A stretch of 64,000 bases of DNA from Terriglobia bacterium (GTDB lineage Bacteria > Acidobacteriota > Terriglobia > Acidiferrales > UBA7541). The stretch lies in contig OY968796.1 of the NCBI GenBank assembly GCA_963695545.1, positions 640,001-704,000 on the forward strand. The letters run 5' to 3'. Within the stretch, counting starts at the first letter, position 1. Every line of letters starts with the position of its first letter. The position numbers and the translations under genes were made by a program. This document shows positions 1 to 64,000 of the stretch, one piece after another. The notes under the pieces are model-generated. The model saw nothing but the letters and a program-made list of their open reading frames with translations. It made no database searches and was not told where the DNA came from.

Positions 1-1
1 G

Positions 2-82
2 TTTTCACACTCATCCACACTCTTTTCCTGTATCCCCTTTGTTTGCCACTCTTACGCAAAACATGCCGGGTGTGTATAGAGG
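2..82 (+). repeat. Dispersed non-coding repeat element, copy A (truncated by the window edge)
   Basis: Aligns without gaps to the reverse complement of 31421-31501 (64/81 identities by hand count); ends in GCAAAAyATrCCGGGkGTGTATA. Confidence 0.8.
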
Positions 83-263
83 CGATTCTCGCCACAAACC
101 TAAAGTGCTGCCTGAGAATTGCGCGGCAACTCGCGGAAGCCTCGCGCCATCAATCTCTTACAGCGTCCGTTCCGTTGTGCGGGGCGCTGCCCGGTTCCCT
201 GCGGATCACTCGCCGGGATATTTCACGCTGGCGCTTTCCGCTGCCGCTACAATAGCTCCTCGG

Positions 264-3200
264 ATGTCTCGCGACGCAATTCGGATCGTCAGGGCGTTCT
301 GCGCAGTCATGTCCGCGCTCGCGCTCGTTGTTTCGCTCGGTGCGCAACCGGCCCTCGCTCAGACAACTGCTCCGCCCGCTGCTTCCTCGGCCTCGACCGC
401 AAACCCATCGCCAAAATCGGCGCTGCCCGCACCCGACGCGCGCAAGGCCCGCGAAGCCTACGAAGCGGGCCGCCGCGCCGAGCAGTCTCTCGACTGGCAG
501 ACCGCCTACTCCGCCGAATCCGAAGCGGCCGAATTCGCACCCGATAACAAGGAATATCAGTTGCGGCGTTACCTCGATCGCTTCGTGCTCGTGCAGCAAT
601 TTACCGACCGCGCCGAACGCGAACAAATCGCCGGCCAATCCTCCGCCGCGCGACAAGATCTCTTGCAAGCGCTCGCGCTCGACCCCGACTACTCGGTCGC
701 GCAAGAGCGCTTGCAGCAACTAGAGCCTTCGAGTCAAGTCGCACCGCCCACTCCGGATGCAGCTCTCGCCGACATTCCCGAAATCCGGCCGCGGCCCGGG
801 ACGCGCAGCTTCGATTTCAACGGCCAAACCCGCGCCGCGTATCAGGAGGTCGCCGCGCAATTCGGCCTCGTGGCGCAGTTTGATGCCGACCTTCCCGATC
901 ACCCCGTGCGCCTGCGCCTGGACGCGGTCGATTTCCAAACCGCGATGAAAGTGCTGGGTGCCGCGACGCACACGTTCTGGCGTCCGATGGACGCGCAAAC
1001 ATTTTTCGTGGCCGACGACACGCCGGCCAAGCGCCGCGATTACGCGCCCGAGATCGAACGGTCATTCATCCTGCCCGACACCATCACCCCGGAAGATATG
1101 AACGAGACCGTGCGCATGATTCGCGAAATCGCCGGCGTCAATCGTGCCACGCTTGACACCGGCTCGCGCCGCCTGACGGTTCGAGATACGCCCCAGCACG
1201 TCGCTCTGGCCCAGGCGCTGCTTGGCGAAATCGAGCAGCCGCGCGGAGAGTTGATGCTCGAAATCGAAATCCTCGAAGTCGACCACTCGCTCACGCGCCA
1301 GCTCGGCGTCTCGCCGCCGACCTCTCAATCCGTCTACGCCCTGACGCCCAGCGAGGCTCAAGCAATCTCGCAAGCCGAATCAAACGGCACGCTTCTGCAA
1401 ACCATCGAAAGCATCTTCACCGGCCTTGGCCTGATTTCCGCCACCGGCGGCGCAAGCGCGGTGCTCCCCGCGCTCCTCGCATTCGGCGGCGGAAAATCCA
1501 TTTTCTTCGCGCCGCTTCCGAGCGCCTCAGCCAATTTCTCGGAAACCATCTCCCATGTGCGCAGCGCCCAGCGCCTCTTGCTTCGCGCCGAAGACGGCCA
1601 GAAAGTTTCCTTCTTCTCCGGCGCGCGCTACCCGGTGTCGCTCGCCAACCTCTCGGCAAATCAATCGGTTTCTCCCACCTCGCTCGGCACCGGCATTCTC
1701 ACCGGCACGCTGCCTACCACCGAATATGCAACGGGCACGGACCCGGTGGCAGTCATCGCAGCGGATTTCAACGGCGACGGCTATCCCGATATCGCCTCCA
1801 CCAACCAATCCGCGGACACCGTTTCGATCCTGCTCAATTCCACCGACGGTTCATTCGCCACACACGTGGATTATCCCGCGGGCACAGGCCCCGCCGGTCT
1901 TGCGACCGCCGATTTCAATGGAGATGGCAAGCCGGACCTGGCCGTGGCTGATTTCACAGGCAATACCGTTTCGATTCTCCTCGGCAACGGCGATGGAACA
2001 TTCCAGACGCCCATAACTTTCCCGGCGGGCACGGGACCAGTGGCCGTGGCCACGGGCGTCTTCAACAATGCCAGCGGACATGTGGACCTGGCTGTCGTCA
2101 ATCAAACCGCGGGCACCGTATCGATCTTTCCCGGCAATGGTGACGGCACATTCGGAACGAAAACGGATTACCCGGTGGGCACTTCGCCATCGGGAATCGC
2201 CGTCGCCGATTTCAACGGCGACGGCAATCTCGATCTGGCGGTGTCGAACCAGGGATCGAACACCGTTTCGGTCCTGCTCGGCAATGGAGACGGCACATTC
2301 CAAGCCAAGACTGATTACACCGTCGGCGCCGCGCCATCCGCCGTCGTCTCCGCAGATTTCAATTTGGACGGCCACCCGGATCTAGCCGTCTCAAATCAAA
2401 CCGACGGCACGGTTTCGATTCTGCTCGGTTTGGGCAACGGCACATTTGGATTCCAGACCACCTTCGCCGCCAACGCCGACCCGACGAGTCTTGTAACCTC
2501 GGACTTCAATAACGACGGCCGCCCTGACCTCGCGGTCTCTAACGCCAGCGCCAACTCCATCTCGATTCTGCTTGGAAACGGCGACGGCACATTCGTAGCT
2601 CCGCTCAGCTTCGGCACGTCGAGCTCGCCAGTTGCGCTGGCCGCGGCCGATTTCAACGGCAATGACTTGATCGACGTGGCCGCGGCGTCGTCGTCAGCGA
2701 ACGCCGTCACCGTGGTTACAAACTCGACGACCGCTCTTGGCTCGGCAAATTCGTCTTTCGTGCCGTACCCGAGCGCGTCGTACGTGGATCTCGGCCTTGG
2801 CGTGCACGCCACACCGCACATCAATGACGCCGGCGAAGTGACGCTCGATCTCCAGTTCGAGATCAGCAGCCTCGCCGGAGAATCCATCAACGATATTCCA
2901 GTCATCAGCAACCGCAGCGTCGAACAAACCGTTCGCGTGCGCGAGAATCAAACGTCGATCATTTCAGGGATCGTGCAGTCGAGCGAGATGGGCGCCATCA
3001 CCGGCTGGCCGTGGGTCGCGCAGCCCGATGCCGCGAGCGCCCTCGCCAGCAATCACAATCAGCAGAACAGCGAAACCGATCTTCTGATTCTCGTCACGCC
3101 GCGCGAAGTGCGCTTGGCGGAGCATCCCGAGCACTCGATCTACGCGGGCGCCGGAGAACCGGGCGGCGCACCGGGAGTCGCCGCGCCTGGCCCCCAAATT

Positions 3201-3383
3201 CCCGCGCCCGCGAGCGTTCCGAGCGCCCCTCAGCCGCCTGGCCCGCCCCCCGCCACGAATAATCCGGGCCCGACGACCGAGCCTGGCACTACCCCCGCGC
3301 CGGCGACGAACGCCGTTCCACCCGGCAATACTGTAACGCCCGCCAATCCCGAACCACCGACCAGCAATCCCAACGGCCCGTGA
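264..3383 (+). CDS. Secretin (GspD/PilQ-like outer-membrane channel) with an N-terminal TPR-like region, seven inserted FG-GAP repeats and a Pro-rich tail
   Basis: Signal peptide ending PALA-Q; N-domain/N3 motif (LTVRDTPQHV...IEQPRGELMLEIEILEV); secretin motifs SGARYPV, YVDLGLGVHATPHI, IPVISNRSVEQTVRV and DLLILVTPREV; 7 DFNxDG-type repeats. Start moved to ATG 264 because the ORF-track start lies inside the repeat element. Confidence 0.85.
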   Translation: MSRDAIRIVRAFCAVMSALALVVSLGAQPALAQTTAPPAASSASTANPSPKSALPAPDARKAREAYEAGRRAEQSLDWQTAYSAESEAAEFAPDNKEYQLRRYLDRFVLVQQFTDRAEREQIAGQSSAARQDLLQALALDPDYSVAQERLQQLEPSSQVAPPTPDAALADIPEIRPRPGTRSFDFNGQTRAAYQEVAAQFGLVAQFDADLPDHPVRLRLDAVDFQTAMKVLGAATHTFWRPMDAQTFFVADDTPAKRRDYAPEIERSFILPDTITPEDMNETVRMIREIAGVNRATLDTGSRRLTVRDTPQHVALAQALLGEIEQPRGELMLEIEILEVDHSLTRQLGVSPPTSQSVYALTPSEAQAISQAESNGTLLQTIESIFTGLGLISATGGASAVLPALLAFGGGKSIFFAPLPSASANFSETISHVRSAQRLLLRAEDGQKVSFFSGARYPVSLANLSANQSVSPTSLGTGILTGTLPTTEYATGTDPVAVIAADFNGDGYPDIASTNQSADTVSILLNSTDGSFATHVDYPAGTGPAGLATADFNGDGKPDLAVADFTGNTVSILLGNGDGTFQTPITFPAGTGPVAVATGVFNNASGHVDLAVVNQTAGTVSIFPGNGDGTFGTKTDYPVGTSPSGIAVADFNGDGNLDLAVSNQGSNTVSVLLGNGDGTFQAKTDYTVGAAPSAVVSADFNLDGHPDLAVSNQTDGTVSILLGLGNGTFGFQTTFAANADPTSLVTSDFNNDGRPDLAVSNASANSISILLGNGDGTFVAPLSFGTSSSPVALAAADFNGNDLIDVAAASSSANAVTVVTNSTTALGSANSSFVPYPSASYVDLGLGVHATPHINDAGEVTLDLQFEISSLAGESINDIPVISNRSVEQTVRVRENQTSIISGIVQSSEMGAITGWPWVAQPDAASALASNHNQQNSETDLLILVTPREVRLAEHPEHSIYAGAGEPGGAPGVAAPGPQIPAPASVPSAPQPPGPPPATNNPGPTTEPGTTPAPATNAVPPGNTVTPANPEPPTSNPNGP

Positions 3384-3451
3384 TCGCTGGCGGCGCCAAG
3401 CTGCCCGCGCGTTTCCATCTCGATTTCAATTTGTCGCGATGCGCGCAGCGT

Positions 3452-4426
3452 TCACGGCTCGGCTTCGAGCACCACCACCGGCCGATACGTCCGCGGCACA
3501 ACGGCTTGCGCGATCGCGATCAGGCGCTGCTGCTGATTGAAAACGCGCAGCCGCGCCGGCTGCCACTCGCCGGAATCGAGTTCCGCCGGTCCTTGTTGCG
3601 TCGCCGGCGCGCGCCCCGGCTGAAGCTGCGCCAGTTGAATCGTGAAATTCGTGCCGTGACGCACGCGGTGCTCGATCGCGGGCGCAACCGTCACGCTCGG
3701 CAAATTCGGCAGCAGGCGCTCGAGCGGCAAAACCCATTCCGCGGCGCGGCCCTCGCGCGCGGCCTGCTCGAATGTTTCGAGCTTCACCGCTTGATCGAGA
3801 GTAAACTCGCCAACGGCCGTGCGCACAATCGCGGAAAGATGCGCGCCGCAACCGAGCGCTTCTCCCATTTCGTGCGCGAGCGAACGAATGTAGGTTCCCG
3901 ATGAACACTCCACCGTGAAGTGCGCGCTCGCGCCTTCGACTTCAAGCGCGCGAAATTCGTAGACTTCCACTTCCGCGGCCTCGAGCTTCACGGGCTTATT
4001 TTCGCGCGCGAGTTCGTGCGCCGGGCGGCCCTGGATTTTTTTCGCGGAATAGGGAGGCGGCATTTGCGCGAATCGTCCCACGCGCGCCGCGGCCAGCGAT
4101 TCGATTTGCGCGCGATCGAGTTGCGGCGCTACGTCCGGACCGAGCGCCGCACCGTCGGCGTCGTACGTATCGGTCGCAAAACCGAAACGAAACGTCGTGT
4201 CGTAGCGCTTGCGTCGCCCTGCGTAAAACTGCGCGAGCCGCGTCGCCCGGCCCAGCAACAGCACCAGCACGCCGGTCGCCAGCGGATCGAGCGTCCCGAG
4301 ATGTCCCACCTGCCGGAATCCCAACGCGTGCCGCACGGCTTCGACAACATCGTGCGAAGTCGGTCCGCCCGGCTTGTCAACGACCAGCGCACCGTCGATG
4401 GACGCGGGCTGCCGCTTTCTAGGCAT
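3452..4426 (-). CDS. truB: tRNA pseudouridine(55) synthase
   Basis: VDKPGGPTSHDVV, VGHLGTLDPLATGVL and CSSGTYIRSL motifs; position after rbfA. Confidence 0.97.
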   Translation of the reverse strand: MPRKRQPASIDGALVVDKPGGPTSHDVVEAVRHALGFRQVGHLGTLDPLATGVLVLLLGRATRLAQFYAGRRKRYDTTFRFGFATDTYDADGAALGPDVAPQLDRAQIESLAAARVGRFAQMPPPYSAKKIQGRPAHELARENKPVKLEAAEVEVYEFRALEVEGASAHFTVECSSGTYIRSLAHEMGEALGCGAHLSAIVRTAVGEFTLDQAVKLETFEQAAREGRAAEWVLPLERLLPNLPSVTVAPAIEHRVRHGTNFTIQLAQLQPGRAPATQQGPAELDSGEWQPARLRVFNQQQRLIAIAQAVVPRTYRPVVVLEAEP

Positions 4427-4480
4427 GATTTGGAGTCACGAAGGCTGCAGAATTTGCGGAGAGCAAGCGCGCCGTCAACA

Positions 4481-4843
4481 TCAAGGCGCAGGCGGCTTCT
4501 TTGCCTCGCGCAGCAATTCTTCGATTCGTTGGCTGTATTGGTCCGAGCGGTCGATCACGAAATTCAATTCCGGCGCGCGCCGCAACCGCAGCCGCGAAGC
4601 CAGTTCGTGCCGGATGTAGCCGGACGCGGCGTTTAGTCCCGCGAGCACGCGTTTATCTTCGGCTTGGTCGCCGCGCACGCTCACGTACACGCGCACCAGC
4701 TTCAAGCCGTGCAGCATGCGCACTTCGCTCACAGTCACCGCGGCATCCAGGCGCGGATCCATCAGCTCGCCGGCGAGCATCGAGCCCAACTCGTGGGCGA
4801 TCTCCTCGGCAACCCGTTCGTGACGATGTCCTGCAACAGTCAT
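4481..4843 (-). CDS. rbfA: 30S ribosome-binding factor A
   Basis: RHERVAEEI, DPRL, ASGYIRHELASRLRLRRAPELNF; operon context. Start trimmed to ATG 4843. Confidence 0.95.
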   Translation of the reverse strand: MTVAGHRHERVAEEIAHELGSMLAGELMDPRLDAAVTVSEVRMLHGLKLVRVYVSVRGDQAEDKRVLAGLNAASGYIRHELASRLRLRRAPELNFVIDRSDQYSQRIEELLREAKKPPAP

Positions 4844-4955
4844 ATTCACCGTCCGCAACAGCCGGACTCCCCTTACGGGCAACTTTTGCTCCTGCGAACT
4901 TTCTCGCACGGAGACTTTCGCTGTCAAAACAATTCTCTCTTTTTTCTTAGTAAAT

Positions 4956-5237
4956 TCACAACAACTCCAATTCGTGTCCCACAAGATCGCGCCCCAGCAC
5001 GCGTTCGGATTCCTCAAAAATTGTGCGCAGTGATTGTTCGAGGTGCCCCGCGTTGTTCGAGAGCGTCGCCACGCCGATTGTCGCGCGCTGCCATGCATCT
5101 TGCCCGTCCAGTTCCGCCACGGCCACGTTGAATCGCGCGCGAAGTCGATCCTTCAGGCTGCGCAGCACCTGGCGCTTATCCTTCAAAGAGTGCGCGTCCG
5201 GGATATAAATTTCCAGGGTGAGCAACCCGATCGGCAT
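4956..5237 (-). CDS. DUF503 (YlxP-like) protein
   Basis: AHSLKDKRQVLRSLKDRLRARFNVAVAE..QDAWQ motif; lies between infB and rbfA. Confidence 0.92.
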   Translation of the reverse strand: MPIGLLTLEIYIPDAHSLKDKRQVLRSLKDRLRARFNVAVAELDGQDAWQRATIGVATLSNNAGHLEQSLRTIFEESERVLGRDLVGHELELL

Positions 5238-5315
5238 TCGCGCTCCCTGGTGAGAGGAATCTTGCGGTAGACGAAGCAAACTCAGCGAAACAGCCGGCTC
5301 TCGCGAACCAGGCGA

Positions 5316-8189
5316 CTACGCGCTCGCCTCCGCCAAGGCGACCTTCTGCAAATTGAAGCACTCGAGCACGTCGGCCACTTTGAGGTCGTTGAAATTCGCC
5401 ACGCCCACGCCGCACTCAAAGCCCGCGCGCACTTCGCTCGCGTCATCCTTGAAGCGCCGCAGCGAACTCAGCTTACCGGTGTAAACCACCGCTCCGTCGC
5501 GCACCACGCGCACCTGCGCGTCGCGCTTCAGCACGCCATCCAGCACGTAACAACCGGCAATCATCCCCACGCCCTTGATGCGGAACGTGTCGCGCACTTC
5601 GGCGCGGCCCAGATGCGTTTCCTGGAACACCGGCTCGAGCAATCCGGAAAGCGCCTTCTTGATTTCGTCCGAGACTTCGTAAATTACCGAATGCGTGCGA
5701 ATGTCCACGTTTTCCTGCTGCGCCAGCTCCGCCGCTTTGCGCTCCGGCCGCACGTTGAACGCGATCACGATTGCGTTTGACGCCGAAGCCAGCAGCACGT
5801 CGGTCTCGGAAACCGCGCCGACGCTCGCGTGAATGATCTTGAGCTTCACCTGATCGGTCGATAGCTTCGGCAGCATTTCTTCCAGCACTTCCACCGAGCC
5901 TTGCACGTCGGCCTTGATCACCACCGGCAATTCCTTCACTTCGCCCACGCGCAACTGCTCGTGCAATTGATCGAGCGTGATGCGCGCGCCGGAAGTTTTC
6001 GCGAGCGCGGCGTCGCGAATTTTCGTTTGCCGGTAATCGACGATGTGCCGCGCCTTGGCCTCGTCGGTCACTTGCAATGGATCGCCCGCTTCCGGCACGC
6101 CCTGCAATCCCAGCACTTCGACCGGCGTCGATGGACCAGCCTCTTTCACGATGCGGCCTTTGTCGTCAAACATCGCGCGCACTTTGCCGTACACCGCGCC
6201 GCAGATGAAAACGTCGCCCGTGCGCAGCGTGCCGCCTTGCACCAAAACCGTGGCCACGGGTCCGCGCCCTTTGTCCACGCGCGATTCAAGCACCGTGCCC
6301 GTCGCCGGAGCCGTCGGGCTGGCGCGCAGCTCGCGCAAATCGGAAACCAGCAGAATCATCTCCAGCAACTTGTCGAGATTGGTCCGTTGCTTCGCGGAAA
6401 CTTCCACGGTCACCGTGTCGCCGCCCCAATCTTCGGGCATTAGTCCACGATCGGCCAACTGGCGCTTCACGCGCTCGGTTTCCGCGCCGGGCTTGTCAAT
6501 TTTGTTGATCGCAACAATGATCGGAACGCCCGCGGCCTTGGCGTGATCGATGGCCTCTTGCGTTTGCGGCATCACGCCATCGTCAGCCGCCACGACCAGC
6601 ACCACGATGTCCGTGACCTTCGCGCCGCGCGCGCGCATGCGCGTGAAGGCTTCGTGGCCCGGCGTGTCGATGAAAACGATGCGCCGTCCGTTCACCGTCA
6701 CTTGCGACGCGCCGATGTGCTGCGTGATCCCCCCGGCCTCGCCCGCGGCCACTTCGGTTTGGCGAATGGCGTCAAGCAAACTGGTTTTGCCGTGATCAAC
6801 GTGGCCCATCACGGTCACCACCGGCGCACGCGGCTCAAGGTCGGAGGCCTTATTCTCCTTGGCGTTTTCCTTCGCCGTGTCCTGCACCACTTCTTCCTCG
6901 AACGAAATCACATTCACGATTCCGTTAAAGGCTTCGGCCAAACTCGTGGCCATCGGAACATCGAGCGCCTGGTTGATGCTGGCGAAAATTCCGCGATCCA
7001 GCAGCGTCTTCAAAACATCCTTCGCGCGCACGTCCAGCTTTTCGGCCAGATCGCGCACCGTGATTCCTTCGGTGATCGTCACTGGACGCGGCTCGCGCGG
7101 CGGAGCCGCCGGAGCGCGCTCCACTTGTGCCGTGCGGCGCTCGCCGACGCCCGCGCGCGTGCGCACCGGATGCAACTTGCGTTCGCCTTCTTCAAATCGC
7201 CGCTCGAGCGTCGGCCGCGCACGCGCCGCGGGCTTGCGTTCGTAAATCGGCTTGCCCGGCTCAGCCTTCGGCGGAACTCGATCCGGTGGAAGCAACGGCC
7301 CCGGCCGCCCGCCGCCGCCACTCGGCCGCTGACCAGGCCGCGAAGGCACAAACCCGGGCCGAACGCCTGGCGCGCCGGGACGCATCGGCGGCCGTGAAGG
7401 CACAAAACCGCCCGGTCGCACGCCGGGATTGACTGCTCCGGATCGCGCCGCCATCGGCGCGCCGCCAGCCGCAGGTCGCGCGGCAGTGGGATGAATTCGT
7501 GCTCCAGCCGCGGGCGCTGCGCTCACCGGGGCAGCAGGCCTTTGCGGCGGCAGCGGATTTGGCCTGCCGATCGCGGGCGGAGCCGGCGTTCTTGATCGCG
7601 TAGGCGCGGGAGTCGTTTGGCCCGAAGCAGCGGGTCGCGCGGCAACAGTGCCCGGCGCCGCAGGTCTCGCTGGGATAGCGCCATGTGCCGCGGGTCTAGC
7701 GGGAGCGGCGCCGGGCGCTGAAGGTCTGGTTGGAATTGCCGCCGGAGGGCCGGGCTTCGCCGGTGCCGTGGAGGCTGGCGCAGCCGGTGGCTTCGCAGCG
7801 GGCGCGGCTGCCGGAGGTGGCGCAGCGGTTGCCGCAGGAGTCGCTGCAACTGGCACGGCCGCTGCCGGAGCCACTGGCGTCGGCGCAGCGGCAGGCGCGG
7901 GCGGCGCTACAGCCGGCACGGGCGCCGCGGGCGGCCGCATGCGCGCGGCTTTGGCAGCCGCATCCTTCGCGGCTTTATCCGCGATGGCTTTTGCTTCCGC
8001 CGCGGCTTCGGCGTCAGCCATCTGCCGAAAATGTTCTTTGACTTTCTCTGCGGCGGATACATCGATCGAACTCGAATGCGTTTTCTTTTCGGTGACGCCG
8101 GCTTCCGGCAAATAATCCAGAATTGCCTTGGCCTTCACCTCGAGTTCGCGGGCCAGCTCGTTGATGCGAATTTGCGGTTGATCGGACAT
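5316..8189 (-). CDS. infB: Translation initiation factor IF-2
   Basis: [33 protein letters not shown]; Pro/Ala-rich N-terminal linker. Confidence 0.99.
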
Positions 8190-8198
8190 CCGTTGAAG

Positions 8199-9767
8199 TT
8201 ATTGGTCCCCTTCGCCCTCGCCGCTTGCAGGCGCTTCGGCTGACGCGTTTTCGTTCCCAGTTTCCTCGGCGGGCGGCTCGGAAGTTTCCGTGGCTTCGGG
8301 AGCGTCCGTTACTTCGGGCGATTCGGCCGCTTCGGCGTCAATCGCCGCCTGGTCGAGCGCTTCCTGCTCGCTCGGCGTTTCTGTTTCGCCAGCCGCATCC
8401 GCACCTTCAGGCGCAGCTTCTTGTGCTTCGCCTGTAGCTTCACCTTCCGTAGCGGCCTCGACTTCGCCTTCCTGCGCAGCTTCCGCCGCAGCCGCTTGCT
8501 GTGCTTCGAGGTCCTGGAAATATGCGGCGACCGCAAGCTGTATCTTCTCGACCATCTTTTCGCCGATGCCCGGAATTTCCATCAGTTGCTCGGGCGTCAT
8601 GTCCGCGAGCTTTTCGATCAAGGTGATGCCGTGCGCCTCGATGCGCTCGATTGTCTTCGGACCGATGCCCTGCAACTCGGAAAGCGGCGTGCCCGGAGCG
8701 GTGAGCGCGGCCATCTGCGCTTCAATCTCCTGGCGTTTTTCTTCTTCGCTCTTGATGTCCACGTTCCAGCCGATCAGCTTGCTGGCCAGGCGAACGTTCT
8801 GGCCCTTTCTGCCGATCGCGAGCGAAAGCTGCGTATCCTCGACGATGATCTCGAGGTGCTTGGTCTCCGGATCGATGATCTGCACGCGCGTGACCTTCGC
8901 GGGCGAAAGCGCCTTCTGCGCGAACGTCACCGTATCTTCGGAGTACGGAATGATGTCAATTTTTTCGCCGTGCAATTCGCGGATGATCGACTGCACGCGC
9001 ATGCCCTTCATGCCCACGCACGCGCCGACCGGGTCGACGTCCTTATCGCGGCTGGCGACCGCGATTTTCGTGCGCTCGCCGGCCTCGCGCGCCGCGGCGC
9101 GAATCTGCACCGTGCCGTCGTAAATTTCCGGCACTTCCATCTCGAACAATCTCTGCACCAGCACGGGATCGGCGCGCGACACAACCACTTGCGGCCCCTT
9201 GGCCGCGCGATCCACGCCGCGAATCACCACGCGCAAACGCTCGCCGATGTTGTAAGTTTCCAAACGCGATTGCTCGCGCCGCGGCAAGCGCGCTTCCGCG
9301 CGGCCCAGGTCCACGATCACGTCCGGACCCTCGACGCGCTTCACGATGCAATTCACCAGCTCGCCCGTGCGGCCGTTATATTCGTTAAAGATCGTGTCGC
9401 GCTCGGCTTCGCGCACCTTCTGCATGATCACTTGCTTAGCGGTTTGCGCGGCGATGCGCCCGAGCACGTCCGTCGGCTTGGAAAACAAAATTTCGCCGCC
9501 CACCTCCACGTCCGGATGGGTCTTGCGCGCTTCGGCCAGAGTGACTTCCTTTTTCGGGTCCGTCACTTCGTCGACCACCAGGCGCGCCGCAAAAACGTCG
9601 ATTTGTCCCGTGTCCGGATTGAATTTCGAGCGCAGCTCTTCCTCGGTCTTGTAATACTTTCGCGCAGCCACAACCATGGCGTCTTCAATCGCCGCCACGA
9701 TAATCTCGGGCTCGATGTGCTTTTCCCGGCTGATCTGCTCGATGGTCTGATACAACAAACTTGCCAT
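8199..9767 (-). CDS. nusA: Transcription termination/antitermination factor NusA with HhH region and acidic tail
   Basis: GRIAAQTAKQVIMQKVREAER, AREAGERTKIAV, DPVGACVGMKG, LAIGRKGQNVRLASKL. Confidence 0.99.
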   Translation of the reverse strand: MASLLYQTIEQISREKHIEPEIIVAAIEDAMVVAARKYYKTEEELRSKFNPDTGQIDVFAARLVVDEVTDPKKEVTLAEARKTHPDVEVGGEILFSKPTDVLGRIAAQTAKQVIMQKVREAERDTIFNEYNGRTGELVNCIVKRVEGPDVIVDLGRAEARLPRREQSRLETYNIGERLRVVIRGVDRAAKGPQVVVSRADPVLVQRLFEMEVPEIYDGTVQIRAAAREAGERTKIAVASRDKDVDPVGACVGMKGMRVQSIIRELHGEKIDIIPYSEDTVTFAQKALSPAKVTRVQIIDPETKHLEIIVEDTQLSLAIGRKGQNVRLASKLIGWNVDIKSEEEKRQEIEAQMAALTAPGTPLSELQGIGPKTIERIEAHGITLIEKLADMTPEQLMEIPGIGEKMVEKIQLAVAAYFQDLEAQQAAAAEAAQEGEVEAATEGEATGEAQEAAPEGADAAGETETPSEQEALDQAAIDAEAAESPEVTDAPEATETSEPPAEETGNENASAEAPASGEGEGDQ

Positions 9768-9792
9768 TGCCCCTCGCTCTCGAATCTTGCCG

Positions 9793-10320
9793 CTAAAACT
9801 CGACTACCAACTGCGCTTTGCGAATCGCTTCGATCGGCAGCGCGATTCGCCGCCCGGCCACATCCATTGCCACTTGCCCGTCCGCAAATCCCGCCAGGCG
9901 CCCGTCGAAAAACGTTTGCCCTTCGACCGGCGCAAACGTCGAGATGCGCGCACGCCGCCCCGCGAAGCGCTCAAATTCCGCCGGCTTCGCCAGCTTGCGG
10001 TCGAGTCCCGGCGAGCTCACTTCGAGGACGTAGCTCGGCCCGGGCACCAGATCCTCGACATCCAAAATGACGCTCAGTTGATGGCTGACCGCTTCGCAAT
10101 CGCGGTGGCCGACGCCTTCAGTCGTGCCAGGCTCGGCCAACTCATCAGAGGTCAACGACTCATCCGCAGCAACTGCGTGGTTCGCCTTTGCAGGCTTGTC
10201 AATGTAGACGCGCAGGAAGCGCTGCTTCCCTACCTTCCACTCCACGTCCACAATTTCGAGACCCAGCGAGCGAGCTACGCGCTCGGCCGCCTCGCGAATC
10301 CGCTCGACGTCCACACCCAT
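9793..10320 (-). CDS. rimP: Ribosome maturation factor RimP
   Basis: LRVYIDK, DCEAVS, YVLEVSSPGLDRKL; first gene of the nusA-infB operon. Confidence 0.97.
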   Translation of the reverse strand: MGVDVERIREAAERVARSLGLEIVDVEWKVGKQRFLRVYIDKPAKANHAVAADESLTSDELAEPGTTEGVGHRDCEAVSHQLSVILDVEDLVPGPSYVLEVSSPGLDRKLAKPAEFERFAGRRARISTFAPVEGQTFFDGRLAGFADGQVAMDVAGRRIALPIEAIRKAQLVVEF

Positions 10321-10350
10321 GACGCACTTGCCTCGCCGCGGTCCCCGGGG

Positions 10351-10377
10351 AACAAAAAAGTGGGCTCTCGCCCACTC
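10351..10377 (-). promoter_or_regulatory. rimP-leader attenuator hairpin (terminator-like)
   Basis: Minus strand GAGTGGGC-GAGA-GCCCACT followed by TTTTTGTT; matches the GGGC...GCCC leader known upstream of rimP-nusA-infB. Confidence 0.85.
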
Positions 10378-10410
10378 GAACGTGCGACCCAGTTCACCGC
10401 AGCAAAAACC

Positions 10411-10439
10411 AGTATAAACGCCCTTACTGGGAAAATCAA
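10411..10439 (-). promoter_or_regulatory. Sigma-70-type promoter of the rimP operon
   Basis: TTGATT-N17-TATACT on the minus strand just upstream of the leader. Confidence 0.7.
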
Positions 10440-10495
10440 GGAAGGCAAAGGGATGCCGGCGGCGTCAGTTTCACCGGGTGCCCGGCGCAGGACAA

Positions 10496-12031
10496 CTACT
10501 CCATCGGAACAAATTTCGCGGCGCAGGCCTGCACATCCGCATCGAGGCCCGCGCCGGAGGTCGCCGTCTGCCCAGTTACCGTGACGCCAGTGCCGCTGAA
10601 TTGCAGATTTGTGCCGCGTCCCGTGACCGTGATGTGGCTGAACTGACTGTGCACCTGAGCCGGCGTGATGCCGTTCACGATCACACCATCGAGCGTAACT
10701 TCGGTGATGTGATCCGCGTCCTTGCCCGCGATCAGCACGTCGCCCGCCGTCGTGTCCGTCACGTTCTGCAAAGTAATGGCCTTGTAATCGGGAATTAAAT
10801 TGCCAGTGATGCCAGGATCGGTGAATCCCTCGATCGTCTGATTATTGTAGAACGGGCTGATCGCAATCGGCACAGGCACATTGCGCATGCAAATATTGCG
10901 ATAGACAAGATCGTGCACGAGTCCGCCGCGCGCGGCATTGCTTTTAATGCGGATGCCGCTCGTGGTGTGATCCTCGGTTAACCCATCGACCAGCAGAAAA
11001 CTGTCGCCGGTATTCGTTTCACTGCCGATGGACATCCCATGCCCGCTGTAAAAATGATTGTCGAGCACGCTCATGTGCGTCACGCCGGTCTTGATGGCGA
11101 TGTTGTCGTCGCCGTTGTCGATCCAGCTTTTAGTGATCGTGATGTTTGTCGACGAGCCGGGATCGATGCCGTCGGTGTTGCGCGCGTCGGTGCCCGCCAC
11201 GGTCGGCGTCTGCAAATGCACGCCCCACGCCGTGAATCCGTTGGTTCCGCCCACCGAAACATGAAAGTTCGCCGAGTTGTGCAGCGTGATCCGGTACAAC
11301 ACGAATCCGTCGGCGTTCCGCGCCACAATCATGCGCTGGCTAAAGTAGCGCTGCTGCTTCGGCTCGGCCGCGCGCGCCATCTGCCACCAGGTGTAATCGT
11401 GTCCGACGATCACCGCGCCGCCGCGATCATCAATGATGCCGTCTCCCATAATCGCCGCATTCTTCACGTTCACAACCGCAATCAGCGGCTTGCAGAAACG
11501 CCCTTGCGGCATGGAGTTCGCGGTAGGAACGAACGACGCGCTGACAGCAGACATCGTGCCGCACAGCAGCGGTCCCGCACCGGACGGATCGGGATCAAAA
11601 TCTTTCGGATCGCGCGAAGCGTAGAGCGTGACGCCTTTGTCGACCAGCAACGTGACGCCGTCACGCAGTTCAATAGATCCAGTGAGAAAGGCATTGGGAA
11701 GCGGCGCTGCCCCACCCGGCGCGGCGGTCGGCGCGCCGAGCGCCAGTTCCACAGCTTCGCCGGGCTTGCAAGTGTCCAGCGCATTCTGAATGCGCGCCGT
11801 GTCGGTCGTGGTCTCGTATTCCGGCGGCAATATTTCCGCGTGGCCGAGTTTTTCGGCCGTGAGCACGACGCAAGTCGGCGGAATCGTGGGCTCGGTCACG
11901 GTCCGCGTATCCTGCCCGCGCAACGCCTGCGCGCCGAGCGCGAGCATAATCAGAACAACGACGCACCCAACGCAATGCCGCAACGTGGCGGCGCGGCGCG
12001 ATACGCCGCGAACAGAAAATGAACGGAACAT
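10496..12031 (-). CDS. Secreted glycoside hydrolase family 28 (polygalacturonase)
   Basis: GH28 motifs NTDGIDP, GDDNIAIK, GHGMSIGS and GIRIKS; N-terminal hydrophobic signal. Start uncertain. Confidence 0.92.
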   Translation of the reverse strand: MFRSFSVRGVSRRAATLRHCVGCVVVLIMLALGAQALRGQDTRTVTEPTIPPTCVVLTAEKLGHAEILPPEYETTTDTARIQNALDTCKPGEAVELALGAPTAAPGGAAPLPNAFLTGSIELRDGVTLLVDKGVTLYASRDPKDFDPDPSGAGPLLCGTMSAVSASFVPTANSMPQGRFCKPLIAVVNVKNAAIMGDGIIDDRGGAVIVGHDYTWWQMARAAEPKQQRYFSQRMIVARNADGFVLYRITLHNSANFHVSVGGTNGFTAWGVHLQTPTVAGTDARNTDGIDPGSSTNITITKSWIDNGDDNIAIKTGVTHMSVLDNHFYSGHGMSIGSETNTGDSFLLVDGLTEDHTTSGIRIKSNAARGGLVHDLVYRNICMRNVPVPIAISPFYNNQTIEGFTDPGITGNLIPDYKAITLQNVTDTTAGDVLIAGKDADHITEVTLDGVIVNGITPAQVHSQFSHITVTGRGTNLQFSGTGVTVTGQTATSGAGLDADVQACAAKFVPME

Positions 12032-12267
12032 CGGACGCAGCCTCCTAGAGCTGCGGCGACAAGCTAACACACTTCGCCATGGCGCAAACCGAGCCGCACA
12101 AGAAGCGCGCGTCTACTGAGCGCCGCGTTGCGCAGAGCGCGTTGCTACCCGGACTGCGAGGAGCGCATCGCTTCACCGGGCGGCGCTTGCGCGCTCAGCG
12201 AGCTGGTCACCACTGCCAAGATCAGAAGCCAGGAGAGTTTTAGATTCCTTTTCACCGCAATTCTCCT

Positions 12268-13404
12268 TCAATTCTTAATTTCAGTCTGCAACGCCGGCTC
12301 GCCGGACTGCAAAATCACGTTGAAGCGCAGCCTGCCGAGCAGCGCTCCGCGCGGCGTCTCCACGTTCACGCGCCACGCCCCGGCTCTGATCTGGTTGGTC
12401 ATGGAAAACGTGCGGTAACCGCCGCCGCGCCCGCCGCTCAACGGCAACTCGATTCGATTCGTCGTGATCCAGCCGCGTTTTTCGTCGTAGGTCTGCCATA
12501 CGTGAACGATGTCCGTATGCAGCGACGTCGGAGAAAAAACCGCCGTGTACGCGTACACGGGCGCGCCCGCCACGCAGTGAAACTCGTCGGCACGCTTAAA
12601 ATATCCGAGCCAACTCGCCCGCTCGGATTGCACCACGTAATCGCCCTGCGCGTTGCGCGAGATCGAATGCTCCACGTCCGCGTCTCGCAGCGAAAGCGGA
12701 ATCGGCGGAATGAGATTCAGATAATACAAGATGTTGATCGCCAGGAAGATTCCCGCAACCGATATGAACAGCACTTTCCGCTCACGCGGATAGCTCACCG
12801 GCGCCGCGTGACGCAACACACGCAGAAAAAGCCGGAACAGCACGACGCTCAACGCGCCGCTCAAAAGAAAAATCAGCGGCCCCATTGTGTGCAGCACCAC
12901 CGGCACGATGAAAATCGCGAACGCAAATAGCGACAGAAAGAAAAAACTCGCCTGGAACTCCAGGCGCGCGTAATGCTTCTTCAGCGATTCATTTGCCAGA
13001 AACGCGGCCGCCAACAGAAGCAGAAACGGCCAGCTCGCCAGCAGGCTCCCGCTGCGGAAGTAAAACACCAGGAACGTGCTCAGCAGACCGCCGAACGAGA
13101 ATTGCAGCACGCCCACGATCCAGAGCGGAGTCTCGTGCGCGTCAGTCGCGTCGGAGGGTCCCGGCGTCCCGGGCGAAGCGAGCGCCGCGCTCGCCGCGCG
13201 GTTCGCAAGCACGATGCACGCGCCCGCGACGACCAGGTGAACGATCACCCACAAATTCTCCCAGAACATGTCGATGCGCTTCAGCGTCAGCGCGTCGAAC
13301 ACAAATCCGCCGAGAAGCGACAACGAAGAGAGCGGCCGCGCGATTCGGGTGTAACTGCTTCTCACATTCCCGAAAAATGTTCCGGTTAGATGTTCGGGGG
13401 GCAT
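12268..13404 (-). CDS. Multi-pass membrane protein with C-terminal DUF2914 domain
   Basis: Several TM segments; C-terminal YTAVFSP...IVHVW...GGRGGGYRTFS...GAWRVNVET pattern. Confidence 0.8.
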   Translation of the reverse strand: MPPEHLTGTFFGNVRSSYTRIARPLSSLSLLGGFVFDALTLKRIDMFWENLWVIVHLVVAGACIVLANRAASAALASPGTPGPSDATDAHETPLWIVGVLQFSFGGLLSTFLVFYFRSGSLLASWPFLLLLAAAFLANESLKKHYARLEFQASFFFLSLFAFAIFIVPVVLHTMGPLIFLLSGALSVVLFRLFLRVLRHAAPVSYPRERKVLFISVAGIFLAINILYYLNLIPPIPLSLRDADVEHSISRNAQGDYVVQSERASWLGYFKRADEFHCVAGAPVYAYTAVFSPTSLHTDIVHVWQTYDEKRGWITTNRIELPLSGGRGGGYRTFSMTNQIRAGAWRVNVETPRGALLGRLRFNVILQSGEPALQTEIKN

Positions 13405-13470
13405 TTTAATGGGCGTCGAAGCCGCGCGACCGGATCGCGCGCCGATTCTTCTCTCAGCTTCATTTCGTCA

Positions 13471-14235
13471 TCACGCTCGCGGGCCGAGCCGCGTCAATCC
13501 GCCGTCGACCAGAAGCATTTCCCCCGTCGTCGAACGCGCCTCGGCCACCAGATACAGCATTGCGTATGCTACGTCGTCCACCGTGGGCAGCCGTTGCAGC
13601 GGAATTCTCGTCAGTGCCTTCTCGTACATCTCCGCGGGCCAGTTCGCAAATTGCGTGCGCACGGATCCCGGCGCCACGGCATTCACGCGGATCTGCGGCG
13701 CGAGCGCCCTCGCAAGCGACATAGTCATCGTCGCTACGCCCGCCTTGGCCGCCGCGTACACGATCGAGCTTCCGCTTCCGGTGAGCGCCGCCACCGACGC
13801 ATTGTTCACGATCGACGAGCCTTCCTGCTTTCGCAGCAACGGCGCCGCTGCCCGCACACAATAGAAAACGCCGCGCAAATTCACGTCGAGCGTTTGGTCC
13901 CAGATATCGTCGGTCAGTTCATCCAACTTCTCATGCGCCACGCGATGCGTCCACCCCGCGTTGTTGATCAGCGCGTCAAGGCGTCCGAACTCCTCTTCCA
14001 CGCGCCGCATCATGGCGATCACTTCGGGTTCCTTCGCGACGCTGGCTTGAATCGCGATGGCCTTGCCGCCTTCGCTGCGAATCTGCGCGACAACTTCTTC
14101 GGCCTCATCGCGCGAGCGGCTGTAATTCACCGCCACGCCTGCACCTTCGCGCGCAAAGAGCACAGCCGCGGCGCGCCCCATGCCGGTCCCACCGCCTGTG
14201 ATCAACACAACTCGATCCTTAAGTCTCATTCCCAT
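13471..14235 (-). CDS. Short-chain dehydrogenase/reductase
   Basis: TGGGTGMG, NNAG, YAAAK, RVNAVAPG, VDGG. Confidence 0.95.
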   Translation of the reverse strand: MGMRLKDRVVLITGGGTGMGRAAAVLFAREGAGVAVNYSRSRDEAEEVVAQIRSEGGKAIAIQASVAKEPEVIAMMRRVEEEFGRLDALINNAGWTHRVAHEKLDELTDDIWDQTLDVNLRGVFYCVRAAAPLLRKQEGSSIVNNASVAALTGSGSSIVYAAAKAGVATMTMSLARALAPQIRVNAVAPGSVRTQFANWPAEMYEKALTRIPLQRLPTVDDVAYAMLYLVAEARSTTGEMLLVDGGLTRLGPRA

Positions 14236-14295
14236 GCCTCACCGTCGCTTCGAGTCCCACGATCTTCCGGCATTGCGTGTCAATTTAAAATTCCA

Positions 14296-15747
14296 TCAAT
14301 GGAGCTGATACGGCGTCGCGGGCGCGGGAATCGGATCGGGCAATTTGCCGGCGTCGATTTTCGCCGCGCCGGCAAGGCCAATTCCCGTTACGTTGTTGAT
14401 GTTCAGCAACGAACCCGTGAAGCCGGTGACTTTGACGTTGCTGATCACGGCATGCTTAATGTTCGCGAGGAAGATGCCCTTCGCGCAGGTGCCGGTGACA
14501 TTGGTGAGCGAAAAACCATCGAGCGGTTTCGCGGGAAGAATCGCGGTTCCATCAACCAGCACCGGAACATCCGCAACGCGAATATTCGAGAAGCGGAAAT
14601 TCTTGAGCGTCGGAATGCCTTCATCTCCCGGCACCGGAAACTCATCTTGAATGCCGCTATTGAGAATGTTGAAGCGCAGAAATCCACCGGTCATGCCGGA
14701 GACGTCGAGATCGTCGGCATAAATATCCTCGATGAATGCGCCGCGGCCGGGGCGGCTCTTGATGTAAATGGCAAAGGTTTTCGCGCCGGTAAATTTGCAA
14801 TGTTCGATGTGCACGCCGCGAATCCCGCCGGAGGTTTCGCTGCCGATGCCGATGCAGGCGTAGATCGCGTCAGCGAAGGTGCAATTGGTGATGCGCACGT
14901 CTTCGGTGGGGCGAAGAATCGTGTAGGCCTCTTCGCCGCGGCCGGATTTCAGCGAGATGCAATCGTCGCCGGTCGCGATGTCGCAGCCATCGATGAGCAC
15001 GTGCTTGCAGGAATCGATATCGATGCCGTCCCCATTGCCGCCGGTGCTGCGGATGGTGAGATTTTTGATCGTGACGTTTTCGCAGTACGTCGGATGGATC
15101 GACCACATCAATCGCATGCTGGTGGAGAAATCTTCCAGGCGAATATCGTCGCAGTTGATGAATTCAATCAAACAAGGATGGCGCAGCGGATTGTTAGTGT
15201 TCGGGCGACCTCCGAGCGCGGGATTGCCGATAATTTTTCCAGGTCCGACGATTCCGACGTTCTGCGAATCGATCGCTGAGATCAATCCGAGGTGGCCCTG
15301 AATCCAGTGCCCCTCCCAGCGCACTTGCGTAACGGGATAATCGGCGAAATCGGGCGTGCCGACGATGCTCGCGTCCTTGTCAAGCCGTAGCAGCGTGTTG
15401 CTGCGCAGCACGAGCGCGCCAGTGAAATAATTTCCGGCGGTCACCATCACTTCCCCGCCGCCAAGCACCGCGCAACGATCGATGGTTTGCTGGATCGCAG
15501 CCGTATCCTTATATAAGCCGTCGCCGGTCGCGCCAAAATCGCGGACGTTGAGCGTAACCTTCGGCTTCGGCGCAGCGGCCGAGGGCGCGGCATGCTGCGG
15601 CATCGCGGGCGCGGCCAGGGTGGCCGGTTTCTGCGTCTCCTGCGCGCGGCCAATTGCGCCGAGCGACGATAGTATCGGAGCCGCAAGCGCACCTTGCGCC
15701 GCCGTTTTCAAAAACTTTCTGCGCGCCAACAAATCATTCTTCATCAT
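14296..15747 (-). CDS. Tat-exported glycoside hydrolase family 28 protein
   Basis: Twin-arginine signal ARRKFLK; NVRDFGATGDG, NGDGIDID, TGDDCISLKSG, IGSETSGG and IYIKS motifs. Confidence 0.92.
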   Translation of the reverse strand: MMKNDLLARRKFLKTAAQGALAAPILSSLGAIGRAQETQKPATLAAPAMPQHAAPSAAAPKPKVTLNVRDFGATGDGLYKDTAAIQQTIDRCAVLGGGEVMVTAGNYFTGALVLRSNTLLRLDKDASIVGTPDFADYPVTQVRWEGHWIQGHLGLISAIDSQNVGIVGPGKIIGNPALGGRPNTNNPLRHPCLIEFINCDDIRLEDFSTSMRLMWSIHPTYCENVTIKNLTIRSTGGNGDGIDIDSCKHVLIDGCDIATGDDCISLKSGRGEEAYTILRPTEDVRITNCTFADAIYACIGIGSETSGGIRGVHIEHCKFTGAKTFAIYIKSRPGRGAFIEDIYADDLDVSGMTGGFLRFNILNSGIQDEFPVPGDEGIPTLKNFRFSNIRVADVPVLVDGTAILPAKPLDGFSLTNVTGTCAKGIFLANIKHAVISNVKVTGFTGSLLNINNVTGIGLAGAAKIDAGKLPDPIPAPATPYQLH

Positions 15748-15768
15748 TCCGTCTCCCATGGCCATTAC

Positions 15769-18021
15769 CTACGGCAATGCGATCGGCTGAACGTAGGCTC
15801 CGTTCCCGGCGGAATCCCACACCGTGAAGCGCACCCACTTCTTCCCGGTGGCATCGAAGGGAATGCTGAATTTCTTGGCGCCGAAGGGCAGCGTGTCCGT
15901 GAGATCGATAATTTTGCGGTCGACCGTGGTGCCGTCGCTCCAAACTAATTCCGCGAATTCAAGCGGGAACGTGTATTCGATCTCCGCGGTGTAAACGCGC
16001 TTGGCGCCCGTGCCCTCCACGCCCCAACTGTGGAAGAGCACTTCACCGGTAGTGCCGAAGAAGTTGCCGGCGCGAATGCCCTCCACGATCGGCGCCCAGC
16101 TTTCGTTGTACAGCGGCACGTGATCGAGCTTCAGATAATTCACGGCGAGCTGCGAGTACGTGTCGTCGTCGGGCCATTTCGTGTAGGTGTCGCCTTCGGC
16201 GATCAGGAACTTTGGCTTCGGCGCCCAGTTGCTTATGTCATCGCCAGCGCCAAAGCAGCGAACTTCGCACTCTTCCTTCTGCGATAAATCGACGGGCAAG
16301 GATTCCCACGACGCGCCGATGAAGCGATCGCTCACGAAAAAATCCTGATCCTTATACGCGTCGGGATAATCTTCGGAATTTTTCGTGCGCGGATGCGCGG
16401 TCCAGATGATGCCCTGCTCGCGATTCACCATGCTCAGAACGTCCGCGGCGGAGCCCAAGTGATAGACCGGTCCATAGGTCGGGTCGTTCTCCATGAAGGA
16501 TTGGCCGGCGGGGCGTGGATCCGCATGGGAAAAATAAATCGGCTTCGGCGTGAGCAAATACCAATGGCCGCCGAGGAATGAATTCACTTCTTCGGCGGGC
16601 ATCACCAGAAAATCCTTGTCCGAAACGCGCTGCGCGCCGTCGAAATAAACTTTTTCTTCCGCGAAGCGCACGGGCCCCGGATCGTTCGGATGCGAATCGT
16701 CGTGGAAATCGCCGAGATAGAGAATGTTCACGCCGAGGCCGCGGAACACGGCCACCCACGGCGGTTGATAATCGAGGCTGCCGCGATCGCGCAGCATCTC
16801 GTTGAAATCGAGATGAAAATGGCCGGAAACGACTTTGAATCCGGGCACCGGTTTGAAGACGTCGCCGTGCGTATAGGCCAGCACGGCCTTCTGTGTGGCG
16901 TCGGCGCGCGTGGCGCTCAAATAATAATAGACGGCCATGTGCTGCATGGTTCCCGGCGGCGCGTTGTAGAGCGCCCAATTTTCGGTTTCGGAGCGCGACA
17001 CGCCTACGCGCCGCGCCCAAACTGCGTCGGAAACGCCCCACGGATGATACCCCTCGGTTTTTTCCGGCATCATCACGCCGAGCGAGAAGGCGCTTTCGGT
17101 GTCCTTGCGGTAGTAAACGAATCCGAGATTCACGTCGTTCTCGCGCGCAAAGAAAAATTTGTGCGGCGGCGGGAAAACTGCCAGCGAGCCGCCGCCCGCA
17201 GCATCCAGGATTTCAAGATTATCGCGCGCGCGCACGTTCACCGGATCCGTGTTCGTCGCGCCGCCGAATGCATATTGCTGCCATTGCCGCGCGGTGTCGC
17301 GCCACTCGACGCGCGTCGCGCTACCGATCGCAAATCCTTTCAGGCCGGCTTTGTATATGTAGGCCACCGAAGGCTCGTCGGTTTTCGCGATGGCTTCCTG
17401 GCGCAGCAGATTCGATCCTTTGTACACGGTGAATTGCACGTGGCCAGAGAAAATTCCCAGCGTCATTCCGCCGAACCTTACGCTGACGCGGTCGCCGTCG
17501 GTCGAAAGCTTGCAAGTGTCCGTGTGAAACTCGGCCGACGCGCGCTGAATTTCTTCGGGCTTGCGCGGCAGATCGGTCGTGTCGCCGCCAGGATCGCCGG
17601 GGACGACCAGCGGAGCATCCCAAAACGTATTCCATTTGTCCGCGTCGATCCGCTCCGGCGTATCCAGATGAAATTGCTTCAAAATTTGCAATTGTTTATT
17701 GGAGATGCGCCGCTTCCCGGTGGTCACTTGGAACTCGGGCGAGAGATTTTTGCCCAGGACGACCCACGCGCCGCCCTTCGCTTGCGCCGCGAGCTCTCGC
17801 ACCACGGGCTGCCCATCGCGAATCGTGAATTGCGCGCGCAACTGCGCCCCCGCTTCGCCCTGCCACGTCAGCGTGACCACGCCCGCATTCGTCGTCGCCG
17901 TAATGCCATCTACAGCCTTGTAATCGTGGAGATCGCATGTCTGCGCGTTTGCCGGCGTGGGCGCGGCCGCGGTGGCGCCGCACAAAAGTGTCAGGCTCAG
18001 CGCTAGGGTGGAGAATTTCAT
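15769..18021 (-). CDS. Secreted hypothetical protein, possible PHP-like metallohydrolase C-terminal half
   Basis: Signal peptide MKFSTLAL...ANA-Q; His/Asp clusters GHFH, DFHDDSH, GGHW, AHPRTK, EGD. Confidence 0.7.
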   Translation of the reverse strand: MKFSTLALSLTLLCGATAAAPTPANAQTCDLHDYKAVDGITATTNAGVVTLTWQGEAGAQLRAQFTIRDGQPVVRELAAQAKGGAWVVLGKNLSPEFQVTTGKRRISNKQLQILKQFHLDTPERIDADKWNTFWDAPLVVPGDPGGDTTDLPRKPEEIQRASAEFHTDTCKLSTDGDRVSVRFGGMTLGIFSGHVQFTVYKGSNLLRQEAIAKTDEPSVAYIYKAGLKGFAIGSATRVEWRDTARQWQQYAFGGATNTDPVNVRARDNLEILDAAGGGSLAVFPPPHKFFFARENDVNLGFVYYRKDTESAFSLGVMMPEKTEGYHPWGVSDAVWARRVGVSRSETENWALYNAPPGTMQHMAVYYYLSATRADATQKAVLAYTHGDVFKPVPGFKVVSGHFHLDFNEMLRDRGSLDYQPPWVAVFRGLGVNILYLGDFHDDSHPNDPGPVRFAEEKVYFDGAQRVSDKDFLVMPAEEVNSFLGGHWYLLTPKPIYFSHADPRPAGQSFMENDPTYGPVYHLGSAADVLSMVNREQGIIWTAHPRTKNSEDYPDAYKDQDFFVSDRFIGASWESLPVDLSQKEECEVRCFGAGDDISNWAPKPKFLIAEGDTYTKWPDDDTYSQLAVNYLKLDHVPLYNESWAPIVEGIRAGNFFGTTGEVLFHSWGVEGTGAKRVYTAEIEYTFPLEFAELVWSDGTTVDRKIIDLTDTLPFGAKKFSIPFDATGKKWVRFTVWDSAGNGAYVQPIALP

Positions 18022-18210
18022 ATCGCTCGCTCCTCGCAACGTGGCGCGGTTGATGGGCCGATTCGGCCCCAGAGTATACCGCGTCGCGCGGGCCGCCATA
18101 ATGCGTGGCGAGTGGCGAGTGACGCGACGGTGCGGCGCGGTCCGAAGCGGGCGTCAGCGGGAGCGCGGCCCGCCAACGCGAACGTCGAATTTGATGTTTT
18201 TCATTCACCA

Positions 18211-18283
18211 TTCATAAGGCCTTCACTGTATTGCGGCGTCTTATGCAGCGTGGTCAAATCCATCGACCGGCCGGGGAACCGGA
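18211..18283 (+). repeat. Duplicated upstream leader, copy 1
   Basis: Direct repeat of 18522-18594 (TTCATAArGCCTTCACTGTATTGCGGCrTCTTATsCAGsGTGGTCAAATCCAyCGACCGsCCGGGGAwCCGG). Confidence 0.9.
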
Positions 18284-18312
18284 TGGCGACACAGGAACGA
18301 GGAGACCGGGAC

Positions 18313-18528
18313 ATGTCTGAAATGGCTGAACCGCTTCCAACGAACGATCCAATCGAACTCCCTACACAAGATCAAATCGGACGAAGAGCCGACGGAATCC
18401 ATCTGGAGCGCGGCGGGCTCGATGGCGATGCAATCGCGGATCGCTCGGTCGCCAAGCAAGAATTGAAGGAACCCGCTGAAGACCTGTTCGAAATGGCTCG
18501 TCGCCGCTTTTTCACTCCACGTTCATAA
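18313..18528 (+). pseudogene. Degenerate DUF2934-like paralog (ORF intact, conserved aromatic residues lost)
   Basis: PTQDQIGRRADGIHLERGGLDGDAIADRSVAKQEL versus PTQEQIERRAYELYLQRGGQDGGDVNDWLVAEREL in the neighbouring gene. Confidence 0.6.
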
Positions 18529-18594
18529 AGCCTTCACTGTATTGCGGCATCTTATCCAGGGTGGTCAAATCCACCGACCGCCCGGGGATCCGGG
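18522..18594 (+). repeat. Duplicated upstream leader, copy 2
   Basis: Direct repeat of 18211-18283, period about 311 nt. Confidence 0.9.
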
Positions 18595-18622
18595 CGGGAA
18601 CCTGCGAACGAGGTGAACGGGC

Positions 18623-18919
18623 ATGTCCGAAAGCATCGAAACATATCCAACGCAAGAGCAAATCGAACGGCGGGCTTACGAACTTTATCTGCAGCGCGGC
18701 GGGCAGGATGGCGGCGACGTCAACGATTGGTTGGTGGCCGAACGAGAATTGAACGACTTGGTTCAACGACCGATCGATTCGCCGGCCGCTGACGCGCAGG
18801 ATTTGGCGCAGGCCGCGAACGGCGCGGCGGACGGGCAGCAGGTGGCAGACGCGGACAAAATGCTCGAGGATATGTACGCCCGCAGCAGGGCGATCGCGGC
18901 GGGCGCAGGAAGCGACTAA
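18623..18919 (+). CDS. DUF2934 domain-containing protein
   Basis: IERRAYELYLQRG...G...DWLVAEREL motif; GAGGTG RBS. Confidence 0.9.
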   Translation: MSESIETYPTQEQIERRAYELYLQRGGQDGGDVNDWLVAERELNDLVQRPIDSPAADAQDLAQAANGAADGQQVADADKMLEDMYARSRAIAAGAGSD

Positions 18920-19055
18920 GAGAGAGTCAAGAACCGCACCGTTGAAGACGAAGGGTGCGACGCGCGGGAAAAGGCTACGTCAAAAACCCCACGATCTCCC
19001 GACAGATCAGGGCGAACATGGCGCACCCAGAGGCGACGCGGAGATTCCTCGCTCC

Positions 19056-19280
19056 TTACGCTTCTTTGCTCGTAAGGTGCCAGGCGCCGCAATAGAGGCA
19101 TTTGTAGGTGCTGAGGTGAGCGGGGGCTCTCTCTTCGGACAGTATGTGGGCGGCGGCAGCGTTCGCTTCGGCTTCGTCGGCGTACATGCGTTTGCCCGAC
19201 GTGAGGCAGATTTTGGGTTGGTCCCACGGGACGGCGCCGGCGTCGCGGGAGAGATTCGGATTACGTCGGCGCCCAGGCAT
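19056..19280 (-). CDS. Small putative Zn-binding protein (74 aa)
   Basis: AAGAGG RBS plus ATG at 19280; C-x2-GKRMY...YKCLYCGAWHLTS pattern. Confidence 0.7.
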   Translation of the reverse strand: MPGRRRNPNLSRDAGAVPWDQPKICLTSGKRMYADEAEANAAAAHILSEERAPAHLSTYKCLYCGAWHLTSKEA

Positions 19281-19340
19281 CGGAACCTCTTTTGGCTGCA
19301 CGCTCGTCACGCCGGGAAAAATCGAGGAGAGATGCCTCCC

Positions 19341-19442
19341 TCCTTCGCCAAAGCTGCGGCGGGCAGGCGTCGCTGCGCTCCTCAGGATGACCACGAGGAA
19401 GGAAGGCCAGACTAAAGATGAAGGCCCGAAGGCCTCCGCTAC
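19341..19442. repeat. Cluster of REP-like palindromic elements
   Basis: CCTTCGCCAAAGCTGCGGCGGGCAGG, CGTCGCTGCGCTCCTCAGGATGAC and AGATGAAGGCCCGAAGGCCTCCGCTAC; the last recurs at 33831-33857 with 2 mismatches. Confidence 0.7.
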
Positions 19443-19447
19443 GAACG

Positions 19448-19723
19448 CTAGCCGCCGGCGATTGAGGGGACCAGCAAAACTTTGTCGCCTTCCTGAAATT
19501 TGTAGGCCTCGCCGCCGAGGAAGCGGATATCTTCGTCGTTCACGTAGATATTGAGGAAGGGGCGGATTTGGCCCGCGTCGTCGCGCAGATGGCGAGCCAT
19601 TCCGGGGAAGCGCCCTTCGAGCTCCGCGAAAAGCTCGTTGAGCGTCGCGGCGGAGCAATCGAGCTGCGCCACGCCGTCTGTGAAGCGGCGCAGCGGCGTG
19701 GGGATTTCGACCGAAACGCTCAT
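19448..19723 (-). CDS. MoaD/ThiS/CysO-family ubiquitin-like sulfur carrier protein
   Basis: IPTPLRRFT, FLNIYVNDEDIRFL, C-terminal VPSIAGG; overlaps the upstream stop codon (ATGA). Confidence 0.95.
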   Translation of the reverse strand: MSVSVEIPTPLRRFTDGVAQLDCSAATLNELFAELEGRFPGMARHLRDDAGQIRPFLNIYVNDEDIRFLGGEAYKFQEGDKVLLVPSIAGG

Positions 19724-20982
19724 CGCGCGGCTCCCGCGGCGCGCGCGACATTCAGCAGCCGATCCGAGTAGGCCTCGAACGCTTCAAGGCGCGGCGCGAT
19801 GGCTTCAAGCGTTTCCAATCGACCCGCCAGAGCGTCGGTGGTTTTCAGGCCATTGCCCGTGATGCACAGCACGGTGGTTTCTTCCGGGCTGATGCGGCCT
19901 TGCGCGAGCAGCTTTTGCGTGACGGCGGTGGTGACGCCGCCGGCGGTTTCCGTGAAGATGCCTTCGGTTTCCGCGAGCAATTCGATTCCTCCGACGAGAT
20001 CGGAATCGGAAACGTCTTCGGCCCAGCCGCCGCTATTGTTAATCGTGCGAATGGCGTAAAAGCCGTCGGCCGGATTGCCGATGGCGATCGAGCGCGCGAT
20101 CGTGGAGGGCTTCTGCGGCGTGAAGCGCTCCTGTTTATCTTTCACGGCGGTGGTGATCGGCGAGCAGCCCGTGGCTTGCGCGCCGAAAAAGCGCACCGGC
20201 TTCGCTTCCACCAGACCAAGCTGAGTGAGCTCGTCGAACGCTTTGCGAATTTTCGTGATCAACGCGCCGCCGGCCATTGGAACCACGACGTTATCGGGCA
20301 GGCGCCAGCCCAACTGCTCGGCGATCTCAAAGCCGACCGTCTTCGAGCCTTCGGCGTAATAAGGCCGCAGATTGACGTTCACGAATCCCCAGCGATTGCG
20401 CTCGGCGATCTGCGTGCACAGGCGATTCACCTGATCGTAATTTCCGGAGATGCGCACCAGATGCGCGCCGTAAATTTGCGTGGCCAAAATTTTCGCGGGC
20501 TCGATATCGGCAGGCACGAAAATCCAGGCCTCGAAGCCGCGGCGCGCGGCTTGCGCGGCCACGGCGTTAGCGAGATTGCCGGTGGAAGAGCAACTGACGA
20601 CGTCAAAACCGAATTGCCGGGCCGCGCTGAGCGCCACGGCCACCACGCGATCTTTGAAAGAAAGCGTGGGGAAGCAGACCGCGTCGTTCTTAACGTAAAG
20701 ATTGCGCGCGCCGAAGCGTTTGCCGAGACCGCGCGCGGGCACCAGCGGCGTAAAGCCGACCGGCAGCGAAGCGGATTCGTCCTCGACAACCGGCAGCAAG
20801 GCGCGATAGCGCCAAATGCTGTGCGGGCCCGCCTCGATCGAAGCTCGGGTCAGATTTTTCTGGATTGTTGCGTAATCGTAGGTGACTTCAAGAGGAGACA
20901 GACATTCGTCGCAGAACGAGCGGGCCTGATTGCCCCAGCGCTTTCCGCACTCACGACATCGCAATTCGTATAATTCAGCCAT
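19720..20982 (-). CDS. thrC: Threonine synthase-like PLP enzyme (possibly an O-phosphohomoserine sulfhydrylase)
   Basis: N-terminal CxxC..CxxC ribbon; PTLSFKDR PLP lysine; SSTGNLA, EGSKT, ITGNGLKT. Family is secure, exact activity is not. Confidence 0.88.
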   Translation of the reverse strand: MAELYELRCRECGKRWGNQARSFCDECLSPLEVTYDYATIQKNLTRASIEAGPHSIWRYRALLPVVEDESASLPVGFTPLVPARGLGKRFGARNLYVKNDAVCFPTLSFKDRVVAVALSAARQFGFDVVSCSSTGNLANAVAAQAARRGFEAWIFVPADIEPAKILATQIYGAHLVRISGNYDQVNRLCTQIAERNRWGFVNVNLRPYYAEGSKTVGFEIAEQLGWRLPDNVVVPMAGGALITKIRKAFDELTQLGLVEAKPVRFFGAQATGCSPITTAVKDKQERFTPQKPSTIARSIAIGNPADGFYAIRTINNSGGWAEDVSDSDLVGGIELLAETEGIFTETAGGVTTAVTQKLLAQGRISPEETTVLCITGNGLKTTDALAGRLETLEAIAPRLEAFEAYSDRLLNVARAAGAAR

Positions 20983-21092
20983 ACTACCCTCCGCCTCGAG
21001 CCCCCAAGCGGCGCCGCCCCAGCCGATTGCGGCGGGGAAACAGCTCCCTATGAGGAAAACCCGATTTCTTGGCGATTTCCGCGGAGAGGACT

Positions 21093-21127
21093 AAAACAAA
21101 AATCCCTCCGCCAAAGTGCTCGGAGGG
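21093..21127 (-). terminator. Intrinsic terminator in the thrC-like leader (riboswitch expression platform)
   Basis: Minus strand CCCTCCG-N10-CGGAGGG followed by ATTTTTGTTTT. Confidence 0.8.
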
Positions 21128-21155
21128 CTCAATCTACTTCGAGTCCACATCCTAG

Positions 21156-21204
21156 CCTTTTAGCAGTTTTTAACGTGGAGCAAGTCGCCTTAAATCGCCA
21201 CGTT
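21156..21204 (-). ncRNA. SAM-II class riboswitch aptamer
   Basis: Minus strand AACGTGG-CGATTTAAGGCGACTTGCT-CCACGTT-AAAAACT-GCTAAAAGG: P1 stem plus the GAUUU, UUGC and GCUAAA hallmarks; located upstream of a sulfur-metabolism operon. Confidence 0.85.
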
Positions 21205-21225
21205 TGGTACGTTTAGTGCAGCCCC

Positions 21226-21254
21226 TTTATCGCACGGATCGGCCCCCGCGTCAA
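21226..21254 (-). promoter_or_regulatory. Putative sigma-70 promoter of the riboswitch/thrC-like operon
   Basis: TTGACG-N17-GATAAA with an upstream TG; would place the start site just before the aptamer. Confidence 0.55.
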
Positions 21255-21376
21255 GCTATTTGCGCGGGAAGACAGCCGCGCCGGAGCCTTCGGGCGCGCC
21301 GTGACAAACGGCGGCAACGGCACTAGAATCAGGCGTTTTCGCACTTGCCCGCGCTGAAAACTGCGGGCTTCGATAT

Positions 21377-22549
21377 ATGACTACGTTCGCGGGCGTGGAT
21401 TTTCTCGAACTCGATTCGGAGCTCAGCGACGAGGAAAAGCTCGTCCGCGGCACGGCGCGACAGTTCGTCGACGACAACGTAGTTCCCATCATCGAAAAGT
21501 ATAATCGCGAGGCGGCATTTCCGCTGCAACTGGTGCCCCAACTGGCCGAGATGGGATTTTTCGGCGCGAACCTTACGGGCTACGGGTGCGCCGGAATGTC
21601 GAACGTGGCGTATGGTCTCGCGATGCAGGAGCTCGAGCGCGGCGATTCCGGGCTGCGCAGCTTCGTTTCGGTGCAGAGCGCGCTCGTGATGTATCCGATC
21701 CACGCGTTCGGCAGCGACGCGCAAAAAGATAAATGGCTGCCGCGGCTGCAGAGCGGCAAAGCCATCGGCTGCTTCGGGCTCACCGAGCCGCAATTCGGCT
21801 CGAACCCGGGCGGGATGCTCGCGCGCGCGGTGCGGCGCGGCGACCGCTACGTGCTGAACGGCGAAAAAATGTGGATCACCAACGGCTCGATCGCCGACGT
21901 GGCCGTGATTTGGGCGAAAACCGAAGACGGCGCCGTGCGCGGATTTCTTGTCGAGCGCGGCACGCCGGGTTTCAGCGCCAAGGACGTGCACGGGAAATGG
22001 TCATTGCGCGCGTCGGTCACTTCGGGGCTCACTCTGATCGATTGCGAAATTCCGGCGGCGAATTTGCTGCCAGGCGCGACCGGCCTTGAAGCGCCGCTCT
22101 CTTGCCTAACGCAAGCGCGCTACGGGATCGGCTGGGGAGTGCTGGGCGCGGCGATGGCGTGTTATCACACTGCGCTCGACTACGCGAAGACGCGCAAGCA
22201 ATTCGCCAATCGCCCGATCGCTTCGCACCAACTCGTGCAGGAAAAATTGGTATGGATGATTACCGAGCTTTCCAAAGCGCAATTGCTCGCGCTGCACTGT
22301 GGCCGGCTGAAAGATAAAGGCCGCGCCGATTTCGCGCAGATTTCGATGCTGAAGATGAACAACGTTTGGATGGCGCTGGAGAGCGCGCGCCGCGCCCGCG
22401 ACATTCTGGGCGCGAACGGCATCGTGGACGATTACTGCATCATGCGACACATGAACAATCTCGAATCGGTCTCGACCTACGAGGGCACGCACGACATTCA
22501 CGCGCTGATTATCGGCGCGCGCATCACTGGCATTCCCGCGTTCGAGTAA
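21377..22549 (+). CDS. Acyl-CoA dehydrogenase, glutaryl-CoA dehydrogenase-like
   Basis: GCFGLTEPQFGSNP, LNGEKMWITNG, ARYGIGWG, NLESVSTYEGTHDIHAL. Confidence 0.93.
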   Translation: MTTFAGVDFLELDSELSDEEKLVRGTARQFVDDNVVPIIEKYNREAAFPLQLVPQLAEMGFFGANLTGYGCAGMSNVAYGLAMQELERGDSGLRSFVSVQSALVMYPIHAFGSDAQKDKWLPRLQSGKAIGCFGLTEPQFGSNPGGMLARAVRRGDRYVLNGEKMWITNGSIADVAVIWAKTEDGAVRGFLVERGTPGFSAKDVHGKWSLRASVTSGLTLIDCEIPAANLLPGATGLEAPLSCLTQARYGIGWGVLGAAMACYHTALDYAKTRKQFANRPIASHQLVQEKLVWMITELSKAQLLALHCGRLKDKGRADFAQISMLKMNNVWMALESARRARDILGANGIVDDYCIMRHMNNLESVSTYEGTHDIHALIIGARITGIPAFE

Positions 22550-22571
22550 GTCTACCGAAAAATTCTGCGCG

Positions 22572-22619
22572 AAAAAAAGAGACGGCTCGCTCTTCCCGAA
22601 GGAAAAGCAGAGCCGTCTC
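22572..22619 (-). terminator. Intrinsic terminator between convergent genes
   Basis: GAGACGGCTC/GAGCCGTCTC stem with an A7 tract on the left (U-tract on the minus strand). Confidence 0.75.
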
Positions 22620-22691
22620 CAAGTTCGTGTTTTGGGCGCGGGCAATCGGTGGCGCGATCGCAAACTTGATCGCGTCCCGCCGCGCAAAACT

Positions 22692-23345
22692 TTAGCGGTG
22701 ATTCGCCGCAGCGGGCGGAGCCGGCCGGCGAATTCCCGTGCCGACCTGCACCGGACGCGGTTGCGGCATAGTGCGCAACTGAGCGGTGCCGCTCGAGACG
22801 TGATCGCCGATCGCCTGTAGCCGCTTGAGAATGGATTGCCACTGTTCCCAATCGAGCTGACGCAGGAACGGCCGCAATCCCTGGATGAACGGATCCTCGA
22901 GCAGCGCTTCCCCGTTCGATTCGGGGATGAAGAAGCGGCTCAAGCCGACGCCCAACGCCTCGGAGATTTTTTCGAGCGTGCCGAGGCTGGGGGTCATCTG
23001 CCCGCTTTCGATCCGCGACAAGTAGGACCGGGAAACCCTGGAGCGCGCCTGGAGCTGGCTTTGCGTCATCCCGCGCGATTCGCGCAACTGCCGGATGCGC
23101 TGCCCGATGTTCTCCACCGTCTCGCGGTTCGGCCACTTCTCGAAGAGCTGGCGGTCGTCACCCGGCAATTCCTGCGGCTCCGGCGGCGGGATGAGATATT
23201 CCAGCCGTGGCGGCAGCAGGCGCAGGCAACGACGACAGTTGCCGACGCGGGTGCGGTACTGCACAAGCCCGCACACTTTGCAGCGGATGACTTCGCGATC
23301 CAATTCGGCTTCTATTGTGCCTTTACTACCATTTTGTTCCGACAC
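22692..23345 (-). CDS. XRE-family HTH regulator with N-terminal Zn ribbon
   Basis: CKVCGLVQYRT...CRRC followed by IGQRIRQLRESRGMTQSQL...SRSYLSRIESGQMTPSLGTLEKI. GTG start at 23345 is a guess. Confidence 0.88.
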   Translation of the reverse strand: MSEQNGSKGTIEAELDREVIRCKVCGLVQYRTRVGNCRRCLRLLPPRLEYLIPPPEPQELPGDDRQLFEKWPNRETVENIGQRIRQLRESRGMTQSQLQARSRVSRSYLSRIESGQMTPSLGTLEKISEALGVGLSRFFIPESNGEALLEDPFIQGLRPFLRQLDWEQWQSILKRLQAIGDHVSSGTAQLRTMPQPRPVQVGTGIRRPAPPAAANHR

Positions 23346-23660
23346 CGGTCCTCGCAGACTATTCCGGCATGCGGATATGAGGAACTCAATACTTCGAAGG
23401 GGAAAGGCAGAAGCTGGCGCGCCGCCAATACTGCCGTGGGCCCGGGATGTTGTCAAGTGGTTTTGTGAAAACTTTTTCGATTCTGTCCACATTGAAACAT
23501 ATTCTCCGTCCGTATGCCTGAGCCTCCGGGTCGCGCGTCGTCAGCATGGCCTTTCTTAGCGGAATGACCACGCGCACGGTCGGCGGCGAACGCTGGTACT
23601 TTCGTTCTATTGGCCGTTCGCGTCCTATATATAAGACTCCTACATGTAGGGAGGCAGCTC

Positions 23661-23993
23661 ATGATCGCGACAGGAATCAAACGCGGCACCGCGGAACTCG
23701 CGGTACTCAGCGTTCTCGGCGACGGGCCGCTGCACGGTTATCAAATGGCGCGGCGCATCGAACAGCAGACGCGCGGCGCGCTTCGCTTCACACTGGCTTC
23801 GCTGTACCCACTGCTTTACCGGATGGAGAAACGCGGGTGGGTGCGCGGCGCATGGGAAACGAGTTCTTCGGGACGACGGCGGCGTTGCTACAGCCTGACT
23901 CCGCAAGGAAAGAAGGAATTGGCGCCGATACGCAAGGAATGGGCGGATTTGTTTCGGGCGTTGCAGTGTCTCGCGGAGGCGCCGCATGCGTGA
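23661..23993 (+). CDS. PadR-family transcriptional regulator
   Basis: LHGYQMARRIE, ASLYPLLYRME, GRRRRCYSLTPQGKKEL; GGAGG RBS. Confidence 0.93.
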   Translation: MIATGIKRGTAELAVLSVLGDGPLHGYQMARRIEQQTRGALRFTLASLYPLLYRMEKRGWVRGAWETSSSGRRRRCYSLTPQGKKELAPIRKEWADLFRALQCLAEAPHA

Positions 23994-24690
23994 TTGGCGC
24001 AAGCTCGTGGGCCGCGAACTTGCAGCGCTCGCGCTTGAATCGCGCGAGCGCGAGGACGTGATCGAGGAACTCGCGGCGCACCTTGAAGACATGTACGAAA
24101 ATTTGTGCGCGCGAGGGCTTGCGGAGGACGACGCGGCGCGATGCTGTGTGGACGAAGTAAACAACTGGCGGGAGCTTCGCCGCAACATTCTGATCGCTCG
24201 AAAGAAGGAAAACGTCATGCCTGACCGCGTCAAGCAATTGTGGTTGCCCTGCCTCTTAACGTTTGGACTTTTCCTGGGATTTAATGCCTTGGCCCCTTTA
24301 CTGATTTTCGGCCATGCGCACCAAATTGTCACCCATAACGGCATGCCACGAATGCTGCCGGCCGCGACGAGATTGATTCCCTGGCTTCTTTCGTGGCCGC
24401 TTGTTGGCGCAATCGGAGCTTTCTTTTCACGGCGCGCCGGCGGGACGTTGCGCGCGATGCTGTCATCCGCCATTTTCCCCGTCGTGCCATTTCTCGTCTT
24501 TTTCGCGGTGGGATTTCCCCTGGCTCTCGATATCCGCGATCCATTTGCCCGCGGTTACATGCTTTCTTCATTCCTTGGCGGGCTAGCCGTGTTCGTGTTG
24601 CTTCCCGCGGCCCTGCTGCTCGGCGGCGGATTGTCATTGCAACTTTTCCTGCCACGACGGCAGAGCAATCCCGGCGCCTTAGCTCAATAG
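23986..24690 (+). CDS. Membrane protein with a permease-prefix-like N-terminal helical domain (PadR partner)
   Basis: REDVIEELAAHLED...GLAEDDA followed by about 4 TM helices; overlaps the padR stop. Confidence 0.75.
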   Translation: MRDWRKLVGRELAALALESREREDVIEELAAHLEDMYENLCARGLAEDDAARCCVDEVNNWRELRRNILIARKKENVMPDRVKQLWLPCLLTFGLFLGFNALAPLLIFGHAHQIVTHNGMPRMLPAATRLIPWLLSWPLVGAIGAFFSRRAGGTLRAMLSSAIFPVVPFLVFFAVGFPLALDIRDPFARGYMLSSFLGGLAVFVLLPAALLLGGGLSLQLFLPRRQSNPGALAQ

Positions 24691-25476
24691 CTTCCGAATC
24701 TCGTCGAGGCGGCGGCAATCTTCGCAGCCTGGCGCGGGCTCGGGAGGATCGGCCAGATCGAAGAGCGCACGGGCGCGCGCGAGCAAATTCCTGATCCCTT
24801 GCGAGCCGTGCAGCGGAACATCTTTGCGGCGCGCGCGAAATTCCAACCACGCGCCGGAGCGATCGCGCGGCGCGGCTGCTCGCGAAGGGACGAGCACTGG
24901 CCCGGGCGCGGCGGGCGGCGCCGGGCCGGCCGCGACGCCAAACGCGGGATCGGTCTGTGGCTCGAAATAGATCAGAGAAAGATTGGTCACGGGGCCATAG
25001 CCCGTGGCTTCGGCGATGTGGGCGTATCCATTCAACTGCACTTCGTACACCGGCATTAGATCGTCCTGCGAGGCGGTGAGGCGCGCGGTTTTGTAATCCA
25101 CGATGTGGGTTGCGCCGTCGGCCATGCGCAGGATGTCGTCGGGCGTGCCGTGCAGGCGGATGCGCGTCTCGGGATCCTCGCGGAAAAAGCGGCTCCAATG
25201 CAGGTCTCTGCTGGGCACAAGCTCCGCGACCTCGCCAACATCGGGAAACCAATCGGGCAGGCGGCCATACAAATCGAAATGATTGCGCACGGCTTTCTTG
25301 GTGAACGAATCGATGGAGCTGAAAATGCCGGGCAAGCCCATCGCGAACGGCAATTTGCCTTCGCAACGCAACGTGATCCAGGCGCAACGCGCGCATGCCG
25401 AATCAAGCGCAATCGCGGCCAGCGTTCTGGGCGAAATGTTAAGAAGCGTCGTCATCTTTGCCGCCCGCTGCGCCAT
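24679..25476 (-). CDS. PD-(D/E)XK nuclease, Cas4/RecB-like
   Basis: HGTPDD...IVDYKT and QLNGY motifs; Cys pairs CARC (N-terminal) and CEDC (C-terminal). Confidence 0.85.
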   Translation of the reverse strand: MAQRAAKMTTLLNISPRTLAAIALDSACARCAWITLRCEGKLPFAMGLPGIFSSIDSFTKKAVRNHFDLYGRLPDWFPDVGEVAELVPSRDLHWSRFFREDPETRIRLHGTPDDILRMADGATHIVDYKTARLTASQDDLMPVYEVQLNGYAHIAEATGYGPVTNLSLIYFEPQTDPAFGVAAGPAPPAAPGPVLVPSRAAAPRDRSGAWLEFRARRKDVPLHGSQGIRNLLARARALFDLADPPEPAPGCEDCRRLDEIRKLLS

Positions 25477-25687
25477 GCGCCCACGATTCGCCTAATGCGC
25501 GCCGCTGGTCAGAAGCCTCGCGCGTGCGGAGCGATCTCGCGTGCGCACATGGGATTGCGCGTCGCGATTACCACGGTGATAGATAGCACGCTTGGACCGA
25601 GCGGCGCCATCGAGAGGAGTGCGGAGGACTTGGCTTAGCGGCGGAACCGCTGATCCCCTCGCCAGTTGCGGATTCGGGTGAAGAGGC

Positions 25688-27067
25688 CTAGTTTTGCGGG
25701 TGAGATGCTTGAGAATTCCCCGACAGCTCCGCGACCACTCGCTCCAACTCGGGGCGGTTGGATACATTGCTGCCCGGTGCGAGCGCTCGTTTGAGCTCGG
25801 CAAGCGCGGCCTGCTTTTGACCAGTTTTGGCATAGGCAAGCCCCAGGTGCGCGGCAACGTCAGGGCTCGATGGGGCAAGAGTCTTGGCCACCTTTAGCGT
25901 GGACACGGCTTGAGAGTATTCACCCCGCTGGTACTGCACCCAACCCAAGGTGTCGCGCCCGTCGGCGTATTTCGGATCGCGCTTGACCGCGAGCTCGGCG
26001 AGGCGCAGAGCCTCATCCAGATCCTTGTCCTGATCCGCAAGGACCCACGCGATGTTGTTGCACGCCACCATGTTGTTGGGATCCGCCTTTAACGCCTGCC
26101 TAAAATCAGCGAGCGCCTGATCTGTGTGGCCTTCTCCCGCTTCGAGTTCCCCGAGACGGAGCGCGGCATCCGTGTTCGCGCCGTTAGCTTCCAAAGCCGC
26201 CTGGTATTGGGCCGCTGCGGAACGCGCGTCGCCTGCGGCGGCGTAGGCATTGCCCAAGATCGTCAACGTGGTCGAGTCGTGCGGGCTCTTGGCGAGCGCA
26301 GCTTGCAGTTGCTGTATCGCTTTTGGGGGCTCGTGATCGGAGAGATAGACATTGGCCAGCACCTGATAGGGCAAAAGGGTCTTGGGGTCCGCGGCCTTCC
26401 ATCCCTCAAGGACGTTCAGCCCATCGGCCTCGCGGTGCATCATCATCAGCGCATTCGCCTGGCCAAGATATCCCGCGGGCAGCTGCGGGGCGACTTCGGT
26501 AATCCCCTTGTACGCAGCAGCCGCGCCGGCGTAATCCTGGGTGGACTGCGCCATCACAGCCAGATAGAGGCGCGGCGTGATGTATTTGGGTTGCAGTTCA
26601 ACCGCGCGGGAAAACTCACGACGGGCCTGGTCAGGGTGCTTCTGCAAAAGTAAGACGACGCCCTTCATGTTGTGCGCCTCAGGCAGGTTATCCTGTCGCT
26701 TGAGCACTTCGTCGACCATGCGGTCCGCCTGGTCAAGCCGCTGTTGGGTGATCGCGATCTGCGCCCGCCCGAGCGTGGCATCGAATTCGCTTGGATCACT
26801 CGCCGCCAACTGCTGGAACAGCGCGTCCGCTTCTTTGAGCTGCCCCTTACCGAGGAGATCGACCGCCTGGTTGTACTTGGCGTTGGTCTCTTGCGTCGGC
26901 AGTGGCTTGAGCGTGTCAGGGATGGTATCGGCGCGCAGCGCGACAGTGGCCCACGAGAAGGCGCCGGCCAATACCAAACACGCGGCGCACGCAGCAAACG
27001 TGTGGCGATTCGGACGATTTGTGATGCGATCCATGATGTACGCCGGACGATTCCAGCCAGGGGACAT
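25688..27067 (-). CDS. Exported tetratricopeptide-repeat protein (PrsT-like)
   Basis: Signal-like segment, serial TPRs, NNIAW...DTLGWVQY...AHLGLAY. Start uncertain (27067 or 27034). Confidence 0.82.
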   Translation of the reverse strand: MSPGWNRPAYIMDRITNRPNRHTFAACAACLVLAGAFSWATVALRADTIPDTLKPLPTQETNAKYNQAVDLLGKGQLKEADALFQQLAASDPSEFDATLGRAQIAITQQRLDQADRMVDEVLKRQDNLPEAHNMKGVVLLLQKHPDQARREFSRAVELQPKYITPRLYLAVMAQSTQDYAGAAAAYKGITEVAPQLPAGYLGQANALMMMHREADGLNVLEGWKAADPKTLLPYQVLANVYLSDHEPPKAIQQLQAALAKSPHDSTTLTILGNAYAAAGDARSAAAQYQAALEANGANTDAALRLGELEAGEGHTDQALADFRQALKADPNNMVACNNIAWVLADQDKDLDEALRLAELAVKRDPKYADGRDTLGWVQYQRGEYSQAVSTLKVAKTLAPSSPDVAAHLGLAYAKTGQKQAALAELKRALAPGSNVSNRPELERVVAELSGNSQASHPQN

Positions 27068-27177
27068 GTTACAGCGACTGATATTCCCGATGGCTCCGAA
27101 AAAAAACTTGGGGCGGCGTAATGTGCAATCTACGCCGCCCCTTGGTGTGTAGCAGCTCACAAGGAGCTGCAGCTAGA

Positions 27178-28302
27178 TTAGGCCGCGTTCGCCACGGTGC
27201 GGAACTTGCGGAGCAAGCCAAGCCCACAGAGACCGATGAGCATGAGGCCGAGCGATCCAGGTTCCGCGCCCGACATCGGCGGCGGCGCATTGAATCCGGC
27301 CAAGCCCTCGACGTCGAACACCTCCAGGAAGATGTTGTCGTCATAGGAGGAGTTTGAAGTGGTCAGGCTGATTGTGTTGCCGGCGAGGGGGTCGATCAGC
27401 GACGAGATATTGTACAGTTCATGATCGGTGTCGCTGTCCGTGTCGCCAATCGGCGTGACCGGATTGGAGTAAGCCGTGTCAATGGAGCCGTCGGAATTCA
27501 GCCCCAGAACACCGGCCGTGATCAGATCGCCGTTGGAGCAGCCTGTGGCGTTGGGTTCGGTTCCGCCATCTTGGCTCTCATCGCAGTTGCCGGCGGCGGA
27601 CGTGAGGGTGCTGCCATCGACCGTGATGGTTGAAGTCTGCTCGTTGTAAGAGCCATCCAAGTCGTAGCTGAACCCATCGCCGATTGACATGAGGACCGTG
27701 TCGCCAGCGGGGTTCGAGGCAAATTCAATACTCGATGTATCGCCGCCGCTGGCTGCTGCACCGTCAAGGATGCCAATCGAGTTCGTGGGCAGCGATGGGT
27801 TGGAGTAGACGACAACCAGCACTTCGCCGTCCTGGTACGCGGTGTCCGATTCGGTTACGGCGAAGTTGTAGACGGTCGATCCGGAAGAGAGGGCGCCTGA
27901 GGGATTAACTTCAGCCGCGACAATCGAGGTCACATTCGCGACACCGGCCTGCAGGTAAGAGGCGTCGGAGTTTGCGATCAAGGCCGTGTACGAGACTGAG
28001 TTGCCGTTGAGCGTGCCGCCGGCGTAGACGCTTGAGAAAACGTCACCGGCGGAATAGCCAGTTGCTTCAAACGTTCCGTTGAACGTTGAGGTGTACAGGT
28101 AGGCAGCGACGACGGTCGATCCATTCGGAACGTCAGCCGTCAGGCCGTCGGGTAGCGTCGATGCAGTTGAACCACCCGCATCAACGGAGACGCCGTCGTC
28201 CCCGGTGAAGGTGTACGCTGTGGTCAGCGTGGCCGACGCCGTTGACGTGTAACCCATCATGATGAGTAGCGCCAGGGCCCCAATCAGAGCTTTAAATCTC
28301 AT
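27178..28302 (-). CDS. PEP-CTERM-like sorted surface protein
   Basis: Signal peptide; Ser/Thr/Asp-rich body; C-terminal AEPGSLGLMLIGLCGLGLLRKFR; GGAGG RBS. Confidence 0.82.
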   Translation of the reverse strand: MRFKALIGALALLIMMGYTSTASATLTTAYTFTGDDGVSVDAGGSTASTLPDGLTADVPNGSTVVAAYLYTSTFNGTFEATGYSAGDVFSSVYAGGTLNGNSVSYTALIANSDASYLQAGVANVTSIVAAEVNPSGALSSGSTVYNFAVTESDTAYQDGEVLVVVYSNPSLPTNSIGILDGAAASGGDTSSIEFASNPAGDTVLMSIGDGFSYDLDGSYNEQTSTITVDGSTLTSAAGNCDESQDGGTEPNATGCSNGDLITAGVLGLNSDGSIDTAYSNPVTPIGDTDSDTDHELYNISSLIDPLAGNTISLTTSNSSYDDNIFLEVFDVEGLAGFNAPPPMSGAEPGSLGLMLIGLCGLGLLRKFRTVANAA

Positions 28303-28384
28303 CGCTTCCTCCAGTCAAAGTGTCGCAGGCGTCGGGGGACGAACAGCACTGCCGATTGAATGCAAGCTTGCCTAGTGACACAGG

Positions 28385-28400
28385 TGCAATCCGGGAACCA
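28385..28400 (-). promoter_or_regulatory. Sigma-54 (-24/-12) promoter
   Basis: Minus strand TGGTTCCCGGATTGCA = GG-N10-GC, about 85 nt upstream of the PEP-CTERM-like start codon. Confidence 0.65.
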
Positions 28401-28902
28401 AAGCGGCACGACGAAAGCTGATGGCGAATGTCAGGCTATCCTCTAGATTGCAAATGATTTGACGATAGGCCGTTACTTCGGCTGTGGAAGGCCGACCGAG
28501 TGCGTATGCAAGTACTTGCAGCATGCGGGAAGGTCGGTGGAACATTAATGTTGTGCGGGCTTCTCGCCGCCAGACGCCGGAATCGCGCAGCGGCCCGACC
28601 ATCATGGAGGAATCCGGCCGGACCCTGAGGATCCGGGAGTCGGTTGCCAGCGGCGTGGGGGTCTGTTGGGGGCGATCGCGGGGGCCCGAATATTGCCATA
28701 TTCTTCGTCGTACTTCATCCGCCGCAGCCGCGCCACGCCTTCTACCCTCTTGCCAAAAAGCGGCACGAACCCGAGCGACGTGGGCAGACAGAGCGCAGAG
28801 TCGGTTAGACGCGCGGCGATCCGATTGAGAGCAGAGGTTTGTGGGTAAGCCCGTCAAAGTCATGTAGAATCCCGCTGGCATCGTGGAAAAAGGAGAACAA
28901 GC

Positions 28903-29859
28903 ATGGACGCGACATCGGGCGTAGTTCTGTTCCTGGGATTGCTCGTATTTCTCTTCGTGTTGAGCGTAATTTTCGGTTCGTTCTTCACTGTGCAGACTTC
29001 GCAAGTGGCGATCGTGCAGCGCCTCGGGAAGTTCGCGCGCGTCGCGGGACCGGGTTTGAACTGGAAGACGCCGCTGATCGAAACCGTGATTACGCGCATG
29101 AGCATGAAGGTGCAGCAATTCGACGTGCAGGTGGAAACGAAAACGCAGGACAACGTGTTCGTGCAGATTCCGGTCTCGATCCAATACAAAGTGATGCCGG
29201 ATGGCGTGGAGTCCGCGTTCTACAAATTGACGAACCCGGTGAAGCAGATCGAATCGATGGTTTACAACGTGGCGCTGGGCCACGTTCCAAAAATGAAGCT
29301 GGACGATACCTTCCTGAACCAAGCGGACATCGCGACCGACCTGAGGGACAATCTGGATGGATCGATGAAGGAGTACGGCTACTCGATCGTGAAAGTGCTG
29401 ATCTCGGACATCGTGCCGGACCAGAAGGTGAAGGCGGCCATGAACGATATCAACGCGGCGCAGCGGGAGCGGGAAGCCACGGTGTCTCGCGCGGAGACGA
29501 ATAAGATGCTGCTGGTGAAGCAGGCGGAGGCCGAGGCGGAATCGAAGCGGCTGCAGGGAGAAGGCATCGCGAATCAGCGCAAGGCCATCATTTCCGGGCT
29601 GAAGGATTCGGTGGAGGATTTTGCCAAGGCCGTGGCGGGCTCGACGCCACAGGACGTGATGCAACTTGTGCTGATGACGCAATACTTCGACACGCTCAAG
29701 GAAATCGCGGCGAACGATCACACCAACGCGATCCTGATCCCGCATACGCCGAATACGCTGACGGACCTGTTCGGTCAAATCCGGAATGCGCTGGTGACGG
29801 GAGTGGAACTCTCGAAGACGCCCGTCGTGGGTCCGGCAGTGGAATCGACCCATCGATAA
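28903..29859 (+). CDS. SPFH/band-7 family membrane protein
   Basis: N-terminal TM; IVQRLGKFARVAGPGL, ETKTQDNVFV, AMNDINAAQR, LMTQYFDTLKEI. Confidence 0.93.
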   Translation: MDATSGVVLFLGLLVFLFVLSVIFGSFFTVQTSQVAIVQRLGKFARVAGPGLNWKTPLIETVITRMSMKVQQFDVQVETKTQDNVFVQIPVSIQYKVMPDGVESAFYKLTNPVKQIESMVYNVALGHVPKMKLDDTFLNQADIATDLRDNLDGSMKEYGYSIVKVLISDIVPDQKVKAAMNDINAAQREREATVSRAETNKMLLVKQAEAEAESKRLQGEGIANQRKAIISGLKDSVEDFAKAVAGSTPQDVMQLVLMTQYFDTLKEIAANDHTNAILIPHTPNTLTDLFGQIRNALVTGVELSKTPVVGPAVESTHR

Positions 29860-30009
29860 AACGCCCAACGAGACACGCGGGGTTCGTCTGATGTATCGAC
29901 GAAACGGCGCGCTCGAATCGTGCTCACAACGCATGCGCGCCGAGCCGCGGCGGTGGGCGGCAGAATCCAGCGCAACGCAGAAGGGCCGAGTGCACATCAA
30001 AGCTGTGTC

Positions 30010-31356
30010 GTGAAAATCGCTCTTCCATTCGTCACGCTTATTGCGATTGTATTCGGGGTCTCGATTTCGGCGCCATCGCGCGCGCGGCAGAGCGCGGCCG
30101 CATCGAGCGCGACCGGCTCGCCGACGTTCTACCGCGATGTGCTGCCGATTCTGCAAGAGCGCTGCGAGGCGTGTCACCGCGTGGGCGAGATTGGGCCGAT
30201 GCCGCTGGTGAGCTACGCGCAGGTGCGGTCGTTCGCACGGGTCATCGCAGCATCTGTCACGGCGCGCAAAATGCCGCCGTGGTTTGCCGATCCGCACGTT
30301 GGGCACTTCTCGAACGATCCGTCGCTCACGCCGAAGGAGATCGCGACGCTGGTAACGTGGGCGGAAACCGGCGCGCCTGCCGGCAATCCGCGCGACGCTC
30401 CCGCGGCGCCGCAATTTGCGCGCGGATGGATCATTCCGCAGCCGGATATTGTGTTTCGGATGCCAACGCCGGTGGCGCTTCCGGCCGAGGGCGACGTGCC
30501 CTATACATATGAAATCGTGCACACGGGATTCACCGAGGGCAAGTGGGTGAGCAAGTCCGAAATTCGGCCGACGAGCCGCGAGAATGTGCATCACGCAGTG
30601 GTGTACGTTCGCCCGCCCGGGTCCGATTGGCTGCGGCATGCGCGCATCGGGGTGCCCTTCACTGCGGCGGATATGACGGATGAGCAGGATCGCCTCGATA
30701 CGCACATGACGACGGCCGACATTTTGCTGGTCTACGCGCCGGGGAGTTCGCCGGACAACTGGCCGGCGGGCATGGCGAAATTTATTCCCGCGGGATCCGA
30801 TCTTGTATTTCAGATGCATTACACGACGCACGGTCATCGCGCCGTGGATCAGGCCAGCATCGGGCTGATCTTCGCGAAGCAGCCGCCGGAAAAGCGCGTG
30901 CTCACGCTGCAATTGACGAACGATTCCTTTGTGATCCCGCCCGGCGTGCCGGATTTTCGCGTGGAAGTGCACGGTTCGCTGCCGCAGGACGCGGAGCTGC
31001 TGAGTTTTTTTCCGCACATGCACCTGCGCGGGAAGCGATTTGAGTACAACATTCTGAATACGGATGGCTCGATCGATCCGCTGCTGCGCGTGAATTACGA
31101 TTTCTACTGGCAATTGAGCTATCGGCTGGCCGAGCCGATGCCGCTGAAAGCCGGGACGGTGCTGCAAGCCGTGGCGTGGTACGACAACTCGAAGGATAAT
31201 CCGCACAATCCCGATCCGGATTCCGCGGTTAGCTGGGGCGATCAGACTTACGATGAAATGATGGTGGGATTTTTCGATATCGCGGTGCCGGCGAACGTGG
31301 ATAAGGCGCACTACTTTATTCGCGAGATTTGTGGACCGACGGGGAATGCGCGATGA
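30010..31356 (+). CDS. Secreted cytochrome c / copper type II ascorbate-dependent monooxygenase-like fusion
   Basis: Heme motif CEACH with MPPW; candidate Cu ligands VHH, QMHY, PHMH and DEMM. GTG start estimated. Confidence 0.8.
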   Translation: MKIALPFVTLIAIVFGVSISAPSRARQSAAASSATGSPTFYRDVLPILQERCEACHRVGEIGPMPLVSYAQVRSFARVIAASVTARKMPPWFADPHVGHFSNDPSLTPKEIATLVTWAETGAPAGNPRDAPAAPQFARGWIIPQPDIVFRMPTPVALPAEGDVPYTYEIVHTGFTEGKWVSKSEIRPTSRENVHHAVVYVRPPGSDWLRHARIGVPFTAADMTDEQDRLDTHMTTADILLVYAPGSSPDNWPAGMAKFIPAGSDLVFQMHYTTHGHRAVDQASIGLIFAKQPPEKRVLTLQLTNDSFVIPPGVPDFRVEVHGSLPQDAELLSFFPHMHLRGKRFEYNILNTDGSIDPLLRVNYDFYWQLSYRLAEPMPLKAGTVLQAVAWYDNSKDNPHNPDPDSAVSWGDQTYDEMMVGFFDIAVPANVDKAHYFIREICGPTGNAR

Positions 31357-31420
31357 AAGGCGGGACGCGAAATTGTTGATTACGGGGGAGTTCGCAGGGC
31401 GCTCGAGTGGCAGCGAAACG

Positions 31421-31600
31421 CCTATATACACCCCCGGTATATTTTGCGAAAGAGCAGAAAACACGGGACTTGCAGCGAAAGAGTGCGGATGAGTGTGAAA
31501 AGAAAGCGTGTTAAAAATGTTTCTTATGAGTGAGTTGCGCACTCTTTTGCAATGGACTGAAAGCAAATGGTTTGTGGGCGCGGAAAATGTGGTGATGGAC
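31421..31600 (-). repeat. Dispersed non-coding repeat element, copy B
   Basis: 31421-31501 is homologous to 2-82; internal perfect 10-bp inverted repeat AAAGAGTGCG (31478-31487) / CGCACTCTTT (31538-31547). Upstream boundary uncertain. Confidence 0.75.
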
Positions 31601-31679
31601 ACGACGCGATCCGGTCGCAGGGGACAGAGAGTAGAGCGAGGCGGAGGAGAATTCGAATTGGTGAGGGCGAACACGTAAG

Positions 31680-31708
31680 AGGATAGCATTTGTGTCCAGA
31701 GTTGTCAA
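31680..31708 (-). promoter_or_regulatory. Orphan near-consensus sigma-70 promoter facing the repeat element
   Basis: TTGACA-N17-TATCCT with extended -10 TG and an AT-rich upstream tract. Confidence 0.7.
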
Positions 31709-31743
31709 TAACTAAATGAGTATTCGAAATAAATTTCGCGGAC

Positions 31744-31774
31744 AAAAACGGGCGGAGGCAAGCTCCGCCCGTAC
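31744..31774 (-). terminator. Hairpin with U-tract (terminator or REP-like)
   Basis: ACGGGCGGAG-GCAAG-CTCCGCCCGT perfect 10-bp stem next to an A5 tract. Confidence 0.6.
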
Positions 31775-31920
31775 AACTGCTTACGGAAACGGTCGGGCCT
31801 CGATTCCCTGCTCATTCGAATGCGATCGCGGCAAGCTGGAGTGAGGGCGTCGGTGAACGATTTGAGACGGACTAATTCTTCCGGGATCGAAGTGGAGATC
31901 GCGCTCGGCGCTACGGCTTG

Positions 31921-32021
31921 TGTCGCCCCTACGGGGCTGAAAACATTTGGTAAAAAATAAAAAGGGGCTTCGTACCCAGGGCTTACGCCCTGGGCTAAGC
32001 TCTGCCGCCCCTACGGGGCTG
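31921..32021. repeat. Composite REP/MITE-like element
   Basis: CGCCCCTACGGGGCTG repeated exactly at 31924-31939 and 32006-32021, flanking the hairpin CCCAGGGC-TTAC-GCCCTGGG (31975-31994). Confidence 0.8.
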
Positions 32022-32201
32022 GTTCTGCGACGCGCGGGAAATTGAGCGGCGTAGCATGCGCCCCGGATGGAAAAGGTTGTGGACGCACTCGACGATCCGG
32101 TGAATTCGAGCCACCGATCGCCATCGCTTACCGAATTACGAAGTAGCTCTGACGGCGAAATCGTTGTGTCGATCACGAGAGAGGCGTACGATTTGCCGGC
32201 T

Positions 32202-33800
32202 ATGACAACTCATTCGAGATATCGATTTGCAATGAAATTTGCGGTGATTGCGGTGATTGCTGCGTGCGTCGTCGTTGTTGCGGCGCGGCAGGTGCCGGCT
32301 GGCTCGGCTTCGTTGCCACTGGTGATTCAGACCGATAACGGCGCGGTGCAAGGGGCGCCGGGAACTGTGGCGGGCGTGCGGGCGTTCAAGGGGATTCCGT
32401 TTGCGGCGCCGCCGGTGGGGGATTTGCGGTGGCGCGCGCCGCAGCCGGCGGCGGCGTGGAAGGGCACGCTGGACGCGACGCATTTTGGCGCGATCTGTCC
32501 GCAGCATTTGCACACCCCGGGTTCGATTTCTTACTTCGATCCTGGTCCGCAGACGCCGAGCGAGGATTGCCTGACGCTGAATGTGTGGACGGCGGCGCGC
32601 GCGGCGAGCGACAAGCTGCCGGTGATGGTGTGGATTTACGGCGGGGCGTTCGATCACGGCTCGAGCATGGAAAAATATTATTGGAGCGACGATCTGGCGC
32701 ACAAGGGCGCGGTGGTGGTGACGTTCAATTACCGCGTGGGCGCGCTTGGATTTCTGGCGTATCCGGAGCTTTCGGCGGAGTCGGAACATCACACATCGGG
32801 GAATTACGGGCTGCTGGACCAGATCGCGGCGCTGGAGTGGGTGCGTCGCAATATTGCGGCGTTTGGCGGCGATCCAAACAACGTGACGATTTTCGGGCAA
32901 TCGGCGGGCGCGATGTCCGTGACGGACCTAACGGTTTCGCCGCTGGCGGCGGGGCTTTTCGGGCGCGCGATCGCGGAGAGCGGCGGGCTGGGACGCGCGC
33001 CGCGAAAATTGGCTGAGGCGGAAACCGCGGGAGTGGCGTGGGCGGCGTCAGTGGGAGCGAAAAATTTGGCGGATTTGCGGCGGCTGACGCCGGAACAATT
33101 AATCGCGGTGCCCGCGCCCGGCGGGCCGATTGTGGATGGGTACGTGATTCCGGACGATCCGGCGGCGATCTATCGCGCGGGGAAACAGGCCGATGTGCCG
33201 ATGATCTTCGGCTCAACCTCGAACGAAGGCGGGTTGAGCAAGATCACGATCACGGCTGCGGCGGCGCAGGCGAATGCGCAGACCTTGTATGGCGCGGACG
33301 CCGCCGCGTATCTTGCGCTGTATCCTGCGAGCACGGATGCGGAGGCGGTTGACTCGGCATACCTGTTTATTGCCGAGCGCGCGGCCGCGAACGAGCGGAC
33401 TTTGGCGCGTTTGGCGAGCACGACGGGCAAATCGCCGGTCTATTTGTATCGCTGGAGCCACGCGCTGCCGGAACCGGCGGACGCGAATTTCAGCGAGGGA
33501 CCAAATTCACAGTTTGGCGCGTACCATGCTTCGGAGCTGCTGTACGTGTTCGACGACCTGCATTTGAGAGATTGGCCGTGGACGGATGTGGATCGGCGGC
33601 TGGCGGATGAGATGTCGCAGTATTGGTTCAATTTCGCGGCGACGGGTAATCCGAATGGGGCTGGATTGCCGGTGTGGCCGGCGTTCGACGCGCAACATCC
33701 GATGATGATGAATTTTGGGGACGTGCCGGCGGCGGAGGCGGTGTCGCGGGCGGCGGCGCTGGATTTTATCGATGCGCATCCGGCGGCGATGCGGAGATAG
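32202..33800 (+). CDS. Secreted type-B carboxylesterase
   Basis: FKGIPFAAPPVGDLRW, SEDCLTLNVW, GNYGLLDQ, FGQSAG, GAYHASEL. Confidence 0.95.
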   Translation: MTTHSRYRFAMKFAVIAVIAACVVVVAARQVPAGSASLPLVIQTDNGAVQGAPGTVAGVRAFKGIPFAAPPVGDLRWRAPQPAAAWKGTLDATHFGAICPQHLHTPGSISYFDPGPQTPSEDCLTLNVWTAARAASDKLPVMVWIYGGAFDHGSSMEKYYWSDDLAHKGAVVVTFNYRVGALGFLAYPELSAESEHHTSGNYGLLDQIAALEWVRRNIAAFGGDPNNVTIFGQSAGAMSVTDLTVSPLAAGLFGRAIAESGGLGRAPRKLAEAETAGVAWAASVGAKNLADLRRLTPEQLIAVPAPGGPIVDGYVIPDDPAAIYRAGKQADVPMIFGSTSNEGGLSKITITAAAAQANAQTLYGADAAAYLALYPASTDAEAVDSAYLFIAERAAANERTLARLASTTGKSPVYLYRWSHALPEPADANFSEGPNSQFGAYHASELLYVFDDLHLRDWPWTDVDRRLADEMSQYWFNFAATGNPNGAGLPVWPAFDAQHPMMMNFGDVPAAEAVSRAAALDFIDAHPAAMRR

Positions 33801-33830
33801 GGCGCGCCGCGCGTACGTGAAGCAAAGGCA

Positions 33831-33857
33831 AGATGGAGGCCTGAAGGCCTCCGCTAC
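33831..33857. repeat. GTAG-type REP element
   Basis: GGAGGCC-TGAA-GGCCTCC-GCTAC palindrome; second copy at 19416-19442. Confidence 0.75.
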
Positions 33858-33951
33858 ATACACCGGCGGAACAATCCCAGACTAGGATACGAACGCGGAT
33901 TTGGAGCGCCGGACGCGGGGCTGTTAATATAGATAGGTTCCGAGAGACAAC

Positions 33952-35211
33952 ATGCTGATTCCGGCGGTCATCAACAAGAAAACATACGGCGTGCGCGTGG
34001 GGCACGTGATGGTGGGGGGCGGGGCGCCGGTCGTCGTGCAGTCGATGACGAATACGGATACGGCGGATGCTGCGTCGACGGCGAAGCAATGTATCGAGTT
34101 GTCGGAGGCGGGGTCGGAGCTGGTGCGCGTGACGGTGAATGTGCCGGAAGCGGCGGCGGCGGTGCCGGAGATCAAACGGCGGATGGTGGATGCGGGAGCG
34201 GCGGCTCCGCTGATCGGGGACTTTCATTACAACGGGCACATTTTGCTGACGAAAGACCCGGCGTGTGCGGCGGCGCTCGATAAATATCGCATCAATCCGG
34301 GGAACGTGGGCGCGGGGGCGCGGCGCGACGAACAATTTTCGACGATCTGCCGCATCGCGCGCGACAATGGCAAGCCGGTGCGCATCGGCGTGAATGGCGG
34401 CTCGCTGAATCAGGAATTGGTGATGCGCAAGATGCAGGAGAATACCGACGGCGATTTAGGGAAATCCTCGGACGACATACTGAACGAGTGCATGGTGCTT
34501 TCGGCGTTGGAATCGACCGAGCTGGCGCTGGAATCGGGGCTCACGCACGAACAGATCATTATTTCGTGCAAGGTGTCGAAACCGCAGAACTTGATCCGCG
34601 TGTATCGCAATCTGGCGAAGCGCACCGAGCAGCCGCTGCATCTTGGATTGACCGAAGCGGGGATGGGGATGAAGGGCGCGATCTGGTCGGCCACGGCGAT
34701 GGGGATTTTGCTGAATGAAGGCATCGGCGACACGATTCGGATTTCGCTGACGCCGGCGCCGGGCGGCGATCGGCGCGAGGAAGTGTACGCGTCGTGCGAA
34801 TTGCTGCAGGCGCTCGGGCTGCGCTCGTTCGCGCCGAGCGTGACGGCTTGCCCGGGATGCGGGCGCACGACGAGCACCACGTTTCAAGAATTGGCCGAAC
34901 ACGTTCAGGAATACATTCGCGACACGATGCCGGAGTGGAAGCTGAAGTACGAGGGCGTGGAGACGATGACCATGGCGGTGATGGGCTGCATCGTGAATGG
35001 GCCGGGGGAATCGAAGGCCGCGAATATTGGAATCAGCTTGCCGGGCACGGGCGAGGCGCCGCGGTGTCCGGTTTACATCGACGGAGAGAAAGTTGTGACG
35101 CTCGAGGGCAATTACGCCGAGCTGGCCGCGGCGTTCGAGACTTTGGTGAACAACTACGTGGCTGCGAAATACCCGCCGAAAGCGCCGGCGACGGCGCGCG
35201 TTTCTTCTTAG
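33952..35211 (+). CDS. ispG: 4-hydroxy-3-methylbut-2-enyl-diphosphate synthase
   Basis: [47 protein letters not shown]. Confidence 0.98.
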
Positions 35212-35221
35212 GCAGACACCG

Positions 35222-35530
35222 ATGAAAATTTCACGCGAGGACGTCCTGAAGGTTGCGGCGCTGGCGTATCTGGAGCTTGGCGAAGACGAAGTGGAAATGT
35301 TCCGCAGCCAACTGGATTCGATTCTCAATTACGTCGCGAAGCTCGACGAGCTGGACACGTCGAGCGTGGAGCCGATGGCGCAGACGCTCGATTCGGGGAG
35401 CGCGAGCGCGGCGGGCACGCCGCTGCGCGATGATGTCGTGGTGCCGTGCGCGATCATCGACGAGGCTCTGGCGGCAGCGCCCGACCCGGCGCCGCCATTT
35501 TTCCGCGTGCCGAAAGTGATCGACCGATGA
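35222..35530 (+). CDS. gatC: Asp/Glu-tRNA amidotransferase subunit C
   Basis: ISREDVLKVAALA, LDELDTSSVEPM, FFRVPKVI. Confidence 0.95.
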   Translation: MKISREDVLKVAALAYLELGEDEVEMFRSQLDSILNYVAKLDELDTSSVEPMAQTLDSGSASAAGTPLRDDVVVPCAIIDEALAAAPDPAPPFFRVPKVIDR

Positions 35531-36999
35531 CGGCGGCGGGGGCGGGGGCCAATGGGAGCGGTGACTGGACGATCGCGTCGGTGACGGCGGCGCTCGCGGC
35601 GAAGAAGATTTCGGCGCGGGAGCTGACGCGCGAGCACTACGAGCGCATTGCGCGGCGGAATCCGGAACTGAACGCGTTTCTCGCGCTGTGTCCGGAGCGG
35701 GCCTACGCACAGGCCGATCGCGTGGACGCGATGATCTCGGCGGGCGCGGCGTTGCCGGCGCTGGCGGGCGTGCCGATCGCGATAAAGGACGTGTTCACCA
35801 TGCGCGGCGTGCCGACCACGTGCGGTTCGCGCATCCTCGAAGGATATCGGCCGCCGTACGACGCGACGGCGGTCGAACGGCTCGAGGCGGCGGGGGCCAT
35901 ACTGCTCGGCAAAACGAACTGCGATGAATTTGCGATGGGCAGCTCGAATGAGAATTCGGCTTACGGGCCCGTGCGCAATCCTGTGGCGCTGGACCGCGTG
36001 CCGGGCGGATCGAGCGGCGGATCGGCGGCGGCCGTGGCGGCGGGGCTGGCGGTGGCGGCGCTGGGCTCGGACACGGGTGGATCGGTGCGGCAACCGGGAT
36101 CGTTCTGCGGGATACCGGCGCTTTTGCCGAGCTATGGGCGGATTTCGCGGTATGGGCTGATCGCGTTCGCGTCGTCGCTTGACCGCGTGGCGCCGTTTGC
36201 GCGAAACGTGCGGGATATTGCCGCGGTGCTCGACGTGATGGCGGGGCGCGACCCGAACGATTCGACTTCGGCTGCGGCGCCGGCGCCGAAGTCGCTTGCG
36301 GCGCTGGATCGGCCGTTCGCTGGGGTGCGCATCGGCGTGCCGACGGAGTGCTTCCCGGCGGGCATGAACGCGGCGGTGCGGGAGAAAGTGGAGGCGGGAA
36401 TCGCGCAACTGGAGCGGCTGGGATGTAAGCGCGTTCCGGTGCGTTTGCCGCACTCCGAGCACGCGATCGCGGCGTACTACATCATTGCCACGGCCGAGGC
36501 CAGCTCGAATTTGGCGCGCTACGATGGCGTGCGGTACGGGCTGCGGGTGCCGGGAGCGACGCTGGTCGAGATGTACCAGAAGACGCGCGGGCGCGGCTTT
36601 GGCAATGAGGTGAAGCGGCGGATTGTGCTCGGGACCTACGTGCTGTCGTCGGGCTATTACGACGCGTATTACTTGAAGGCGCAGAAGGTGCGCACGTTGA
36701 TCGCGCGCGATTTTGCGAATGCGTTTGCCGAAGTCGATTTGATCGTCACGCCGACTTCGCCTGTGCCGGCGTTTAAGCTGGGCGAGCGCTCCGACGACCC
36801 GCTTTCCATGTATTTGGCGGATATTTACACGGTCACGGGATCGCTGGCGGGGATCACCGGCATCTCCGTGCCGTGCGGTGCGACGGCCGACGGGCTGCCG
36901 ATTGGGATGCAAATCTACGCGCCGGCGTTCAGCGAGGACCGATTGCTGCAGGCCGCGCACGCGTTCGAACAAGCCCGGGCGAGGGCGCAAACGAACTGA
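35527..36999 (+). CDS. gatA: Asp/Glu-tRNA amidotransferase subunit A
   Basis: GKTNCDEFAMGSS, PGGSSGGSAA, SSNLARYDGVRYG, EVKRRIVLGTYVLS; ATGA overlap with gatC. Confidence 0.98.
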   Translation: MTAAGAGANGSGDWTIASVTAALAAKKISARELTREHYERIARRNPELNAFLALCPERAYAQADRVDAMISAGAALPALAGVPIAIKDVFTMRGVPTTCGSRILEGYRPPYDATAVERLEAAGAILLGKTNCDEFAMGSSNENSAYGPVRNPVALDRVPGGSSGGSAAAVAAGLAVAALGSDTGGSVRQPGSFCGIPALLPSYGRISRYGLIAFASSLDRVAPFARNVRDIAAVLDVMAGRDPNDSTSAAAPAPKSLAALDRPFAGVRIGVPTECFPAGMNAAVREKVEAGIAQLERLGCKRVPVRLPHSEHAIAAYYIIATAEASSNLARYDGVRYGLRVPGATLVEMYQKTRGRGFGNEVKRRIVLGTYVLSSGYYDAYYLKAQKVRTLIARDFANAFAEVDLIVTPTSPVPAFKLGERSDDPLSMYLADIYTVTGSLAGITGISVPCGATADGLPIGMQIYAPAFSEDRLLQAAHAFEQARARAQTN

Positions 37000-37313
37000 C
37001 GAGAAGTCGGTGGCGCGATGCGAGCGACGATGGCGCGCTTCAAGAAACCGTAAGGTTCGATGTAAATGCGTATAGTTTTTTCCCATGCCGGCACATTTTC
37101 CGCAAAAAGAACTCTGCAAAATCTAAAGAATTTGTCGCCGCGCAAGAATTATTTCGGCGTAACTAACGCACACATCTGACTTTGCGCGTTGCGTCGCATG
37201 CCTCGGGTACTAGACGAATAGAACGGAAATACTATTGCTCTAGATTTTGTACGCCGAGTAGCATGCAGTCAGGGTTGAACGAAGCTGAACGAGGCGCGGC
37301 GGGTGAGGCAAGC

Positions 37314-37577
37314 ATGAGCGTCGTCGTAAAGTCGAGTCAAAAGATCTTCACGGCCGAAGAGATTTCTGGCCTCACGGGAATTTGCCTGGAACATCTGCGC
37401 GCCACCGCCCGCAACAAGCACCTGGGCTTCATCTCTTACGCAGCGCAAGCCGCGGAAGAACAAGTGGAAGCGGCGGGCAAGCAAGTGGAAGCCGCCAGCC
37501 GGCAGGTCGAGCAGTGGCTATTCACGAACTCCGACCTGATGGTGTTGGCAGTGCTGCAGCCACGCTGCGAGCACTAA
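37314..37577 (+). CDS. Small hypothetical protein (possible HTH-like fold) with an internal 7-aa repeat
   Basis: GAGG RBS; FTAEEISGLTGICLEHLR; QVEAAGK-QVEAASR-QVE repeat. Confidence 0.65.
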   Translation: MSVVVKSSQKIFTAEEISGLTGICLEHLRATARNKHLGFISYAAQAAEEQVEAAGKQVEAASRQVEQWLFTNSDLMVLAVLQPRCEH

Positions 37578-37700
37578 AGCAGCGCCTCCTGATCTAACCC
37601 CCAACGGACAATTTCGAACGTGCGCCGAAGTGTGCTCGTTCCGAGCCAGGCTAGGCGCGGCCCCTACGCTCACCTGTTTCGTCAAAGCGGCGCACGGTGG

Positions 37701-38774
37701 CTACTGCGTCGGCGGCATCGGCGTCTTGCCGGTGATCTCGTTATAGGCACGCTCGATGGCCAGCGGACTTCCGCCGGCAAAGCCGGGGATGCTGGAATAG
37801 CGGCTGAGGTCAATCGACTGCTTGGCCTGATCGAGAGTCATGCCCTTCGAGACGGCGTCGCGCACCGCGGCAACCATGTCCCGCATATAGGAAAGCAGCA
37901 ATTCGAGCTGCTGCTTGCCCTCCTCGACGTCGCCATGGCCGGGAATGGCGCGGTCCCAATCAAGCTTGTCGATCGATTCCAGGGTGGAGACGAGCTCGAC
38001 AGGATAGGAATCGCGCATGTTCGGGAAATTGAAGGTGAGCAGGTCGCCGGTGATCACGATTTTCTCTTTCGGGAGATAGACGACAGTCTCGCCACGCGTG
38101 TGAGCCAAACCGAAATGGTAGAGGCAAATGTCGCGATCGGGCGTGTGCAGGACGAGCGCGCGATCATAGGTGAGTGTGGGCGGGGTGATGCGAATCTGCG
38201 GAATCTCGGCGAGGTAGCCCTTCTGGAGCTCGAGTTGACGCACGATGCGCGCGCGAGCGTCGGGCGTGAGCGTCGCGCCTTGGGCGTCCTTGCCGTTGGC
38301 TAGGGTTTTTTCGAGCTGGGCGATCTGGTTCGGCAGGTCGGTCGAAAGCAATTGCTGCAGGGTGGCCGGATTCTTCGCCAGGATGTCTTCGCGTGTGGCT
38401 TGCTGCGCGATGATTTCGACGTCAGGACCGAAGGCTTCGACATAAGCCTGATTGCCCATCGAGTGGTCGGGGTGGAAGTGCGTGTTGACGACGTAGCGCA
38501 CGGGCTTCGGCGTCACCTGGCGGATCTCGGCAATGACTTCGCGCGCCCAACTGGGGCGCTCCTGGGTGTCCACGACGAGGACGTTGTCGCGGTTAATGAT
38601 GAACGTGCCGTTCCCGCCGAGAACGCCATTGATCGCGATAGCGGCGTAAACGTCGTCCGTCAACTGAACGAACTTGAAGGATGGCGGTTCCGGCGCCACC
38701 GGAACGGGCGCCTGCGCGCGCGCCGCCACACCAAAAACCGCCAACGCAGCAAGTGCCCAACGAATCGGTGGCAT
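37701..38774 (-). CDS. Secreted MBL-fold metallo-hydrolase
   Basis: NTHFHPDHSMGN, AHTRGE, TGDL, IPGHG; signal peptide; AGAGGAG RBS. Confidence 0.92.
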   Translation of the reverse strand: MPPIRWALAALAVFGVAARAQAPVPVAPEPPSFKFVQLTDDVYAAIAINGVLGGNGTFIINRDNVLVVDTQERPSWAREVIAEIRQVTPKPVRYVVNTHFHPDHSMGNQAYVEAFGPDVEIIAQQATREDILAKNPATLQQLLSTDLPNQIAQLEKTLANGKDAQGATLTPDARARIVRQLELQKGYLAEIPQIRITPPTLTYDRALVLHTPDRDICLYHFGLAHTRGETVVYLPKEKIVITGDLLTFNFPNMRDSYPVELVSTLESIDKLDWDRAIPGHGDVEEGKQQLELLLSYMRDMVAAVRDAVSKGMTLDQAKQSIDLSRYSSIPGFAGGSPLAIERAYNEITGKTPMPPTQ

Positions 38775-39018
38775 GGCGACTCCTCTCGCTTCAGGTTGTG
38801 CGCAAGTTTCCGGATACCGGCCAGCGAATCTAGCACGGGATTCTGCGAACCGCCATGTTGCATGGGCCATAGATGGGCTTACCATACCGAGTGGCGGAGC
38901 GGGCGCGCCCAACGCGGTTCGGAATGTACGCATCGAAACCTGTGACGAGCGATCCGGGGCAGTCGCAATGAGCCGGGTTAGTGTAAGAGAAGATAAGCAA
39001 GGTGGTCGCCAAGTCGCC

Positions 39019-40023
39019 ATGCGAAGCAAGACAACCAAATTCGCTCGATGGGTGAGATGGAGTTTCCAGCCGATTGCGTGGACGCTCGTGCTGGCAATGT
39101 GTGTTGGCGGCGCTACCGTTGGGCGAGCGCAGGACGCGCCGGAATCCTCAAATCCGCCCGCGCCGCCGCCGAGCGACGCGCAGGCCACAGTTCCAGCGCC
39201 GCTGCCACAGGGAAAGAAACTGGTGCTGAAGGACGGGACATTTCAGATTGCGCGCGAATATTCGATCGAGGGCGATCGCGTGCGCTACTGGAGCGTCGAG
39301 CGATCCGACTGGGAGGAGATCCCGGCGAACCTGGTGGACTGGGACGCGACGAAAAAGGCTGAGGCGGACGAGCAGCAGAAGGAACAGGAGCTCGCGGAAA
39401 GGAATCGCGAGCGCATCCTGGCCGAAGAGACTAAGGGCGTCGATCAAGTGGATGCGAGTCTCGAAGTGCGTCCGGGGCTGCTTATGCCCGAAGGCGTCGG
39501 CATGTTCGTGCTGGCGAACCGGCAGTTCGTGGCGCTGAAGCAGGATCAAGCTCAATCGAAAACCGACGTCGGGCGGGAAGTCGAAAAGACCCTTTCGGGA
39601 ATATCCGTGATTCCCTCGAAGCATCGAATCGAGCTGCCTGGCAAGCACGCCGACCTGCGACTAAGCACCGGCGAACTGGAATTCTTCATGCGCACGGCCG
39701 ATCAACGCGAGCCGCGGATGATACTGGTGCGCGCGCAACAGCGGGGAGACAATCGCGTGCTCGAAACGGAGAGCACTTCGGCAGTAGAGGACGCCACGGA
39801 CAAAGGCGACGACATTTCGACGCTGCTTTGGGACCTGGCGCCGGGCGTTTATCGCTTCACGATCGATCAGGATTTGCCGCCAGGAGAATACGCGTTCGTC
39901 GAGAAGACTTCGGACGGAATCGACATCAACGTGTGGGATTTCGGCGTGGACGCGACGGGCAAGTCCGGGTCGGCCTCACCCACGGCCGCAGCGCCGAGTA
40001 GCGCGGCGGCGGCAAAACCCTGA
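39019..40023 (+). CDS. Secreted hypothetical protein
   Basis: Signal peptide ending GRA-Q; KLVLKDG N-terminal motif; C-terminal LPPGEYAF...VWDFGVD. Confidence 0.75.
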   Translation: MRSKTTKFARWVRWSFQPIAWTLVLAMCVGGATVGRAQDAPESSNPPAPPPSDAQATVPAPLPQGKKLVLKDGTFQIAREYSIEGDRVRYWSVERSDWEEIPANLVDWDATKKAEADEQQKEQELAERNRERILAEETKGVDQVDASLEVRPGLLMPEGVGMFVLANRQFVALKQDQAQSKTDVGREVEKTLSGISVIPSKHRIELPGKHADLRLSTGELEFFMRTADQREPRMILVRAQQRGDNRVLETESTSAVEDATDKGDDISTLLWDLAPGVYRFTIDQDLPPGEYAFVEKTSDGIDINVWDFGVDATGKSGSASPTAAAPSSAAAAKP

Positions 40024-40053
40024 ACAAATTTTGACGCGACGGTTGGGACGGCT

Positions 40054-42714
40054 TCAGTTGATGTGGCTGCTGGCGGTGTGCTTGGCGGCGACGGCTTCGA
40101 TCTCGCTCACCAGCAAGGCGACCAAGTCCGACACGCGAAACGGCTTCTGAATCATGCGGCCGTGCTTTTCCTCGAGTCCTTCAAGAACGGCATCATCGAA
40201 CAAGTCGCCGGTCATAAAGACGAACAGCGGCACATGGCCCGTGCTGGCGCGGGCAACGCCGAGCAGTTTGTGGCGCAACTCATGGGCCGAGAGGGTTCCG
40301 TGGGGACTTGCCAGGTGCAGATCGCAGAGCACGACATCGTAAGCGTACTGACGCACACGTGAGAGCGCCTCGTCGGCTGTCGCAACCGTATGGACAACCA
40401 TACCGCGCGCCGACAGGCCATCCTGTATCAACTCACGGATAGCGTCTTCGTCGTCGACGACCAGCACGCCGCGGCCATCGAGAGGCGAGGGCGGCAAGGC
40501 AACCGCCTGCGGGCCGGCGGATTCGGCATCGAACACAACTTGCGACGGACGGCTTACCGGCAGAGCGATGACGAATAGCGAACCGCCGGCGGGCAACGGC
40601 TCAGCCGTGATGTTGCCGCCGTGCTCGCGGACGATAGCCATGGAGATGCTGAGTCCAAGACCGGTGCCGCGGCCGGGGCGTTTGGTGGTGAAGAAAGGAT
40701 CGAAAATCTTGGAGAGAATCTCGCGGCTGATGCCCACGCCGTCGTCCTGGAACAGAATGCGCACAAAAGCGCCGGCCGGCTCAAGGCGAACTTTGACGGT
40801 GCCGCGATCGCGCACTTCGAGGATGGCCTGCTCGGCATTGGTGATGAGGTTCAGGAAAACCTGCATCAATTGATTCATGTCTCCCAGCACCATCGGCAGA
40901 TCGGCGCGGGGCTCGAAATCCAGGACGATGTTGTTGGTGCGCAACGAATATTCGTGGAGCTGGAGCGTGCGCTGCAATGCGTCGTTCAATTGCAGGGGCA
41001 CCTTGCGGGGAGATGGCGGCCGCGAAAAAGTGAGCAAGCTCTGGACGATGTGCGCGGCGCGGCGCGCCTGGCGGTGGGCGAGATCGAGCTGACGCCGCAT
41101 CCCGGGTTCCTCCACGCCTTCGCGGACAAGCTCGGTTACGCCGAGGATGGCGGTCAGTGGATTATTGAGCTCGTGAGCCACGCCGGCGATCATTTGTCCC
41201 ATGGCCGCCAGGCGCTCGGACTGCACAAGCTGCTGCTCGACGTGGCGCTGTTCGGTGATGTCGCGCGCGGAAGCGATGACGCCCTCGATGCGGCCTTCGG
41301 TATCCACGACAGGCCGCACGGTGGTGCGCATCAGGCGCCATTCGCCGGTCTTGTGGCGAGCGCGATACTCGATGGTGCCGTGGGTGCCGCGCCCAGCTAT
41401 GAGCTCACGAAGCATGGCGAGCAGCGCGGGGGAATCTTCAGGGTCGGCGTGCTCTCCCAACCGCGAGCAGATGATCTCTTCCGGCTCGTATCCCAGGACG
41501 TCCTTGAGGCTGGGGCTTGCAAAGGTATAGCGCAATTCGCGATCGAGAACGAAGACCAGATCGGGCAAGCTGTCCATCAGGCGCCGGGCGAATTCGCGTT
41601 CGCGGCGGAGCCGGCGCTCCATCTCTTTGTGCTCGGTTAAATCGACGACCGTGCCGTGGAAACGGACGATCTTGCCAACCGAATCGCGAATCGCGGAAAT
41701 CGAATGCAGGCCGATCACTTCCTCGCCGCGTTTGGCGCGGAGCGCGAGCTGGCGGCCGCGAATCAGGCCCTCTTGTGCGAGCGCGGACTGATCGGCAGCG
41801 CATTCGGCAGGATCCGCGTAGAGATCGCTAAGGGGCAGGCCGATCATTTCTCCCGGGTTCGTGTAGCCAAGGAGACTAACAAGCGCGGGGTTGGCGTCAG
41901 AGATGCGGCCATCGGGGTCCGCGATGTAAACGCCCTCCTGGAGCGTCTCGAACAGTTCAGTGAAACGCGCTTCGCTCTCGCGATCCACGGTGACGTCATG
42001 CGCGAGAACGCTGACGCCGCAAACCGCGCCGTCGCGCACGATGGCGTGCATGACGCAATCGAAAAAGCGCGGCGTGGATTCCCGCTTCAATTGAACGGCG
42101 AGCACGCCGCTCCAGTGGCGACGCGCGAGGAGTCCGGGCAGCGCCTTTTTCGCGGCTTCCACCGCGCCGCCGTGCGGCAAGTCGACGAACTCATGGAGAC
42201 TCTTGCCTACAAGAGACTGGAACGGTGCGTCGAGCAGGCTGGAAAAGCTGCGATTGGCGGCCAGGATTTCGCCGGTCAGGGCGAGAGAGAATAGGTGATC
42301 GTCGAAGGTATCAATCAGATCGCGATAGCCCTGCTGCGAACGGGAGACCAGAGAGAAAAGCTGCTCGACTTGCTTGCCGTCCGAGCCGGGGGCGATCCGG
42401 CGTTGCTCGATTCCGCGGACCAGATTGCGCAGTTCGGATAGCTCCTTGGACTTCAGCCAGGTGTGGAGACCGAACAATGCCACGAGTACGACGAGGCTGA
42501 CCGGAAGCGCCTGGAGGTTGTATCGAAAGTCCCTGAGCCAACCCGGGGAGACGATAGCCAAGGCGACAGCCAGCGCGCCCAGAACCACGAGGGTCAGCCG
42601 CCAAAGACTCCGCTCCCTCCGCGCCAGGAGCTCGAGGTGGGCAGGCAGAACTTTCGAGATTTCACCGTCGGCGGGACGATCCGAGCCGGCGCCAGGCAAG
42701 TCCACTTCGGTCAT
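40054..42714 (-). CDS. Hybrid sensor histidine kinase (2 TM, 3 PAS, HisKA/HATPase, receiver)
   Basis: GVAHELNNPL, QVFLNLITNA, FDPFFTTK..GRGTGLGL, VLVVDDE...CD...KPF. Confidence 0.95.
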   Translation of the reverse strand: MTEVDLPGAGSDRPADGEISKVLPAHLELLARRERSLWRLTLVVLGALAVALAIVSPGWLRDFRYNLQALPVSLVVLVALFGLHTWLKSKELSELRNLVRGIEQRRIAPGSDGKQVEQLFSLVSRSQQGYRDLIDTFDDHLFSLALTGEILAANRSFSSLLDAPFQSLVGKSLHEFVDLPHGGAVEAAKKALPGLLARRHWSGVLAVQLKRESTPRFFDCVMHAIVRDGAVCGVSVLAHDVTVDRESEARFTELFETLQEGVYIADPDGRISDANPALVSLLGYTNPGEMIGLPLSDLYADPAECAADQSALAQEGLIRGRQLALRAKRGEEVIGLHSISAIRDSVGKIVRFHGTVVDLTEHKEMERRLRREREFARRLMDSLPDLVFVLDRELRYTFASPSLKDVLGYEPEEIICSRLGEHADPEDSPALLAMLRELIAGRGTHGTIEYRARHKTGEWRLMRTTVRPVVDTEGRIEGVIASARDITEQRHVEQQLVQSERLAAMGQMIAGVAHELNNPLTAILGVTELVREGVEEPGMRRQLDLAHRQARRAAHIVQSLLTFSRPPSPRKVPLQLNDALQRTLQLHEYSLRTNNIVLDFEPRADLPMVLGDMNQLMQVFLNLITNAEQAILEVRDRGTVKVRLEPAGAFVRILFQDDGVGISREILSKIFDPFFTTKRPGRGTGLGLSISMAIVREHGGNITAEPLPAGGSLFVIALPVSRPSQVVFDAESAGPQAVALPPSPLDGRGVLVVDDEDAIRELIQDGLSARGMVVHTVATADEALSRVRQYAYDVVLCDLHLASPHGTLSAHELRHKLLGVARASTGHVPLFVFMTGDLFDDAVLEGLEEKHGRMIQKPFRVSDLVALLVSEIEAVAAKHTASSHIN

Positions 42715-43092
42715 GCGCACCCCATGGTGGTCTGGGACAGCCTGACGGCGCCGCCTCCGACGAGGGCTTGGTTCACCAAGGATAGAGAAGGGGCCGGAAC
42801 GAGACAATAGGAAATGGTCCGCGGATTGACCGAAGATATAACCCCGGGGTGCTAATTTGCGCACCGTCGGCGAAGCATGTGGCGCGCGCGGCCACCTGGG
42901 TTCGCGCCGGTTGGGAGCGAGCAAAGCTGACCTGGGTGTGCCCGCCGACGTGCCTTTCGCGCCATTACCTTTCGGGCACTTTAAACGCACTTTAAACTAG
43001 AGTCCTATGGTGCCCGAATGCTCTTCGCGAGAACCTGTGCGGGTGGGATTTATCCCGATTCCTAGAGCTATTCCTGTGGAGAGAGGCGCGTA

Positions 43093-44052
43093 ATGAAGAG
43101 CAGGTGGATTGCTCGTCTGGCCGATGTGAATAAAGAGTTGCTGCTGATATTCTCGATCATCGCGGCGACCGGCGTGGTCAACTTCTTCGTGGCGGGTCAG
43201 CGGCTGGTGCTGACGTTCTACAATCTTCCAACTTTGCTGGCGGCGTATTATTTCGGGCGACGCCGAGCCGTGGAGGCCGCGCTGGCCTCGGTCCTGTTCG
43301 TTTTTTGGATGGACATGATGAATCCGAAGGTGCTGGGCGGCTCGTCCGTCGGTGCAGAGCGCATATTGACCTGGTCCGACTTGGCCGTATGGAGTGGATT
43401 CTTGCTAGTCACCGCCTACGTGACCGGGAGCCTATACGAGCAGGGCGAGCGCCGACTGCGCGAATTGCGCGAGGCGTATTACGGCGTGCTGCAAATCCTG
43501 ACGCAGTTCGTGGGCAACGATAAATACACGCAAAACCATTCCTACCGTGTGTCCGTGTACGCCGTGCGTATCGCCGAGGAGATGCGTTTGCCGGATTCGC
43601 AATTGGAGGACGTGCGCGCCGCGGCGCTGTTGCACGACATCGGCAAGCTCGAGACCAGCCGCGACATCCTTTACAAGGCCGCGCGGCTGAGCGACGACGA
43701 AATCCAGGAAATGAAAACGCACGTGGAAAAAGGCATCGGAATGCTGCACCCGGTGGGCGGCTCGCTGCGACGCGTTCTGCCAATTATCCTGGCGCACCAC
43801 GACAAATTCGATGGCTCAGGCCATCACCCGACGAAAGGCCATCAAATCCCGGTCGAAGCGCGAATCATTTCCGTGGCGGACGTGTACGATTCGCTGGTCA
43901 GCGACCGGCCGTACCGGAAGGCGCTATCGCCGTTTGAAGCGCGCGACACCATCGTGAAGGGCGCAGGCTCGGATTTCGATCCGGCTGTGGTGAAGGCGTT
44001 TGAATCCGCTTTCCGCAAACAAGAGATGGAAGTTCCTGAAGTGCTGGTGTAA
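43093..44052 (+). CDS. Membrane-bound HD-GYP domain protein (putative cyclic dinucleotide phosphodiesterase)
   Basis: YTQNHSYRV, LLHDIGK, HHDKFDGSGHHP, VADVYDSLVSDRPYRK. Confidence 0.92.
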   Translation: MKSRWIARLADVNKELLLIFSIIAATGVVNFFVAGQRLVLTFYNLPTLLAAYYFGRRRAVEAALASVLFVFWMDMMNPKVLGGSSVGAERILTWSDLAVWSGFLLVTAYVTGSLYEQGERRLRELREAYYGVLQILTQFVGNDKYTQNHSYRVSVYAVRIAEEMRLPDSQLEDVRAAALLHDIGKLETSRDILYKAARLSDDEIQEMKTHVEKGIGMLHPVGGSLRRVLPIILAHHDKFDGSGHHPTKGHQIPVEARIISVADVYDSLVSDRPYRKALSPFEARDTIVKGAGSDFDPAVVKAFESAFRKQEMEVPEVLV

Positions 44053-44110
44053 AGGCAGGAACGCTCCAGCAAGACAAAAGATAGTCAAGCCACATCACGT
44101 GGCACAAAAT

Positions 44111-44144
44111 AAAAGGGCGCCCGGCTTATCGCCGGACGCCTTTT
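44111..44144. terminator. Bidirectional intrinsic terminator
   Basis: AAAA-GGGCGCCCGGC-TTATC-GCCGGACGCC-TTTT between the convergent HD-GYP gene and rpoC. Confidence 0.8.
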
Positions 44145-44165
44145 ACGCATTTATTGGACTGCTAT

Positions 44166-48365
<4,200 letters not shown>

Positions 48366-48496
48366 GGTGGTTTCCTCCTGCCCCGGCTTGCGCCGGAGCC
48401 CTCCCGGTTTCCCGGGAGTTCAAATCTTGTTCGGTCCTACGAAAAACCAAAATCGTCGCACCAATCATTGCGCCGCGCGGGCGCCTTCGTGCGCGC

Positions 48497-52960
<4,464 letters not shown>

Positions 52961-53167
52961 TCTGTTTTACCTCGCGACCCCTGAAGCTGAAGGCATGCGC
53001 CGGGCCGCCGAAGGGCGCGACATCGCGCGCCGCGTCCGGCGGTCCCGGCTGGAACCGTGTGACGACTGAAGAAGATGAAATACCAAACTCCGCGTAGGCG
53101 ACTCCGTCCGGCCTGCGGCCGGCCTTGCGACCGGCGCTGCCGCTAAGACTGAGACCGAAATGCCCCG

Positions 53168-53548
53168 CTACTTGACTTCGACTTTTGCGCCGACGTCTTC
53201 GAATTTCTTCTTGATCGTGGCGGCTTCGTCTTTGTTGACGCCGTCCTTGACCGTCTTCGGTGCGCCGTCGACCAAATCCTTGGCTTCTTTCAAGCCCAGG
53301 CTGGTGACTTCGCGGACGGCCTTGATCACGTTGATCTTGTTGGCGCCCACGTCTGTCAGCACGACCGTGAATTCGGTCTGCTCTTCGGCAGGGGCAGCGC
53401 CGGCCGCGGCTCCGCCAGCTGCCGCAGCGGGTGCCGCAGAGGCCGCCGAAACGCCGAAGGTCTCTTCCATTTTCTTGACCAGGTCGGCCGCCTCGAGCAG
53501 CGTCAGGCCCTTGATCTCTTCCAGAATCGCTTCCACCTTGTTCGCCAT
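53168..53548 (-). CDS. rplL: 50S ribosomal protein L7/L12
   Basis: [31 protein letters not shown]. Confidence 0.99.
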
Positions 53549-53578
53549 CGCCGTGTCTCTCCTGTTTTTTCTTTTGAA

Positions 53579-54106
53579 CTATTGTCCGAACTTTTCTGCC
53601 TTGACCGCCTCGTTCACCACCACGGCCAGATTCCGATTGAGCGCATTCAGCACCGAAGCAATGCGCTGCGCCGGTGCGTTCAGCAAGAACATGATTTTGC
53701 CGATCAACTCGTCCTTCGACGGGAGTGACGCCAATTGCTGAATTTCGGGAATCGAAAGAACCCGGCCGTCGACCAGACCCGCTTTAAATTTGAACGCCGG
53801 AACATCTTTCGCAACCTTGGTGAGCACTTTCGCCAGCGCCACCGGGTCCGTTGAGGTGTAGGCGATCGAATTTGTGCCCGACAAATTTTTCAGCAACGGC
53901 TCGGCCGGTGTGCCCGCGCCGGCAAGTTCGGCCAAAGTGTTTTTCACCACGCGATAGGTTCCGCCGGCGCCCTGCACGGCGCGGCGCAATTTGTTGTCGT
54001 CTTCCACCGTGATGCCCTGATAGGTGGTCAGGATCACGGTGGAGATGTGCGCGAGATCGGTCTTCAGCTTGTCGAGATCTTTCTGTTTTTCGCTGCGCTT
54101 TTTCAT
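53579..54106 (-). CDS. rplJ: 50S ribosomal protein L10
   Basis: YQGITV, VVKNTL, LASLPSKDEL. Confidence 0.97.
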   Translation of the reverse strand: MKKRSEKQKDLDKLKTDLAHISTVILTTYQGITVEDDNKLRRAVQGAGGTYRVVKNTLAELAGAGTPAEPLLKNLSGTNSIAYTSTDPVALAKVLTKVAKDVPAFKFKAGLVDGRVLSIPEIQQLASLPSKDELIGKIMFLLNAPAQRIASVLNALNRNLAVVVNEAVKAEKFGQ

Positions 54107-54120
54107 ATTTCCCGTTCCGG

Positions 54121-54834
54121 CTAGGCCGCCGCGGCCAGCGCCGCTTCGACTTCTTCCTCATTAATTTGGATGCCCGGTCCCATCGTCGAGGTTAGCGTGA
54201 CGCGCTTCACGTATTTGCCCTTGGCTGCCGCGGGCTTGGCTTTCAGGATCGCGGCGAGCAGCGAGCGCGCGTTGTCGGCGAGTTTGCCGGCGTCAAAACT
54301 GATCTTGCCCACCGGCGAATGAATGATTCCGGTTTTGTCCACGCGGAATTCCACTTTACCTGCCTTGATTTCGGCCACGGCCTTGGCGACCTCGAACGTC
54401 ACCGTGCCCGTTTTCGGATTCGGCATCAGGCCGCGCGGGCCCAGCACTTTGCCCAATCGACCGGCGGACTTCATCATGTCCGGCGTGGCGATCACGGCGT
54501 CGAAATCGGTCCAGCCTTCCTGGATTTTCTGCACCATGTCTTCGCCGCCCGCGAAATCGGCGCCGGCTTCTTCCGCTTCGCGGACTTTTTCGCCGCTCGC
54601 GATCACCAGCACGCGTTTTGATTTTCCCAATCCGTGCGGCAGCACAACCGTGCCGCGAACCATTTGGTCGGAGTGCTTGGGATCAACGCCCAAATTCACG
54701 ACCAATTCGACCGTCTCGTCGAACTTGACGAAATGCGCTTTCTGAAGCGCCGTGGCGGCGTCATTCAGCGTGTAGGGCCGCGCTTCGATTAACTTGCGCG
54801 CCTTCTCCGTGTTCTTGCCGACCTTGCGTGCCAT
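54121..54834 (-). CDS. rplA: 50S ribosomal protein L1
   Basis: [35 protein letters not shown]. Confidence 0.99.
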
Positions 54835-54846
54835 AGCGACTCTCTC

Positions 54847-55275
54847 CTAGCCTTCCACTTCGAGGCCCATGTTGCGGGCCGTGCCCATGATCGTGCGCAC
54901 GGCGGAATCGACGTTGGTGGTATTCAGGTCCGTGAGCTTCAATCGGGCGATGTCTTCCACCTGCTTCTTCGTAACTTTGCCGACTTTGGTGCGATTCGGC
55001 TCCGCCGATCCCTTGACGATTCCCGCGGCGCGCTTCAGAAGCTCGGAAGCCGGCGGCGTCTTGGTGATGAACGTGAACGTGCGATCCGTATAGATCGTCA
55101 CGAGCACCGGAATGATCATGCCTTCGGGCTCTTTCGCCGTCTTGGAGTTGAACTGCTTGCAGAACTCCATGATGTTCACGCCCTGCGGACCAAGCGCCGT
55201 GCCCACCGGCGGCGCCGGCGTGGCTTTGGCGGCCGGAAGCTGCAATTTCACTGTGCCTTGAATTTTCTTCGCCAT
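54847..55275 (-). CDS. rplK: 50S ribosomal protein L11
   Basis: [28 protein letters not shown]. Confidence 0.99.
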
Positions 55276-55323
55276 TTTTCAGTTCCCTTTTGCTTTTACC
55301 GCCAGCCGCCTGCGGCGGCTCGA

Positions 55324-55857
55324 CTACGCCATCTTCTCGACTTGCACGAAATCGAGCTCGACCGGAGTCGAGCGTCCGAAAATCGTCACCGAAATCTTGA
55401 GCGTGCTGCGATCGGAATTGACCTCTTCCACCACGCCGGTGAAACTCGCGAACGGTCCATCGACGATGCGCACTTGTTCATTGCGCTCGAAAACCAGTTT
55501 CGGTTTCGGCTTGTCCGTCGCCGTAGTGACGCGATGCAGAATCTCTTCGATCTGCTCTTCAGAAAGCGGCGAAGGTGTTTGACCCGAACCGACGAAGCCC
55601 GTCACCTTGGGCGTCGAGCGCACCACGTGCCAGGTGTAATCGTCCATATCCATTTCCACCAGCACGTAGCCGGGAAACAGCATGCGTGGCGAAACGATTT
55701 TCTTACCGCCGCGCACTTCGACCACGTCTTCGGTAGGAATCATCAGCCGGCCGATCTTGTCCTGCAGACCGAATGCGGCGACGCGGCTCTCCAGGCTTTC
55801 CTTCACTTTCTTTTCAAAGCCCGAGTAGGTATGGATGATGTACCACTGCTTCGACAT
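55324..55857 (-). CDS. nusG: Transcription antitermination factor NusG
   Basis: [26 protein letters not shown] motif, [10 protein letters not shown]. Confidence 0.99.
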
Positions 55858-55876
55858 GGGCACCCGGTTCCCTTAT

Positions 55877-56161
55877 CTAGTGCTTAAAAAAATTGAGCAT
55901 GCGCTGCATGATCCAGCTCGCGCCCGAATCAACAAAGAAAAAGAAAATTCCGAAAAACGCCACCGTGGCAATCACCACCGAAGTGGTCGTAATAACATCG
56001 TGCCGCGAAGGCCAGGTCACTTTCTTCATCTCGACCCGAACTTCGTGCAGAAACTTGTTCCAGCGCTTCGGCGTGTCAACGAGGCGCGCGAAAAAGCCCG
56101 GCTCTCCGCGATCTCGATCGTCGCGCCGTCCCGATTCCGTCGCCGTGGCCACCTTGTTCAC
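55877..56161 (-). CDS. secE: Preprotein translocase subunit SecE
   Basis: FLHEVRVEMKKVTWPS plus one TM helix; upstream of nusG. Confidence 0.96.
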   Translation of the reverse strand: MNKVATATESGRRDDRDRGEPGFFARLVDTPKRWNKFLHEVRVEMKKVTWPSRHDVITTTSVVIATVAFFGIFFFFVDSGASWIMQRMLNFFKH

Positions 56162-56239
56162 CGTCGCGCTTTCATTCTGCCTTCGCCGCGATTCTCGCTC
56201 GGCCGCTTGCCTCGTTGCCCTTCACGCGCCCAACCAATC

Positions 56240-56314
56240 TGGCAGGGGAGGAGGGAATCGAACCCCCACATCCGGTTTTGGAGACCGGCGGTCTACCGTT
56301 GAACCTACTCCCCT
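56240..56314 (-). tRNA. tRNA-Trp (CCA)
   Basis: Cloverleaf AGGGGAG...CTCCAAA...GGTTCGATTCC...CTCCCCT-G-CCA. Confidence 0.97.
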
Positions 56315-56370
56315 GTACCTGATCTCCCGTCCGGCCTTGGCGTAGCCGGCCTGCCGCGCTCGACACTCCG

Positions 56371-56520
56371 TTACTTCACCTCGCGGTGCACGGTGTGTTT
56401 CCGGCAGGTGTTGCAAAATTTCTTGGTCTCCAAGCGCTCGGTGTGCTTCTTCCGGTTCTTGGTGGTCGCGTAGTTCCGGTTCTTGCAATCGTTGCACTGC
56501 AGCGTGATCAGTTCGCGCAT
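56371..56520 (-). CDS. rpmG: 50S ribosomal protein L33 (Zn-binding type), absent from the ORF track
   Basis: Hand translation: [49 protein letters not shown]. Confidence 0.97.
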
Positions 56521-56555
56521 GGCTCTTGGCCTTTGCTCCCCTTACTTTATGACTC

Positions 56556-57743
56556 TTACTCGATGATCTCGGTTACGGCGCCGGCGCCGACGGTGTGGCC
56601 GCCTTCGCGGATCGCGAAGCGCAAGCCCTTCTCTAACGCCACCGGCGTGATCAACGCGATTTCCATGGCCACGTTGTCGCCCGGCATCACCATCTCCACG
56701 CCGCCCGGCAACTTCACGTCACCCGTAACGTCCGTGGTCCGGAAATAAAATTGCGGACGGTATCCCGTGAAAAACGGCGTGTGCCGGCCGCCTTCTTCCT
56801 TCGTCAGCACGTACGCCTCGGCCTTGAACTTCGTGTGCGGCGTGATCGAACCCGGCTTGCAGATCACTTGCCCGCGCTCCACTTCTTCTTTTTCCGTGCC
56901 GCGCAGCAGCAAGCCTACGTTGTCGCCCGCCATGCCTTCATCCAGCAACTTGCGGAACATCTCGATGCCCGTCACGATGCGCTTCATCGTCGGTCGGAAT
57001 CCCACGATCTCAATTTCTTCCCCGACCTTCACCTTGCCGCGCTCCACGCGCCCGGTGACCACCGTGCCGCGTCCCGAGATTGAGAAAATATCTTCGATGG
57101 GCATGGCGAACGGCTTGTCCACATCGCGCACCGGCAACGGAATGCTCTTATCCACCGCGGCCATTAATTCAAGCACGCTCTTCTCCCACTTCTCTTCTCC
57201 ATTGAGCGCGCCCAAGGCCGAGCCGCGAATCACCGGAATCGTGTCGCCCGGATATTGATAGCTCTTGAGCAACTCGCGCACTTCCAGTTCAACCAGTTCC
57301 AAAAGTTCCGGATCTTCCACCGAGTCACACTTATTCAAGAACACCACGATGGCCGGCACGCCCACTTGCCGCGCGAGGAGAATGTGCTCGCGCGTCTGCG
57401 GCATCGGTCCATCGGTTGCCGCAACCACCAGAATCGCGCCATCCATCTGCGCCGCGCCGGTGATCATGTTCTTGATGTAATCCGCGTGGCCCGGGCAATC
57501 GATGTGCGCGTAGTGGCGATTGGCCGTCTCGTACTCCACGTGCGCCACGGCGATGGTGATTCCGCGCTCGCGCTCTTCCGGAGCGTTGTCGATCGAATCG
57601 AAGGCGCGAAATTGCACCTTCGGATCGTGCTTCGAGAGCACTTTGGTGATCGCCGCCGTCAAGGTGGTCTTGCCGTGATCGATGTGCCCGATCGTCCCGA
57701 TATTTACGTGCGGCTTACTCCGCTCAAACTTTTCCTTCGCCAT
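56556..57743 (-). CDS. tuf: Elongation factor Tu
   Basis: [30 protein letters not shown]. Confidence 0.99.
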
Positions 57744-57880
57744 CGTTTCCTCTGCTCCTCAGTCAATTGAACGATTTTGATGTGTCGTTCGCTTCCGGGA
57801 GTCCCAAGCGATATCTAAAGCATTGCGCTCCGCGCAATCGTTTGAAGCACTGCGCTCCGCGCGGACCGGCTGAAACCAAG

Positions 57881-57955
57881 TGGAGCGGGGGACGGGATTC
57901 GAACCCGCGACCATCGGCTTGGAAGGCCGAGACTCTACCACTGAGTTACCCCCGC
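57881..57955 (-). tRNA. tRNA-Gly (TCC)
   Basis: GCGGGGG...CTTCCAA...GGTTCGAATCC...CCCCCGC-T-CCA. Confidence 0.97.
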
Positions 57956-58047
57956 CCGTTTCCGCTCCACGCGGAATCCAAGCTCCCCCAAAAAATCTTT
58001 CCACTTCATTCGCTCAGTGCACCTAACGCCGCGTTAAAACTCGATGC

Positions 58048-58123
<76 letters not shown>

Positions 58124-58246
58124 AAATTTACGACCGCGCTTCGCGCCGCCCCCGGGCGCATCCGGCGCGGGGTCCGCGCCTTCGATTGAGTTTTTTGTCG
58201 AGACTTCGCGTTTACCTGCCCTCAGGATTCATGCAATGCAGTCGAG

Positions 58247-58335
58247 TGGTGGACGGGGGAGGATTCGAACCTCCGTAGCCCGCAAGGAGCGGCAGATTTA
58301 CAGTCTGCTGGTTTTAGCCACTCACCCACCCGTCC
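58247..58335 (-). tRNA. tRNA-Tyr (GTA)
   Basis: GGACGGG...CTGTAAA, long variable arm, GGTTCGAATCC...CCCGTCC-A-CCA. Confidence 0.97.
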
Positions 58336-58471
58336 GCACGGGGAAACAAAACACACCGAGGCCCGGGTCTTCCTCCCTGACAGAAGACACTCGCGCCTCG
58401 ATTTGTAAAACGCTGGAACTCGCCCTCTCGCTTCCGACCCGAATAACGCCGCCGCACTCGCACCGAAACTC

Positions 58472-58544
58472 AGCTGGCGGAGGGATTTGAACCCCCGACC
58501 CTCTGATTACAAATCAGATGCTCTACCAACTGAGCTACGCCAGC
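58472..58544 (-). tRNA. tRNA-Thr (TGT), CCA end not encoded
   Basis: GCTGGCG...TTTGTAA...GGTTCAAATCC...CGCCAGC-T, followed by GAG. Confidence 0.96.
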
Positions 58545-58574
58545 ACCGTTCAAACTCAAGGTCCAAACCTACGA

Positions 58575-58603
58575 AGAATATCAAATGGGCACGCAAATTG
58601 CAA
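58575..58603 (-). promoter_or_regulatory. Putative sigma-70 promoter of the tRNA-tuf operon
   Basis: TTGCAA-N17-TATTCT with an extended -10 TG. Confidence 0.65.
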
Positions 58604-58770
58604 CGACGCGCATGCCCGCGCCAGCACTTCCAAGGCCAGTCTAATATATTGTGTCTCTGATTTGCCTATTCTACTCCCACTGCCCACCCCGGCGCAAGTG
58701 GCACTTTAACATTCCCCCGCTCACGCACTCCGGCCTTTCCTCGCGCTGGGCACAGTGAGACAATGCGCTC

Positions 58771-59832
58771 GTGACCCGCACCCGCAGATCGTTCGCCGTG
58801 ATTGGAATCGCCGTGCTGGCTGGCGGAACGGCCCTCCTCGCCGCAGGGCACCGCCTCGGATGGCGCTTGCTTGAGCCTGCAAAGATGGCTTCGGCGCCGG
58901 AACTCGCGGCGCTGGCCCCGCCAGATTCCAATCTGGTTGTTTTCGCGAATGTGGCCGCGTTGCGCGCGTCGCCGCTTCTCGAACAGTTGAAGAGCCTCGC
59001 TCCTTCGCCCACCCCGGACCCGGACTACGCCGCCTTCGTGCGCGCTACCGGCTTCGACTACGAGCGCGATCTCGATAGCGTGCTTCTCGCATCGCACCAG
59101 GCCGGCGACAAAACGGAAGTCGTTGCCATCGCCGAAGGACGCTTCGACCGTCAGAAAATTCGCAGCTACGCGCTCGCCAACGGCAGACTCGAACGCCACA
59201 ACGGCGTTGACGTCTACCTTCTCCCCTCAGGCACTCCCGGAAGCCCGCAAGCGAAAACCATCGCCATGGCGTTTTTGAGTGACACGCGCGTGGCAATTTC
59301 CGACAGCGGAAATCTCGATGCGTTTCTCGCCGCGCCGGATTCTGCGCGCACCGCGCAAGCCCTCGCGGCTGCGGGAGAGCCTTCGCTCGACGAGCGAGTT
59401 TCGCACGTCGGCGACGCGCCGCTATTCCTCGTCACGCGCGTGCCGGACGAGCCCGATAATTGGGCGCCGGGCGGCGTGCACTCCGATCAGCTGAACGATC
59501 TGGTTCGCTCGGTTCGCTGGGTCGATTTGAAAGTCGATCCGCTACCGGACCATCTCCACGTCACGCTCGAAGGCGAATGCATCGATCCGGAAAAGGCCGC
59601 GTCGCTCGAAGGAACATTGACCGGCCTGCGCTTTTTGGCCGAAGCCTACATCGGCACGCCCGGCGCACAAAAGCAAATGGACGCGAAGGACCTGGCGCTC
59701 GCCCGGCAATTGCTCGATAGCGCCGTCGTCACGCACAACGACCGCTGGGTCTCGCTCAGCGTCGATTTAAATCAGGATTTGCTGAAATCCGGATTGCAGT
59801 CCGCGCAGCACGGCCCGCCGCAACAGAAATAA
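58771..59832 (+). CDS. Membrane-anchored or exported hypothetical protein
   Basis: N-terminal hydrophobic segment; long ORF with normal codon style; no family recognised. Confidence 0.75.
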   Translation: MTRTRRSFAVIGIAVLAGGTALLAAGHRLGWRLLEPAKMASAPELAALAPPDSNLVVFANVAALRASPLLEQLKSLAPSPTPDPDYAAFVRATGFDYERDLDSVLLASHQAGDKTEVVAIAEGRFDRQKIRSYALANGRLERHNGVDVYLLPSGTPGSPQAKTIAMAFLSDTRVAISDSGNLDAFLAAPDSARTAQALAAAGEPSLDERVSHVGDAPLFLVTRVPDEPDNWAPGGVHSDQLNDLVRSVRWVDLKVDPLPDHLHVTLEGECIDPEKAASLEGTLTGLRFLAEAYIGTPGAQKQMDAKDLALARQLLDSAVVTHNDRWVSLSVDLNQDLLKSGLQSAQHGPPQQK

Positions 59833-59856
59833 CTTCAATAACTGGGTTTTGAATTC

Positions 59857-60756
59857 TTAATCGCCGGCGACGGTCGTCCGCAGGTAGCGCATCGGATTAA
59901 CCGGCGCGCCATTGATTCGCACTTCATAGTGCACGTGCGGCCCGGTCGAGCGCCCGCTGACGCCGACGTACCCGATCACGTCGCCGCGATTCACGCGCTG
60001 CCCCGGCGTCACATTAAACGCCGAAAGATGTCCGTAAAACGTGGTCACTCCGAATCCGTGGTCCAGCACCACCAGGCGCCCATAGCCGACGTGCTCTTCC
60101 GCGCCGACCACCACGCCATCGGCCGTAGCGCGCACGGCCGTGCCGTACGGCACGGAAATGTCCACGCCCGTGTGGAACGCGCCCTCACCACTGAACGGGT
60201 CAAGCCGCTCGCCGAATCCGGCCGTCAGATGCCCGACCACCGGCCACAACGACGGCGTAAATTCGGAATCGGCCATGGTCGGCTCGGGCATCAACGTCAT
60301 CCCGGTATTCTCCACGGCCACCGCCGAGGCGTTTCTCTCCAGAAATTGGTATTGCGCGACGGATCGATTGAAGGCCGTTTCGGTTTCAGGTGGCGGAGTG
60401 TCGCCGGCAAATGGACTCTGCGGCAAGCGCATGATCCCGTACGTCATGGCCACTTCGGTGGCGAGCGATTGCAGCGAATCCAGGCGCTGATCCGTATCGA
60501 CCACCGTGCTCTGCAGCTGCTTGTACTGGCGTTGCAGCGTATCCTGCTGGCGGCGGAGCGTGTTGTAGTCGCCGACCTTCCAAAGCATCCGGCTGTACGA
60601 GCCAACCGCCGCAACCACCGTGATTCCGCCCACAATCGCAAGAATCGCAAGCACATGCACGGCGTAAATCGGCACGCTGACCTTGCGCATGGTTCCGCGC
60701 CGGTTCGAGGCCAGAAAAAATGTATATGTCTCAGGCTTCAACTTTCGCTGCCTCAA
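59857..60756 (-). CDS. M23 family metallopeptidase with TM and coiled coil
   Basis: FHTGVDI, GYGRLVVLDH, YGHLS, GRSTGPHVHYEVR. Confidence 0.95.
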   Translation of the reverse strand: MRQRKLKPETYTFFLASNRRGTMRKVSVPIYAVHVLAILAIVGGITVVAAVGSYSRMLWKVGDYNTLRRQQDTLQRQYKQLQSTVVDTDQRLDSLQSLATEVAMTYGIMRLPQSPFAGDTPPPETETAFNRSVAQYQFLERNASAVAVENTGMTLMPEPTMADSEFTPSLWPVVGHLTAGFGERLDPFSGEGAFHTGVDISVPYGTAVRATADGVVVGAEEHVGYGRLVVLDHGFGVTTFYGHLSAFNVTPGQRVNRGDVIGYVGVSGRSTGPHVHYEVRINGAPVNPMRYLRTTVAGD

Positions 60757-61043
60757 TTTTTTCTTGCGATCGGGATAAGGCGCATCTTATACCCGGTATT
60801 TATTTGCTTCCCGGTTTGGCACCCGATGCCGCACCCGGGAGCGCCTTGACTGAGCCGAACAACTGTTTGGACCGCGAGCCCTGGTCCGAAACCCGGACCA
60901 GTGTAGGTAAGGCTCTATCGGCCCGTCAACCTCTATTTGCCTACCTGTGGAAGCTTCCGGGCACGATTCGTACGCGTTACCCGGCGCCTTCGCAAGTGTG
61001 CGAAGATGAAAACACATTATCCGGGCTCAAAACAACTGTCCTA

Positions 61044-62039
61044 ATGAACAAAGAAGATCAGCTGATCGAGCGGATTCAGAGGCGGCTGAAAGTCCGCACC
61101 GGCCTGGTACTCGACCAAGCCGTGCTATCAGTCGGCCCCGGCGACGATGCCTGCGTGCTGCGCGCAACGCGCGGCCACGAATGGGTCGCGAGCGCGGACG
61201 CGTTTATCGAGAACGTCCATTTCGTCCGGCGCCTACATCCACCGGCGTCAATCGGTTACAAGGCGCTCGCGCGCGCCGCAAGCGATCTCGCGGCCATGGG
61301 CGCCGCCCCGCGCTGCTTCCTCCTCGGCTTGGCCCTCCCCGCGCGTTCGACTTCGCGATGGCTCGATGGTTTCCTCGATGGCATGGCCCGCGCCGCGCGC
61401 AAATTCGGCATGGCCTTGGCCGGCGGCGACACATCCCGGGCGCGCGCGATCGCGATCAACCTCACCGTTTTGGGCGAAGTCCAAACCGGCCGAGCCATCC
61501 ACCGCTCGGGTGCGCGCCCCGGCGACCGGATCTTCGTTACCGGCCGCCTCGGCGCCGCGCAATTGGGCCTCGAAATAGTTTTGCGTGGCCTATCACGGCG
61601 CGCTGACCTGCGCCGCTACCTCACGCCCCACCTTTTCCCCAGCCCGCCAATCGCGCTCGGCCAATGGCTCGCGCGTCACGCACTCCCCAGCGCCATGATG
61701 GACCTATCCGACGGCCTATCGACCGACCTCAATCGCCTCTGCCGTTCAAGCGGCGTCGGCGCGCGCATTCGAGAAGCGCGCCTGCCGATGGTCAGCGTTC
61801 CCGAATCGCTGCGCCGTCGCGGCATTGACGCCCCGAATCTGGCGCGCGATGGCGGCGAAGATTACCAGCTCCTCTTCACCGCGCCCGCTCGAGCAGCGCG
61901 AAACATTCCCGGCACACACGCTGGCGTGCGCATCACCGAAATCGGCGAAATCGTTCGTGGCCGCGGCGTTTCCATCGTCTCAGCCGCGGGAAAATCCTCG
62001 CCGCTAACGCCCCGCGGCTGGGACCACTTCGCCCGCTGA
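61044..62039 (+). CDS. thiL: Thiamine-monophosphate kinase
   Basis: GPGDDAC, ENVHF, SDLAAMGA, GGDT, RSGARPGD, MDLSDGL, GGEDYQLLFT, GWDHF. Confidence 0.95.
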   Translation: MNKEDQLIERIQRRLKVRTGLVLDQAVLSVGPGDDACVLRATRGHEWVASADAFIENVHFVRRLHPPASIGYKALARAASDLAAMGAAPRCFLLGLALPARSTSRWLDGFLDGMARAARKFGMALAGGDTSRARAIAINLTVLGEVQTGRAIHRSGARPGDRIFVTGRLGAAQLGLEIVLRGLSRRADLRRYLTPHLFPSPPIALGQWLARHALPSAMMDLSDGLSTDLNRLCRSSGVGARIREARLPMVSVPESLRRRGIDAPNLARDGGEDYQLLFTAPARAARNIPGTHAGVRITEIGEIVRGRGVSIVSAAGKSSPLTPRGWDHFAR

Positions 62040-62098
62040 CACCTCGCCGCGGGCAATTTGAAAAAGAACTTGGCTAATTCGGCCCGATGAATTGGGAC

Positions 62099-64000
62099 TC
62101 AGCGTTCCGCGGAGGCTGGCTCTGGAATTCCGTTTGCCAACAACTTAGCGAACAGCTCGGCGGGCACGGCGCGGCTGAAATAAAAGCCCTGCGCCTCGTC
62201 GCACTGTCGCGCTTGAAGAAATGCCACCTCTTCTTGCGTCTCCACGCCTTCCGCAACCACGCGCAGGTTCAGGCTCCGGCCCATGCTGATCATCGCGGTC
62301 ACGATGGAGGTTTCGTCCGGAGCGTTGGTGATCTGCCACACAAACGACCGGTCGATTTTCAGGGAGTCCATCGAGAACTTTCTCAGGTAACTCAAGCTCG
62401 AATAGCCCGTGCCGAAGTCGTCCACCGCCAGTTGCACTCCCGTGGCTCTCAGCGCCTTAAGGATGGATTCGGTCGACGCCGGGCGCTTCATCAGCACGCT
62501 TTCCGTCAGTTCCAGTTCCAGAAATCTCGGGTCCAGCCCCGATTCCTTTAGGATTGCGAATATGCCTTCAAGAAATTTCTCGTTCCGGAACTCCATCGCG
62601 GAAACGTTCACCGCCATTGAAATCGGCGGAAGCCCCGCATCTATCCAGGCGCGCGTCTGCGCGCACGCTTCGCGCAGAACCCATTTGTCGATGGCCAGAA
62701 TCAACCCGGAATCCTCGGCAACGGGGATGAATTTCGCCGGAGAAATGGCGCCTCGCTCGGGATGCGTCCAGCGCAGCAGCGCTTCCGCGCCGGTAATCTC
62801 TCCGCTCCTGAGATTCACCTTCGGCTGGTACACCAGCGAGAATTCCTGGCGCTCCAGCGCGCGCCGCAAACTCTCCTCAATGGATTGCCGCGCTACGGCG
62901 CGCACATTCATCGCCGGCTTAAAGAACTGATAGCCCTGCCGCCCATTTTCCTTGGCCTGATACATCGCGGTGTCCGCGTTCTTAATCAGCGTTTCCGCAT
63001 CCCGGCCGTCATCGGGATAGACGCTCACGCCGATGCTCGCCGTGACGTGAAGTTCATGCTCGTCGATCGAATGGGCTTCCGCCACCTCGTGCAGCATTCT
63101 TCGGGCGGTAATCGCGGCGTCTTCCTGATGCGCCATTTCGGAAAGCAGCACCACGAACTCATCGCCGCCCTGCCGGCTCACCGTGTCCGTCGCGCGCACG
63201 CAGTTCACCAGGCGTTTGGCGATGGATTGAAGCAGTTTGTCGCCGATCGCGTGTCCCAGGGAGTCGTTGATGTGTTTGAAGCCGTCCAGATCCAAAAACA
63301 GCACCGCGATTTTCTTGTTCAGGCGCGGCGCGAAAACCGTCGCCTGGTTCACCCGGTCGTTCAGCAGCATGCGATTCGGCAAGCCCGTCAGAAAGTCGTG
63401 CTGCGCGGAATAGCTCAGATGCGCTTCGCTCGCGCGCAAAGCCTCGGTTCGTTCCGCAACGCGCCCCTCCAAATCCGCGTTGAGTGTGCGGATTTCGGTT
63501 TCCGCCGCGCTGCGCTGCGCGTACTCCATATTCATTTTTCGGGTGTTCAGCCACACCAGCACGCCGAAAACGACCACGCTCGACGTGCTATAGATCGCCA
63601 GACCTAGATCCGTGCCATACCATCCCGCCCGCTCGCCGCGCAAGCATAGCCAGCCCAGTAGAAGCGGCATGAAAATGATCGCCGGGAGAAATCGACGCGC
63701 CATCACGCTGCCAGACCCTTCGCCGGTCAGATCGCCGGCGATGCCGCTGCGGGGCCGGGCGAAGAAAACAGCTGCGCCCAACAAAAACAGAACCGCGGCC
63801 ATGGGCATCGGGATCCGGGTATACAGCCAGATTTTATTTAGCGCCGTTGCGCGATAGACGTATCCGGTGACGGCGATCAGCGCCGCCAGCATGGGCCACA
63901 AGCTCAGACCCTGCGAGGGCCGTCGCCCGCGCTTCGTCTTCCACTCCAAAAGTAAGAGCGCCAACCCGATCGTCAATAAGGCCCCGGACGAAGTCGGCGA
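62099..64000 (-). CDS. Membrane-bound GGDEF-EAL diguanylate cyclase/phosphodiesterase (5'-partial)
   Basis: HDFLTGLPNR, QGGDEF, AEALLRW, DDFGTGYSS, VAEGVE; the frame stays open to the window edge. Confidence 0.95.
   Translation of the reverse strand, partial: SPTSSGALLTIGLALLLLEWKTKRGRRPSQGLSLWPMLAALIAVTGYVYRATALNKIWLYTRIPMPMAAVLFLLGAAVFFARPRSGIAGDLTGEGSGSVMARRFLPAIIFMPLLLGWLCLRGERAGWYGTDLGLAIYSTSSVVVFGVLVWLNTRKMNMEYAQRSAAETEIRTLNADLEGRVAERTEALRASEAHLSYSAQHDFLTGLPNRMLLNDRVNQATVFAPRLNKKIAVLFLDLDGFKHINDSLGHAIGDKLLQSIAKRLVNCVRATDTVSRQGGDEFVVLLSEMAHQEDAAITARRMLHEVAEAHSIDEHELHVTASIGVSVYPDDGRDAETLIKNADTAMYQAKENGRQGYQFFKPAMNVRAVARQSIEESLRRALERQEFSLVYQPKVNLRSGEITGAEALLRWTHPERGAISPAKFIPVAEDSGLILAIDKWVLREACAQTRAWIDAGLPPISMAVNVSAMEFRNEKFLEGIFAILKESGLDPRFLELELTESVLMKRPASTESILKALRATGVQLAVDDFGTGYSSLSYLRKFSMDSLKIDRSFVWQITNAPDETSIVTAMISMGRSLNLRVVAEGVETQEEVAFLQARQCDEAQGFYFSRAVPAELFAKLLANGIPEPASAER

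Follow-up and report, generated by a model that had tools for sequence, protein, structure and literature searches.

The DNA element studied here lies on the minus strand at positions 31,421 to 31,774 of the window (the whole analyzed stretch of 64,000 nucleotides from a Terriglobia bacterium, contig OY968796.1) and belongs to a family of about 110 short cassettes. We propose that these cassettes are likely pac-like start sites, at which a cassette-encoded adaptor of the small-terminase type brings a phage large terminase to host DNA; we put the probability of this reading at about one half. If it holds, an abundant soil lineage would have built a genome-wide gene-transfer grid from phage parts. 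The proposal builds on the observed anatomy, copy number and spacing of the cassettes, on a peptide tail shared with a phage protein and on a strand-asymmetric footprint around the copies. In the cassettes, a start codon and an open frame are also under selection, although the encoded protein is not constrained. The element is real and undescribed in the literature searched: full-text searches, with subscription papers and supplements outside their scope, returned no description, the available part of an acidobacterial prophage comparison mentions no such element (PMC5900883), and the accessible portion of PMC3025954 holds nothing further on it.

An iterated core profile search of the 4.16-Mb single-contig genome (G000) found 91 distinct core copies. 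A genome-wide promoter-profile search returned 101 sites, and 79 of the 91 cores had a promoter within 1.5 kb. The sequence-only reading, which had described a multicopy, promoter-bearing unit without a named family, was thus borne out in both respects, as Rfam gave no match at gathering score or at E<1. Downstream of 19 of the 22 remaining promoter sites a second arm type was recognized by eye, and three of these 19 copies were cut by IS-like insertions. Since the 91 cores are joined by these 19 copies, the family has about 110 members; most statistics below refer to the 106 copies with a usable promoter position. The copies are 150-650 nt long, none carries more than one small gene in addition, and their promoter and arm subtypes form a mosaic of free combinations. 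Orientations were random, while the spacing (mean 38.8 kb) was more even than expected by chance, with a coefficient of variation of 0.62 versus 0.99±0.09 and none of 5000 random sets as even. The right-hand part of a second copy occupies window positions 1-82 on the plus strand; the full copy begins upstream of the window (genome 639,930-640,078). The ungapped 64/81 identity to positions 2-82 noticed earlier is exact, and the matched stretch is the tail of this fuller copy. The IS-like insertions that split three copies lie at G000:C1:248,050, 343,328, and 3,685,917; two share one arm position, and the transposase after one of the three is presumably IS1595-like. A copy in a related genome (G018, L074) has a junction resembling these insertions.

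Read along the minus strand, the window copy starts with an operator-like TTCGAA palindrome, TATTCGAATA, at 31,721-31,730, upstream of the promoter. This sequence occurs 49 times in the genome, 48 of them at elements. On the upstream side, conservation tails off some 10 nt ahead of the palindrome, with no second core, and the element has one sharp end only. SOS control was considered and seems unlikely: the region upstream of lexA bears an RTTC-N7-RTTC repeat, which we take to be an SOS-type box, and not the element palindrome. A predicted extended −10 promoter of the sigma-70 type, TTGACA-N17-(TGC)TATCCT, follows at 31,680-31,708 (one site in a promoter scan versus 0.3 expected). A leaderless GTG start codon stands at the predicted +1 (31,672-31,674), a position conserved across promoters. 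The variable C-rich leader (31,575-31,671), which ranges from about 100 to 480 nt between copies, contains in this subfamily a second palindrome, AATTCGAATT, at 31,650-31,659. It is followed by an arm array of 3-4 degenerate units of about 35-40 bp (31,443-31,574), including an invariant 10-bp inverted repeat (31,478-31,487/31,538-31,547). In the alignment the element closes sharply on its right with a short inverted repeat around a G-tract (ATATAC-CGGGGGT-GTATAT, 31,423-31,442). The 10-bp repeat and the TTGACA-N17-TATCCT promoter (31,708-31,680) are present as first described. The arm repeats, which would be putative initiator-binding sites, occur in nearly all copies. A DnaA-type box was found 50-70 nt before +1 in 37 of the 106 copies, the window copy being one without a box; DnaA-box-like 9-mers have 115 genomic matches, 37 near elements versus 1.6 expected, and the same words also stand before dnaA.

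The terminator-like hairpin that had been taken as part of the unit is indeed present (31,748-31,772), adjoining the element, but it belongs to a separate small repeat family and is inconstant: only two of the 11 copies of that family stand upstream of an element promoter. Because the hairpin is a separate repeat and the terminator scan gave one site versus 0.8 expected, the element is not generally insulated, in contrast to what had been suggested. In G018 many copies (L059-L078) were seen by eye to stack several arm-plus-G-tract modules of mixed types behind one promoter. A pattern search for arm plus G-tract was discarded as too strict, failing on G000 itself. Near the window copy, an Acido-Lenti-1 RNA motif occurs about 200 nt from the element (window 31,975-32,020), inside a GC-rich hairpin-repeat cluster between the element and a carboxylesterase-like gene; this motif is absent from the alignment with the related genome G003. 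A secreted-looking protein is encoded at window 27,178-28,302, adjoining a TPR protein, and its tail is one that we take to be PEP-CTERM-like. An upstream site resembling the palindrome and promoter also follows a similar secreted-type gene at genome position 3,876,005.

The start codon is found at one exact offset in 95 of 101 promoters (62 ATG and 33 GTG), as located with a promoter model that did not score the codon. From this start, 81 of 87 copies keep the frame open as far as the right end, versus 16 and 11 in the other frames and 5.2 after shuffling; 15 of 102 copies had no end call and are not in this count. Under a laxer end rule it is open in 94 of 99 copies versus 19 and 13. In the window the frame extends for 1100 codons on the minus strand, from the conserved GTG at 31,674 through the element to 28,372 and antisense to host genes, a frame overlooked in the earlier statement that no credible minus-strand gene follows for about 3 kb. 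A protein-coding reading of the leader frame was nevertheless rejected. Of 58 core motifs, 34 are read in one phase and 22 in another, the TGA-bearing phase being avoided (2). Mismatches among the 80 nearest pairs are flat over the codon positions (0.209, 0.209, 0.232), and 7293 of 21,306 aligned columns lie in shifted frames. The second arm type, read in a single phase in 15 of 15 cases, is an exception. Across the copies no conserved stop or conserved protein was found, nor the purifying selection on codons and conserved frame of a small-protein gene family.

Where the downstream gene is co-oriented, the frame reaches or fuses with it in 37 of 68 cases, and 26 of the 94 open copies face an antisense gene. 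Translational coupling to host genes was rejected as an explanation, as nine four-base overlaps among the 37 reaching frames are close to chance by our own estimate. We infer that selection acts on ribosome passage itself, which most simply would spare RNA polymerase Rho-dependent termination; a rho gene is present in G000, as judged by motif. Cassettes inspected by eye in other genera (L139, L140, L141, L142, and L137) lack an ATG or GTG at +1; leaderless frames may thus be a trait of some lineages only. That translation is under selection and the protein is not is a clear oddity in its own right, and the element accounts for a class of spurious ‘hypothetical proteins’.

The surroundings of the copies carry a pronounced strand asymmetry. 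Skew was calculated at fourfold-degenerate sites of genes on either strand, with genes taken from our own hexamer caller. On the sense strand the G-C skew is about −0.32 just upstream of a copy, changes sign around +4 kb, and reaches a maximum of +0.16 around +10 kb; the T-A skew around copies has the opposite sign. Position and direction of the elements explain the 1-kb skew with an R2 of 0.425, versus at most 0.034 in 100 shifts. A fitted oriC term came to −0.001, so that oriC leaves no skew of its own. Copies have their switch at a median distance of 4.2 kb downstream (IQR 2.8-5.3; 61 of 106 copies passed the filters), and 55 of 76 skew minima fall 0-10 kb downstream of a copy versus 5 upstream. 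An origin-like flip occurs at 98 of 106 copies versus 94 of 191 other promoter-like sites, and broken or promoterless copies mostly retain it. A switch at the transcript end was rejected (Spearman 0.22, p=0.09; convergent junctions no nearer than with permuted offsets), and a search for a Chi-like oriented octamer yielded only skew-driven words.

At the window copy the plus-strand skew rises from about 0.1 to 0.4-0.66 (flip score 0.39), with the step about 4 kb downstream at approximately 26,000-28,000 in 2-kb bins. In G004, where the element is absent, the same genes show a weaker skew (0.20/0.35 versus 0.43/0.57 with the element; one locus). Origin-like minima without a recognizable element were seen at window position ~14,000 (genome 654 kb) and at eight other places in G000, possibly representing lost copies or another class of site. 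A cis-element that explains more than 40% of the variance in synonymous-site strand asymmetry and replaces the usual oriC signal is unusual. It offers a candidate reason for the very low global strand bias of Acidobacteria, a group that has the lowest mean value in the available part of Table 1 of PMC4613354.

The promoter pattern matched 6 of 151 genomes of the class and gave no control matches. The footprint was reproduced in G018, where downstream exceeded upstream skew in 14 of 20 cases (3 ties, 3 reversed), in G008 (6/6 with data), and in G085 (3/3); G135, with a promoter match lacking arms, was left out of this count. In samples of 100-220 kb per genome, oscillating skew with a standard deviation of 0.16-0.41 per 5 kb was present in G015, G122, G145, G023, G180, G169, and G129; it was weak in G022 (0.12) and not seen in G050 (0.07-0.09). 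The strongest oscillation sampled was in G122, which has only an unrelated large terminase (TerL), and in G169, where no TerL was found.

The connection to packaging comes from a gene carried by four copies. Starting 30-60 nt after the right end, these have a zinc-finger gene of 139-174 codons, whose product consists of a Cys3-His finger, a helical core, and a tail with the motif IIxD[ML]PxP. In G018 the leader frame often ends at the start of this cargo gene (by eye). The cargo profile is matched by 2367 representatives, and named homologues of the cassette protein come from Candidatus Acidiferrales and Acidoferrum. No named family or fold emerged from family, fold, and Atlas searches: the cargo model (pLDDT 67) returned nothing at E≤0.001 in fold searches, and Atlas structure rows with DUF5681 and DUF5763 fell under the Atlas threshold. 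Among about 3340 predicted proteins the tail motif is limited to three cargo proteins and one small protein from a phage head cluster, which encodes TerL and capsid at 3.38-3.42 Mb and has the small tail-bearing gene inside it. An orthologue of that protein directly precedes terL in four of the eight relatives examined. Furthermore, 25 of 62 viral loci (those with at least 700 nt upstream, out of 80 fetched) have a tail-bearing reading frame in the 1.5 kb preceding terL, compared with such a frame in 1 of 76 control windows; 7 of these 25 viral tails score above inclusion with the cargo profile. In lambda and P22, C-terminal tails of the small terminase (TerS) bind TerL, according to the available text of PMC9611059. 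On this sequence evidence the tail appears to tie the cassette to one large-terminase family, and a TerS-type adaptor is predicted from a tail common to terL-adjacent genes, with no fold or family match.

Cargo and cassette were confirmed in none of the viral contigs, the cargo profile gave no match in the 80 terL loci, and phage and plasmid records held neither cargo nor cassette DNA; these sequences are chromosomal. Since finger and arms are absent from phages, an adaptor with its own DNA site is suggested, comparable to the TerS of phage-inducible chromosomal islands (PICIs) as described in the accessible part of PMC12829572. Cargo genes were detected in 18 of 151 class genomes and, by eye, stand behind arms and G-tract in five of six cases inspected in the family and in most of those inspected in a second family. 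Besides G000, 4 of 5 genomes in the genus have the TerL family, as do 14 of 21 family genomes, at no fixed locus, with cluster gene order and flanks differing among relatives. The 22 family genomes scored divide into seven with both cargo and TerL, five with cargo only, eight with TerL only, and two with neither; in the five cargo-only genomes the TerL profile gave no match at E≤1e-3. G018 has 14 cargo matches, 23 promoter matches, and the skew footprint, and three queries found no terminase in it. Because of the cargo-only genomes, and of the footprint in G018 and the oscillation in G169 with no terminase found, a resident cognate TerL is not needed, which is the chief difficulty for the packaging proposal. 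Infecting helper phages could supply it, an assumption for which 196 viral-contig stretches encoding relatives provide candidates.

The head cluster of G000 (G000:C1:3,384,000-3,420,000; L021, L022) sits at the terminus defined by KOPS-like octamers (maximum 3.38 Mb) and is split by an IS3-like element. Its O-like initiator gene is without the C-terminal domain found in G116, where the initiator gene (L040:6077-6817) contains about ten tandem 54-bp repeats, possibly iterons. One DnaB was found in G000, and no dedicated helicase for the cassettes.

Under the packaging proposal the promoter would fire under a palindrome-binding regulator and perhaps also DnaA. With a ribosome covering the transcript, RNA polymerase could pass the arms and the G-tract without Rho termination and, in copies that have one, reach the adaptor gene. 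The four gene-bearing copies would supply the zinc-finger adaptor in trans; it would bind the arms and, through its IIxD[ML]PxP tail, dock the large terminase of the 3.40-Mb family from a resident or infecting phage. Local DNA synthesis or cut-and-repair, centered some 4 kb downstream and extending roughly 20 kb to either side, may accompany packaging or uptake by a recipient and leave the skew footprint. At the mean spacing of 39 kb, most chromosomal positions would lie no farther than one headful from a site. Several results go against this proposal. Cargo and TerL are not associated in the 22 family genomes, the 4-kb offset does not follow from cutting at the cassette, and replication rather than packaging is indicated both by the DnaA-type boxes and by the flip, whose sign is G-rich-leading. 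Fold searches of the cargo are empty, and in G000 the head cluster is split and the initiator-like gene incomplete.

The replication signals suggest an alternative in which the cassettes are dispersed, transcription-activated origins for ordinary growth, with the arms as iterons, DnaA at the promoter, and the zinc-finger protein as a phage-derived initiator or loader. We regard this as rather unlikely, while several observations fit it: the sign of the flip at the copies, the clustering of skew minima just downstream, the vanishing oriC term, boxes like those before dnaA, the low strand bias of Acidobacteria, and a footprint in genomes without a detected cognate terminase. The layout also resembles the lambda origin, which needs transcription through the origin (available part of PMC3985674). 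For an origin of the iteron/DnaA type the skew switch is present, offset by a median of 4.2 kb, with a box in the 37 copies mentioned above. There is one rRNA operon (G000:C1:1,600,784-1,602,321); as a single case, it runs in the direction of the element-predicted fork and head-on to a fork from dnaA/oriC.

The range of the skew speaks to the same alternative. An additive short-range kernel fitted better than a saw-tooth origin model (0.424 versus 0.273), a comparison confounded by unrecognized flips in long gaps. With 109 elements and nine data-driven flips on a coarse grid, the kernel reached 0.496, a stochastic-origin model 0.416, and both together 0.504; the kernel is thus better than the origin models, though not decisively, and the latter add little jointly. 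In favor of dispersed origins, the 15 gaps longer than 55 kb retain a skew of about 0.1 out to 40 kb, and several long gaps have near-linear N-shaped profiles. We conclude that the signal is mainly short-range, which weakens multi-origin replication.

The replication axis of the chromosome also argues against dispersed origins. KOPS-like octamers trace a clean V, lowest at 1.38-1.46 Mb and highest at 3.38 Mb, and parS-like sites are found close to dnaA. Because of these two features the chromosome is not scrambled, and with ori-ter polarity intact around dnaA ordinary oriC replication is available. Only 559 of 1206 genes are co-oriented with the predicted local forks, so that gene orientation favors neither reading, and 20 housekeeping loci show no strand preference (8 co-oriented with local forks, 9 with oriC). 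The T-A skew runs opposite to the G-C skew, whereas most bacteria are concordant according to the accessible text of PMC8941118, and dispersed origins leave the TerS tail unexplained. Neither the 4-kb offset nor the discordant T-A skew is accounted for by any reading. A bacterium with about a hundred sequence-defined origins would be the consequence if dispersed origins were correct. It is similarly doubtful that both functions are combined, with the chromosome copied from about 110 phage-derived, transcription- and translation-activated sites, a domesticated small terminase as the specificity factor, and the same sites feeding phage heads; such multi-origin replication would give a bacterium a eukaryote-like layout.

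Less probable still, in our judgment, is a reading of the cassettes as selfish, non-autonomous mobile elements or as regulated promoters that have been co-opted, in which the frame carries transcription onward and the skew is a by-product. The downstream gene is co-oriented in 79 of 106 copies and often reached by the frame, and the mosaic of promoter and arm types would fit as well. The window site is filled in G003, with the same promoter and a different arm type, and holds no element in G004; the G004 site is unrelated DNA, diverged beyond reading of the junctions for an empty-site comparison or a target-site duplication. Contigs of four DNA runs gave no informative joint. Against such a by-product of promoters, more than a quarter of the open copies point at an antisense gene, the flip position is independent of the orientation of the downstream gene (medians 4166 versus 4344, p=0.74), and just downstream the sense strand is rich in C, the reverse of what transcription-linked deamination would leave. 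The even spacing also counts against this reading, and no paired ends or adjoining recombinase were seen. The sequence-only suggestion of mobilization by a recombinase found no support: only one end is sharp, the two-ended terminal inverted repeats of a MITE or non-autonomous IS are absent, no tyrosine-recombinase motif is closer than 5.7 kb to any copy (one match to a crude motif), and the window site is inherited in G003 and empty in G004. The other suggestion, a family of structured non-coding RNAs, has a strong predicted promoter and a mean folding z of −1.9 (25 sampled copies) in its favor, a value that the inverted repeat alone can give, but it is largely refuted and very improbable: the consensus fold of 47 aligned cores has only five pairs, −3.2 kcal/mol, and no compensatory changes, the start codon is conserved and the frame open, and a conserved terminator and an Rfam match are absent.

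Comparison with known systems places the cassettes outside established classes, as they fail membership of the PICI, MITE, and ncRNA classes. MITE and REP sequences are likewise short, intergenic, and multicopy; the cassettes differ from them in having no two-ended terminal inverted repeats and in having an internal promoter, an open frame, a cargo gene, and a kilobase-scale footprint. PICIs are single islands of 10-20 kb. They carry an integrase and replication genes, and no integrase, att sites, or replication genes were found in the element; here there are about 110 evenly spaced sub-kilobase cassettes per chromosome, four with an adaptor gene. The resemblance to PICIs and SaPIs is in the element-encoded small terminase that redirects helper packaging to its own pac site, and in lateral transduction, in which adjacent chromosomal DNA is moved (available part of PMC12829572).

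The lambda origin, as described in the accessible portion of PMC3985674, similarly has a promoter-driven, translated transcript passing through repeats and an AT-rich tract. The cassettes differ in that the arms are not inside an initiator gene, the switch is about 4 kb away, and there are about 110 chromosomal copies. Cyanobacteria with multiple origins also lack a global GC skew, but in the available text their initiation is irregular, DnaA-independent, and without a defined element (PMC7198777), whereas here the footprint is regular and goes with one sequence family, and both dnaA and the ori-ter polarity are intact. Packaging of host DNA into particles, as in gene transfer agents, is predicted here from genes and sequence. 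The DsGTA of Dinoroseobacter has regularly spaced initiation sites, with packaging proposed in both directions; the part of PMC5786225 available reports seven peaks without sequence motifs, in contrast to the defined cassettes with promoter, arms, and adaptor gene found here. The BaGTA of Bartonella couples phage-derived, local bidirectional replication to the packaging of host DNA, using one origin, an amplified region of 461 kb, and a conserved helicase locus (accessible text of PMC2697382), versus many sites, a reach of about 20 kb, and a head cluster at no fixed locus. By analogy, the cassette would work most like a combination of the TerS redirection of PICIs and the run-off packaging of BaGTA.
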